Made by a program: the position numbers and the translations under genes
Source of the DNA: a virus
Taxonomy: Duplodnaviria > Heunggongvirae > Uroviricota > Caudoviricetes
IMG/VR virus record: IMGVR_UViG_2740892014_000012
DNA: 16,521 nucleotides
Direction: 5' to 3' (one strand)
Part shown: positions 1-16,521 of the stretch, one piece after another
Layout: every line of letters starts with the position of its first letter
How positions within the stretch are numbered: the first letter of the stretch is position 1
Notes under the pieces: model-generated
What the model saw: only the letters and a program-made list of their open reading frames with translations
Told to the model about the DNA's origin: nothing
The model's database searches: none

Positions 1-1143
1 CTATGCTGTTTTGATATCTACGATAATCCAGTCTTTACCACGATCATCATTGTATCGGTCGGTCATTTTTCTGGATTTATGGCCTAACAACTTTTGCGTA
101 TCCAGACCCTGTTCCCGATATAACCGTTCTGACAGAGATCGCTGCTCATGAAATGTGGGCGCAGTTCCTTGCTCCCATTTTATGCCACATTTTTCCCGGG
201 CCTTTTTAAAAGCCGTTGTCAGAGTATTTGCAGAAACCTGGTCTCCTCTGTTTGCTTGAGAGGTAGTGTGACGGTAATGGACCAGATATTTACTAACAAC
301 AGCATCCCTGCACTGAGATATAACTTCACGAAGGGTAATATTCAGAGCATCGCATTTCAGGTTAAGCGGAATAGCAAGTTTTGAACCGGTTTTTTCCTGA
401 GTAATGTGCAACATGTCGTCCCATATATCAGAGAATTTCAAATTGCAGATATCGCCTAAACGTTGTCCAGTAACAAGAGCAAGTAGCATGCCGCATTTTA
501 AATAGGGCTGCCGTCTGCTTACGCTGTCAAATATTGCCTGCCATTCGGGCAGTGACAATCTTTGGCGGTTTACTCGATTTCGCGGTTGTTTTGTTGCCTG
601 CGCTGGGTTAAATCCTGGCGGAACATGTCCTGCGTGTTGTGCTTCTTTGAAGACGTCGATCAACACCATTCTCACGACTTGCGCCATCCTGTTATGACCT
701 TCAGCCTTTACAGCATCAATTATTTCGGCAATATCAAGTGCGGTAATATCCTTGAGGTGTTGCATTCCACAATGCTCACGGAAAAGACGAATGGGTTTGC
801 CTTTTTGCCGATAGGAGTTGGGTCTTAGTTCATTATGTTGCAGCCTGTCCTCTTGGATAGAAATATATTTATCAAGCCATTCTGTCACCGTAATGTCTGA
901 GCGCCTGCCTTTCATTCTTTCCAGACGCTCATTGACGCTTAATATTTGTCTGGTACGTTGTTCAGCAATAATGGTATTTGCTTCAGTAGCAACTTGTTTT
1001 GCTTCATTCTCATCAGTTCCTAAGCTATGAAAACGACCGGATAGTGGATGTTTGTATTGCCAATATACCTTTCCGGTTCGCTTATCTAATTTGCAATATA
1101 AATTGGGTATAGAGATTTTGTGAGATCGGGGTCTAGCAGCCAT
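1..1143 (-). CDS. int: Phage integrase, tyrosine recombinase of the lambda Int family (380 aa)
   Basis: ATG at 1143..1141, stop at 3..1. N-terminus (RSHKISIPNLYCK...RTGK) and C-terminus (FHEQRSLSERLY...LLGHKS...MTDRYNDDRGKDWIIVDIK) align with lambda Int as recalled, including the R/K/H-x-x-R/H/Y catalytic residues. Overlaps xis by 11 nt, as in lambda. Confidence 0.93.
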   Translation of the reverse strand: MAARPRSHKISIPNLYCKLDKRTGKVYWQYKHPLSGRFHSLGTDENEAKQVATEANTIIAEQRTRQILSVNERLERMKGRRSDITVTEWLDKYISIQEDRLQHNELRPNSYRQKGKPIRLFREHCGMQHLKDITALDIAEIIDAVKAEGHNRMAQVVRMVLIDVFKEAQHAGHVPPGFNPAQATKQPRNRVNRQRLSLPEWQAIFDSVSRRQPYLKCGMLLALVTGQRLGDICNLKFSDIWDDMLHITQEKTGSKLAIPLNLKCDALNITLREVISQCRDAVVSKYLVHYRHTTSQANRGDQVSANTLTTAFKKAREKCGIKWEQGTAPTFHEQRSLSERLYREQGLDTQKLLGHKSRKMTDRYNDDRGKDWIIVDIKTA

Positions 1144-1369
1144 CAGCGATTATCCTTTGGAGTTTTGGGTTTGCGTTTATTGGGAGTTGCGGTTCTGCAA
1201 GCGTTCCTACAAAACGGGAATTTCGGTCAATCATCCAGTAGCGACCAACTTTTATAGCGGGTGGGGCCATCATTTTCCCTTGCGCGTATTTTTTCAGAAC
1301 TCGCTCACTTGGTGCTAAGTCCCCAAATTCTTCTTTAGCCCAGTCCTGTAAAGTGATTAGTCGAGACAT
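1133..1369 (-). CDS. xis: Excisionase (Xis-like, 78 aa)
   Basis: Lies immediately upstream of and overlapping int. ITLQDWA and PPAIKVGRYWMIDRNS resemble lambda Xis LTLQEWN and PPPVKDGREYLFHES. Strong SD (AGGAGG) a few nt upstream of the ATG. Confidence 0.82.
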   Translation of the reverse strand: MSRLITLQDWAKEEFGDLAPSERVLKKYAQGKMMAPPAIKVGRYWMIDRNSRFVGTLAEPQLPINANPKLQRIIADGC

Positions 1370-1508
1370 TTGTCCTCCTCTTAGCTGCTGAGGGAGTTTG
1401 TGACCGATATATCTGACATGATATTAAGCTCATGGCAGGTACATCTCTTGACTGGTCATAGAGATAAATTTAATGCTGAGAAATGCAGTATTGAATTTAT
1501 CAATTTTT

Positions 1509-1748
1509 CTATTTCCTGCGCATGTCACGTAACTTCTTAATGTGTTCTGCCGTTTCGATCTCTTCTGCTATCCGATCTGCATCAGCTTTATTCACAGGTT
1601 CAAAGTCATGATTAAAGCGGAACATGCTGGCGATACATGTTCTGCCTTTTCGGATGTAGTGAACTTTGTTGTGGGTAGAACGCAGGATTTTGCAGGGAGT
1701 GCCGTGGTGGTCGACGTACCAGGTGTTAGGGTCAATCACTCTGAACAT
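1509..1748 (-). CDS. Hypothetical small phage protein (79 aa)
   Basis: ORF with an AAGG SD-like motif about 7 nt upstream of the ATG; overlaps the upstream gene's stop by 17 nt, consistent with operon packing. No recognised motif. Confidence 0.5.
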   Translation of the reverse strand: MFRVIDPNTWYVDHHGTPCKILRSTHNKVHYIRKGRTCIASMFRFNHDFEPVNKADADRIAEEIETAEHIKKLRDMRRK

Positions 1749-2058
1749 TCTTGACCTTGTGTTGTGCGGATTGATATTCAGTGCTGATATTCACCTTTAT
1801 AGCGAACACCTTTACCGGTTTATCGCCAAAGTGCGGATGTGTGATTGTCTTCACTTCATATCCGTCATACGGAACATCAATTCTGCGACTGGAATCGTCG
1901 CGCTTCGGATATCCCTTTGTGATAATCAGGCGGTCATATTCCCGGAACATAATTCGCTTATTCCAGTAGTCATTACACAAGCGATACTCTTCCGTTTTCT
2001 CTCCGCGAATCATGGCATCGAAGTATTCACTTTTAACAGCAAGTTGCAGGTTAGCCAT
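1732..2058 (-). CDS. ASCH-domain protein (putative RNA-binding), about 108 aa
   Basis: Contains GEKTEEYR, an exact match to the ASCH signature GxKxxExR. The ORF track starts at a GTG (2061); the adjacent ATG at 2058..2056 overlaps the upstream gene's TGA in an ATGA arrangement, so 2058 is the more likely start. Confidence 0.55.
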   Translation of the reverse strand: MANLQLAVKSEYFDAMIRGEKTEEYRLCNDYWNKRIMFREYDRLIITKGYPKRDDSSRRIDVPYDGYEVKTITHPHFGDKPVKVFAIKVNISTEYQSAQHKVKNVQSD

Positions 2059-2279
2059 CACTTAATCCCCCTTTGTTTGCGGATAAGCTCCAGATCTTGC
2101 TGGCAACTGGCGCAAGTCCGACAACCCTGAACGGCCAGGCGTCTTCGTTCATCTATCGGATCGCCACACTCACAACAATGAGTGGCAGATACAGCCAGGT
2201 AGTTCAGGCGGCGCATTTTTATTGCTGTGTTGCGCTGTAATTCTTCTATTTCTGATGCTGAATCAATGATGTCTGCCAT
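2058..2279 (-). CDS. TraR/DksA-family C4 zinc-finger protein (73 aa)
   Basis: CECGDPIDERRRLAVQGCRTCASCQ resembles the F-plasmid TraR zinc finger (CEACGNPIPEARRKIFPGVTLCVECQ, from memory). Size is typical of phage TraR-like proteins. Confidence 0.72.
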   Translation of the reverse strand: MADIIDSASEIEELQRNTAIKMRRLNYLAVSATHCCECGDPIDERRRLAVQGCRTCASCQQDLELIRKQRGIK

Positions 2280-2331
2280 CTTTCATTAATCCCTGAACTG
2301 TTGGTTAATACGCTTGAGGGTGAATGCGAAC

Positions 2332-2356
2332 AATAAAAAAGGAGCCTGTAGCTCCC
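2332..2356 (-). terminator. Putative intrinsic terminator inside the leftward (pL) operon
   Basis: On the minus strand: a GGAGC/GCUCC stem with 5-nt loop followed by TTTTTTATTG, about 22 nt downstream of the stop of the 2378..2659 ORF. Confidence 0.5.
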
Positions 2357-2377
2357 TGATAATTTTGCTTTTCATGT

Positions 2378-2659
2378 TCATCGTTCCTTAAAGACGCCGT
2401 TTAACATGCCGATTGCCAGGCTTAAATGAGTCGGTGTGAATCCCTTCAGCGTTACCGTTTCGCGGTGCTTCTTCAGTACGCTACGGCAAATGTCATTGAC
2501 GTTTTTATCCGGAAACTGCTGTCTGACTTTTTTGATTTCAGAATTAGCCTGACGGGCAATGCTGCGAAGGGCATTTTCTTGCTGAGGTGTCACTGAACAA
2601 GCCCCATGTCGGCAAGCATAAGCACACAGAATATGAAGCCCGCTGCCAGAAAAATGCAT
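2378..2659 (-). CDS. Hypothetical small phage protein (93 aa from ATG; a GTG start giving about 70 aa is also possible)
   Basis: Minus-strand ORF in the accessory region between exo and xis. No SD before the ATG; GGGG lies 8 nt before an internal in-frame GTG. Confidence 0.45.
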   Translation of the reverse strand: MHFSGSGLHILCAYACRHGACSVTPQQENALRSIARQANSEIKKVRQQFPDKNVNDICRSVLKKHRETVTLKGFTPTHLSLAIGMLNGVFKER

Positions 2660-2669
2660 TCAGTGGTTG

Positions 2670-2861
2670 TCATACCTGGTCTCTCTCATCTGCTTCTGCT
2701 TTCGCCACCATCATTTCCAGCTTTTGTGAAAGGGATGTGGCTAACGTATGAAATTCTTCGTCTGTTTCTGCTGGTATTGGCACAAACCTGACTCCAATTT
2801 GAGCAAGGCTATGTGCCAAATCAATACTCGTTCTTAACTCAACAGGAGATGCTTTGTGCAT
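2670..2861 (-). CDS. Hypothetical small phage protein (63 aa)
   Basis: ORF with a GGGGGG SD-like motif 4 nt upstream of the ATG; same position and size class as the lambda orf60a/orf63/orf61 cluster downstream of exo. Confidence 0.5.
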   Translation of the reverse strand: MHKASPVELRTSIDLAHSLAQIGVRFVPIPAETDEEFHTLATSLSQKLEMMVAKAEADERDQV

Positions 2862-3022
2862 ACCGCCCCCCGTTTATTATTTATCTCCTCAGCCAGCCGC
2901 TGGGCTTTCAGCGGATTTCGGATAACAGAAAGACCGTGAAATACCCAGCCTCGCTTTGTAACGGAGTAGACGAAAGTGATCGCGCCTACCCGGATATTAT
3001 CGTGAGGATGGGTCATCGCCAT
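2834..3022 (-). CDS. Hypothetical small phage protein (62 aa)
   Basis: Start overlaps the 3' end of exo by 10 nt, as for the small ORF directly after exo in lambda. No motif recognised. Confidence 0.45.
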
Positions 3023-3693
3023 TGCTCTCCAAATACAAAACCAATTTCAGCCAGTGCTTCGTCCATTTTTTCGATGAACTCCGGCACCATCTCGTCAAAA
3101 CTCGCCATGTACTTTTCATCCCGCTCAACCACGACATAATGCAGGCCTTCACGCTTCATTCGTGGGTCATAGTTGGCAAAGTACCAGGCATCTTTTCGTG
3201 TCACCCACATGCTGTACTGCACCTGGGCCATGTAAGCCGACTTTATGGCCTCGAAACCACCGAGCCGGAACTTCATGAAATCCCGGGAGGTAAACGGGCA
3301 TTTCAGCTCAAGGCCATTGCCGTCACTGCATAAACCATCGGGAGAGCAGGCGGTGCGCATACTTTCGTCGCGATAGATGATCGGGGATTCAGTAACATTC
3401 ACGCCGGAAGTGAATTCAAACAGGGTTCTGGCGTCGTTCTCGTACTGTTTTCCCCACGCCAGCGCCTTAGCATTAACTTCCGGAGCCACACCGGTGCAAA
3501 CCTCAGCCAGCAGGGTGTGGAAGTAGGACATTTTCATGTCAGGCCACTTCTTTCCTGAGCGGGGCTTTGCTATCACGTTGTGAACTTCTGAAGCGGTGAT
3601 GACGCCGAGCCGTAATTTGTGCCATGCATCATCCCCCTGTTCGACAGCTCTCACGTCGATCCCGGTACGCTGCAGGATAATGTCCGGTGTCAT
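3013..3693 (-). CDS. exo: Lambda exonuclease (Red alpha), 226 aa
   Basis: Protein [40 protein letters not shown]...FVFGEQWR is near-identical to lambda Exo as recalled. ATGA start/stop overlap with bet. Confidence 0.97.
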
Positions 3694-4475
3694 GCTGCCA
3701 CCTTCTGCTCAGTGGCTTTCTGTTTCAGGAATCCAAGAGCTTTCACTGCTTCGGCCTGTGTCAGTTCTGACGATGCGCGAATGTCGCGGCGAAATATCTG
3801 GGAACAGAGCGGCAATAAGTCGTCATCCCATGTTTTGTCCAGGGCAATCAGCAGAGTGTTAATCTCCTGCATGGTTTCATCGTTAACCGGAGTGATGTCG
3901 CGTTCCGGCTGACGTTCCGCAGTGTATGCAGTATTTTCGACAATGCGCTCGGCTTCATCCTTGTCATAGATACCAGCAAATCCGAAGGCCAGACGGGCAC
4001 ACTGAATCATGGCTTTATGCCGTAACATCCGTTTGGGATGCGACTGCCACGGCCCCGTGATTTCTCTGCCTTCGCGAGTTTTGAATGGTTCGCGGCGGCA
4101 TTCATCCATCCATTCGGTAACGCAGATCGGATGATTGCGGTCTTTGCGGTAAATCCGGCACGTACATGATTCATTGTCCTGCTCAAAGTCCATGCCATCA
4201 AACTGCTGGTTTTCATTGATGATGCGGGACCAGCCATCAACGCCCACCACCGGAACGATGCCGTTCTGCTTATCAGGGAAGGCGTAAATTTCTTTCGTCC
4301 ACGGATTAAGGCCGTACTGGTTGGCGACGATCAGCAATGCGATGAACTGCGCATCGCTGGCATCACCTTTAAATGCCGTCTGACGAAGAGTGGTGATCAG
4401 TTCCTGTGGGTCGACAGAATCCATGCCGACACGTTCAGCCAGCTTCCCAGCCAGCGTTGCGAGTGCTGTACTCAT
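3690..4475 (-). CDS. bet: Red beta single-strand annealing protein (Bet), 261 aa
   Basis: [59 protein letters not shown]... is near-identical to lambda Beta as recalled. Confidence 0.97.
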
Positions 4476-4480
4476 CCGTT

Positions 4481-4777
4481 TTATACCTCTGAATCAATAT
4501 CAACATGGTGGTGAGCAATGGTTTCAACCATGTACCGGATGTGTTCTGCCATGCGCTCCTGAAACTCAACATCGTCATCAAACGCACGGGTAATGGCTTT
4601 TTTGCTGGCCCCGCAGCGTTGCAAATGATCGATGCAGAGTGATTCAAACAGGTGCTGTGGAAGACCTTTTTCCATGTCGTCTGCCAGTTCTGCCTCTTTC
4701 TCTTCACGGGCGATCTGCTGGTAGTGACGCGCCCAGCTTTGAGCCTCAAGACGATCCTGAATGTAATAAGCGTTCAT
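4481..4777 (-). CDS. gam: Gam, RecBCD inhibitor (GamS form, 98 aa)
   Basis: [54 protein letters not shown]... matches lambda GamS as recalled. Upstream in-frame sequence ...YFHSHFQEF resembles the long-Gam leader. Confidence 0.95.
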
Positions 4778-4852
4778 GGCTGAACTCCTGAAAATGGCTG
4801 TGAAAATATCGCCTGCGAAATGCCGGGCTGATTAGGTAAACAGGAAAGGGGA

Positions 4853-5143
4853 TTAGTGATTCAGGCCGTTGCCGCGTCCGTCGAGAAAAACTTCCACGAG
4901 CAAATCACGGGTATAAGTGCGCTCGATGCCGCGATGCAGATAAAGCCGTCCGCGTAAATTAGCTGATGCAGTCCAGGTACCATCTTTGTGTTTGACCAGC
5001 ATTCCTGGCATGACCGCACCGCGATTAACGGTCTGCGTTCCGTAATGTTGATGAACCATAAAAACTCCTGCCCGTAAGCTGGGCTGCTGAACATATAGAG
5101 ACTTCTGCGCGTATTCAGGCGGTGGATGGCCGCCGGTTGTCAT
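4853..5143 (-). CDS. Hypothetical protein (96 aa), first ORF downstream of pL, in the kil/cIII position
   Basis: Codon composition looks coding in this frame. No similarity recognised to lambda N, cIII or Kil as recalled. An internal start (MVHQHY...) is possible. Function unknown. Confidence 0.45.
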
Positions 5144-5334
5144 AACTAAGCCGCCTCGTTGAAGCGACTAAGGTATGAAATGTTGAGTTAATTTCAGCTG
5201 GTCACACCGACGTTCACGCGTCCGTTTCACCCCTCGCACTCCCCGAAGCCTGCTGAAATTCAAACTGCGGATCTAAGCGGTCATCGCAACGGTGAATCAG
5301 GTAGTTGCCGTATCGTTGTGTTGTTGCGATGAAC

Positions 5335-5415
5335 TTATTTAAAACTATAGTTGTTTTATCGTCAACAACAAAAGTTGTTTTATTGGTTGTTTTAGATATA
5401 ACTGGTTGTATTTAG
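5335..5415 (-). promoter_or_regulatory. pL-like promoter with OL operator cluster
   Basis: Minus strand reads GTTGTTGACGATAAAACAACTATAGTTTTAAAT: TTGACG, 17 nt, TTAAAT. This is nearly identical to the pR module on the other side of cI (GTTGTTGACTAAAAACAACCATAGTTTTAATC). Repeated GGTTGT(T/A) half-sites in both orientations at 5349..5413. Confidence 0.55.
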
Positions 5416-5505
5416 GATGGATTTATTTTGTGACTTGAATCGCATAGCGATAACTGAAGCGAGGTTATGGTGGTTTTTTTAACGGTGTGTGTGATGAGGG
5501 GAGGG

Positions 5506-5533
5506 CAAAAGAAAACCCGGCACGGTGACCGGG
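5506..5533 (-). terminator. Intrinsic terminator downstream of cI
   Basis: On the minus strand: CCCGG..CCGGG stem (5-bp GC stem, 8-nt loop) followed by TTTTCTTTTG, about 120 nt after the cI stop. Confidence 0.55.
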
Positions 5534-5654
5534 ATTCTTACGCCGTTAGGTAAAGATATTATTGCGGTGGCTTAATATTACTACCTAGAGCAAAGATAGG
5601 AATTAGTTCTTTACTGAATGAGCACAATGCCCAGTTGATAATTTTTAATTGGTA

Positions 5655-6344
5655 CTACCCATGCTTCCTATATGTCTGCGGCATGCTCCCAATAACCTTA
5701 CCGAAGATGAACACCCGGTTCATCTCGTCTTTCTCGATCGGGTCCCACGGTGAGTAGCTTTTGTTATCAGAGATGACCAGCAGCTTATCCTTCATCATTT
5801 GCAGGCGCTTTACATGGGCTGTGTCGTCGTACAGAAACGCATAGATACCATCACCGTCGAAAGATTTAACTGTGATATCAACGAACAGCAGATCACCTGG
5901 TTCGATCGTTCCTGACATGCTGTCACCACGCACGTTAATGATGCGGATATTTTCCGCCTTCCTACCATCGAACATGTGACGAGCATCGTCAAACGAGTAC
6001 TCAACCGAGCGTAGAACTTCTACAAACTCACGGTTGATGACTCCCGGCCCAGCACTGACTTCTATATCAAGAACGTCAATCTTGAAGTATTTGGAATGGC
6101 TGACAGTTGATTGTATTGGTTGCACTGTACTGTCTGACATATTTCCAACGCCAGAAGATAACCATTCTGCGCGCACACCCAAAGCGTTCGCGATCTCCAC
6201 GATTTTAGTTGTTTGATTAGCTTTCCCTGTTTCGATTTTCTGAATAGCAGCCTGGCTAACCCCGACCAAATCCCCAAGCGCCTTTTGTGTAAGGCCTCGC
6301 GCTAATCTGGCTTCTTTAAGTCTTTCTGAGAGTGTTGTTTTCAT
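5655..6344 (-). CDS. cI: cI-type prophage repressor with N-terminal HTH and C-terminal LexA-like S24 autopeptidase domain (229 aa from the proposed start)
   Basis: HTH LTQKALGDLVGVSQAAIQKIETGK; S24 motifs VRGDSMSGTIEPGDLLFVD (Ser) and HVKRL (Lys); candidate Ala-Gly cleavage site in VSAGPG. The ORF-track start at 6410 lies inside the operator/promoter; the ATG at 6344..6342 (MKTTLSERLKEA...) sits 6 nt after a TACATT -10-like hexamer, suggesting a leaderless pRM-type transcript. Confidence 0.85.
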   Translation of the reverse strand: MKTTLSERLKEARLARGLTQKALGDLVGVSQAAIQKIETGKANQTTKIVEIANALGVRAEWLSSGVGNMSDSTVQPIQSTVSHSKYFKIDVLDIEVSAGPGVINREFVEVLRSVEYSFDDARHMFDGRKAENIRIINVRGDSMSGTIEPGDLLFVDITVKSFDGDGIYAFLYDDTAHVKRLQMMKDKLLVISDNKSYSPWDPIEKDEMNRVFIFGKVIGSMPQTYRKHG

Positions 6345-6448
6345 AGTCCAAATGTACAACCAAGGTTTTATTCCATCAAACGAAAATGGTTGTTGACTAA
6401 AAACAACCATAGTTTTAATCTTGATTCAAATTAACCACGGAGGTTGTT
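6345..6448. promoter_or_regulatory. Divergent OR / pR / pRM region
   Basis: Perfect 9-bp inverted repeat ATGGTTGTT-N7-AACAACCAT (6386..6410) overlapping a TTGACT -35 (6393..6398), 17-nt spacer, TAATCT -10 (6416..6421). GGAGG SD at 6437..6441, 7 nt before the cro ATG. Additional GGTTGTA half-site at 6355..6361 (minus orientation). Confidence 0.6.
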
Positions 6449-6679
6449 ATGAACCCAGCTATCAAAACAGCGATCAATATCGTTGGTTCACAAAAGAAAC
6501 TGGGCGCTGCTTGCGAAGTTTCACAGCAGGCCGTCTATAAGTGGCTTCACAACAAAGCAAAGGTATCCCCTGAACATGTCGGCAGCATTGTTACGGCTAC
6601 TGGTGGAGTAGTGAAGGCATACCAGATTCGCCCGGATCTTCCGAAGTTGTTTCCACACACCGAAAAGAACGCAGCTTAA
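6449..6679 (+). CDS. cro: Cro-like HTH regulator (YdaS/Cro family), 76 aa
   Basis: First gene of the rightward operon, divergent from cI; HTH-like segment QKKLGAACEVSQQAVYKW; good RBS. Confidence 0.78.
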   Translation: MNPAIKTAINIVGSQKKLGAACEVSQQAVYKWLHNKAKVSPEHVGSIVTATGGVVKAYQIRPDLPKLFPHTEKNAA

Positions 6680-6691
6680 ATTTCCATTTCA

Positions 6692-6704
6692 CGCTCTTTA
6701 ACAA
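6692..6704 (+). promoter_or_regulatory. boxA-like element (CGCTCTTTAACAA) in nutR position
   Basis: Matches the boxA consensus (rrn/phage CGCTCTTTAACAA) 13 nt downstream of the cro stop. No convincing boxB hairpin follows. Confidence 0.45.
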
Positions 6705-6748
6705 TAAGCAATCAACTTAACAGTCAATTCAAACTAAAGGAGTCAATT

Positions 6749-7288
6749 ATGCAACCACTTACATACCAACAGACTAGCGGATTTAGCCCGACTGCGGTGA
6801 TAAATCGTTCTCAAACAAAACAGGTGCCAGGCCACGAAAAAATCCGTGATGCCGTCCGCGCCTGGTCGGCTGTAGATAATCAGGATGTCGTTGCCACACT
6901 CATTGTGAATGAGTATCTGGAGCAGGGCGGCGGCACCATCGATTTCCCTGATGATGTCAGCCGTGCACGCCAGAAGCTGTTCCGCTTCCTCGATAACAAA
7001 TTCGATTCTGAAAAATACCGAAATAACGTGCGTGAACTGACCCCGGCAATTCTGGCGGTACTACCGCTGGAATATCGCGGTTACCTGGTTGAGCAGGATA
7101 GCTTCATGGCTAGGTTGGCTGAAATGGAAAAGGAACTCAGTGAGGCAAAACAGGCTGTCATTCTCAACGCACCACGCCACCAGAAACTGAAGGAAATTAG
7201 TGAAGGTATTGTGTCGATGTTTCGTGTGGACCCAGATCTGGCTGGTCCATTGATGGCGATGGTTACTACCATGCTGGGGGCGATATGA
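6749..7288 (+). CDS. YdaT-family protein in the cII position (putative CII-equivalent regulator), 179 aa
   Basis: Position immediately after cro; motifs NEYLEQGGG and LTPAILAVLPLEYRGYL resemble YdaT-family proteins as recalled; AAAGGAG RBS 6 nt upstream. Family assignment is from memory, not from a search. Confidence 0.55.
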   Translation: MQPLTYQQTSGFSPTAVINRSQTKQVPGHEKIRDAVRAWSAVDNQDVVATLIVNEYLEQGGGTIDFPDDVSRARQKLFRFLDNKFDSEKYRNNVRELTPAILAVLPLEYRGYLVEQDSFMARLAEMEKELSEAKQAVILNAPRHQKLKEISEGIVSMFRVDPDLAGPLMAMVTTMLGAI

Positions 7289-7374
7289 CAGGTTCAGAAA
7301 TGGCGAAAGCCGGTCTGCTGGAACAGAACCGACTTTCAGGTGCAAATCGTAACACACTCATTGCGGGAGGAATT

Positions 7375-16521: not shown

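Follow-up and report, generated by a model that had tools for sequence, protein, structure and literature searches.

An exo-xis accessory region of phage 21/lambda type that combines the lambda block of small genes with an ASCH-like and a DUF4222 gene

In phage lambda, the part of the leftward early operon between exo and xis carries a series of small accessory genes. Papers devoted to this region, two solved structures and a study of the mechanism of Orf73 are available, and the genes of the region are known to influence the induction of Stx prophages in pathogenic E. coli. The lambda genes orf60a, orf63 and orf61 are dispensable (PMC10695390), but their deletion or over-expression alters the lysis-lysogeny decision and prophage induction (PMC6213356, PMC5575149, PMC3824215). 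Lambda Orf73 binds to the secondary channel of RNA polymerase in a TraR-like manner. In the absence of ppGpp it inhibits the promoters of rRNA and ribosomal-protein genes and slows host growth, and it increases the burst size about 4-fold (PMC9239242). The published orf73 phenotypes are conflicting, as one laboratory reported a pro-lysogenic effect with lower yield while another found a higher yield. PMC8614690 describes translated peptides of 31 and 7 residues in the corresponding part of lambda.

The window, i.e. the whole stretch of 16,521 nucleotides that was analysed, comes from a virus of the Caudoviricetes (IMG/VR record IMGVR_UViG_2740892014_000012). Its interval 1509-3022 is the lambdoid exo-xis accessory region and is as such already known; we are highly confident that it belongs to a temperate phage of the phage 21/lambda type. 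Over positions 1370-3022, the DNA is 99.7% identical to phage ev207 (NC_049949) and 97% identical to phage 21 (OL657228), two members of the genus Jouyvirus which have the same arrangement int-xis-DUF4222-ASCH-TraR-orf61-orf63-orf60a-exo as the window. At the flanks, the exo locus is labelled as exonuclease in the ev207, phage 21 and lambda records, and the counterparts of xis and int are labelled as excisionase and integrase in the phage 21 record. The immunity and replication regions of the window are closer to PhiR47_2 and 4A7 than to ev207 or phage 21, and the immunity region also differs from that of lambda and has no obvious N gene. Among 5,426 complete E. coli genomes, 739 contain at least 80% of the interval, and 3,656 carry parts of it. 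Identical copies occur in E. coli prophages integrated beside icd, including one 100% identical copy which lies next to this gene. This is a textbook lambdoid region, which has been annotated by NCBI's pipeline and is identical in hundreds of E. coli prophages.

Two parts can be distinguished in the region. The right half (2058-3022) is the lambda block of orf60a (DUF1317), orf63 (DUF1382), orf61 and orf73. It occupies the same slot as in lambda, with the same order and the same overlaps from orf60a to orf73, and its proteins are 89-98% identical to their lambda counterparts (orf60a 98%, orf63 89%, orf61 94-95%, orf73 90%), while the 31-aa ORF is 100% identical. The left half (1509-2058) carries an ASCH-like and a DUF4222 gene in place of lambda ea22, ea8.5 and orf55, which are absent from the window. 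The first-pass annotation had assigned the entire cluster to the position of the lambda ea genes; this applies to the left half, while the right half is lambda's own orf60a-orf63-orf61-orf73. The conserved block is common to the window, lambda and Stx phages. We compared 83 loci (3 phage records and 80 IMG/VR contigs), most of which have the order exo, orf60a, orf63, orf61, 31-aa ORF, orf73. A few loci are devoid of orf63 or orf61, and the modules downstream of orf73 vary.

Table 1. [quoted passage not shown]
Feature	Position	Strand	Basis or remark
int	1-1143		after xis
xis	1133..1369	-	downstream flank; Pfam Exc and phrog_629
Imperfect palindrome, 39 nt	1463..1501	.	within the 139-nt gap from the DUF4222 gene to xis
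DUF4222 protein (orfA), 79 aa	1509..1748	-	Pfam DUF4222 (PF13973), 68.5 bits (cut-off 27)
ASCH-like (PUA-fold) protein, 108 aa	1732..2058	-	predicted fold and GxKxxExR motif
orf73 homologue, TraR-family C4 zinc finger, 73 aa	2058..2279	-	Pfam zf-dskA_traR (PF01258), phrog_54
7-aa ORF (MKDGRHH)	2263..2286	-	translation; overlaps orf73 start
31-aa ORF	2286..2381	-	100% identical in lambda
Terminator-like hairpin with U-run	2339..2357	-	pattern scan; inside 31-aa ORF
orf61 core, 71 aa	2378..2593	-	phrog_303, E 2e-39
Candidate 27-aa hydrophobic micro-ORF (MTTTECIFLAAGFIFCVLMLADMGLVQ)	2590..2673	-	conservation and codon-position bias
orf63 homologue (DUF1382), 63 aa	2670..2861	-	Pfam DUF1382, 99.8 bits
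orf60a homologue (DUF1317), 60 aa	2834..3016	-	Pfam DUF1317, 131.6 bits
exo	3013..3693	-	upstream flank, same operon; Pfam YqaJ, 105 bits
Probable pL-like leftward early promoter/operator	5339..5369	-	duplicated sequence module

Six small, partly overlapping ORFs on the minus strand (1509-1748, 1732-2058/2061, 2058-2279, 2378-2659, 2670-2861 and 2834-3022) are densely packed, just as the first-pass annotation had described them, and their stop/start overlaps are of the ATGA, GTGA or TGATG type. All six are real genes. Each of them has a PHROG match (E 1e-25 to 1e-51), and the Pfam cut-offs are exceeded for DUF1317, DUF1382, DUF4222 and zf-dskA_traR. NCBIfam yielded TraR-type models only, all under cut-off, with no match for the other small proteins, and Rfam reported no RNA family, either for the whole window at gathering thresholds or for 1300-5700 at E ≤ 1. 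Four of the ORFs had been listed as having no recognizable motif and as candidates for unknown proteins. Three of these four pass Pfam (the DUF4222, DUF1382 and DUF1317 proteins), and the fourth, orf61, which is the sole ORF without a Pfam family, belongs to the lambda orf61 family (phrog_303). Profile searches thus place the unassigned ORFs into the well-known lambda orf60a, orf63 and orf61 families.

For orf60a, the 60-aa version was chosen by both PGAP and the lambda annotation, and its ATG overlaps the exo stop (ATGA); the frame is open up to an alternative ATG at 3022, which would give 62 aa. Over 28 nt, orf63 and orf60a overlap just as they do in lambda, and the orf63 product matches the NMR structure of lambda Orf63 (8DSB, E 2e-31). 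A profile search with orf60a against PDB sequences gave no credible match. Variants of orf63, which come from a small set of near-identical sequences, have no third-position excess. Such an excess was not seen for orf60a either, with less certainty; the alignment is noisy and 29 of 38 sequences are intact.

The 93-aa ORF, which extends to 2659, is the orf61 frame lengthened upstream, and it more probably represents a 71-aa gene, as annotated by PGAP and in the phage 21 record. This orf61 core starts with GTG in the window and with ATG in most relatives (ATG in 42 homologues, GTG in 17, no other codon). It is intact in the window, while the lambda copy is frameshifted and truncated (PMC8614690), so that the identity to lambda is found in two frames; in ev207 the gene is truncated by a 4-nt deletion. 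In certain relatives, a different N-terminus is fused to the same 70-residue core. Some NCBI records use the name "cell division protein ZapA". With 16.9 bits against a Pfam cut-off of 23.8 we regard this as an over-annotation, of which the sub-threshold match is probably the source. Ankyrin-repeat matches of the core (PDB profile search, E 1.5e-5, no domain passing) could be attributed to a short TPxHLxxA-like motif resemblance, and the search against PDB sequences gave nothing credible.

Upstream of the core, a 27-aa ORF fits precisely between two genes. Its start codon and the stop of orf63 share an ATGA, and its stop codon TGA and the start of the orf61 core share a GTGA. Of 59 unique homologous sequences, 58 keep the ORF open and with a start codon. 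In this frame, variants are distributed 5/4/13 over codon positions 1/2/3 (P = 0.012), and 12 are synonymous while 10 are non-synonymous. In the overlapping first 22 codons of the 93-aa frame, only 2 variants are synonymous and 13 are non-synonymous. Judged from these variant patterns, the 27-aa ORF probably takes the place of codons 1-22 of the 93-aa ORF. The predicted product is strongly hydrophobic (GRAVY 1.62) and is labelled "hypothetical protein" on 981 contigs. It may be a membrane micro-peptide whose translation is coupled to that of its neighbours orf63 and orf61. The 179 phage matches to 2378-2700 all have identities of 93-99%, and selection tests are therefore weak in this segment. 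A contig scan for orf61 relatives mostly picked up lambda spike-in contamination of unrelated genomes and did not widen the diversity.

The synonymous and non-synonymous counts at the beginning of the 93-aa ORF (codons 1-22) would also fit a more general doubt, namely that several of the six ORFs may be chance ORFs or decayed remnants rather than genes in the given frames. The frameshifted orf61 of lambda and ev207-type phages points in the same direction, as does the lack of a third-position excess in orf63 and, less surely, in orf60a. We regard this as possible but as the less probable reading, because there are strong family matches for all six ORFs, the structure of lambda Orf63 has been solved, and translation of these ORFs in lambda is reported from ribosome profiling. 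In addition, third-position bias is clear in orf73, exo and the DUF4222 gene, and the ASCH-like family comprises 1,203 diverged representative clusters.

The count of six is in fact too low, as the 27-aa, 31-aa and 7-aa ORFs had been overlooked. The 31-aa ORF, whose start codon shares an ATGA with the stop of orf61, is the same as the lambda peptide orf2313 of 31 residues, which is known from ribosome profiling. It is intact in 20 of 20 unique sequences and is shortened to 29 aa in many relatives; third-position bias is absent (4/7/6). The 7-aa ORF is probably the lambda 7-aa peptide orf2311. The RNA of 2322-2366, which includes the terminator-like hairpin, folds with -10.2 kcal/mol (z = -2.5), but terminator-like and promoter-like sites are no more frequent in 1100-3200 than expected by chance. 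The palindrome between the DUF4222 gene and xis folds best as plus-strand RNA (-17.7 kcal/mol, z = -4.2), where a T-run follows it; on the coding strand its fold is only weak (-8.4).

The proposal of a TraR/DksA-type zinc finger is confirmed for orf73 (zf-dskA_traR, 36.0 bits against a Pfam cut-off of 24.9). Its assignment to a class that binds RNA polymerase also holds, since lambda Orf73, from which the window protein differs by seven substitutions, reprograms the host polymerase and raises phage yield (PMC9239242). The protein aligns end to end with the F-plasmid TraR chains 5W1S/6N57. It has in common with lambda Orf73 and TraR the DxxDxA motif at residues 3-8 (D3-I-I-D6-S-A8), CxxC-x17-CxxC (C35, C38, C56 and C59, corresponding to C37, C40, C58 and C61 of TraR) and the Arg pair (R46/R47, equivalent to R48/R49 of TraR). 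Two further cysteines, which are typical of lambda Orf73, are found as well (C36/C53, at TraR positions 38 and 55). All of these are described as lambda Orf73 features in PMC9239242. The DxxDxA motif reaches the active site of RNA polymerase and, according to the same paper, is needed in lambda Orf73. As all functional residues are retained at 90% identity, we infer that window Orf73 works like lambda Orf73. The full-length match to NCBIfam TIGR02419 (C4_traR_proteo) scores 55.1 bits and thus slightly under the naming threshold of 59.7. This is not counted against TraR membership, because the 90%-identical lambda Orf73 has been experimentally validated.

While the TraR zinc finger passes its Pfam threshold, the ASCH domain named in the first-pass annotation does not: Pfam ASCH (PF04266) matches residues 6-28 with 14.3 bits against 21.2, and it is below cut-off in every family member scanned. 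However, the predicted fold and the motif make the protein ASCH-like. ASCH is also the commonest sub-threshold match, being obtained for 18 of 34 close relatives and for 18 of 37 distant ones (best E 0.0012). The GxKxxExR signature of ASCH, as defined in PMC6803910, is represented by G19-E-K21-T-E-E24-Y-R26. In relatives that are 36-54% identical, K21 never varies, and the conservation of G19, E24 and R26 is at least 90%. The predicted fold is a PUA-like beta-barrel in which a helix lies between the first two strands. The family profile had only chance matches to PDB sequences, with no ASCH entry, and because it reaches no solved ASCH structure the assignment rests on fold and motif. The gene overlaps the orf73 stop with its ATG by 1 nt, and the last ~15 residues of the protein are a lineage-specific tail. 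Compared to known ASCH proteins (E. faecalis 3IUW, P. horikoshii PH0355 2Z0T, E. coli YqfB 9KYF and Z. mobilis ZmASCH), the window protein is a minimal version of ~93 residues, with similarity under the Pfam threshold. YqfB has Thr where the GxKxxExR motif has Glu and ac4C-amidohydrolase activity should therefore not be assumed for the ASCH-like protein. The modelled fold suggests that it would bind or process RNA or a nucleotide via the GxKxxExR pocket.

The DUF4222 gene overlaps the ASCH-like gene by 17 nt. RgdR (ECs1581), a prophage-encoded transcription regulator of type III secretion in E. coli O157:H7, is the single studied member of this family (82 bits in Pfam). RgdR and orfA are both small, basic and prophage-borne, but RgdR has 99 aa and is located in a P4-like element, while orfA has 79 aa and is located in the exo-xis region, and the two are only 24% identical over 68 residues. 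The pairwise alignment opens at RgdR Y24, equivalent to orfA Y11. Counting back ungapped, the RGD tripeptide (residues 20-22), which has been linked to RgdR activity, falls opposite P7-N8-T9 of orfA. By sequence comparison, orfA is a DUF4222 family member and not an RgdR orthologue. A profile search against PDB sequences gave nothing credible for this family. From the predicted structure and the family, the protein may be a small RgdR-like regulatory co-factor on an SH3/Tudor-like barrel.

A pattern scan revealed no minus-strand promoter-like site inside 1100-3200. A 30-nt module, GTTGTTGAC-N2-3-AAAACAACYATAGTTTTAA, occurs in two divergent copies, where none is expected by chance. The plus-strand copy at 6389-6418 stands before a cro-like gene, and the minus-strand copy (Table 1) is, from its sequence, probably the promoter that drives the operon holding the cluster. 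The cluster would then lie distally in the leftward early operon, with transcription probably running from the pL-like promoter through kil, gam, bet and exo into the cluster and on to xis and int. The small genes are linked by overlapping stop and start codons, which makes coupled translation probable. No recognizable N gene was found between the pL-like promoter and kil in the window, and terminator-like hairpins are located at 4910-4894 and 2357-2339, between that promoter and the end of the cluster. An HK022 put-like element was considered but is unsupported, as the leader from the pL-like promoter to kil has no unusual RNA structure (z = -0.3). Overall, a conserved block of orf60a, orf63, candidate 27-aa micro-ORF, orf61 (71-aa core), 31-aa ORF, 7-aa ORF and orf73 is followed by a swappable module of ASCH-like and DUF4222 genes in the slot of lambda ea22/ea8.5/orf55.

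This position at the far end of the operon beside xis, and the exchange of the module independently of the conserved block, may be taken to indicate that the DUF4222 and ASCH-like genes serve lysogenic conversion, being expressed from the resident prophage and not during the lytic cycle. RgdR, which resides in a cryptic prophage-like element, indeed acts on host LEE1 and motility in a lysogen-like state. Nevertheless we consider this unlikely, given that the coding strand has no promoter-like site of its own in 1100-3200, that the module genes overlap orf73 and each other as on one early transcript, and that orfA resembles RgdR so distantly and is devoid of the RGD motif.

The early annotation had also suggested functions in host takeover or anti-defence. 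The first part stands insofar as these are accessory, non-essential early genes which act on the host, while the anti-defence role is unsupported. One could see the cluster, or at least the ASCH-like and DUF4222 module, as an anti-defence island which neutralizes host immunity, since the proteins are small and non-essential and the slot is accessory, mosaic and early-expressed, with modules swapped among phages. PADLOC, with models that cover defence systems and not anti-defence proteins, matched none of the seven small proteins, and our literature search retrieved no report of such a role for the cluster families. Furthermore, the lambda orthologues affect the lysis-lysogeny decision, host growth and transcription in hosts without special defence systems, and the only characterized DUF4222 protein is a transcription regulator. 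An anti-defence island is very improbable.

We may speculate, though with little confidence, that the cluster is a multi-pronged kit of tiny proteins aimed at the host transcription machinery, with more genes than have been annotated. Orf73 would be its known component on the secondary channel of RNA polymerase, and the ASCH-like protein would act on RNA. To the knowledge of this well-covered region our analysis makes two small additions. One is that the ASCH-like and DUF4222 genes form independent cassettes in the slot of ea22/ea8.5/orf55. The other is the codon-position evidence that 2590-2673 holds a 27-aa frame and not an N-terminal extension of Orf61. If this is true, the 93-aa "Orf61" of Stx-phage studies would be two genes, and the 27-aa peptide might account for phenotypes of "Orf61" deletion, among them the reduced adsorption of Phi24B.

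The left third of the window carries every gene on the minus strand, and the six small ORFs are found at the coordinates assigned by the first-pass annotation. The genes are tightly connected: exo and orf60a share an ATGA stop/start overlap, orf60a and orf63 overlap by 28 nt, orf73 and the ASCH-like gene meet at TGATG, and the ASCH-like and DUF4222 genes overlap by 17 nt. All six ORFs match phage protein families (PHROG E-values 1e-25 to 1e-51) and, judged by these matches, they are real genes rather than chance ORFs. Four had been described as lacking a recognisable motif, which is incorrect, as four of the six exceed curated Pfam cut-offs (DUF4222, 68.5 bits; zf-dskA_traR, 36.0 bits; DUF1382, 99.8 bits; DUF1317, 131.6 bits).

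Features of the window and their lambda counterparts (protein identity)
Feature	Position	Strand	Remark	Lambda counterpart
int	1-1143	-		
xis	1133-1369	-		
DUF4222 gene	1509-1748	-		
ASCH-like gene	1732-2058	-		
orf73 (TraR-like)	2058-2279	-		'orf73', 90%
7-aa ORF	2263-2286	-		
31-aa ORF	2286-2381	-	in the 2280-2377 'gap'	31-aa ORF, 100%
orf61 (93-aa ORF)	2378-2593 or to 2659	-		orf61 region, frameshifted after ~residue 44, 94-95%
27-aa ORF	2590-2673	-	strongly hydrophobic (GRAVY 1.62)	
orf63 (63 aa)	2670-2861	-		orf63, 89%
orf60a (62/60 aa)	2834-3016/3022	-		orf60a, 98%
exo	3013-3693	-	followed by bet, gam	
kil-like ORF	4853-5143			
pL-like module	5339-5369	-	faces kil, gam, bet, exo and the cluster	
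LexA-type repressor gene	5655-6410		HTH_3 + Peptidase_S24	
pR-like module	6389-6418	+	in front of cro-like gene	
Adhesin gene	9252-13517	+	1,421 aa	
Hydrolase gene	13554-14597	-	BD-FAE / Abhydrolase_3	

The description was correct; the cluster is a region that is already known and annotated and has a wide distribution. In the literature it is called the exo-xis region, a block conserved between lambda and Shiga-toxin phages, with variable genes behind it (PMC8614690). At the DNA level, phage ev207 shows 99.7% identity to 1370-3022 and phage 21 shows 97%, both records having the same gene order; full or partial matches occur in 293 phage records. Among 5,426 complete E. coli genomes, 739 contain at least 80% of the interval and 3,656 contain parts of it; a 100% identical copy, fully annotated by NCBI's pipeline, resides in a prophage beside icd. 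In the lambda RefSeq record (NC_001416), orf73 (30395-30613) and the 31-aa ORF are not annotated.

A 30-nt promoter/operator module occurs in two divergent copies, which flank the repressor gene; a terminator-like hairpin follows this gene. Because the pL-like copy faces the cluster and no promoter-like site was found on the coding strand within 1100-3200, the cluster would most simply form the distal end of an early operon read leftwards, as it does in lambda. No N-like gene was seen from the pL-like site to the kil-like ORF, and this leader showed neither unusual structure nor an Rfam match. A 39-nt palindrome (1463-1501, region 1455-1512) lies in the gap that separates the DUF4222 gene from xis. 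Strong folding is seen only for plus-strand RNA (-17.7 kcal/mol, z = -4.2); a T-run follows, and the element looks like the terminator of a transcript that would run antisense to the early-left operon. We know of no such transcript.

The window Orf73 has retained D3xxD6xA8, a C4 finger (C35/C38/C56/C59), two extra cysteines at the equivalents of TraR 38 and 55, and an Arg pair equivalent to TraR R48/R49, all of which are shared with lambda Orf73. The lambda protein occupies the DksA/TraR site on RNA polymerase and, without ppGpp, inhibits rrnB P1 (IC50 ~50 nM); its effects include slower host growth and a ~4-fold higher phage yield, and the substitutions D3N and D6N weaken it (PMC9239242). This contact with RNA polymerase is the sole biochemically established step, and by analogy to the lambda orthologue the window protein would act likewise. 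The window Orf63 matches the NMR structure of lambda Orf63 (8DSB), a dimer of intertwined subunits whose fold is found only in temperate phages (PMC10869804). For Orf60a and Orf61 there are models only: a beta-sheet DNA-binding domain for the former and, over residues 24-93, a homeodomain-like bundle of three helices for the latter (PMC8614690). Genes of the block are non-essential (PMC10695390) and affect both lysogenisation and prophage induction (PMC3824215, PMC6213356, PMC5575149). The cluster probably encodes small early proteins, non-essential and translationally coupled, through which host physiology and the balance between lysis and lysogeny are tuned. For the anti-defence function that had been suggested, our analysis yielded no support.

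In 83 loci anchored on orf73 we scored the gene that follows it. The ASCH-like gene is accompanied by DUF4222 in about 22 loci and occurs without it in about 9, while about 12 carry ea22 with DUF4222 and the remainder ea22 with or without ea8.5 and orf55, or orf55 alone. Since the combinations vary, the ASCH-like and DUF4222 genes are, by this comparison, independent cassettes swapped at gene boundaries. Such exchange is usual in lambdoid mosaics.

The ASCH assignment holds only in part. The Pfam match is sub-threshold (14.3 versus 21.2 bits), but the best Foldseek matches are ASCH proteins and the signature motif GxKxxExR (PMC6803910) is present as G19, K21, E24 and R26, being the most conserved part of the family (1,203 representative clusters). 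We thus accept the protein as ASCH-like at the level of predicted fold and motif, not as a Pfam-certified member; it may bind RNA or a nucleotide. The one studied DUF4222 protein is RgdR of E. coli O157:H7, an activator of LEE1 and repressor of motility whose DNA binding is weak and non-specific (PMC3378721, PMC10877973). The window protein, only 24% identical and without the RGD motif of RgdR, may be a co-regulator.

Elsewhere in the window, a low-GC insert directly after replication gene P holds the gene for an inverse autotransporter (an adhesin of the intimin/invasin type; IAT_beta, 338 bits; Big_1 and Invasin_D3 repeats), which is likely a lysogenic-conversion cargo gene. It is adjoined on the opposite strand by an alpha/beta-hydrolase gene, whose product is an esterase also annotated in phage 4A7.

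Ribosome profiling of lambda, as reported in PMC8614690, revealed translated 31-aa and 7-aa peptides in the block, to which the 31-aa ORF and probably the 7-aa ORF of the window correspond. As the 31-aa ORF showed no third-position codon bias and contains a terminator-like hairpin (2357-2339), its conservation may be partly at the RNA level.

Overlaps of the ATGA and GTGA type tie the 27-aa ORF to its neighbours orf63 and orf61, and the ORF is intact in 58 of 59 unique homologous sequences. It also exists in lambda, and some records list it merely as 'hypothetical protein'. Its variants are distributed 5/4/13 over codon positions 1/2/3 (12 synonymous, 10 non-synonymous; P = 0.012), whereas the first 22 codons of the overlapping 93-aa frame have 2 synonymous versus 13 non-synonymous changes. 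This pattern speaks for the 27-aa frame rather than for that N-terminal stretch of the 93-aa ORF. In addition, the start codon of a 71-aa Orf61 is only ATG or GTG in the 59 sequences, the 71-aa form is annotated by PGAP and in the phage 21 record, some relatives join the same 70-residue core to another N-terminus, and the structured region described by Donaldson covers residues 24-93 (PMC8614690). The '93-aa' ORF therefore probably represents a 27-aa micro-ORF plus a 71-aa Orf61, with moderate evidence, as all available sequences are 93-99% identical.

Frameshifts truncate orf61 in lambda (+1 nt) and in ev207-type phages (-4 nt), and thus, from these sequences, the gene is decaying in some lineages. 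Some NCBI records (e.g. NC_004913) name the protein 'cell division protein ZapA', probably an over-annotation, as the Pfam match is sub-threshold (16.9 versus 23.8 bits). Matches to orf61 in contigs from unrelated genera (Shewanella, Pseudomonas, Paenibacillus, Kitasatospora, others) often carry the lambda frameshift, some on contigs of ~48 kb, and look like lambda spike-in contamination of public assemblies. What remains of value in the finding is the 27-aa micro-ORF, together with the revised annotation of orf61.

Follow-up and report, generated by a model that had tools for sequence, protein, structure and literature searches.

A Rac KilR-family cell-division inhibitor gene and its conserved upstream leader in the predicted early-left operon of a lambdoid Escherichia coli prophage

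Introduction

Where two open reading frames (ORFs) overlap on the same strand of a prophage early operon, it has to be asked which of them is a gene, where its translation starts and what its product does. Here, we address these questions for a locus in IMG/VR virus record IMGVR_UViG_2740892014_000012, the whole analysed stretch of which (16,521 nt) is called the window throughout. The window represents a lambdoid E. coli prophage, integrated beside icd. Both ORFs are present at the coordinates and in the different frames of one strand that had originally been predicted:

4853..5143, minus strand: 96-aa ORF with an ATG start
4861..5094, minus strand: 77-aa ORF, likewise starting with ATG and shifted by one base relative to the frame of the 96-aa ORF; spurious (see below)

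Results

Many complete genomes match positions 4700-5700 with 100% identity, and among 5426 complete E. coli genomes, 1987 cover at least 80% of the 1-kb segment carrying the gene. Phage records deposited as complete genomes (PhiR34_1 and Turner, 99% identical in this region) correspond to the prophage type. According to RefSeq, the neighbourhood consists of int, xis, several small genes, exo, bet, gam, a cell-division inhibitor and an S24 repressor, followed by a Cro-like regulator, a YdaT-domain protein and the replication proteins O and P. The proposal that the gene occupies the position of kil and cIII in lambda was borne out, as it adjoins gam. The surrounding features are:

4481..4777, minus strand: gam, the next gene downstream of kil (Pfam Gam, E=3.7e-63)
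5516..5533, minus strand: intrinsic terminator closing the repressor transcript (terminator scan: CCCGGTCACCGTGCCGGG then TTTTCTTTTG)
5655..6344, minus strand: CI-like repressor with HTH and S24 peptidase domains (RefSeq CDS, ORF 5655-6410; Pfam Peptidase_S24 and HTH_3)
6449-6679: YdaS/Cro-like protein (Pfam)
6749-7288: YdaT-like protein (Pfam)

Two observations concern the cargo of such prophages. From about position 9252 onward, directly after P in the RefSeq annotation, the plus strand carries a large inverse autotransporter gene with an intimin/invasin-like beta domain, which looks like a moron in the early-right region. The close relative PhiR47_2 holds a GevA/GevT toxin-antitoxin pair (L002:3341-4769) between the repressor gene and the terminator preceding pL, and this site is a variable cargo slot, the equivalent of rexAB in lambda.

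The 96-aa translation matches phrog_294 ('Kil protein for bacterial septation inhibition') with E=1.2e-38, residues 20-96 lying on profile positions 4-80 of 83, and KilR of the E. coli K-12 Rac prophage matches the same profile with E=7.5e-35. By BLASTP, residues 29-96 align with K-12 KilR at 36% identity (22 of 61 positions, E=9e-13), with M1 aligned to M1. The ORF had been described as unassigned, a status that could not be upheld: one of the two overlapping frames has clear homology to a known Kil family, Rac KilR, an outcome originally named as refuting the proposal, and the gene is already annotated as Kil in several phage records and in RefSeq, where the product of 4853-5059 is named 'phage encoded cell division inhibitor protein':

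4853..5059, minus strand: kil, 68-aa KilR-family cell-division inhibitor, stop codon included (PHROG 294; RefSeq CDS WP_000233576.1 with the same coordinates)

The profile NF008465 of NCBIfam (PRK11354, FtsZ inhibitor protein) aligns over its positions 1-70, starting from residue 29, and scores 61.9 bits with the 96-aa form and 63.1 bits with the 68-aa form, neither of which reaches the curated cutoff of 92 bits. Because the score stays below this cutoff, the protein is assigned to a sister clade of K-12 KilR, as a relative outside the narrow K-12 KilR subfamily. In the precomputed annotation, PF27398 is assigned to nearly all database homologues; our own Pfam scan of both frames, run with a Pfam copy older than PF27398, found no family.

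An AlphaFold2 model of the 68-aa protein (46 homologues, pLDDT 85.7) displays six beta strands within residues 8-59, with residues 1-7 and 60-68 as coil, and agrees with the AlphaFold3 description of KilR as a beta-rich core with unstructured N and C termini (PMC12482147). A Foldseek search against the PDB gave nothing significant (best E=0.38), with matches to SH3-like barrels such as eIF5A. KilR disrupts Z rings and causes filamentation, its toxicity is suppressed by extra FtsZ, and at higher levels it mislocalises MreB (PMC12482147, PMC5793797). The unstructured C-terminal tail of KilR is required and acts in a length-dependent manner, since KilR without its last 3 residues keeps toxicity and filamentation while cell rounding is lost (PMC12482147). 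In the protein studied here the tail following the conserved VFL comprises 9 residues, compared to 12 in KilR. Given the 36% identity to KilR, we infer that the 68-aa protein would likewise inhibit FtsZ.

That the protein does not resemble lambda Kil, cIII or N, as had been noted originally, was confirmed with three different searches. Lambda Kil gave no BLASTP alignment at E<=100 and matches phrog_3924, 2461 and 2055, not 294; no CIII family (PHROG 550) was found at E<=1 in the PHROG scan of both frames; and tblastn of lambda N and phi80 N against 5144-5545 and the whole window returned nothing below E=0.28.

While the family is clear, the length of the product has been annotated in different ways. 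RefSeq places the start at the ATG at 5059, resulting in 68 aa, and other depositors report 128 or 139 aa on near-identical DNA. In the alignment of database homologues, protein conservation starts exactly at M29, with N-terminal extensions being absent or unrelated, and most homologues from Klebsiella, Enterobacter, Citrobacter, Salmonella and Shimwellia have 66-68 aa. All 24 loci from other genera display an ATG at or beside the aligned position together with a purine-rich Shine-Dalgarno (SD) sequence 5-9 nt upstream, six of the 24 contain in-frame stops 1-4 codons 5' of the conserved ATG, and the DNA upstream of these 24 homologues is unrelated to the window. The corresponding elements in the window are:

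5065..5069, minus strand: SD sequence AGGAG, 5 nt before the kil ATG (read from the sequence; unpaired in the centroid fold)
5060..5143, minus strand: in-frame extension of 28 codons, by which the 96-aa ORF arises; most likely an untranslated leader

It is therefore only in part that the preference for the 96-aa frame as the single real one stands: the frame is supported by PHROG 294 (E=1.2e-38) and by pN/pS (see below), but the length is not, since protein conservation is limited to the last 68 codons. Judged from these alignments, the product most likely has 68 residues, not 96.

The DNA between the two candidate start codons is part of a larger conserved element, for which the following features were found:

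5060..5178, minus strand: portable leader cassette of about 120 nt, with hairpins A and B, the GAAGUCU motif, a short hairpin (5070-5084) and the SD sequence of the next gene
5140..5178, minus strand: hairpin A (5178-5161 pairs with 5157-5140), which sequesters AUG 5143 together with a GAGG located 10 nt 5' of it
5118..5134, minus strand: possible hairpin B (GGCGG-CCAUCCA-CCGCC), within the near-invariant motif UUAUGACAACCGGCGGCCAUCCACCGCC
5118-5145, minus strand: near-invariant 26-nt motif UUAUGACAACCGGCGGCCAUCCACCGCC, containing AUG 5143; single copy in the window

Read on the pL-sense strand, the cassette is ordered as CAUACC, hairpin A, UUAUGACAACCGGCGGCCAUCCACCGCC, a variable spacer, GAAGUCU, the short hairpin (5084-5070) and the SD sequence of the next gene. 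Among E. coli haplotypes, 5060-5167 constitutes a conservation island with 3 polymorphic sites in 108 nt. By comparison, kil has 16 polymorphic sites at its 68 third codon positions (Fisher p=2e-5), and 12 such sites lie in the 96 nt 5' of the island.

Hairpin A is supported by covariation. At least seven different stem sequences occur; over 62 distinct sequences, 97% of cells are paired, and compensatory changes are found in 7 of 16 pairs. Cells with double changes number 135, compared to 38±4.5 in shuffles, none of 500 shuffles reaching 135, and the covariation score of 0.35 drops to 0.06 or less when the partners are slid. The predicted fold of this hairpin has -16.5 kcal/mol (z=-4.7), and the E. 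coli polymorphisms within it (5140, 5151 and 5170) are all structure-neutral. Since G-U pairs are frequent, the structure can be placed on the RNA of the minus strand. RNAalifold recovers hairpins A and B unaided; no covariation was seen for the putative pairing of hairpin B. Folded as a whole, the 293-nt leader is no better than shuffles (z=-0.12), and only local hairpins stand out.

The cassette is not confined to this prophage type. Using blastn, the stretch of about 5099-5180 was found as an independent unit in several phages: directly after N and its terminator in phi80, after the gp38 terminator and before a 68-aa kil in HK225, and also in Klebsiella phage KO-TP1, in ENT1 and in Enterobacter phages (loci L112:2996-3140, L113:2495-2640 for HK225, L114:1498-1620, L115:1495-1620 and L116-L242). 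The motif TTATGACAAYCGGCGGCCATCCACCG occurs in at least 120 IMG/VR contigs. Of 5426 complete E. coli genomes, 2321 contain a 62-nt core, over which no feature is annotated. In phages of Escherichia, Klebsiella and Enterobacter, the place of the cassette is in the early-left operon, usually directly after an intrinsic terminator. The gene that follows starts 84-110 nt past the AUG and is diverse, belonging to the KilR family in about a third of the cases and otherwise to a phi80-type membrane protein, a family ending in ...ADAMLRAREAS or several others. As the cassette is absent from the examined stretches of lambda, Rac and HK022 and from 21 of the 24 other-genus kil loci, it is not part of kil.

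No Rfam match over the leader was obtained at E<=1 in scans of the window (4400-6800) and four relatives, and a text search of the literature for the motif or its peptide found nothing, so the leader cassette seems to be undescribed. We tentatively propose that the leader 5060-5178 is a portable cis-regulatory RNA, placed by lambdoid phages before the gene that opens the early-left segment behind a terminator, where it might control translation or transcript survival, often of toxic genes. Since there is no N in the window, it would here be the sole control element between pL and kil. A put-like antiterminator is disfavoured, because the cassette occurs as a single copy with none near pR and in most phages follows a terminator.

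Two small RNAs of related loci should be mentioned. In K-12 Rac, RefSeq annotates the small RNA KilS about 175 nt upstream of kilR (L005:6406-6503, minus strand), so that regions upstream of kil can yield RNAs of their own; a comparison of the leader with this upstream region of Rac kilR revealed no real similarity. In HK225, a match to isrB, an Hfq-binding sRNA, was obtained from Rfam (L113:3413-3510, minus strand; 38.2 bits with a gathering score of 35 bits), lying antisense among the small genes downstream of kil.

Among the other readings of this region, the one that survives best, while still being unlikely, is that the cassette is a translated leader peptide (MTTGGHPPP...), in which an EF-P-dependent polyproline stall would tune the downstream gene. 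The AUG and the first nine codons, including the PPP motif, are near-invariant, several variants with insertions of 12 and 15 nt nevertheless retain the ...EVLY-stop ending in frame, and in KO-TP1 the stop of the upstream ORF overlaps the next start codon. However, four of about ten spacer variants shift the frame, and the leader start codon and its GAGG are sequestered in hairpin A. Furthermore, the third codon positions are almost invariant while the adjacent hairpin stem changes freely: when scanning for MTTGGHPPP with third codon positions left free, 115 of 122 copies were still identical, an estimate of invariance that is biased by motif-based sampling.

Less probable still is that the 96-aa ORF itself is a real product or second isoform, with Kil translated from AUG 5143 and carrying a 28-residue N-terminal extension. 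This ATG and the frame behind it are open in the window type, a GAGG is located 10 nt 5' of it, the AUG is invariant in every cassette copy, and gene callers often report the 96-aa form (a protein cluster of 472 member sequences, P0001). Nevertheless, the extension is absent or unrelated in homologues of other genera, and both the AUG and the GAGG are paired in the covarying hairpin of -16.5 kcal/mol. In the E. coli haplotypes the 84 nt of the extension (5060-5143) contain only two polymorphic sites, both at first codon positions and both non-synonymous. In other cassette copies the same AUG opens ORFs of 16, 20, 21, 23, 26, 28 or 43 aa that end before unrelated genes, or an ORF that fuses with what follows; past the ninth codon the frame is lost, the spacer measuring 9, 10, 12, 14, 22, 23 or 25 nt and thus varying by non-multiples of three. 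Since the cassette recurs before unrelated genes and the frame of its spacer is not kept, the 96-aa ORF is best read as an accidental in-frame join of a portable leader and kil. AUG 5143 is probably not the start of Kil, although a minor 96-aa isoform may exist.

The original prediction had further placed the ORF as the first gene after pL. Upstream of the leader, we found the following elements:

5337..5365, minus strand: predicted pL, with TTGACG (5365-5360), 17 nt and TTAAAT (5342-5337); start of transcription at about 5330; mirror of the cro-proximal promoter
5339..5393, strand not assigned: OL operator repeats of the AAAACAAC..GTTTTA type, common to OR at 6356-6420 (direct and inverted repeat families D1, I1, I2, I4 and I10)

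The blocks pL/OL (5337-5393) and pR/OR (6356-6420) are near-perfect mirror images (TTGTTGACGATAAAACAACTATAGTTTTAAAT and TTGTTGACTAAAAACAACCATAGTTTTAATC), with 19 nt at 5339-5357 being 95% complementary to 6400-6418 before the cro-like gene. Conservation across 68 related E. coli haplotypes is lowest at 5340-5420 (60-75% identity, compared to 90-99% in the flanks), as expected for immunity-specific operators. We infer the position of pL from this block, since the consensus promoter scan did not report 5337-5365. The only site which that scan did report lies on the plus strand inside the OL region (5324-5351; TTGCGA, 16 nt, TATAGT), is directed at the 3' end of the repressor gene and is probably noise, as one site was found with 2.9 expected by chance. 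A hairpin that stabilises the 5' end could be formed by a perfect 10-nt inverted repeat with a 32-nt loop (5281-5332, minus strand; TCATCGCAAC ... GTTGCGATGA), located where the predicted pL transcript begins.

Between predicted pL and kil, none of the ORFs displays a coding signature. An Arg-rich ORF of 31 aa (..RLRGVRGVKRTRERR..; 5168-5263, minus strand) lies in the same frame as kil, and its TAG stop is polymorphic, with T in 18 haplotypes and C in 50, which explains the 128-aa and 139-aa 'Kil' annotations in relatives. As a remnant of N or as part of a fused N-Kil it was rejected: it is without similarity to N, its stop is polymorphic, its polymorphisms are distributed 5/2/5 over the codon positions and four haplotypes carry a 5-nt insertion. 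With the mirrored pL/OL block (5337-5383), the hypervariable island and no coding ORF in between, we consider it plausible that kil opens the left early operon behind a leader of about 270 nt. The predicted position in the operon is supported to this extent, with predicted pL about 270 nt upstream and no conserved ORF in the interval.

It is from this position that the gene had been considered a candidate early regulator. A regulator like cIII or N in place of a division inhibitor is very improbable: while the gene sits just past pL, where N is located in lambda, and no N homologue is present in the window, its homology to KilR is clear from PHROG 294 and BLASTP, similarity to the cIII PHROG, lambda N and phi80 N is lacking, and the predicted fold is a small beta protein without an arginine-rich or amphipathic-helix motif. 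By homology, the gene rather encodes an inhibitor of host cell division.

For the choice of frame, the codon-substitution analysis that had been suggested originally was carried out on cross-genus homologues. In the 22 gapless sequences the Kil frame is conserved, with a mean pN/pS of 0.23, compared to 1.5 for the 77-aa frame and 1.7 for the remaining one, and variable columns are distributed 33/29/64 over the Kil codon positions (chi-square p=1.6e-4). The IMG/VR set, in which all 16 core polymorphisms fall on third positions, was replaced by this cross-genus set and left out of the frame evidence, because its loci had been picked for identical protein and the argument would be circular. The 77-aa frame contains 2-5 stops in 21 of 21 gapless homologues from other genera, and the length of its ORF differs even between near-identical E. 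coli haplotypes with identical Kil protein. A few database 'proteins' that include the 77-aa frame (P0004, P0037, P0045) combine it with the Kil frame into chimeras of the kind expected from frameshifted sequences, and most likely derive from frameshifted assemblies or pseudogenes; they could mislead searches for homologues of the 77-aa ORF. Although the window and 54 of 69 near-identical haplotypes keep this ORF open, we regard a genuine overlapping gene at 4861-5094 as practically excluded, because its pN/pS is 1.5 and every relative carries stops, its translation has no match in Pfam, PHROGs or NCBIfam and no SD sequence precedes its ATG; the ORF is on this comparative evidence a chance open frame.

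Discussion

In this study, we explored which protein is encoded at the head of a predicted early-left operon and what precedes it. We consider it very likely that 4853-5059 encodes a 68-aa inhibitor of the Rac KilR family, plausibly as the first gene after predicted pL, with AUG 5143 in the leader hairpin probably not being the start and the 77-aa ORF being open by chance.

We propose a model in which loss of the CI-like repressor would allow transcription from predicted pL at about 5330, with the transcript passing through the leader of about 270 nt into kil, gam, bet and exo. Translation would begin at ATG 5059 behind the exposed AGGAG, and the small beta-rich protein with its flexible C-terminal tail would block Z-ring assembly and possibly act on MreB. 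The induced host would then be expected to filament transiently, as found experimentally for K-12 KilR.

The kil gene is already known and annotated, the 96-aa ORF being this gene with an over-extended start, and the finding of yet another routinely annotated division inhibitor of the Kil/KilR type matters little in itself. It does imply that the database annotations of 'Kil' with 96, 128 or 139 aa are over-extended, and that the 77-aa ORF should be ignored. The leader cassette is the only element here that seems undescribed. If functional, it would represent an RNA element that is common in temperate enterobacterial phages and has escaped annotation; it could account for the restraint of toxic early genes and would bear on the physiology of prophage induction.

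The closest known system is KilR of K-12 Rac (b1352, 73 aa), which shares PHROG 294, 36% identity over 61 residues, a similar length and a predicted beta core with floppy ends, as well as its location in the early-left operon, flanked by the immunity region and the recombination genes. The protein of the window differs in staying below the NCBIfam cutoff (62-63 compared to 92 bits) and in its tail of 9 instead of 12 residues. The operons differ as well: in Rac, ydaG, ydaF and sieB lie between racR and kilR, which precedes recE/recT, whereas kil of the window directly follows predicted pL and is located beside gam, bet and exo of the lambda type. Rac is moreover defective, while the prophage type of the window matches complete phage records. 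Expression of KilR is under the control of OxyS, NusG and Rho (PMC5793797).

Lambda Kil (47 aa, PHROG 3924) shares with kil of the window the slot immediately upstream of gam in the pL operon, but has no detectable sequence similarity to it and belongs to different PHROGs. FtsZ is the reported target of lambda Kil according to work cited in PMC5793797, and lambda Kil and Rac KilR have their function in common, but not their sequence (PMC5793797). DicB is not known to be related to the window protein in name or family. It is a small protein of the Qin prophage that blocks division and is mentioned together with KilR (PMC5793797).

For the leader cassette, the comparison is one of RNA elements. 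From these it differs in having no Rfam match at E<=1 and in the absence of its motif from the examined lambda and HK022 stretches. The elements in question are the 5' mRNA structure of lambda cIII (Rfam Lambda_thermo), the put RNAs of HK022 and proline-rich leaders such as MgtL, which may resemble the cassette as cis-acting RNA structures or leader ORFs of early phage operons with paired hairpins or an involvement of the start-codon region. Compared to put in particular, the cassette is present in one copy per window with no copy at pR. In most phages it follows a terminator, not a promoter.

Follow-up and report, generated by a model that had tools for sequence, protein, structure and literature searches.

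The segment 5144–5335 of the window, by which we mean the whole stretch of 16,521 nucleotides analysed here, is the upstream two-thirds of an untranslated leader of about 270 nt that begins the early-left (pL) transcript, and the first gene after pL is a kil gene, not an N-like one. The window itself corresponds to the early region of a DLP12/phi80-related lambdoid prophage that has no N/nut system. Its minus-strand genes comprise int (1..1143), exo (3013–3693), bet (3690–4475), gam (4481–4777; Pfam Gam, E 4e-63) and, just upstream of gam, a small ORF (4853–5143) preceded by the leader and pL; next come the cI-type repressor gene (minus strand, 5655–6343/6410), a YdaS-type cro (6449–6679), a YdaT/CII-like gene (6749–7288), then O and P, an inverse-autotransporter moron (9252–13517), an esterase gene (minus strand, 13554–14597), and ninB, a ninE-like gene and rusA. 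The nearest phages are PhiR34_1 (99.2% across 4700–5700), a functional phage whose nin/Q/lysis region is DLP12-like, and Turner; kil and the leader match at 92–98% in Perceval, 4A7, Lambda_4C10 and several PhiR phages. We found no literature on early antitermination in phages of the Perceval/4A7/PhiR type. The reading that we favour, with about even confidence, is that the leader is a composite 5' untranslated region of kil in an N-less lineage and acts locally on the pL mRNA.

The pL promoter (minus strand, 5337..5365), read from the sequence, consists of a -35 element TTGACG (5365–5360) and a -10 element TTAAAT (5342–5337) separated by a 17-nt spacer; the predicted transcription start is A5330, and the operator-like repeats found at pL are mirrored at pR. 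Everything upstream of about position 5329 is swapped in heteroimmune relatives of the Perceval type, the -10 element of which predicts the same start position. A preliminary description of this DNA had reported neither N nor nutL between pL and the first leftward gene, and our homologue, ORF and boxA searches, which all came back empty, bear this out. More specifically, homologues of lambda N, HK022 Nun and the phi80 'N' are absent from the entire window (tblastn, best E 0.28; Pfam/PHROGs), the leader 5144..5335 holds no ORF of at least 40 aa, and no boxA (YGCTYTTTA, up to one mismatch) occurs in it, again as described. The leader likewise shows no boxB: its only small hairpin, P3 (see below), closes a loop of 6 nt and lacks a partner site.

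The gene downstream of the leader differs from what had been assumed. The preliminary description placed a single 96-aa ORF directly before gam, behind about 190 nt of ORF-free leader, and considered its product as a possible divergent antiterminator. One ORF does lie there, but the real gene is shorter: kil (minus strand, 4853..5059) encodes 68 aa and starts at ATG 5059 behind the Shine–Dalgarno sequence AGGAG (5069–5065), which extends the untranslated leader to about 270 nt. As to the product, residues 20–96 of the 96-aa ORF match the Kil family phrog_294 (PHROG 294) with an E-value of 1.2e-38, and Kil is 36% identical to KilR of Rac (BLASTP, E 9e-13). The 96-aa protein is therefore an ordinary Kil of the KilR/phi80 type, the very outcome that the description had named as speaking against its own proposal, and the idea of a divergent antiterminator falls with it. 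By homology, Kil is inferred to be an FtsZ inhibitor acting on cell division, and RefSeq likewise annotates a 207-bp gene for a 68-aa 'cell division inhibitor' and calls no gene in the leader. Three observations led us to reject the 96-aa ORF as a real gene: in Citrobacter, Kluyvera, Silvania and Enterobacter, the homologous proteins begin with MVHQ or MIHQ, and their genes have Shine–Dalgarno sequences of their own there; the divergent E. coli LR-50 copy carries a stop 10 codons past the upstream ATG (5143); and this ATG is paired in the hairpin H1.

H1, together with the adjoining hairpin H2, forms the one RNA structure of the leader that is demonstrably conserved, as judged by sequence comparison. 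H1 (minus strand, 5139..5178) has a core stem in which 5169–5161 pair with 5157–5149 and a basal helix in which CAUA (5177–5174) pairs with UAUG (5144–5141); since this basal helix is part of the predicted fold, the ATG of the 96-aa ORF would be one strand of a conserved helix. H2 (minus strand, 5118..5134) is the hairpin GGCGG[CCAUCCA]CCGCC, the sequence of which is nearly invariant across phages. Alignment of the relatives gives the order of the motif as CAUACC box, hairpin H1, UUAGUUAUGACAACC and hairpin H2. The motif is common to phi80, HK639, HK225 and the Enterobacter phage ENT1, as found by BLAST independently of any pattern, and a pattern scan of IMG/VR, in which H2 was part of the search pattern, returned at least 120 matching stretches. 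Among the matches listed, at least seven different H1 stem sequences occur, and six of the nine core pairs display compensatory changes on both sides (27 distinct sequences). The H1 cells are paired in 98.4% of cases, versus 82.3% in shuffled alignments, and the covariation score is 0.502, versus 0.177; none of 500 shuffles reaches either value, and controls with slid partners do not exceed 0.08. A conserved leader peptide, MTTGGHPP(P), was considered and rejected: with respect to the ATG, the reading frame of the block past H2 (GCGCAGAAGUCUUG) differs, all three frames being represented, and the spacer is of variable length, so no such peptide is conserved. The proposed Rfam/Infernal check for a known RNA family found no match in the leader: Rfam 15 gave zero matches over the whole window at E ≤1, and a search of 5030–5345 at E ≤10 yielded only chance miRNA/CRISPR matches, all on the other strand. 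H1/H2 is a strongly covarying motif that lies upstream of kil in phages with nut, with put and without N alike and is absent from Rfam.

The surroundings of the motif define a second concrete object, namely a slot between pL and H1/H2 in which put, nutL, cargo genes or P1–P2 alternate. Among the matches listed, the motif lies directly 3' of an intrinsic-terminator T-run behind very diverse genes in 45 of the 75 loci with enough flank, and directly 3' of a P1–P2 leader in 27 of these 75; a Kil homologue follows within 1.6 kb in 80 of 99 loci, and 23 of 90 motif-bearing loci carry a put RNA. In relatives, the slot holds nutL with small genes, terminator-ended cargo genes, or put. The window has only P1 and P2 there, which makes kil the first gene after pL, and P2 occupies the site of the terminator that precedes H1/H2 in other phages. 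Two sibling phages, L109 and L112, have a bona fide put RNA (91–94 bits) in exactly the slot of P1–P2; their order is pL, put, motif, small ORF and kil, with put ending 47 nt before the ATG of the motif.

Sensitive blastn comparison with relatives resolves the leader into three parts. Homology to phi80 pL covers the pL promoter and the first bases that are transcribed, and CAUCG opens every one of the leaders compared from phi80, HK639 and prophages of four other genera. For the central part of about 130 nt, which runs from the loop of P1 to P2, homologues are confined to Escherichia, and phi80 has no counterpart. The third part, 5180–5060, is shared with phi80, HK225, HK639 and ENT1, and within it 5180–5120 is 84% identical over 63 nt to the phi80 sequence just past tL1A. 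The order in phi80 is pL–nutL–'N'–tL1A–motif–tL1B–gp43–kil, tL1B being annotated as rho-dependent. It had been proposed that the block from N to cIII was deleted. Our data are compatible with an N-type system having been lost or replaced, but the left-arm alignment reveals no clean deletion junction: only the two ends of the leader align with phi80, the roughly 130 nt of P1–P2 between them remain unmatched, and a simple deletion relative to phi80 was accordingly rejected. Of 5426 complete E. coli genomes, 2210 (41%) carry the P1–P2 leader, ST131 and O157 strains among them; there is one copy per genome, so that P2 is not a repeated mobile element.

A trace of the N-type system seems to persist on the rightward side. 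The boxA sequence CGCUCUUUAACAA (plus strand, 6692..6704), the only exact match in the window, lies between cro and cII at the position of nutR; this boxA (CGCTCTTTAACAA) is present in 47 fetched loci, and it matches 12 of the 13 bases of the rrn boxA consensus, UGCUCUUUAACAA. It is followed by a hairpin GACUG[AUUAA]CAGUC in three siblings of the L024 type and by GGCUGA[AUUA/GUAA]UCAGCC in L103, L115 and L204. The window and most siblings are devoid of 12 nt between TTAACAG direct repeats, an absence that removes this boxB-like hairpin. A boxA without an adjacent hairpin at the nutR position fits the idea that the N-type system appears to have been lost in this lineage. Note that a boxA retained in consensus form might be functional rather than vestigial.

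The inverted repeats upstream of H1/H2 are real, and their structure is less firmly anchored than that of the motif. Two perfect repeats had been described in the leader; both are present where they had been placed and are longer than first noted, with 10 bp in P1 (TCATCGCAAC/GTTGCGATGA, 5332–5323 and 5290–5281) and 9 bp in P2 (AATTTCAGC/GCTGAAATT, 5260–5252 and 5198–5190). P1 (minus strand, 5281..5332) would form a stem UCAUCGCAAC/GUUGCGAUGA from the predicted 5' end of the transcript, with a C-rich loop of 32 nt; P2 (minus strand, 5190..5260) is a 9-bp stem AAUUUCAGC/GCUGAAAUU closing a G-rich domain of 53 nt, which contains the small hairpin P3 (minus strand, 5209..5222; GACG[CGUGAA]CGUC). 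In 2000 dinucleotide shuffles of 192 nt, the chance of one stem of at least 9 bp is P = 0.047 and that of two is P = 0.0005. The secondary-structure prediction called for in the preliminary description gave an overall folding energy that is ordinary relative to shuffles (z = -0.51 for 5331–5144 and +0.51 for 5330–5185); the minimum-energy fold computed from +1 chooses neither P1 nor P2.

Comparison of 31 distinct leaders yields no P1 or P2 pair with a compensatory change, since variation among them is too low for such a test, and an apparent covariation between 5246 and 5225 was dismissed as linkage, these positions being unable to form a helix. P3 is invariant across the 31 leaders and its invariance is consequently uninformative about its structure. 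A 13-mer resembling P3 occurs inside gene O (8082–8094), at chance level. The best indirect support for P1 is the divergent LR-50 variant, where the P1 arms are intact and the loop is altered and 8 nt longer. A third promoter type (L052/L049/L079) speaks against P1, as its 5' arm is replaced there and the stem is reduced to 5 bp. The P2 stem has 8 bp in most relatives owing to T5190C, and the one-sided changes A5254G and, in LR-50, A5194G retain G–U pairs. Altogether, P1–P2 is 95–100% conserved, a level not above that of the flanking kil and gam.

The need for antitermination in this phage can be gauged from its terminators. The leader has no intrinsic terminator, and the first good one in the leftward direction (minus strand, 2339..2357; an 8-pair stem and a T-run) lies after exo and the homologues of orf60a/63/61, before a dksA-like gene, xis and int. 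On the rightward side, a strong bidirectional terminator (13529–13549) lies behind the moron, between P and the nin/Q region, whereas in PhiR34_1 the stretch from P to Q is free of strong intrinsic terminators, in keeping with a design that works independently of N. Expression of Q from pR and of xis from pL would be poor in a phage that had neither N nor any other means of antitermination, and the terminators at 13529–13549 and before xis and int thus leave room for an unrecognised antitermination device.

In the favoured reading, transcription from pL would run unmodified through the leader into kil–gam–bet–exo, as no intrinsic terminator is met before 2357–2339. The functions that we infer for its elements would then be local. 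P1, paired from the first nucleotide, would shield the transcript from 5'-end-dependent decay, and H1/H2, set in a C-rich stretch (the ratio of C to G is 1.2–1.6 over P1 and the H1/H2 motif), would serve as a checkpoint, through processing or linked to Rho, at which synthesis of the toxic Kil is restrained. The latter role is suggested by the precedent of Rho/NusG silencing in Rac, where NusG-dependent termination prevents kilR expression and a fall in NusG induces the gene (PMC5793797). Weighing against this reading are the absence of covariation in P1 and P2, their omission from the minimum-energy fold, the near loss of P1 in one promoter type, the terminators at 13529–13549 and before xis and int, and the chance that the boxA at the nutR position is still active.

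If the upstream stems do nothing, P1–P2 would be the functionless scar of a nutL/N or cargo block lost or replaced by illegitimate recombination, which persists because it is flanked by the immunity region and the kil module, both of them under selection. We consider this a serious possibility, though clearly a less probable one than local action on the mRNA. It would account for the mosaic junctions at both ends of the segment (at +1 to +3 and at the CATACC box), for its restriction to Escherichia, for its tolerance of a stop/sense polymorphism and of indels (1, 5 and 8 nt), and for the absence of covariation with energy z-scores about zero; moreover, relatives in Enterobacter and Silvania make do with leaders of roughly 80 nt. 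It accounts poorly for two perfect stems of at least 9 bp within 192 nt, a result obtained in only 0.05% of shuffles, for the intact P1 arms that LR-50 keeps around a diverged and longer loop, and for in-stem changes that are mostly wobble-compatible. Inspection by eye suggests that the leaders of related phages in other genera, which share the initial CAUCG, can likewise fold into a hairpin near the 5' end, which sits uneasily with a scar.

A put-like RNA is the usual proposal for lambdoid phages in which N is not found (PMC12315714), and the preliminary description considered one for this leader. To compare the leader with put, a covariance model was built from HK022 putL and putR and HK639 putL, with stem I GNCGAACGGCGCGNC..AACCAUGCGUCGG and stem II GGCGGG.UCAGGA.GA.CGGCAAU; it scores 71–98 bits on the training sites and 56–94 bits on 23 further put sites. 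Run with filters off, it finds nothing in 5144–5335 on the minus strand, and searches of the leader for put motifs remain at chance level; the comparison with HK022 putL thus reveals no likeness in either sequence or covariance model. The best match of the model in the window, in gene O (7406–7469, 14.1 bits), is without all signature motifs and was taken as chance. Nor does the leader recur as a putR- or nutR-like second copy: local alignment with the rightward transcript scores at the shuffle mean, and a covariance model built on the leader recovers no further copy in the window or in related phages. With neither a put-model nor an Rfam match, no second copy and no covariation, the proposal of a put-like cis RNA is left unsupported.

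A wider version of the idea, in which P1–P2, alone or with H1/H2, would be a cis-acting processive antiterminator RNA unrelated in sequence to put, is in our view unlikely. The nascent leader would bind and modify RNA polymerase, which would then read past a Rho-dependent barrier before kil and past the terminator before xis and int. The leader does begin at +1, right after pL, as putL does (PMC9378689), it contains two statistically real stems in a phage that lacks N, and it is matched by put in the very same slot of L109 and L112. Single-put phages exist (according to the HK639 annotation, and L109), so the missing second copy is not decisive; furthermore, terminators lie downstream in both operons, and the segment is highly conserved and widespread in E. 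coli. However, neither motif searches nor the covariance model detect any likeness to put, and the architecture is different, with domains of 52 and 71 nt and large loops as against about 70 nt for put in total. The stems show no compensatory changes, the folding energy is no better than that of shuffles, the 5' arm of P1 is replaced in one promoter type, and the flanking kil and gam are conserved to at least the same degree. Finally, other phages have plain cargo genes in the slot, and a position in it is therefore no sign of function. A put-like role for P1–P2 is unproven, and nothing found here shows a new antitermination RNA. The more specific proposal that P1–P2 represents a third, sequence-unrelated class of cis-acting antiterminator RNAs that replaced put or N/nutL, with H1/H2 as the checkpoint to be overcome, strikes us as quite doubtful.

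The leader has a single ORF of at least 20 aa, a TTG-initiated and arginine-rich ORF of 31 aa (minus strand, 5168..5263; MNFSRLRGVRGVKRTRERRCDQLKLTQHFIP), which is not a conserved gene. Its KRTRERR presumably resembles the arginine-rich motifs of lambda N (TRRRERR) and P22 N. Position 5170 is polymorphic between a stop and CAG (11 versus 38 distinct leaders), three independent indels shift the frame, and differences in LR-50 are mostly non-synonymous and change R to C in the motif itself. Neither this ORF nor an 'N–Kil fusion' of 128–139 aa was retained as coding, given the polymorphism, the frameshifts and the absence of relatives. That the leader encodes a tiny N-like peptide binding P3 as its boxB, the relatives with CAG producing a Kil fusion, is extremely improbable: a GGAG 8 nt before an internal GTG of the ORF (5263–5168) and the inclusion of the segment in the 128–139-aa 'Kil' annotated in relatives (Perceval, PhiR47_2) would agree with it, but besides the defects just listed the internal GTG is destroyed in one variant, HMM searches find no family, BLAST finds no homologue outside the group, RefSeq calls no gene there, and a hairpin sequence rich in CGN by itself yields arginine codons.

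The lambda N/nut paradigm is usually assumed for lambdoid prophages, and a leader with kil first and no N is carried by two-fifths of complete E. coli genomes. P1–P2 would represent a new RNA class were it to act as an antiterminator; otherwise, these phages exemplify a natural N-independent lambdoid design. Because this N-less leader is so common, the timing of delayed-early genes, of excision and of Q expression becomes an experimentally accessible question.

Set against known systems, the window shares with phi80 a homologous pL and first transcribed bases, the H1/H2 block past tL1A, the Kil family and the cro/cII types. Unlike phi80, the window has no boxA/nut core, no 98-aa 'N' and no tL1A on its left arm, and P1–P2 stands in their place; the phi80 'N' itself matches no N family, and HK225 and L115 carry other genes in its place after the same nutL leader. 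With lambda, the window shares the operon logic pL ... gam–bet–exo, near-identical recombination genes and a boxA at the nutR position, whereas N, nutL, the boxB at either site and the block from N to cIII are absent and Kil is of the KilR rather than the lambda type. The put sites of HK022 and HK639, which in cis let RNA polymerase pass terminators unless its beta-prime zinc-binding domain is mutated, resemble P1–P2 in lying directly downstream of pL in an N-less lambdoid phage, in having two stems and, in L109 and L112, in occupying an identical slot (pL–X–H1/H2 motif–kil); they differ in that the perfect stems of P1–P2, which likewise begin at +1, are predicted only, close large loops and carry neither covariation nor energetic support. 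The kilR 5' untranslated region of Rac yields KilS, an Hfq-associated small RNA (PMC8175672), but the leader shows no sequence similarity to it (blastn, word size 7, against the 98-nt KilS) and was not retained as a KilS homologue; Rac also has other genes between its repressor and kilR, and KilS ends at a terminator of its own whereas the leader has none. Rac and the window nevertheless share a homologous Kil, an N-less prophage organisation, cro/cII genes of the YdaS/YdaT type and a toxic kil gene that is preceded by a long and structured 5' region.

Upstream of kil, the minus strand of the window carries a conserved, covarying hairpin motif, CAUACC-H1-UUAUGACAACC-H2 (5100–5180), H1 and H2 being its two hairpins. 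The same motif recurs in other fetched loci of related phages and prophages (L097, 8390–8476; L005, 33040–33160; L095, 3480–3640; L100–L219), and many lambdoid phages carry it upstream of kil, usually directly 3' of an intrinsic terminator. The motif has no Rfam entry, and a role as an RNase III site or as a Rho entry site is a guess. As regards other genera, the kil leaders of Citrobacter and Kluyvera contain an extra insert of ~110 nt (about 2890–2990 in L007, L010, L012 and L013, as opposed to L008 and L009), in which a long-range stem (GCUUCGCGGUGGUG...CACCACCAGCGAAG) is accompanied by an inner hairpin; those of Enterobacter and Silvania, roughly 80 nt long, are devoid of it. Common to all these leaders are the CAUCG start and GUUCCGCCAGCCUGGCGACAAGG.

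The best match of the put model, built from the HK022 putL/putR and HK639 putL antiterminator RNAs, lies inside gene O (7406–7469, plus strand). This match is weak (14.1 bits, rough E 0.07), shows none of the signature motifs of put and probably arose by chance. A consensus boxA, CGCTCTTTAACAA, is present on the plus strand between cro and cII, i.e. at the nutR position (6692–6704, with 6705–6735). A boxB-like hairpin 3' of boxA, GACUG[AUUAA]CAGUC, is retained in three sibling loci (L024 type), and 12 nt between TTAACAG direct repeats are missing in the window and in most siblings. The boxA may be vestigial, or NusB/NusE recruitment may persist.

Between cI and pL of the window, residues 5538–5613 match the 3' end of gevA, from the GevAT toxin–antitoxin system of phage PhiR47_2, and a terminator is found at 5516–5533 (minus strand); the related phage Perceval has different genes there. 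This interval looks like an emptied moron slot, of which a remnant and a terminator are left. Within 9252–13549, a 1421-aa inverse autotransporter, invasin/intimin-like with Big_1 repeats, takes the place of ren and of the first part of the nin region; antisense ORFs spaced by 357 nt (10732, 11089, 11446) indicate near-identical domains repeated in tandem. A strong bidirectional terminator ends this region (13529–13549), facing a convergent esterase gene; unless read through, it would block pR transcription toward Q.

In the E. coli K-12 Rac prophage (L220), the annotated sRNA KilS (2906–3003, minus strand) is located ~175 nt 5' of kilR, with a terminator of its own at its end; sRNAs can therefore arise from kil 5' regions. 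KilS has no sequence similarity to the window. The long phi80-type nutL leader (L097, 8800–9200, minus strand; L095, 2240–2530; L115, 5787–6050) consists of boxA GCTTTTTAACAAC, a small hairpin and ~200 nt of conserved GC-rich sequence. The leader itself is conserved and the first gene after it varies: phi80 'N' (98 aa), HK225 gp40 or an unrelated 63-aa ORF (L115). No N family gives a match to phi80 'N', so that this gene seems to have been assigned by position, and the function may be carried by the nutL leader itself.

Follow-up and report, generated by a model that had tools for sequence, protein, structure and literature searches.

A probable lambda-type switch with 434-like operators in the immunity region of a lambdoid prophage

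Two similar promoter modules flank the cI repressor gene of a tailed phage (IMG/VR record IMGVR_UViG_2740892014_000012), and both contain copies of the sequence GGTTGT or its core. This locus raises the question of which arrangement of these repeats is read by the repressor. An earlier note on the 16,521-nt stretch of DNA analysed here (hereafter the window) had proposed a wide dyad, GGTTGT(T)-N7/8-(A)ACAACC, with one copy at each promoter. We find instead that the repressor most likely binds a 14-bp palindrome, ACAAC-N4-GTTGT, which resembles the operators of phage 434. The region can, with good confidence, be read as the immunity region of a lambdoid prophage, with a lambda-type bistable switch that uses 434-like ACAAC-N4-GTT(G/T)T operators.

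The repeat clusters flank cI as OL/pL and OR/pR, as had been proposed, and cI and cro are divergent and 104 bp apart:

5655 to 6344, minus strand: cI repressor gene, 229 aa (Pfam HTH_3 and Peptidase_S24)
6449 to 6679, plus strand: cro gene, 76 aa, YdaS/P22-Cro type (Pfam YdaS_toxin, 4e-17, and P22_Cro)

Related phage records annotate these genes as cI and Cro. The repressor carries the recognition helix S30-Q-A-A-I-Q-K36 in a 434-like helix-turn-helix domain, and the recognition helix of Cro is S-Q-Q-A-V-Y-K. Among solved structures (phmmer against PDB), the closest to cI is the 434 repressor (1per; E = 4.5e-9), and 434 Cro also matches the domain (E = 2.7e-7). Specifically, cI residues 5-68 align without gaps to residues 2-65 of the 434 repressor, with 24 of 63 identical (38%). 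The Peptidase_S24 domain (Pfam, 1.2e-18) is predicted to be self-cleaving at Ala98-Gly99, and the features that can be read from the protein are this Ala98-Gly99 pair, Ser142 in GDSM, and Lys179 in HVKRL. In the flanks, records annotate exo/bet/gam and O/P, and Pfam identifies Phage_rep_O and Phage_lambda_P, which agrees with the earlier description of the Red and P genes as lambda-like. The gene at the cII position encodes a YdaT-family protein. A YdaT operator (TTGATT-N6-AATCAA) near cro and the YdaT-like gene was considered as a pRE analogue and rejected, as only hits with 2-3 mismatches were found, i.e. chance level; the idea is further weakened by the distance between the YdaT-like protein of the window and the characterised YdaT.

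The operator unit was defined by comparing 40 OL/OR regions, which come from 20 phages and prophages in about 12 genera (including Escherichia, Klebsiella, Kosakonia, Enterobacter, Providencia, Morganella, Erwinia, Serratia, Xenorhabdus, Brenneria, and others). Across these regions the spacing of ACAAC-N4-GTT(G/T)T never varies, and exact close pairs that face inward (ACAAC…GTTGT) have a gap of 4 in 30 of 30 cases. By contrast, the gap of the outward dyad (GTTGT…ACAAC) in the 20 related immunity regions is 9 in 15 cases and 10 in 17; OL regions have 10, most OR regions 9, and some OR regions 8 or 10. Furthermore, the inward site occurs by itself at OR3 and in chromosomal loci of Pectobacterium, where a single autoregulatory site is an inward palindrome with N4. 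Because the inward gap is constant, the outward gap variable, and the inward site able to occur alone, the wide dyad is the right half of OR2 (or OL2) together with the left half of OR1 (or OL1).

Exact matches to ACAACNNNNGTTKT in the window are present only at OL1, OL2, OR3, and OR1, and with one mismatch the pattern gives 13 strand-hits versus 2.56 +/- 1.8 in shuffled sequence, a number reached by 0 of 200 shuffles. Among relatives, nearly every core column of OR3, OL2, and OL1 is invariant (2.0 bits), and central columns hold 0.3-1.5 bits. Scores of at least 9/10 in the 5-8 kb loci are almost confined to OR and to the OL2/OL1 pair 24 bp apart, the latter being found 0.8-3.2 kb beyond cI depending on the intervening cargo genes. 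Three E. coli phage variants have zero substitutions within OR1-OR4, OL1, and OL2. Part of this conservation reflects common descent, because the relatives are homologous. The recognition helices of both cI and Cro co-vary with the half-site across relatives. For example, loci with the cI helix AQPTIWR or SQPSIWK are without ACAAC sites and carry other half-sites (e.g. ATAGC…GTTAT) at the same offsets, and the helices themselves are paired: cI SQAAIQK is found with Cro SQQAVYK or TQAAVQK, and cI AQPTIWR with Cro SQPTVWR. Computation shows where the sites lie, that their spacing is invariant, that they co-vary with both recognition helices, and that the repressor is homologous to the 434 repressor.

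On the OL side, the features are:

5337 to 5365, minus strand: putative pL promoter, -35 TTGACG (5365-5360), 17-nt spacer, -10 TTAAAT (5342-5337)
5341 to 5354, minus strand: OL1, ACAACTATAGTTTT, overlapping the pL spacer and -10; exact match to the 14-bp pattern
5365 to 5378, both strands: OL2, ACAACAAAAGTTGT (ACAACTTTTGTTGT), a 10/10 palindrome whose last base is the first of the pL -35
5385 to 5390, minus strand: lone extra half-site ACAACC, 12 bp upstream of OL2
5396 to 5409, minus strand: weaker OL3 candidate, ACAACCAGTTATAT, one half perfect and the other degenerate; 7/10 against the consensus
5516 to 5533, minus strand: intrinsic terminator ending the cI transcript, CCCGGTCACCGTGCCGGG then TTTTCTTTTG

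The position of pL, with a start probably near 5330, follows from this layout, and relative to OL2/OL1 it is the same in 19 relatives (GTTGT then TGAC). A strict consensus promoter scan called none of pL, pR, and pRM, at pL because the -10 is without A at position 2; as such, our promoter assignments come from layout and comparison with relatives, not from scan calls. OL2 and OL1 are 24 bp apart in the window. OL2 is 10/10 in 14 of 19 relatives (core columns 1.5-2.0 bits, central 4 nt 0.5-1.0 bits), and a homologue of OL1, ACAAC-N4-GTTTT, is found 24 bp from OL2 in 18 of 19. Between cI and the terminator, related phages carry cargo that includes GevAT, HipA-like, lipoprotein, and RexAB genes. 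Two other candidates on this side were rejected. Two GTTGT cores that follow closely downstream of the pL start (5315 and 5320) are non-palindromic, with one lost in PhiR26_1, and do not qualify as an OL equivalent of OR4. Given that no N gene is present, an HK022-type put antiterminator RNA was considered in the ~190-nt pL leader (5144-5330, minus strand); its fold has z = 0.18 versus shuffles, the window has no Rfam matches, and the leader has no similarity to the HK022 early region.

Upstream of OL2, the half-sites follow another pattern. The OL3 candidate is 31 bp from OL2 (start to start), and a conserved AAAACAACC half-site is located at 31 bp in 8 loci and at 41-42 bp in 9, with one helical turn between them. 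In many genera the OL3 element is a direct repeat, ACAACC-N4-A(A/T/C)AACC. Within 90 bp upstream of OL2, the 20 loci hold 26 extra half-sites, all in one orientation (26 ACAAC, 0 GTTGT) and at about 10-bp multiples from OL2 (12, 22, 31, and 42 bp). This single orientation is left unexplained by a simple model in which dimers sit on palindromes. The half-site at 5385-5390 is shared with an Enterobacter locus and lost (GGTTTT) in phage PhiR47_2.

Direct-repeat operators are used by the P2 C and 186-type repressors, and the OL array could be taken to mean that the unit is a series of iteron-like, same-orientation repeats, bound head-to-tail by the repressor or another protein, and that the palindromes are incidental. 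Such a reading accommodates the 26 of 26 co-oriented half-sites with their roughly 10-bp multiples, and also the direct-repeat form of OL3 in many genera. However, true palindromes of constant spacing are found at OR3, at OL2, and in the Pectobacterium loci, and the protein has a 434-type domain, the 434 repressor being one that binds symmetric sites as a dimer. The half-site at 5385-5390 also appears dispensable in PhiR47_2. We thus view head-to-tail binding as very unlikely, and dimers on 14-bp palindromes as the preferred reading.

The OR side can be described in the same terms:

6351 to 6379, minus strand: candidate pRM promoter, read from the sequence, -35 TTGATG (6379-6374), 17-nt spacer, -10 TACATT (6356-6351)
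6356 to 6369, plus strand: OR3, ACAACCAAGGTTTT, overlapping the pRM -10; exact pattern match
6380 to 6393, plus strand: OR2, ACGAAAATGGTTGT, left half weak and right half perfect; score 8/10
6393 to 6421, plus strand: putative pR promoter, -35 TTGACT (6393-6398), 17-nt spacer, -10 TAATCT (6416-6421)
6403 to 6416, plus strand: OR1, ACAACCATAGTTTT, covering the pR spacer and first -10 base; exact pattern match
6434 to 6447, plus strand: OR4, probable fourth operator, ACCACGGAGGTTGT, at about +7 to +20 of the pR transcript; score 9/10

OR2 lies between OR3 and OR1, at spacings of 24 and 23 bp, respectively. It adjoins the pRM -35, overlaps the pR -35, and has its centre at -42.5 of the likely pRM start; its ACGAA half is kept in 12 of 15 distinct relatives. 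OR1 is present as ACAAC-N4-GTTTT in 14 of 17 distinct relatives, and OR3 as a full 10/10 site (ACAAC-N4-GTTGT) in most, with 8 of 10 core positions invariant (2.0 bits) and 0.3-1.3 bits in the central 4 nt. The centre of OR3 is G+C-rich in relatives (mean 2.16 of 4, versus 0.6 in the other operators), which, if the analogy with 434 applies, suggests that the order of affinity may be tuned through the uncontacted centre, G+C-rich in OR3 and A+T-rich elsewhere. Two side observations touch on this order. OR3 is the best palindrome in most relatives, and consensus match alone predicts OR3 > OR1, the opposite of lambda. In addition, cI Thr46 is the equivalent of 434 Arg43, which weighs against a 434-style argument about the centre.

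The seventh base after the pRM -10 is the A of the cI ATG (6344), so a transcript from the start that we infer for pRM would give a leaderless cI mRNA. No Shine-Dalgarno sequence is present ahead of cI. The offset from OR3 to the cI ATG is fixed at 14-16 nt in 35 of 35 loci that carry the OR3 site, and all cI homologues begin with MKTT at a fixed offset from OR3; in some records the cI start is over-extended by 22 codons. The pR start would be near 6428. In relatives the pR -10 is in the same register (TATTCT, TATTAT, TATATT, or TATAAT, beginning at the last T of OR1), which puts the -10 of the window one base beyond the one chosen earlier, at TAATCT with a 17-nt spacer.

The 4 central bp of OR4 are the cro Shine-Dalgarno GGAG. 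Of 19 lambdoid relatives, 16 have this site at 8-9/10, and it is complete as ACAAC-GGAG-GTTTT in Providencia, Morganella, Xenorhabdus, and Arsenophonus loci. A heteroimmune locus also has its own half-sites, ATAAC-ttat-GGTAT, at the OR4 offset (92). The left half of OR4 varies at position 3, and its distance to OR1 is unphased (27-32 bp).

The pL and pR modules are indeed near-duplicates, as the earlier note held: a hand alignment of the 33-nt modules has 27 of 33 columns identical and one 1-nt indel. A repeat search pairs 5339-5357 with 6400-6418, i.e. OL1 with the OR1 module (19 nt, 95% complementary), and 5355-5383 with 6375-6403 (29 nt, 72% complementary). The promoter form proposed for both modules, TTGAC(G/T)-17-TTAA(A/T)(T/C), fits pL (TTGACG-17-TTAAAT) but not pR (TTGACT-16-TTAATC), as the indel shortens the distance between these hexamers to 16 nt. 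Each promoter likewise has one dyad (GTTGT-N9/10-ACAAC; chance expectation 0.06), at 5350-5369 for pL and 6389-6407 for pR, although as the junction of two neighbouring operators and not as a binding unit. Searching the window for the suggested motif, GGTTGTN(7-8)AACAACC, returns a single match at OR (6388-6408) and none at OL.

If each promoter were under one wide dyad, GGTTGTT-N7/8-AACAACC, bound by a repressor dimer and with the other GGTTGT copies auxiliary, its presence at both promoters would be expected. The OR copy is a perfect 9-bp inverted repeat (ATGGTTGTT-N7-AACAACCAT), and bases that flank the arms agree in two other loci as well. Against this reading, the outward arms in the window are separated by 9 nt at OR and 10 nt at OL, and by 8, 9, or 10 nt in relatives, whereas the inward gap is fixed at 4. 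It also leaves OR3 and the single Pectobacterium site, both inward N4 palindromes, unaccounted for; a 434-type domain spans 14 bp, not 19-21; and the strict pattern is missing at OL. The wide dyad as operator unit is, in our view, very unlikely, and we retain the 14-bp palindrome.

The number of GGTTGT copies in the whole window is 12, which is not above chance (8.4 +/- 3.0 in shuffles). Six are in OL (5385 and 5404, plus strand) and OR (6356 and 6403, minus strand; 6388 and 6442, plus strand), matching the at least six reported previously. Two of these (5385 and 5404) are half-sites without a good palindromic partner, and the copy at 6442 is part of the probable fourth site over the cro ribosome-binding site. 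For the 5-mer core (GTTGT/ACAAC), 12 of 51 occurrences in the window fall within 217 bp (0.67 expected; Poisson P = 9e-12), i.e. 55 per kb inside the operator regions versus 2.4 per kb outside. A similar density throughout the window had been named as evidence against an operator role, and the core is in fact ~23-fold denser in OL and OR. Chance repeats of A+T-rich intergenic sequence, with no operator role, would agree with a GGTTGT total inside the shuffle range, but the clustering (P about 1e-11), the pattern matches in excess of all 200 shuffles, the position, spacing, and orientation kept across about 12 genera, and the co-variation with two recognition helices refute this reading as far as computation allows and leave it almost no probability.

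With the 14-bp operators, binding, occupancy order, cooperativity, transcription starts, and pRM activation are what we infer, and the switch would work as follows. Dimers of the 229-aa repressor would occupy two pairs of sites, OR1 with OR2 at a spacing of 23 bp and OL1 with OL2 at 24 bp, and would thereby cover the -10 and -35 of pR and pL. Repressor on OR2, centred at -42.5, would activate the leaderless pRM, and occupancy of OR3 over the pRM -10 would shut it off. The YdaS-type Cro would recognise the same half-sites as the repressor. The half-palindromic OL3 and the fourth site over the cro ribosome-binding site would probably add to repression, and RecA-stimulated cleavage at Ala98-Gly99 would induce the prophage.

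More tentatively, this type may differ from the textbook switch, with a fourth operator downstream of pR, a phased OL array, and partial cross-recognition by 434 repressor or Cro; we consider this possible but rather doubtful. If the fourth operator and the half-sites of the OL array were used, more than the classical pairs of dimers would take part in repressing pR and pL. The 434 proteins might partly cross-recognise these sites because the window operators satisfy ACAA-N6-TTGT, and, if so, cross-immunity would be asymmetric between two families thought to be heteroimmune.

Of 5426 complete E. coli genomes, 1055 contain at least 80% of the length of this immunity region, and six isolated phages have it too, which places it among the commonest lambdoid immunity types in E. 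coli. Our literature search found no description of this type or its operators, no binding, footprint, or transcript data for it, and no operator data for RdgA/RdgB. A defined operator, ACAAC-N4-GTTGT, can be used to predict superinfection immunity groups from sequence and helps to correct over-extended cI starts, and it could serve in reporter design or in building a 434-related orthogonal repressor/operator pair. The compared loci also provide a natural example of cI, Cro, and operator shifting specificity jointly while geometry stays constant. These operators leave the understanding of how such switches work unchanged.

Compared with known systems, the locus has the features of a lambdoid cI/Cro switch as far as sequence can tell, i.e. 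divergent genes, three OR sites plus OL sites, and an S24 domain. OR2 of lambda adjoins the pRM -35 near -42, its OR3 covers pRM, and its cI mRNA has no leader; the arrangement read here is the same, with a tripartite OR spaced at 23-24 bp, a cI mRNA that is apparently leaderless, a self-cleaving C-terminal S24 domain predicted in the repressor, and exo/bet/gam and O/P in the flanks. The specificity is unlike that of lambda, as had been noted: the lambda consensus operator TATCACCGCCAGTGGTA has 0 matches in the window with up to 3 mismatches, and the repressor domain falls in the 434/HTH_3 family. Moreover, the sites are 14 bp instead of 17 bp and unrelated in sequence, a YdaT-family protein occupies the cII position, the window has no N gene, and, as cI and pL have no insertion between them, OL and OR are 1.0 kb apart.

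A YdaS-family Cro followed by a YdaT-family gene is a likeness to Rac (RacR-YdaS-YdaT) and CP-933P (PaaR2-YdaS-YdaT), in which YdaS and YdaT are at the Cro and CII positions (PMC9986795). In place of RacR or PaaR2, however, the window has a classical cI repressor that carries an S24 domain, and its YdaT-like protein is distant from CP-933P YdaT (E = 7e-4).

The closest parallel is phage 434, in which six annotated 14-bp ACAA-N6-TTGT operators are spaced 22, 23, 31, and 23 bp (record OL657226), and in which contacts fall on the outer 5+5 bp and leave out the central 4 (PMC1636474). ACAAC-N4-GTT(G/T)T is a subset of the 434 consensus ACAA-N6-TTGT, and window sites fit that consensus at 7-8 of 8 conserved positions. 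Both systems have 14-bp operators with conserved outer bases and a variable centre, cI Gln31 aligns with 434 Gln28, OL3 and OL2 are 31 bp apart in both, and neighbouring sites are spaced at 22-23 bp in 434 and 23-24 bp in the window. In contrast, the recognition helix is SQAAIQK in the window and TQQSIEQ in 434, and operator position 5 is an invariant C in the window type and never C in the six 434 operators. The window Cro is of YdaS type and has no paralogy to the repressor domain, cI of 434 is preceded by a leader and ribosome-binding site whereas the cI studied here is apparently leaderless, N and nut sites are present in 434 and were not found in the window, and a probable fourth site covers the cro ribosome-binding site in the window. 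The window has no nucleotide similarity to 434 or imm434 records. Given that helix, operator position 5, and nucleotide sequence all differ, the locus does not appear to be part of the 434 immunity group; by its homologous domain and 14-bp symmetric sites, it nonetheless fits the 434-type repressor/operator family.

The region around the repressor gene is a standard lambdoid immunity region. The stretch 5150-6700 matches Escherichia phage PhiR34_1 at 100% identity and phage Turner at 99.9%. In the records of these phages, exo/bet/gam flank it on the left side and O/P on the right; Pfam also finds Phage_rep_O and Phage_lambda_P in the window. Of 5426 complete E. coli genomes, 1055 carry at least 80% of this stretch.

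Genes of the immunity region
6344 to 5655, minus strand: repressor gene (cI), 229 aa, with HTH_3 and Peptidase_S24 domains
6449-6679, plus strand: cro, a YdaS/P22-Cro-type protein
6749-7288: gene at the cII position, a YdaT-family protein

The near-duplicate pL and pR modules with GGTTGT half-sites described in the earlier note are borne out: the modules are inverted near-copies (arm pairs of 19 nt at 95% and 29 nt at 72% complementarity), and a single 1-nt indel, located after the -35 and before the next ACAAC, separates them. The window has 12 copies of GGTTGT, a total that is not unusual (8.4 +/- 3.0 in shuffles), with six copies at 5385, 5404, 6356, 6388, 6403, and 6442. The core GTTGT/ACAAC is strongly clustered, as 12 of its 51 window copies fall inside 217 bp (0.67 expected, P = 9e-12). 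Its density there is 55 per kb vs 2.4 per kb elsewhere. The general interpretation of OL/pL and OR/pR as a non-lambda immunity type is also supported. A search of the window for the strict dyad GGTTGTN(7-8)AACAACC, proposed for both promoters, gives one match and not two.

The sequence allows two dyads, the outward GTTGT-N9/10-ACAAC of the earlier note or an inward ACAAC-N4-GTTGT. To decide between them, we gathered relatives by the repressor N-terminal domain, which gave 3 phages (Klebsiella, Providencia, and Erwinia) and 41 genomic loci from one bacterial-genome scan (numbered with L below). We kept 20 modules, window included, from about 12 genera, all lambdoid and sharing the recognition helix (S/T)QA(A/S/N)IQK, identical or nearly so. 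Their OR sites lie at offsets of about 14, 38, and 61 nt from the cI start codon, with a fourth at 84-94 nt in most modules. Across 40 OL and OR regions, exact inward ACAAC…GTTGT close pairs have a gap of 4 in 30 of 30 cases, whereas the outward gap varies: 9 in 15 pairs (mostly OR), 10 in 17 (mostly OL), and 6 and 8 in one each. The core of OR3, OL2, and OL1 is invariant in most columns (2.0 bits) and reaches at least 1.2 bits in the others, against 0.3-1.5 bits in the four central columns. The inward site also stands alone at OR3, and in eleven species of Pectobacterium a cI-like gene on the chromosome has it as its single adjoining site. In loci of 5-8 kb, sites scoring at least 9 of the ten core positions are nearly confined to OR and one other pair, spaced 24 bp, which is OL2/OL1 and lies 0.8-3.2 kb beyond cI. 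Because of this constant gap, the core conservation, the stand-alone sites, and the OL2/OL1 pair, we take the predicted operator to be the 14-bp ACAAC-N4-GTT(G/T)T. It replaces the outward unit, which on this prediction is the junction between two neighbouring operators.

Predicted operators and candidate promoters
6356-6369: OR3, ACAACCAAGGTTTT
6380-6393: OR2, ACGAAAATGGTTGT, left half weak, yet conserved as ACGAA
6403-6416: OR1, ACAACCATAGTTTT
6434-6447: OR4 candidate, ACCACGGAGGTTGT, 9/10, its centre being the cro Shine-Dalgarno GGAG
5365-5378: OL2, ACAACAAAAGTTGT, perfect 10/10
5341-5354: OL1, ACAACTATAGTTTT, minus-strand reading
5396-5409: OL3 candidate, one half perfect, the other degenerate
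6393-6398 and 6416-6421: pR candidate, -35 TTGACT, 17-nt spacer, -10 TAATCT
5365-5360 and 5342-5337, minus strand: pL candidate, -35 TTGACG, 17-nt spacer, -10 TTAAAT
6379-6374 and 6356-6351, minus strand: pRM candidate, -35 TTGATG, 17-nt spacer, -10 TACATT

Promoters can be placed in both modules as first suggested, but the hexamer register initially given for pR was off; in relatives the -10 register reads TATTCT, TATTAT, or TATAAT. A strict promoter scan called none of pR, pL, and pRM. The A of the cI ATG is the seventh base past the pRM -10, a Shine-Dalgarno sequence is absent, and the OR3-to-ATG distance is fixed in all 35 loci having an OR3 site, which together argue for a leaderless, lambda-like cI mRNA from the predicted pRM start. 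The centre of OR2 lies at -42.5 of that start, directly adjoining the pRM -35, and lambda repressor activates pRM from this same geometry. In a small set of three E. coli phages compared with the window (PhiR26_1, PhiR47_2, and PhiR5_1), several intergenic differences occur and none falls inside OR1-OR4, OL1, or OL2.

Two cI starts are in use. An ATG at 6410, inside OR1, opens the mechanical ORF and the 756-nt cI annotated for PhiR34_1 and PhiR5_1; the 690-nt annotation of PhiR26_1 and PhiR47_2, and 40 of 40 homologues, use the shorter MKTT start (6344). The 756-nt annotation (extra 6345-6410, minus strand) is probably 22 codons too long. The gene is also mosaic: its linker and S24 part (5601-6107) share about 95% identity with phages of other immunity types (4A7, Lambda_4C10, D2, 1W, and 3W), its DNA-binding domain with OR occurs in only six phages, and the recombination junction falls between the coding parts of the two domains, within cI.

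OR4, which covers about +7 to +20 of pR, is probably a fourth operator. Of 19 lambdoid relatives, 16 have it at 8-9/10, with a full ACAAC-GGAG-GTTTT in several genera, and the heteroimmune locus L041 has its own palindrome at this offset without a Shine-Dalgarno sequence inside. Counting against it, position 3 of the left half is variable and the distance to OR1 is not phased. Upstream of OL2, extra half-sites all share one orientation (26/26 in 20 loci). The farthest lies 31 bp from OL2 in 8 loci (window included) and 41-42 bp in 9, a difference of one helical turn; a lone half-site at 5385-5390 is lost in PhiR47_2. A conserved element, AAAATAAAT (5418-5428, minus strand), sits 10-12 bp upstream of the OL3 half-site and at the same position in L005, L008, L009, L021, L022, L027, and L028, from several genera with diverged surroundings; it is possibly a host-factor site or promoter element.

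Loci with a different cI helix (AQPTIWR, SQPSIWK, or AQPSIFK) have no ACAAC sites and carry other half-sites at the same offsets, e.g. ATAGC-N4-GTTAT at 15, 39, and 63 in L040. Although Cro and the repressor domain come from different families, the Cro helices change in parallel: SQQAVYK or TQAAVQK accompanies cI helix SQAAIQK, and SQPTVWR accompanies AQPTIWR. Such co-variation is the expected signature of two proteins that would read one operator set.

The chromosomal cI-like gene of Pectobacterium (L010-L020, around 3976-4001) has helix SQAAIQK and a domain 72-75% identical, with a perfect ACAAC-N4-GTTGT at the same offset from its start as in lambdoid modules, a second site (8-9/10) about 105 bp further upstream, and no adjoining cro. 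The homologue in Erwinia phage phiEt88 is annotated rdgA.

The cI-pL slot (5410-5655) is empty here save a terminator, and its cargo in relatives (including L002-L005) differs from phage to phage.

Cargo of the cI-pL slot
PhiR26_1: lipoprotein
PhiR47_2: GevT/GevA toxin-antitoxin pair
PhiR5_1: HipA-like toxin-antitoxin pair
Klebsiella phage ST101-KPC2phi6.1: RexA/RexB

No N-like antiterminator gene follows pL (4853-5330, minus strand). A leader of about 190 nt precedes a 96-aa ORF (annotated Kil in related records, no Pfam match) and then directly gam, bet, and exo; this leader matches no Rfam family, is not unusual in fold stability, and shows no similarity to the early region of HK022. Directly after gene P lies a 1421-aa inverse autotransporter of intimin/invasin type (9252-13517, plus strand; Pfam IAT_beta 5.6e-101 and several Big_1/Invasin_D3 repeats), followed by a convergent alpha/beta-hydrolase (13554-14597, minus strand; BD-FAE, 5.7e-45). 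In PhiR34_1 this position is occupied by ren and DLP12-like genes, and the autotransporter has the appearance of adhesin cargo carried in the nin-region slot. A perfect palindrome at 14863-14880, TTGATTATGAATAATCAA, is the sole zero-mismatch match in the window to TTGATT-N6-AATCAA, the CP-933P YdaT operator (PMC9986795); the YdaT-family protein of the window (6749-7288) is only distantly related to CP-933P YdaT (E 7e-4).

The interest of this immunity type rests mainly on its frequency in E. coli and on the clean co-variation series. As far as could be searched, the literature holds no earlier description of its predicted 434-like operator specificity. Among solved structures, the repressor is closest to the N-terminal domain of 434 repressor (E 4.5e-9, gapless, 24/63 identical), with 434 Cro second. 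OR3 is the best palindrome in most relatives and has a G+C-rich centre (mean 2.16 G+C in 4 vs 0.60-0.65 for OR2, OR1, OL2, and OL1). Central G+C lowers the affinity of 434 repressor and, by analogy only, may keep OR3 the last to be filled by repressor here; the residue aligned with 434 Arg43 is Thr46. The 434 genome record annotates six operators, 14 bp long and all but one conforming to ACAA-N6-TTGT; neighbouring sites are 22 and 23 bp apart in OR, and 31 and 23 bp apart in OL. The 31-bp distance between the OL3 candidate and OL2 in the window is the same as for OL3-OL2 in 434. The contacts in 434 fall on the outer 5+5 bp and spare the central four (PMC1636474). The window operators agree with the 434 consensus at 7-8 of its 8 positions and have in addition an invariant C at position 5 that occurs in no 434 operator. 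The recognition helices have only the first Gln in common, aligned with 434 Gln28. The predicted specificity is related to that of 434 but distinct from it.

Follow-up and report, generated by a model that had tools for sequence, protein, structure and literature searches.

The cro-ydaT region of the prophage

We analyzed a 16,521-nt stretch of viral DNA (the window), which comprises the early region of a lambdoid prophage. Escherichia phage PhiR34_1 is 100% identical to it over positions 5100 to 7300, and its close kin include IdasGreatGrand, Turner, other PhiR phages, and the Bievrevirus phages 4A7 and Perceval. The gene order is given in Table 1; relatives with an N gene have N followed by kil at the position that the kil-like gene occupies here. 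The 5' end of the PL transcript and the kil gene resemble those of phi80; when the window is compared to phi80 or to another prophage locus (L096), homology picks up again only ~25 nt upstream of kil. The PL leader is conserved among these N-less phages and may merit closer study than the orphan boxA described here. On the right side, PR sits in an inverted repeat (6386-6410) and is predicted to transcribe cro, the boxA, and ydaT. YdaT has been characterized as a functional cII equivalent (PMC9986795, PMC11879457).

Table 1. Features of the prophage early region and of the cro-ydaT spacer
Feature	Position	Strand	Remarks
Left arm: int, xis, small ORFs, exo, bet, gam, kil-like gene		-	
kil-like gene (PHROG 294)	4853-5143	-	First gene of the left operon
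Probable PL promoter and ~190-nt leader	5144-5365	-	TTGACG at 5365-5360; leader runs straight into the kil-like gene
PL	about 5337-5365	-
cI	5655-6344		S24 type; followed by a terminator
Probable PR promoter	6393-6421	+	TTGACT-17 nt-TAATCT; inferred from reading the sequence
cro-like gene	6449-6679	+	76 aa; YdaS/Cro family (Pfam YdaS_toxin/P22_Cro)
cro-ydaT untranslated spacer	6680-6748	+	69 nt; A/T-rich, with 27 A, 21 T, 15 C, and 6 G
Consensus boxA, CGCTCTTTAACAA	6692-6704	+	Exact match
boxA-to-former-hairpin spacer, TAAGCAATCAAC	6705-6716	+	Aligns with the A-rich 18- to 21-nt spacer of relatives (alignment A1)
TTAACAG	6717-6723	+	Sole remaining repeat copy, putative deletion scar; gap in alignment A1, columns 32-46
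CAGTC	6721-6725	+	Leftover 3' arm of the putative former hairpin; without a partner in the window
AGTCAATT direct repeats	6722-6729 and 6741-6748	+	Spacing of 19
Shine-Dalgarno sequence, AAGGAG	6737-6742	+	Within the 6722-6748 repeat stretch
YdaT-type cII analogue	6749-7288	+	179 aa; Pfam YdaT_toxin; PHROG "CII-like"; first gene 3' of boxA
O and P genes			3' of ydaT
Cargo: inverse autotransporter	9252-13517		Esterase on the opposite strand
Strong bidirectional intrinsic terminator	13529-13549		Separates autotransporter from esterase; between PR and the nin/Q region
nin-region genes			Beyond the cargo

The initial annotation of this DNA had placed a consensus boxA after cro, where nutR would be expected, and our analysis bears this out. 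The 13-mer occurs exactly once when both strands of the window are searched, and it appeared in none of 200 dinucleotide-preserving shuffles. Its core, GCTCTTTAACA (6693-6703), is the only match in the window, with up to one mismatch allowed, to the 11-nt consensus GYTCTTTAANA defined previously (PMC5725501). The boxA begins 12 nt 3' of the cro stop codon and lies 44 nt 5' of the ydaT ATG (6749). In lambda and in phages of the PA28/933W type, boxA starts 7 nt past the cro stop codon, and in P22 it starts 6 nt past it; since the window boxA likewise follows the stop codon by a few nucleotides, it can be assigned to the nutR position.

The spacer around the boxA is C-rich, G-poor, and predicted to have less structure than any other part of the transcript, with a mean pairing probability of 0.33, compared to 0.54 across the transcript. 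In a scan of positions 6400 to 9100, the ten 78-nt windows with the highest excess of C over G all begin at 6648 to 6690. The direct repeats noted initially are also real: TTAAC is read at 6698-6702, inside the boxA, and again at 6717-6721, and two copies of AGTCAATT follow. Positions 6722 to 6748 are prone to insertions and deletions, as seen in a 19-nt tandem duplication found in one strain (L328) and a 1-nt deletion in some contigs. The spacer also contains an AATCAA half-site (6710-6715), six nucleotides past the TTAACA of the boxA, and its minus strand has TTGACT-like hexamers.

Absence of a boxB hairpin, N, and nutL

Neither a boxB hairpin nor an N gene had been noticed in the window, and both absences hold up. 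RNA folding predicted no hairpin in the segments spanning the boxA and the downstream spacer (6676-6760, -4.1 kcal/mol, z score of -0.15; 6680-6751, -3.7 kcal/mol, z score of -0.44) or on the upstream side of the boxA (6600-6712, z score of -0.47). A scan of the whole window against Rfam, with E values of up to 1, returned no match. In the minimum-free-energy fold, the boxA pairs with the Shine-Dalgarno region (GCUCUUU with AAAGGAG), at an energy that is no better than that of shuffled sequences; we therefore discarded this pairing.

Searches of the left operon, including its small ORFs, against Pfam and PHROGs gave no match to N-family proteins; the small ORFs yielded just xis, a DksA-like gene, kil, and unknowns. 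The only arginine-rich stretch encoded in the PL operon is a 31-aa leader ORF with a TTG start. Neither this ORF nor its 139-aa in-frame extension in Perceval matches any N family, and both were rejected as a hidden N. On the minus strand, which corresponds to the PL transcript, no boxA-like sequence was found between 5140 and 5340 with up to three mismatches allowed, and a phi80-type nutL or a gene at the N position is absent from the window as well as from L326, a hairpin-bearing E. coli relative described below. Compared to nut sites of the lambda/P22/21 type, the window has the boxA behind an early promoter and is without the boxB stem-loop, the N gene in the PL operon, and nutL.

A boxA-hairpin element in related prophages

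Relatives of this region were collected through Cro proteins 76 to 88% identical to that of the window, with the boxA motif ignored in the search. Three of them have a boxA followed by a hairpin at a constant spacing. In L330 (Cro 84% identical, with a YdaT-type cII), CGCTCTTTAAAAA is followed after 19 nt by GGCUGA-AUUA-UCAGCC; in L331/L334 (Cro 82% identical, with a classical CII; the source name is Citrobacter koseri), boxA is followed after 18 nt by UGGCUGA-GGAA-UCAGCCA; and in L335 (Cro 83% identical; source name Kosakonia cowanii), boxA is followed after 19 nt by CGGCUGA-UUCU-UCAGCCG. A fourth relative, from Pluralibacter, has a boxA with a different hairpin, and more distant Cro relatives carry P22- or lambda-like boxB hairpins or none.

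A scan with the pattern boxA, gap, GGCTGA-N3-6-TCAGCC found the two-part element in 52 stretches representing 36 distinct prophage contexts, behind various cro alleles and ahead of YdaT-type and classical cII genes alike. The layout comprises boxA, an A-rich spacer of 18 to 21 nt, and a 6- to 7-bp GGCUGA/UCAGCC stem with a variable tetraloop, although the stems in these hits were set by the search pattern, and their invariance says nothing about conservation. The loops were left free, and GNRA or UNCG sequences were found in 17 of the 36 contexts, compared to ~5% expected by chance in our own calculation, an excess that argues for an RNA hairpin over a DNA palindrome. YdaT-type genes lie downstream of a boxA with its hairpin in both L330 and L096. 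About 26 of the 39 GGCUGA-type prophages with enough flanking sequence also have a phi80-like nutL, in which a hairpin is directly followed by TGCTnnTTAACA, 1.2 to 3.3 kb away on the strand of the left operon; phi80 has the same arrangement ahead of N and tL1, where it is annotated as the nutL boxA. BLAST searches of a collection of named phages gave no match to the two-part element itself. This family, which is found in many prophages, may likewise be a more rewarding subject than the orphan boxA.

The window aligns with the two-part element over the boxA and the spacer (alignment A1), and the hairpin is missing. Prophages of E. coli with the same cro provide the comparison. In ~47 of roughly 1,515 carrier genomes, a longer spacer stands behind the same cro, and the remainder have the shorter form. 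The longer spacer reads CGCTCTTTAACAA-TAAGCAATCAACTTAACA-GACTG-ATTAA-CAGTC-AATTC in L327 and L329, and the loop is ATGAA in L326, such that all three have a 5-bp hairpin, GACUG-AU(U/G)AA-CAGUC, 18 nt past the boxA. The second pair of this stem is A-U, compared to G-C in the other members, a compensatory change. The minimum-free-energy folds contain the hairpin in L327, L330, L334, and L335 and none in the window.

The window equals the L327-type sequence minus 12 nt, ACTGATTAACAG. In L327, these 12 nt are flanked by two copies of TTAACAG, of which the window retains one, and alignment A1 shows a clean gap in the window across the 5' arm and loop, with TTAACAG at its edges. We infer that the 12-nt change is a slippage deletion derived in the majority lineage, since the hairpin is present in the outgroups and the additional 12 nt are no simple duplication of neighboring sequence. 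The window site thus appears to be a shortened derivative of the two-part element rather than an intact member. Because only ~47 of 1,515 carriers keep it, the hairpin is evidently not maintained. Since nutL and a gene at the N position are missing from both the window and L326, the nutR-type element would have been orphaned before the hairpin was lost, which is the order expected from decay. The allele of the PL leader (TAG or CAG) showed no usable association with hairpin state among the 3 informative hairpin loci.

Distribution and conservation of the boxA

The cro-boxA-ydaT spacer is present in 1,515 of 5,426 complete E. coli genomes, about 28%, and 1,469 of the 1,515 carriers have it at an identity of at least 99%. 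To allow the boxA to vary freely, 190 loci derived from IMG/VR were retrieved by their flanks alone; not all of these are independent, since some are stretches of one contig. A single 17-mer covering the boxA is shared by 187 of them, and 2 differ just upstream of the boxA. An intact boxA is seen in 189 of the 190 copies and in about 1,500 E. coli genomes. The exception is a natural copy that reads TTTGACAA instead of TTTAACAA, an A-to-G change that breaks the consensus.

L326, the one lineage with a divergence of about 5%, differs from the window by 4.5 to 5.9% in cI, cro, and ydaT. Its boxA has one change, C to T at the pyrimidine-degenerate position, which yields GTTCTTTAACA, a boxA of the suhB type. 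The spacer has 4 single-nucleotide differences in 69 nt, compared to ~9 expected under neutrality by our own estimate from 10 synonymous changes in cro, a marginal deficit.

A lack of conservation in close relatives had been named as a result that would refute the initial observation, and the outcome depends on which relatives are considered. Within the cro module, conservation is nearly complete: the 3' end of cro and the boxA spacer always co-occur in the 190 related loci, indicating that the boxA travels with cro, and an IMG/VR search for the cro-boxA segment with a different continuation, either after the boxA or after ATCAAC, found none. A scan of genome contigs with YdaT gave pattern hits, of which none was confirmed. 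The motif is absent, however, from sister phages with another cro. Where the same ydaT (product 98 to 100% identical) stands behind such a cro, the spacer is 30 nt long and has no boxA. Sister phages 4A7, Perceval, and PhiR68_2, which share ydaT, O, P, and the left arm with the window, have another cro and no boxA, and they have been deposited as phage genomes; the phage backbone therefore does not require the boxA. Spacers of 22 to 30 nt without a boxA separate cro and cII in 4A7, Perceval, PhiR68_2, HK639, phi80, and Rac.

Probable origin and possible role of the boxA

We think it probable that the boxA in the window is a vestigial nutR half-site whose hairpin was deleted and which is accompanied by neither N nor nutL. 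This agrees with the early suggestion of a relic nut site and gives it a concrete form: relatives and a minority haplotype in E. coli have the hairpin, and the window differs from the latter by the loss of 12 nt. In our model, an ancestral nutR-type RNA element consisting of boxA, spacer, and hairpin would have resided after cro, as it does in many lambdoid prophages of Enterobacterales. Its left-operon partners, a phi80-type nutL and the gene at the N position, are absent in the E. coli lineage of the window and may have been lost there. A 12-bp deletion between TTAACAG repeats would then have deprived the hairpin of its 5' arm and of most of its loop, giving rise to the common haplotype. The leftover boxA would be unable to assemble a processive antitermination complex of the N type, which is what makes it a vestigial half-site. 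Its RNA likely still binds NusB-NusE, as expected from its rrn-like sequence; with such binding and with neither N nor a hairpin, any residual effect would be N independent and probably small.

The main rival explanation is that the boxA acts on its own. The initial annotation had considered an element of the rrn type that uses NusB/NusE alone, and the features in its favor are contextual, namely, an intact consensus in a C-rich, G-poor, unstructured spacer about 45 nt ahead of a start codon. If the boxA is a working N-independent element, which we regard as a tentative and clearly less probable reading, NusB-NusE would bind to it in the RNA transcribed from PR, bringing in NusA, NusG, and SuhB. 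RNA polymerase might then be shielded from Rho at the rut-like spacer and in the early-right operon, as in rrn operons and CRISPR leaders; alternatively, translation of the YdaT-type cII might be reduced, with Rho-dependent polarity as a consequence, as is the case for suhB. Several observations are consistent with such an element. With its exact consensus sequence, the boxA agrees with the boxA of rrnG at 12 of 13 bases; NusB:NusE binds the latter at 5 to 8 nM, compared to 80 to 90 nM for lambda nut boxA, an approximately 10-fold difference (PMC2800207). The core ends 45 nt 5' of the ydaT ATG, which places it in the class with GYTCTTTAANA less than 50 nt from a start codon, and both candidates of this class that were tested, suhB and a ParE-like toxin gene of Citrobacter koseri, are repressed through boxA (PMC5725501). 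In Salmonella, boxA alone shields untranslated CRISPR arrays from Rho (PMC7665894). The boxA is at the center of the PR-operon windows with the highest excess of C over G and low predicted pairing, and it is intact in 189 of 190 copies, with the L326 variant still within the consensus. However, sister phages that share ydaT, O, and P do without it, divergence of the module is too low for intactness to reveal selection, and one natural copy has the consensus-breaking A-to-G change. A strong intrinsic terminator also lies between PR and the nin/Q region, and boxA-type complexes have been described as acting against Rho termination (PMC7665894) and are not known to read through intrinsic terminators. 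Besides suhB and prsA, the E. coli rows in part 2 of 5 of the published list of boxA-preceded genes comprise two cI/cII entries and a single hypothetical protein without a name; no ydaT-type entry is named. Searches of supplementary files for "ydaT" or for the boxA 13-mer gave no match. Overall, the intact boxA, the nature of the L326 change, and the rut-like context fit a retained N-independent function; they also fit a module too young to have decayed, with identities of at least 99% in most carriers. The boxA-free sister phages argue that any such function is dispensable.

Two further explanations appear much less plausible. A nut site served in trans by the N protein of another prophage, also raised at the outset, would account for a consensus boxA at the nutR position, and several lambdoid prophages are common in E. 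coli, where a 2.2-kb query matched at most seven places per genome. N-type proteins, however, recognize and require a boxB hairpin, and the window has no hairpin in the spacer or upstream of it; nor does it have nutL, and the former hairpin is deleted in the majority haplotype. This idea is not supported, with only a negligible chance of being correct. It is very improbable, if somewhat less so, that the 13-mer is a chance match or a signal at the DNA level, such as a YdaT operator or part of a leftward PRE-like promoter. In CP-933P and Rac, a YdaT operator and a leftward PRE-like promoter are located between ydaS and ydaT, and the YdaT footprint covers the last part of ydaS and the first part of ydaT, with recognition of TTGATT-N6-AATCAA (PMC9986795, PMC11879457). 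The AATCAA half-site and the TTGACT-like hexamers on the minus strand of the spacer could be read in this light. On the other hand, the 13-mer arose in 0 of 200 shuffles, and relatives with unrelated flanks and with classical CII replacing YdaT have boxA equally far from cro. Moreover, YdaT of 99% identity functions in phages that do not have the window sequence in their spacer, so a YdaT operator in the spacer is unlikely, and we rejected that reading.

Returning to the vestigial half-site, it is rather doubtful that the boxA was kept as a stand-alone Nus-factor site after the hairpin and the N system were lost. If this were true, expression of the YdaT-type cII, O, and P would be tied to Rho and to the availability of host NusB, NusE, and SuhB, and control resembling that of suhB or rrn would operate in a prophage present in ~28% of complete E. 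coli genomes. In a related scenario, selection may have favored the loss of the hairpin itself, for instance, by allowing the phage to evade Nun-like exclusion proteins, whose targets are orphan nut sites. Since the spacer is so common in E. coli, it should be annotated as a degenerate nutR and not as an active nut site. The region also offers a natural allelic series, with the hairpin present, the hairpin deleted, the boxA changed from C to U, the boxA changed from A to G, and the 19-nt duplication at the ribosome-binding site. This series could be used to directly probe a lone consensus boxA in an mRNA, beyond suhB and CRISPR leaders.

Comparison with known systems

The nutR sites of lambda, P22, and 933W/PA28, on which N acts together with NusA, NusB, NusE, and NusG, are found in the same place as the window boxA, just past the cro stop codon and before cII. 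PA28 has a boxA, CGCTCTTTAACA, that shares the core with the window boxA, its Cro gene is 67% identical to that of the window, and its N is annotated. Lambda, P22, and PA28 have boxB and N, whereas the window has no boxB hairpin, N, or nutL. The hairpin of the relatives is itself unlike boxB of these phages: it has a conserved stem, a variable tetraloop, and a distance of 18 to 21 nt from boxA, while boxB is loop specific and 7 to 10 nt from boxA. In phi80 (NC_021190), N, the nutL boxA, the nutL core, and tL1A/B are annotated, and the window is without nutL or a gene at the N position. The cro-cII spacer of phi80 is 30 nt long and has neither a boxA nor an annotated nutR.

N-less lambdoid phages HK022 and HK639 share with the window a layout of cI, cro, no N, and, in HK639, a YdaT-type cII. 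A P22-like Salmonella phage with a cro 68% identical to that of the window has an HK022-type putR after cro. The put RNAs, which act as antiterminators independently of protein, are about 70 to 125 nt long and fold into two or three stems; the window spacer, by contrast, is 69 nt long, much too short for such an RNA, and unstructured, and HK639 has no boxA after cro. Comparison by eye detected no resemblance to HK022 or HK639 put in the spacer or in the PL leader, nor was there an Rfam match, and a put-like RNA was rejected.

The boxA of rrnG, UGCUCUUUAACAA, differs from the window boxA at one of 13 bases, with an identical core, GCUCUUUAACA, so that tight binding of NusB:NusE to the window boxA is to be expected. 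The rrn signal includes an upstream boxB-like hairpin that is absent from the window, and the window site leads to translated genes. The 44 nt downstream of the boxA are A-rich and end in a ribosome-binding site and an ORF. Reading of the window spacer revealed no boxC-like sequence. The window thus shares with rrn signals the boxA consensus and not the upstream hairpin, the boxC, or the long untranslated transcript. In rrn operons, a complex of NusB, NusE, NusA, NusG, SuhB, and S4 blocks Rho termination in a BoxA-dependent manner (PMC7665894).

The window boxA fits the sequence and position by which Baniulyte et al. (2017) listed candidate BoxA-regulated genes (suhB class), with GYTCTTTAANA less than 50 nt 5' of a start codon and a gap of 45 nt. 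Repression in this class persists when as many as 100 nt are inserted, and in suhB a rut site and the boxA overlap (PMC5725501). The boxA elements of suhB and of CRISPR leaders lie in a 5' untranslated region or leader, whereas that of the window is intercistronic, after cro, and belongs to one prophage immunity module only. Like the boxA of suhB with its rut overlap, that of the window has C-rich, G-poor surroundings, and the placement of the window boxA in a rut-like stretch is reminiscent of lambda, where boxA lies inside rutA of tR1.

The cro-ydaT spacer and the cro terminus

The 3' half of the cro-ydaT spacer is slippage-prone. When this part of the spacer (6722-6748 of the window) was compared with its counterpart in the E. 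coli KE21 prophage (L328), a 19-nt tandem duplication, TCAATTCAAACTAAAGGAG, was found between AGTCAATT repeats; it was seen in one strain and gives that prophage two Shine-Dalgarno sequences 5' of ydaT. Eight IMG/VR copies of the spacer have a 1-nt deletion (GGAGCAATT).

In many cro homologues, the stop codon is embedded in a terminal hairpin of the form GCCGCC-UAA-N2-4-GGCGGC; the 3' ends examined were those of phi80, HK639, the Bievrevirus sister phages 4A7 and Perceval, Klebsiella ST101-KPC2phi6.1, UPF_BP1, and the relative prophage locus L331. The window cro terminates in GCAGCUUAA, without the 3' arm of this hairpin, and the same arm is missing from the cro end of a Kosakonia relative (L335). 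The P22-like Salmonella phage UPF_BP1 (L210) encodes a Cro that is 68% identical to that of the window; its cro-cII interval contains a sequence (L210 positions 2796-2912) that, over the part compared by eye, is a near base-for-base match to putR, an antiterminator RNA of HK022. What follows the members of this cro family thus varies from phage to phage: some have a nut site, others a put RNA, and others neither.

The PL leader and the cI-PL interval

The PL leader is conserved among N-less Bievrevirus-like phages whose immunity modules differ (see the table below). Among the relatives compared, it occurs in 46 distinct variants, with about a dozen common single-nucleotide polymorphisms (SNPs) and almost no indels. 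The short open reading frame (ORF) inside it contains five synonymous and three nonsynonymous common SNPs, and its arginine-rich product had no match in the N family. In 32 of the 46 variants, the TAG stop codon is replaced by CAG, which places the leader ORF in frame with the kil-like ATG; the Perceval annotation has a 139-amino-acid "Kil" at this position. The leader may act as an RNA, may be an extension of coding sequence, or may be neither.

The cI-PL interval (5400-5655) is a hotspot of variable gene insertion among otherwise near-identical prophages. Inserts in the relatives encode an ASCH domain, a BamE-like lipoprotein, GevT/GevA, a Panacea domain, DUF6932, HicAB, DUF7946/7947, or RexAB. 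The window has no inserted gene here, and the interval contains a terminator-like hairpin (5516-5533) alone.

Features of the PL leader and of the cargo region
Feature	Position	Strand	Remarks
PL leader	5144-5335	minus	~190 nt
31-aa ORF inside PL leader	5168-5263	minus	TTG start; arginine-rich stretch GVKRTRERRCDQLK
Inverse autotransporter, 1421 aa	9252-13517	plus	IAT_beta, Invasin_D3, Big_1 repeats
Strong bidirectional intrinsic terminator	13529-13549		GGGGAGGGCTTAGCCCTCCC then T-run; separates autotransporter from esterase
Esterase (BD-FAE)	13554-14597	minus	convergent to autotransporter

Cargo and a terminator between P and the nin region

The autotransporter and esterase genes are located between P and the nin region, where Escherichia phage PhiR34_1 instead carries DLP12-like cargo. 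To reach the nin/Q region, PR transcripts would need to read past the terminator between these two genes, in a phage without N.

boxA elements in other prophages and viral contigs

At least 36 distinct prophage contexts (L096, L121, L330, L331/L334, L335, and L337-L386) have, 3' of cro, a two-part element in which a boxA is followed after 18 to 21 nt by a GGCUGA-tetraloop-UCAGCC hairpin; the tetraloop is GNRA or UNCG in 17 of 36. A BLAST search of the named phages gave no match to this element. It is usually accompanied by a phi80-like nutL, a GGC(N)GAC...GUC(N)GCC hairpin with a boxA-like sequence directly 3'. The ORFs at the position of phi80 N are wholly dissimilar among phi80, L096, and L334.

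The boxA 14-mer CGCTCTTTAACAAT is present in many unrelated IMG/VR viral contigs (survey loci L086-L205) and lies outside long ORFs in 62 of 109 distinct contexts. One repeated arrangement has boxA shortly 5' of phage tRNA genes (L183 and L195). In another, a GC-rich hairpin directly precedes boxA and TCTGGA follows it, the same order as in rrn and the phi80 nutL.

Follow-up and report, generated by a model that had tools for sequence, protein, structure and literature searches.

The gene that follows cro in the lambdoid E. coli prophage described here (positions 6749–7288, plus strand, of a window of 16,521 nucleotides, which is the whole stretch of DNA that was analysed) is very probably the prophage's equivalent of CII, a YdaT-family regulator of lysogeny that belongs to the phi80 type, as judged from its sequence and from a predicted structure of its 179-residue product. 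This YdaT/CII reading is supported and is already known biology, since the literature equates YdaT with CII: YdaT has been stated to be homologous to phi80 CII and to activate leftward transcription from a promoter that lies between ydaS and ydaT (PMC8630535). The identity of the gene therefore adds nothing new, although it confirms that 'toxin YdaT' is a misleading name for a regulator of lysogeny. What can be added is a concrete and testable map of where CII probably acts, consisting of a box inside the gene accompanied by a TAnnnT element and a second box at the nin promoter, together with a corrected start for the replication gene O, for which automatic annotation propagates a probably wrong one.

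The immunity and replication region

The window is a lambdoid prophage adjoining icd, and at least 80% of its 5600–9100 stretch is carried by 1487 of 5426 complete E. coli genomes. According to Pfam, PHROG and RefSeq the genes are ordered repressor, cro/YdaS, cII, O and P. The CI-like repressor (5655–6344, minus strand) is recognised by Pfam Peptidase_S24 and HTH_3 as well as by its RefSeq annotation. Divergent from it lies a cro-like gene of the YdaS family (6449–6679, plus strand) encoding 76 amino acids, with matches to Pfam YdaS_toxin (E 4e-17), P22_Cro and PHROG 35. On the 3′ side of cII follow an O-family and then a P-family replication gene. Beyond P, a foreign gene block (9252–14597) separates the replication genes from the nin region; it includes an inverse autotransporter of 1421 aa, in which a unit of roughly 120 aa is repeated in tandem in three nearly identical copies, and an alpha/beta hydrolase gene on the opposite strand.

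Leftwards of the repressor there is a likely pL with operators of the AACAACC type (around 5340–5420), followed by an inverted-repeat-rich leader of roughly 190 nt (about 5150–5340). No N-like ORF of at least 40 aa was found between the repressor and kil (5060–5655). The spacer between cro and cII contains CGCTCTTTAACAA (6692–6704, plus strand), its sole match within the window, which we take to resemble the boxA consensus. The missing N-like ORF, the leader and CGCTCTTTAACAA might point to antitermination that is RNA-based, like HK022 put, or otherwise independent of N.

Family and start of the gene

The gene opens with an ATG at 6749, and a strong Shine–Dalgarno sequence, AAGGAG, can be read 6 nt 5′ of it (6737–6742, plus strand). 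Relatives back this start: a length of 179–180 aa is kept in 34 homologues of 63–97% identity, in which the N-terminal residues M1, L4, Q7, P14, I18, N19, R20 and Q22 are conserved.

The earlier note on this DNA had proposed that the gene is not a CII of the lambda type but encodes a YdaT-family protein, and profile searches uphold both halves of the proposal. The match of Pfam YdaT_toxin (PF06254) to residues 67–154 scores 103.4 bits (E 9e-30), the cut-off being 21, and residues 17–179 are matched by PHROG 163, 'CII-like transcriptional activator' (E 6e-67). Pfam Phage_CII gives no match to the protein at E values up to 1, and NCBIfam holds no model for it. Membership of the lambda type was rejected on the lack of a profile match, on a length other than about 97 aa and on the absence of TTGC repeats: there is no perfect TTGC-N6-TTGC site in the window and none with one mismatch between cro and cII, the count of such sites being below chance.

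The closest named counterparts are themselves called cII. The cII gene of phi80 (X13065, JX871397) is 66% identical over the full 179 aa, and genes annotated cII in isolated E. coli phages, among them PhiR34_1, Turner, Perceval and 4A7, are 95–99% identical; in all, the phi80 type is present in 46 of 50,697 phage records. The statement in the earlier note that the role of the protein is untested thus applies to this exact allele only, and its statement that YdaT proteins act as CII equivalents in cryptic prophages is borne out by the analogues of CP-933P and Rac (PMC8630535, PMC9986795, PMC11879457).

Protein architecture

The AF2 model of the protein (mean pLDDT 74) is all-alpha, with helices at residues 29–43, 45–58, 70–82, 88–104, 107–113 and 119–138 and a loop at 59–69, and corresponds to a POU-like HTH with a long alpha2–alpha3 loop, followed by a long helix. 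Foldseek returned the solved YdaT structures 3c4r and 8bt1 as the sole confident matches to this model (probability 1.0, target TM 0.63–0.67), with 26–27% identity over about 120 aligned structure columns. The same two structures were matched weakly by a single-sequence search (E 7e-4), and a profile of the 34 homologues matched 8bt1 at E 5e-8.

Members of the phi80-type subfamily consist of a YdaT core (residues 28–140) to which two extensions have been added, of 27 residues at the N-terminus and about 40 at the C-terminus. The N-terminal extension (residues 1–27; 6749–6829, plus strand) is predicted to be disordered, with pLDDT below 50 for residues 1–26, and is absent from the YdaT proteins of Rac and CP-933P. 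The POU-like HTH DNA-binding domain, delimited by the AF2 helices and the alignment to 8bt1, occupies residues 28–113 (6830–7087, plus strand). Its recognition helix (residues 70–82; 6956–6994, plus strand) carries the motif RxRQKLFR, of which R72, R74, Q75, K76, L77, F78 and R79 are invariant in the 34 homologues, and R79 aligns with the residues that contact DNA in the CP-933P (R60) and Rac (R57) proteins (PMC9986795, PMC11879457). The YdaT of known structure forms a tetramer, has a POU-like HTH and recognises TTGATT-N6-AATCAA (PMC9986795). By analogy, the HTH of the present protein would bind inverted repeats of this type, and its long helix (residues 119–138; 7103–7162, plus strand), which is equivalent to the alpha6 tetramerisation helix of YdaT in the AF2 model and the Foldseek alignment, would mediate formation of a tetramer.

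No part of the subfamily is better conserved than the C-terminal extension (residues 141–179; 7169–7285, plus strand), in which A141, P142, H144, Q145, K146, K148, E149, S151–I154, P162, L168, M169, V172 and M175 are invariant and which has a hydrophobic tail, GPLMAMVTTMLGAI, at its end. It lies mostly outside the Pfam domain and has no ordered counterpart in the structure of CP-933P YdaT (PMC9986795). That these 40 residues serve stability or recognition by a protease is only a guess.

A candidate operator and promoter within cII

On the 5′ side of the gene the DNA is a mosaic: one and the same cII is found behind no fewer than three unrelated cro alleles and spacers, with the junction at the cII ATG or within a few bases before it (6680–6750 in the window; loci L004–L083). 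A cognate site for the protein must therefore travel within cII. Several of the cro alleles joined to cII have a GC hairpin, GCCGCTTAACGGCGGC, over the cro stop codon. A direct repeat, AGTCAATT (at 6722 and 6741), and short palindromes around the start of cII were rejected as candidate sites since they are not conserved in relatives.

Within the gene, conservation at the DNA level is concentrated at the 5′ end. Among 38 cII representatives with less than 90% DNA identity to one another, identity at synonymous sites is 0.68–0.75 in codons 1–24 against 0.52 gene-wide, and rare codons are fixed, such as ATA for Ile18 in 107 of 117 sequences; constraints on translation initiation could account for part of this. 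At codons 17–22 all 38 representatives have a dyad of the form nTGAT(A/T)-N6-nnTCA(A/G), which resembles the YdaT box and reads GTGATA-AATCGT-TCTCAA in the window (6797–6814), where it is a candidate CII operator. Positions T2, G3, A4, T15 and C16 of the dyad are the same in 38/38, T5 in 37/38 and A17 in 35/38. Codon 17 specifies V, M or L yet is always xTG, and codon 21 ends in T in every representative while its first two bases vary. Across the representatives the mean match to TTGATT-N6-AATCAA is 8.4 out of 12, compared with a background of 2.9, and rises to 11 out of 12 in divergent members. Because the 8/12 match of the window's own box is at chance level (two such sites per 16.5 kb), the case for the internal box rests on its conservation and its position.

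At a fixed spacing of 20 nt from the dyad lies a TAnnnT element, TAGTCT in the window (6771–6776, minus strand), whose T, A and final T are present in all 38 representatives although the encoded residues vary. Were this the −10 of a leftward pRE-like promoter, the dyad would be centred at −41.5, the usual position for a class II activator, and transcription would begin near 6764. Rac-SA53, the DNA of which was not alignable here with that of the window, has the same layout, namely TAGCCT, 20 nt and TTGATT-CATGAA-AATCAG over the ydaT ATG. This geometry is unlike that of the YdaT-activated promoter of Rac, which is about 190 bp from the box, and unlike that of CP-933P, where the box was reported downstream of the putative promoter. 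The box bound by Rac YdaT does, however, reach over the beginning of ydaT, and YdaT requires it to activate a leftward promoter in ydaS (PMC11879457). A pRE-like promoter antisense to cro had been suggested in the earlier note as something to look for. Neither cro nor the 5′ end of cII contains a leftward promoter that a scan with the sigma-70 consensus could pick up, as would be expected for a promoter that depends on an activator.

Elsewhere, matches to the tested YdaT box with up to three mismatches number 17 in the window where 13 are expected, and the cro–cII spacer contains a single three-mismatch match, which is at chance level. A target resembling pI is not supported, since no TGA-N10-TCA site of at least 8/12 lies near int and xis in the window, and no near-copy (up to three mismatches) of the phi80 internal box lies elsewhere in 24 kb of phi80, its int/xis region included. 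The number of 8-mers common to the xis region and the 5′ region of cII is likewise at chance level. Upstream of xis, 29–45 nt from its ATG, AGATATATCGGTCACAA (1398–1414, minus strand) agrees with the internal cII box region in 13 of 17 bases, probably by chance; it was rejected as a pI-like site because it lacks both a −10 at a suitable distance and an equivalent in phi80.

A second box before the nin region

The sole perfect TTGATT-N6-AATCAA in the window is TTGATT-ATGAAT-AATCAA at 14863–14880. Its left half forms the −35 of a promoter, TTGATT-17-CATAAT, that faces orf33/ylcH, ybcN, ninE, ybcO and rusA. The centre of the dyad falls near −26.5, and binding there would repress the promoter since the box lies between the −35 and the −10, the geometry of a repressor site. 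Together with the −10 element and a pair of hairpins whose loops are conserved, the dyad makes up a cassette (14863–14960). The hairpins after the box read CACCGGAG-CCTGAACAA-CTCCGGTG and then TAAACGGGGACGTTTA, before orf33/ylcH–ybcN. The record of phage 82 already labels the −35 and −10 as putative and attaches the words 'possible regulator-binding site' to the first of the hairpins.

The cassette is found in DLP12 of BL21, phage 82, PhiR5_1, HK639, KO-TP1, CobraSix, HK225 and phi80. In nine phages or prophages the half-sites are conserved while the 6-nt spacer is free to vary, and phi80 and HK225 have a symmetric change to TTGATA/TATCAA. The cassette occurs in 21 complete phage records, each of them with a phi80-type cII, a count that ignores phylogeny and includes many close relatives among the phages with both elements; phi80 and HK225 have such a cII as well. 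Boxes were seen in two phages in which the cassette is not detectable by BLAST: mEp237 has one of 10/12 just before ninB, and Klebsiella phage 5 LV-2017 has one of 11/12 located 67 nt inside a 600-nt ORF that we take, by its position and size, to be ninB-like.

A second site before the nin region is not described in the YdaT literature searched. It is attractive to consider that CII proteins of the phi80 type govern a conserved regulon of two operators, the degenerate box in codons 17–22 and the perfect box at the nin promoter, a possibility suggested by the sequences to which we give somewhat less than even weight and which that literature does not describe. If true, a tetramer at the nin box would repress the promoter or form a loop to the internal site of cII. 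The nin box would then be a functional counterpart of lambda paQ that works by a different mechanism, and resident YdaT proteins would have a target in DLP12 of E. coli B, where this perfect box recurs.

The junction between cII and O

The earlier note had regarded cII as translationally coupled to O through an ATGA overlap. The overlap is present (7285–7288), and 7285 is indeed where the longest O-family ORF opens, at the ATG overlapping the cII stop from which RefSeq and several phage records begin O (339 aa). The true start is, however, most likely the ATG at 7375, which gives an O gene of 309 aa (7375–8304, plus strand). The match to PHROG 277 begins at residue 31 of the long ORF, and the start of phi80 gene 15 aligns with ATG 7375, just 5′ of which stands GGAGG. 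In most other lineages of relatives the context of the cII stop is GTGA or GTAA, and where ATGA does occur the overlapping ORF is usually just 19–42 aa long. Finally, close E. coli variants differ in the 30-codon extension by about eight non-synonymous and two synonymous changes, as counted by reading. With the O start placed at 7375 and the 86-nt spacer between the two genes filled by a conserved antisense RNA gene, the proposed coupling finds no support, though some reinitiation may occur at 7285.

The antisense RNA is oop-like (7297–7364, minus strand) and homologous to the M3 RNA of phi80, which is annotated on the minus strand as 'homolog of lambda oop RNA'. It has a 5′ hairpin followed by a terminator hairpin (7305–7337) and a U-rich tail. 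Compensatory changes are seen in nine of the 13 stem pairs of the terminator among 41 sequences, and its predicted fold has an energy of −24.1 kcal/mol (z −2.6). A promoter scan places a pO-like promoter, TTGAAT-17-(TG)CATAAT, at 7372–7400 on the minus strand; its −10 overlaps the O start codon and is kept in relatives as CATAAT, CATACT or CATTAT, and the predicted start of the RNA near 7364 aligns with the 5′ end of M3. An Rfam search at gathering thresholds found no match in the window, the oop-like RNA included. In almost all relatives cII is succeeded by the RNA cassette, irrespective of the replication gene beyond it, which is evidence at the sequence level that cII and oop move as a unit between different cro alleles and replication modules.

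Proposed mode of action and alternatives

These elements can be assembled into a scheme of regulation. After infection, CII would be made from the rightward early transcript and would bind the dyad at 6797–6814 in its own codons 17–22. From −41.5 it would activate the leftward promoter with TAGTCT (6776–6771) as its −10, and the resulting RNA, antisense to cro, would extend into the repressor gene, as from lambda pRE. Probably CII would also bind the perfect box at 14863–14880, on the promoter before the nin/Q region; repression there would postpone expression of the late genes, in the manner of lambda paQ. The oop-like antisense RNA beside the 3′ end of cII would be part of the same conserved cassette.

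A DNA-binding regulator of this family need not be an activator of repressor establishment, and might instead be mainly a repressor, or an architectural or looping factor, at the nin promoter or in replication. This is unlikely, but it has some attraction: the one perfect box is flanked by the −35 and −10 of a promoter, which is the geometry of a repressor site, a YdaT tetramer is able to hold two duplexes of DNA (PMC9986795), and the CP-933P paper names YdaT as a repressor equivalent. Set against it are the activation of leftward promoters by both CP-933P and Rac YdaT in reporter assays (PMC8630535, PMC11879457), the name cII given to the phi80 gene in GenBank records, and the spacing of the internal dyad and TAnnnT, which is that of a class II activator.

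Far less probable, and largely refuted, is the notion that the protein is the toxin, and its YdaS partner the other member, of a toxin–antitoxin pair. The names encourage it, since Pfam calls the family 'Bacterial toxin ydaT' and RefSeq the gene product 'toxin YdaT domain-containing protein'. As for toxicity upon overexpression, which the earlier note had mentioned for the family, Rac YdaT is indeed toxic (PMC11879457) but CP-933P YdaT is not, acting instead as a transcription factor (PMC8630535). Lambda CII is likewise toxic when overexpressed without being a toxin (PMC5917428). Moreover, the gene stands in a complete lambdoid immunity and replication module, and its predicted fold matches that of YdaT, a DNA-binding POU-like HTH tetramer (PMC9986795, and Foldseek here). 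That cII is a functionless, decaying remnant in a cryptic prophage is the least credible reading of all: although defective prophages are common in E. coli and P is separated here from the nin region by a large foreign block, no in-frame stop occurs in 118 distinct cII coding sequences, purifying selection is already seen in the strong conservation of its amino acids, near-identical copies sit in phages deposited with named laboratory hosts, and int, xis, repressor, cro, O and P nearby are all intact.

Comparison with known systems

If the gene is taken as the CII-equivalent regulator, its nearest known relative is cII of phi80 (PHI80_49, JX871397; 'cII gene' in X13065). The two proteins are alike in their layout of 179–180 aa and in both extensions. 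In phi80, too, the gene lies between a cro-like and an O-like gene and is followed by the oop-like M3 RNA cassette, and the same dyad is present at codons 17–22. The upstream cro and repressor alleles, by contrast, differ between phi80 and the window, and the ORF overlapping the cII stop ends before gene 15 in phi80 whereas in the window it runs in frame into O.

The YdaT of CP-933P (8BT1), the related 3C4R and the YdaT of Rac belong to the same Pfam family and share the POU-like HTH and the long helix. The recognition-helix motif QKxFR[WF], including the arginine that contacts DNA, is common to the CP-933P and Rac proteins and that of the window. Their genes share the position after ydaS/cro and have at their 5′ ends a box in the TGA-N10-TCA register. 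The protein of the window differs in its 27 extra N-terminal and about 40 extra, conserved C-terminal residues, and its internal box is degenerate (GTGATA/TCTCAA).

Lambda CII, a protein of 97 aa, bears no family relationship detectable as a match, and neither its TTGC-N6-TTGC direct repeats nor a pI-like site was found in the window. The two systems nevertheless have the same gene position, with an oop-type antisense RNA gene beside the 3′ end of cII. The activator sites of lambda pRE lie inside the first codons of cII, and the logic predicted for the window is the same, an activator site over the −35 of a leftward promoter inside the 5′ end of the activator's own gene. In place of the direct repeats of lambda, however, the predicted site of the window is an inverted repeat suited to a symmetric tetramer.
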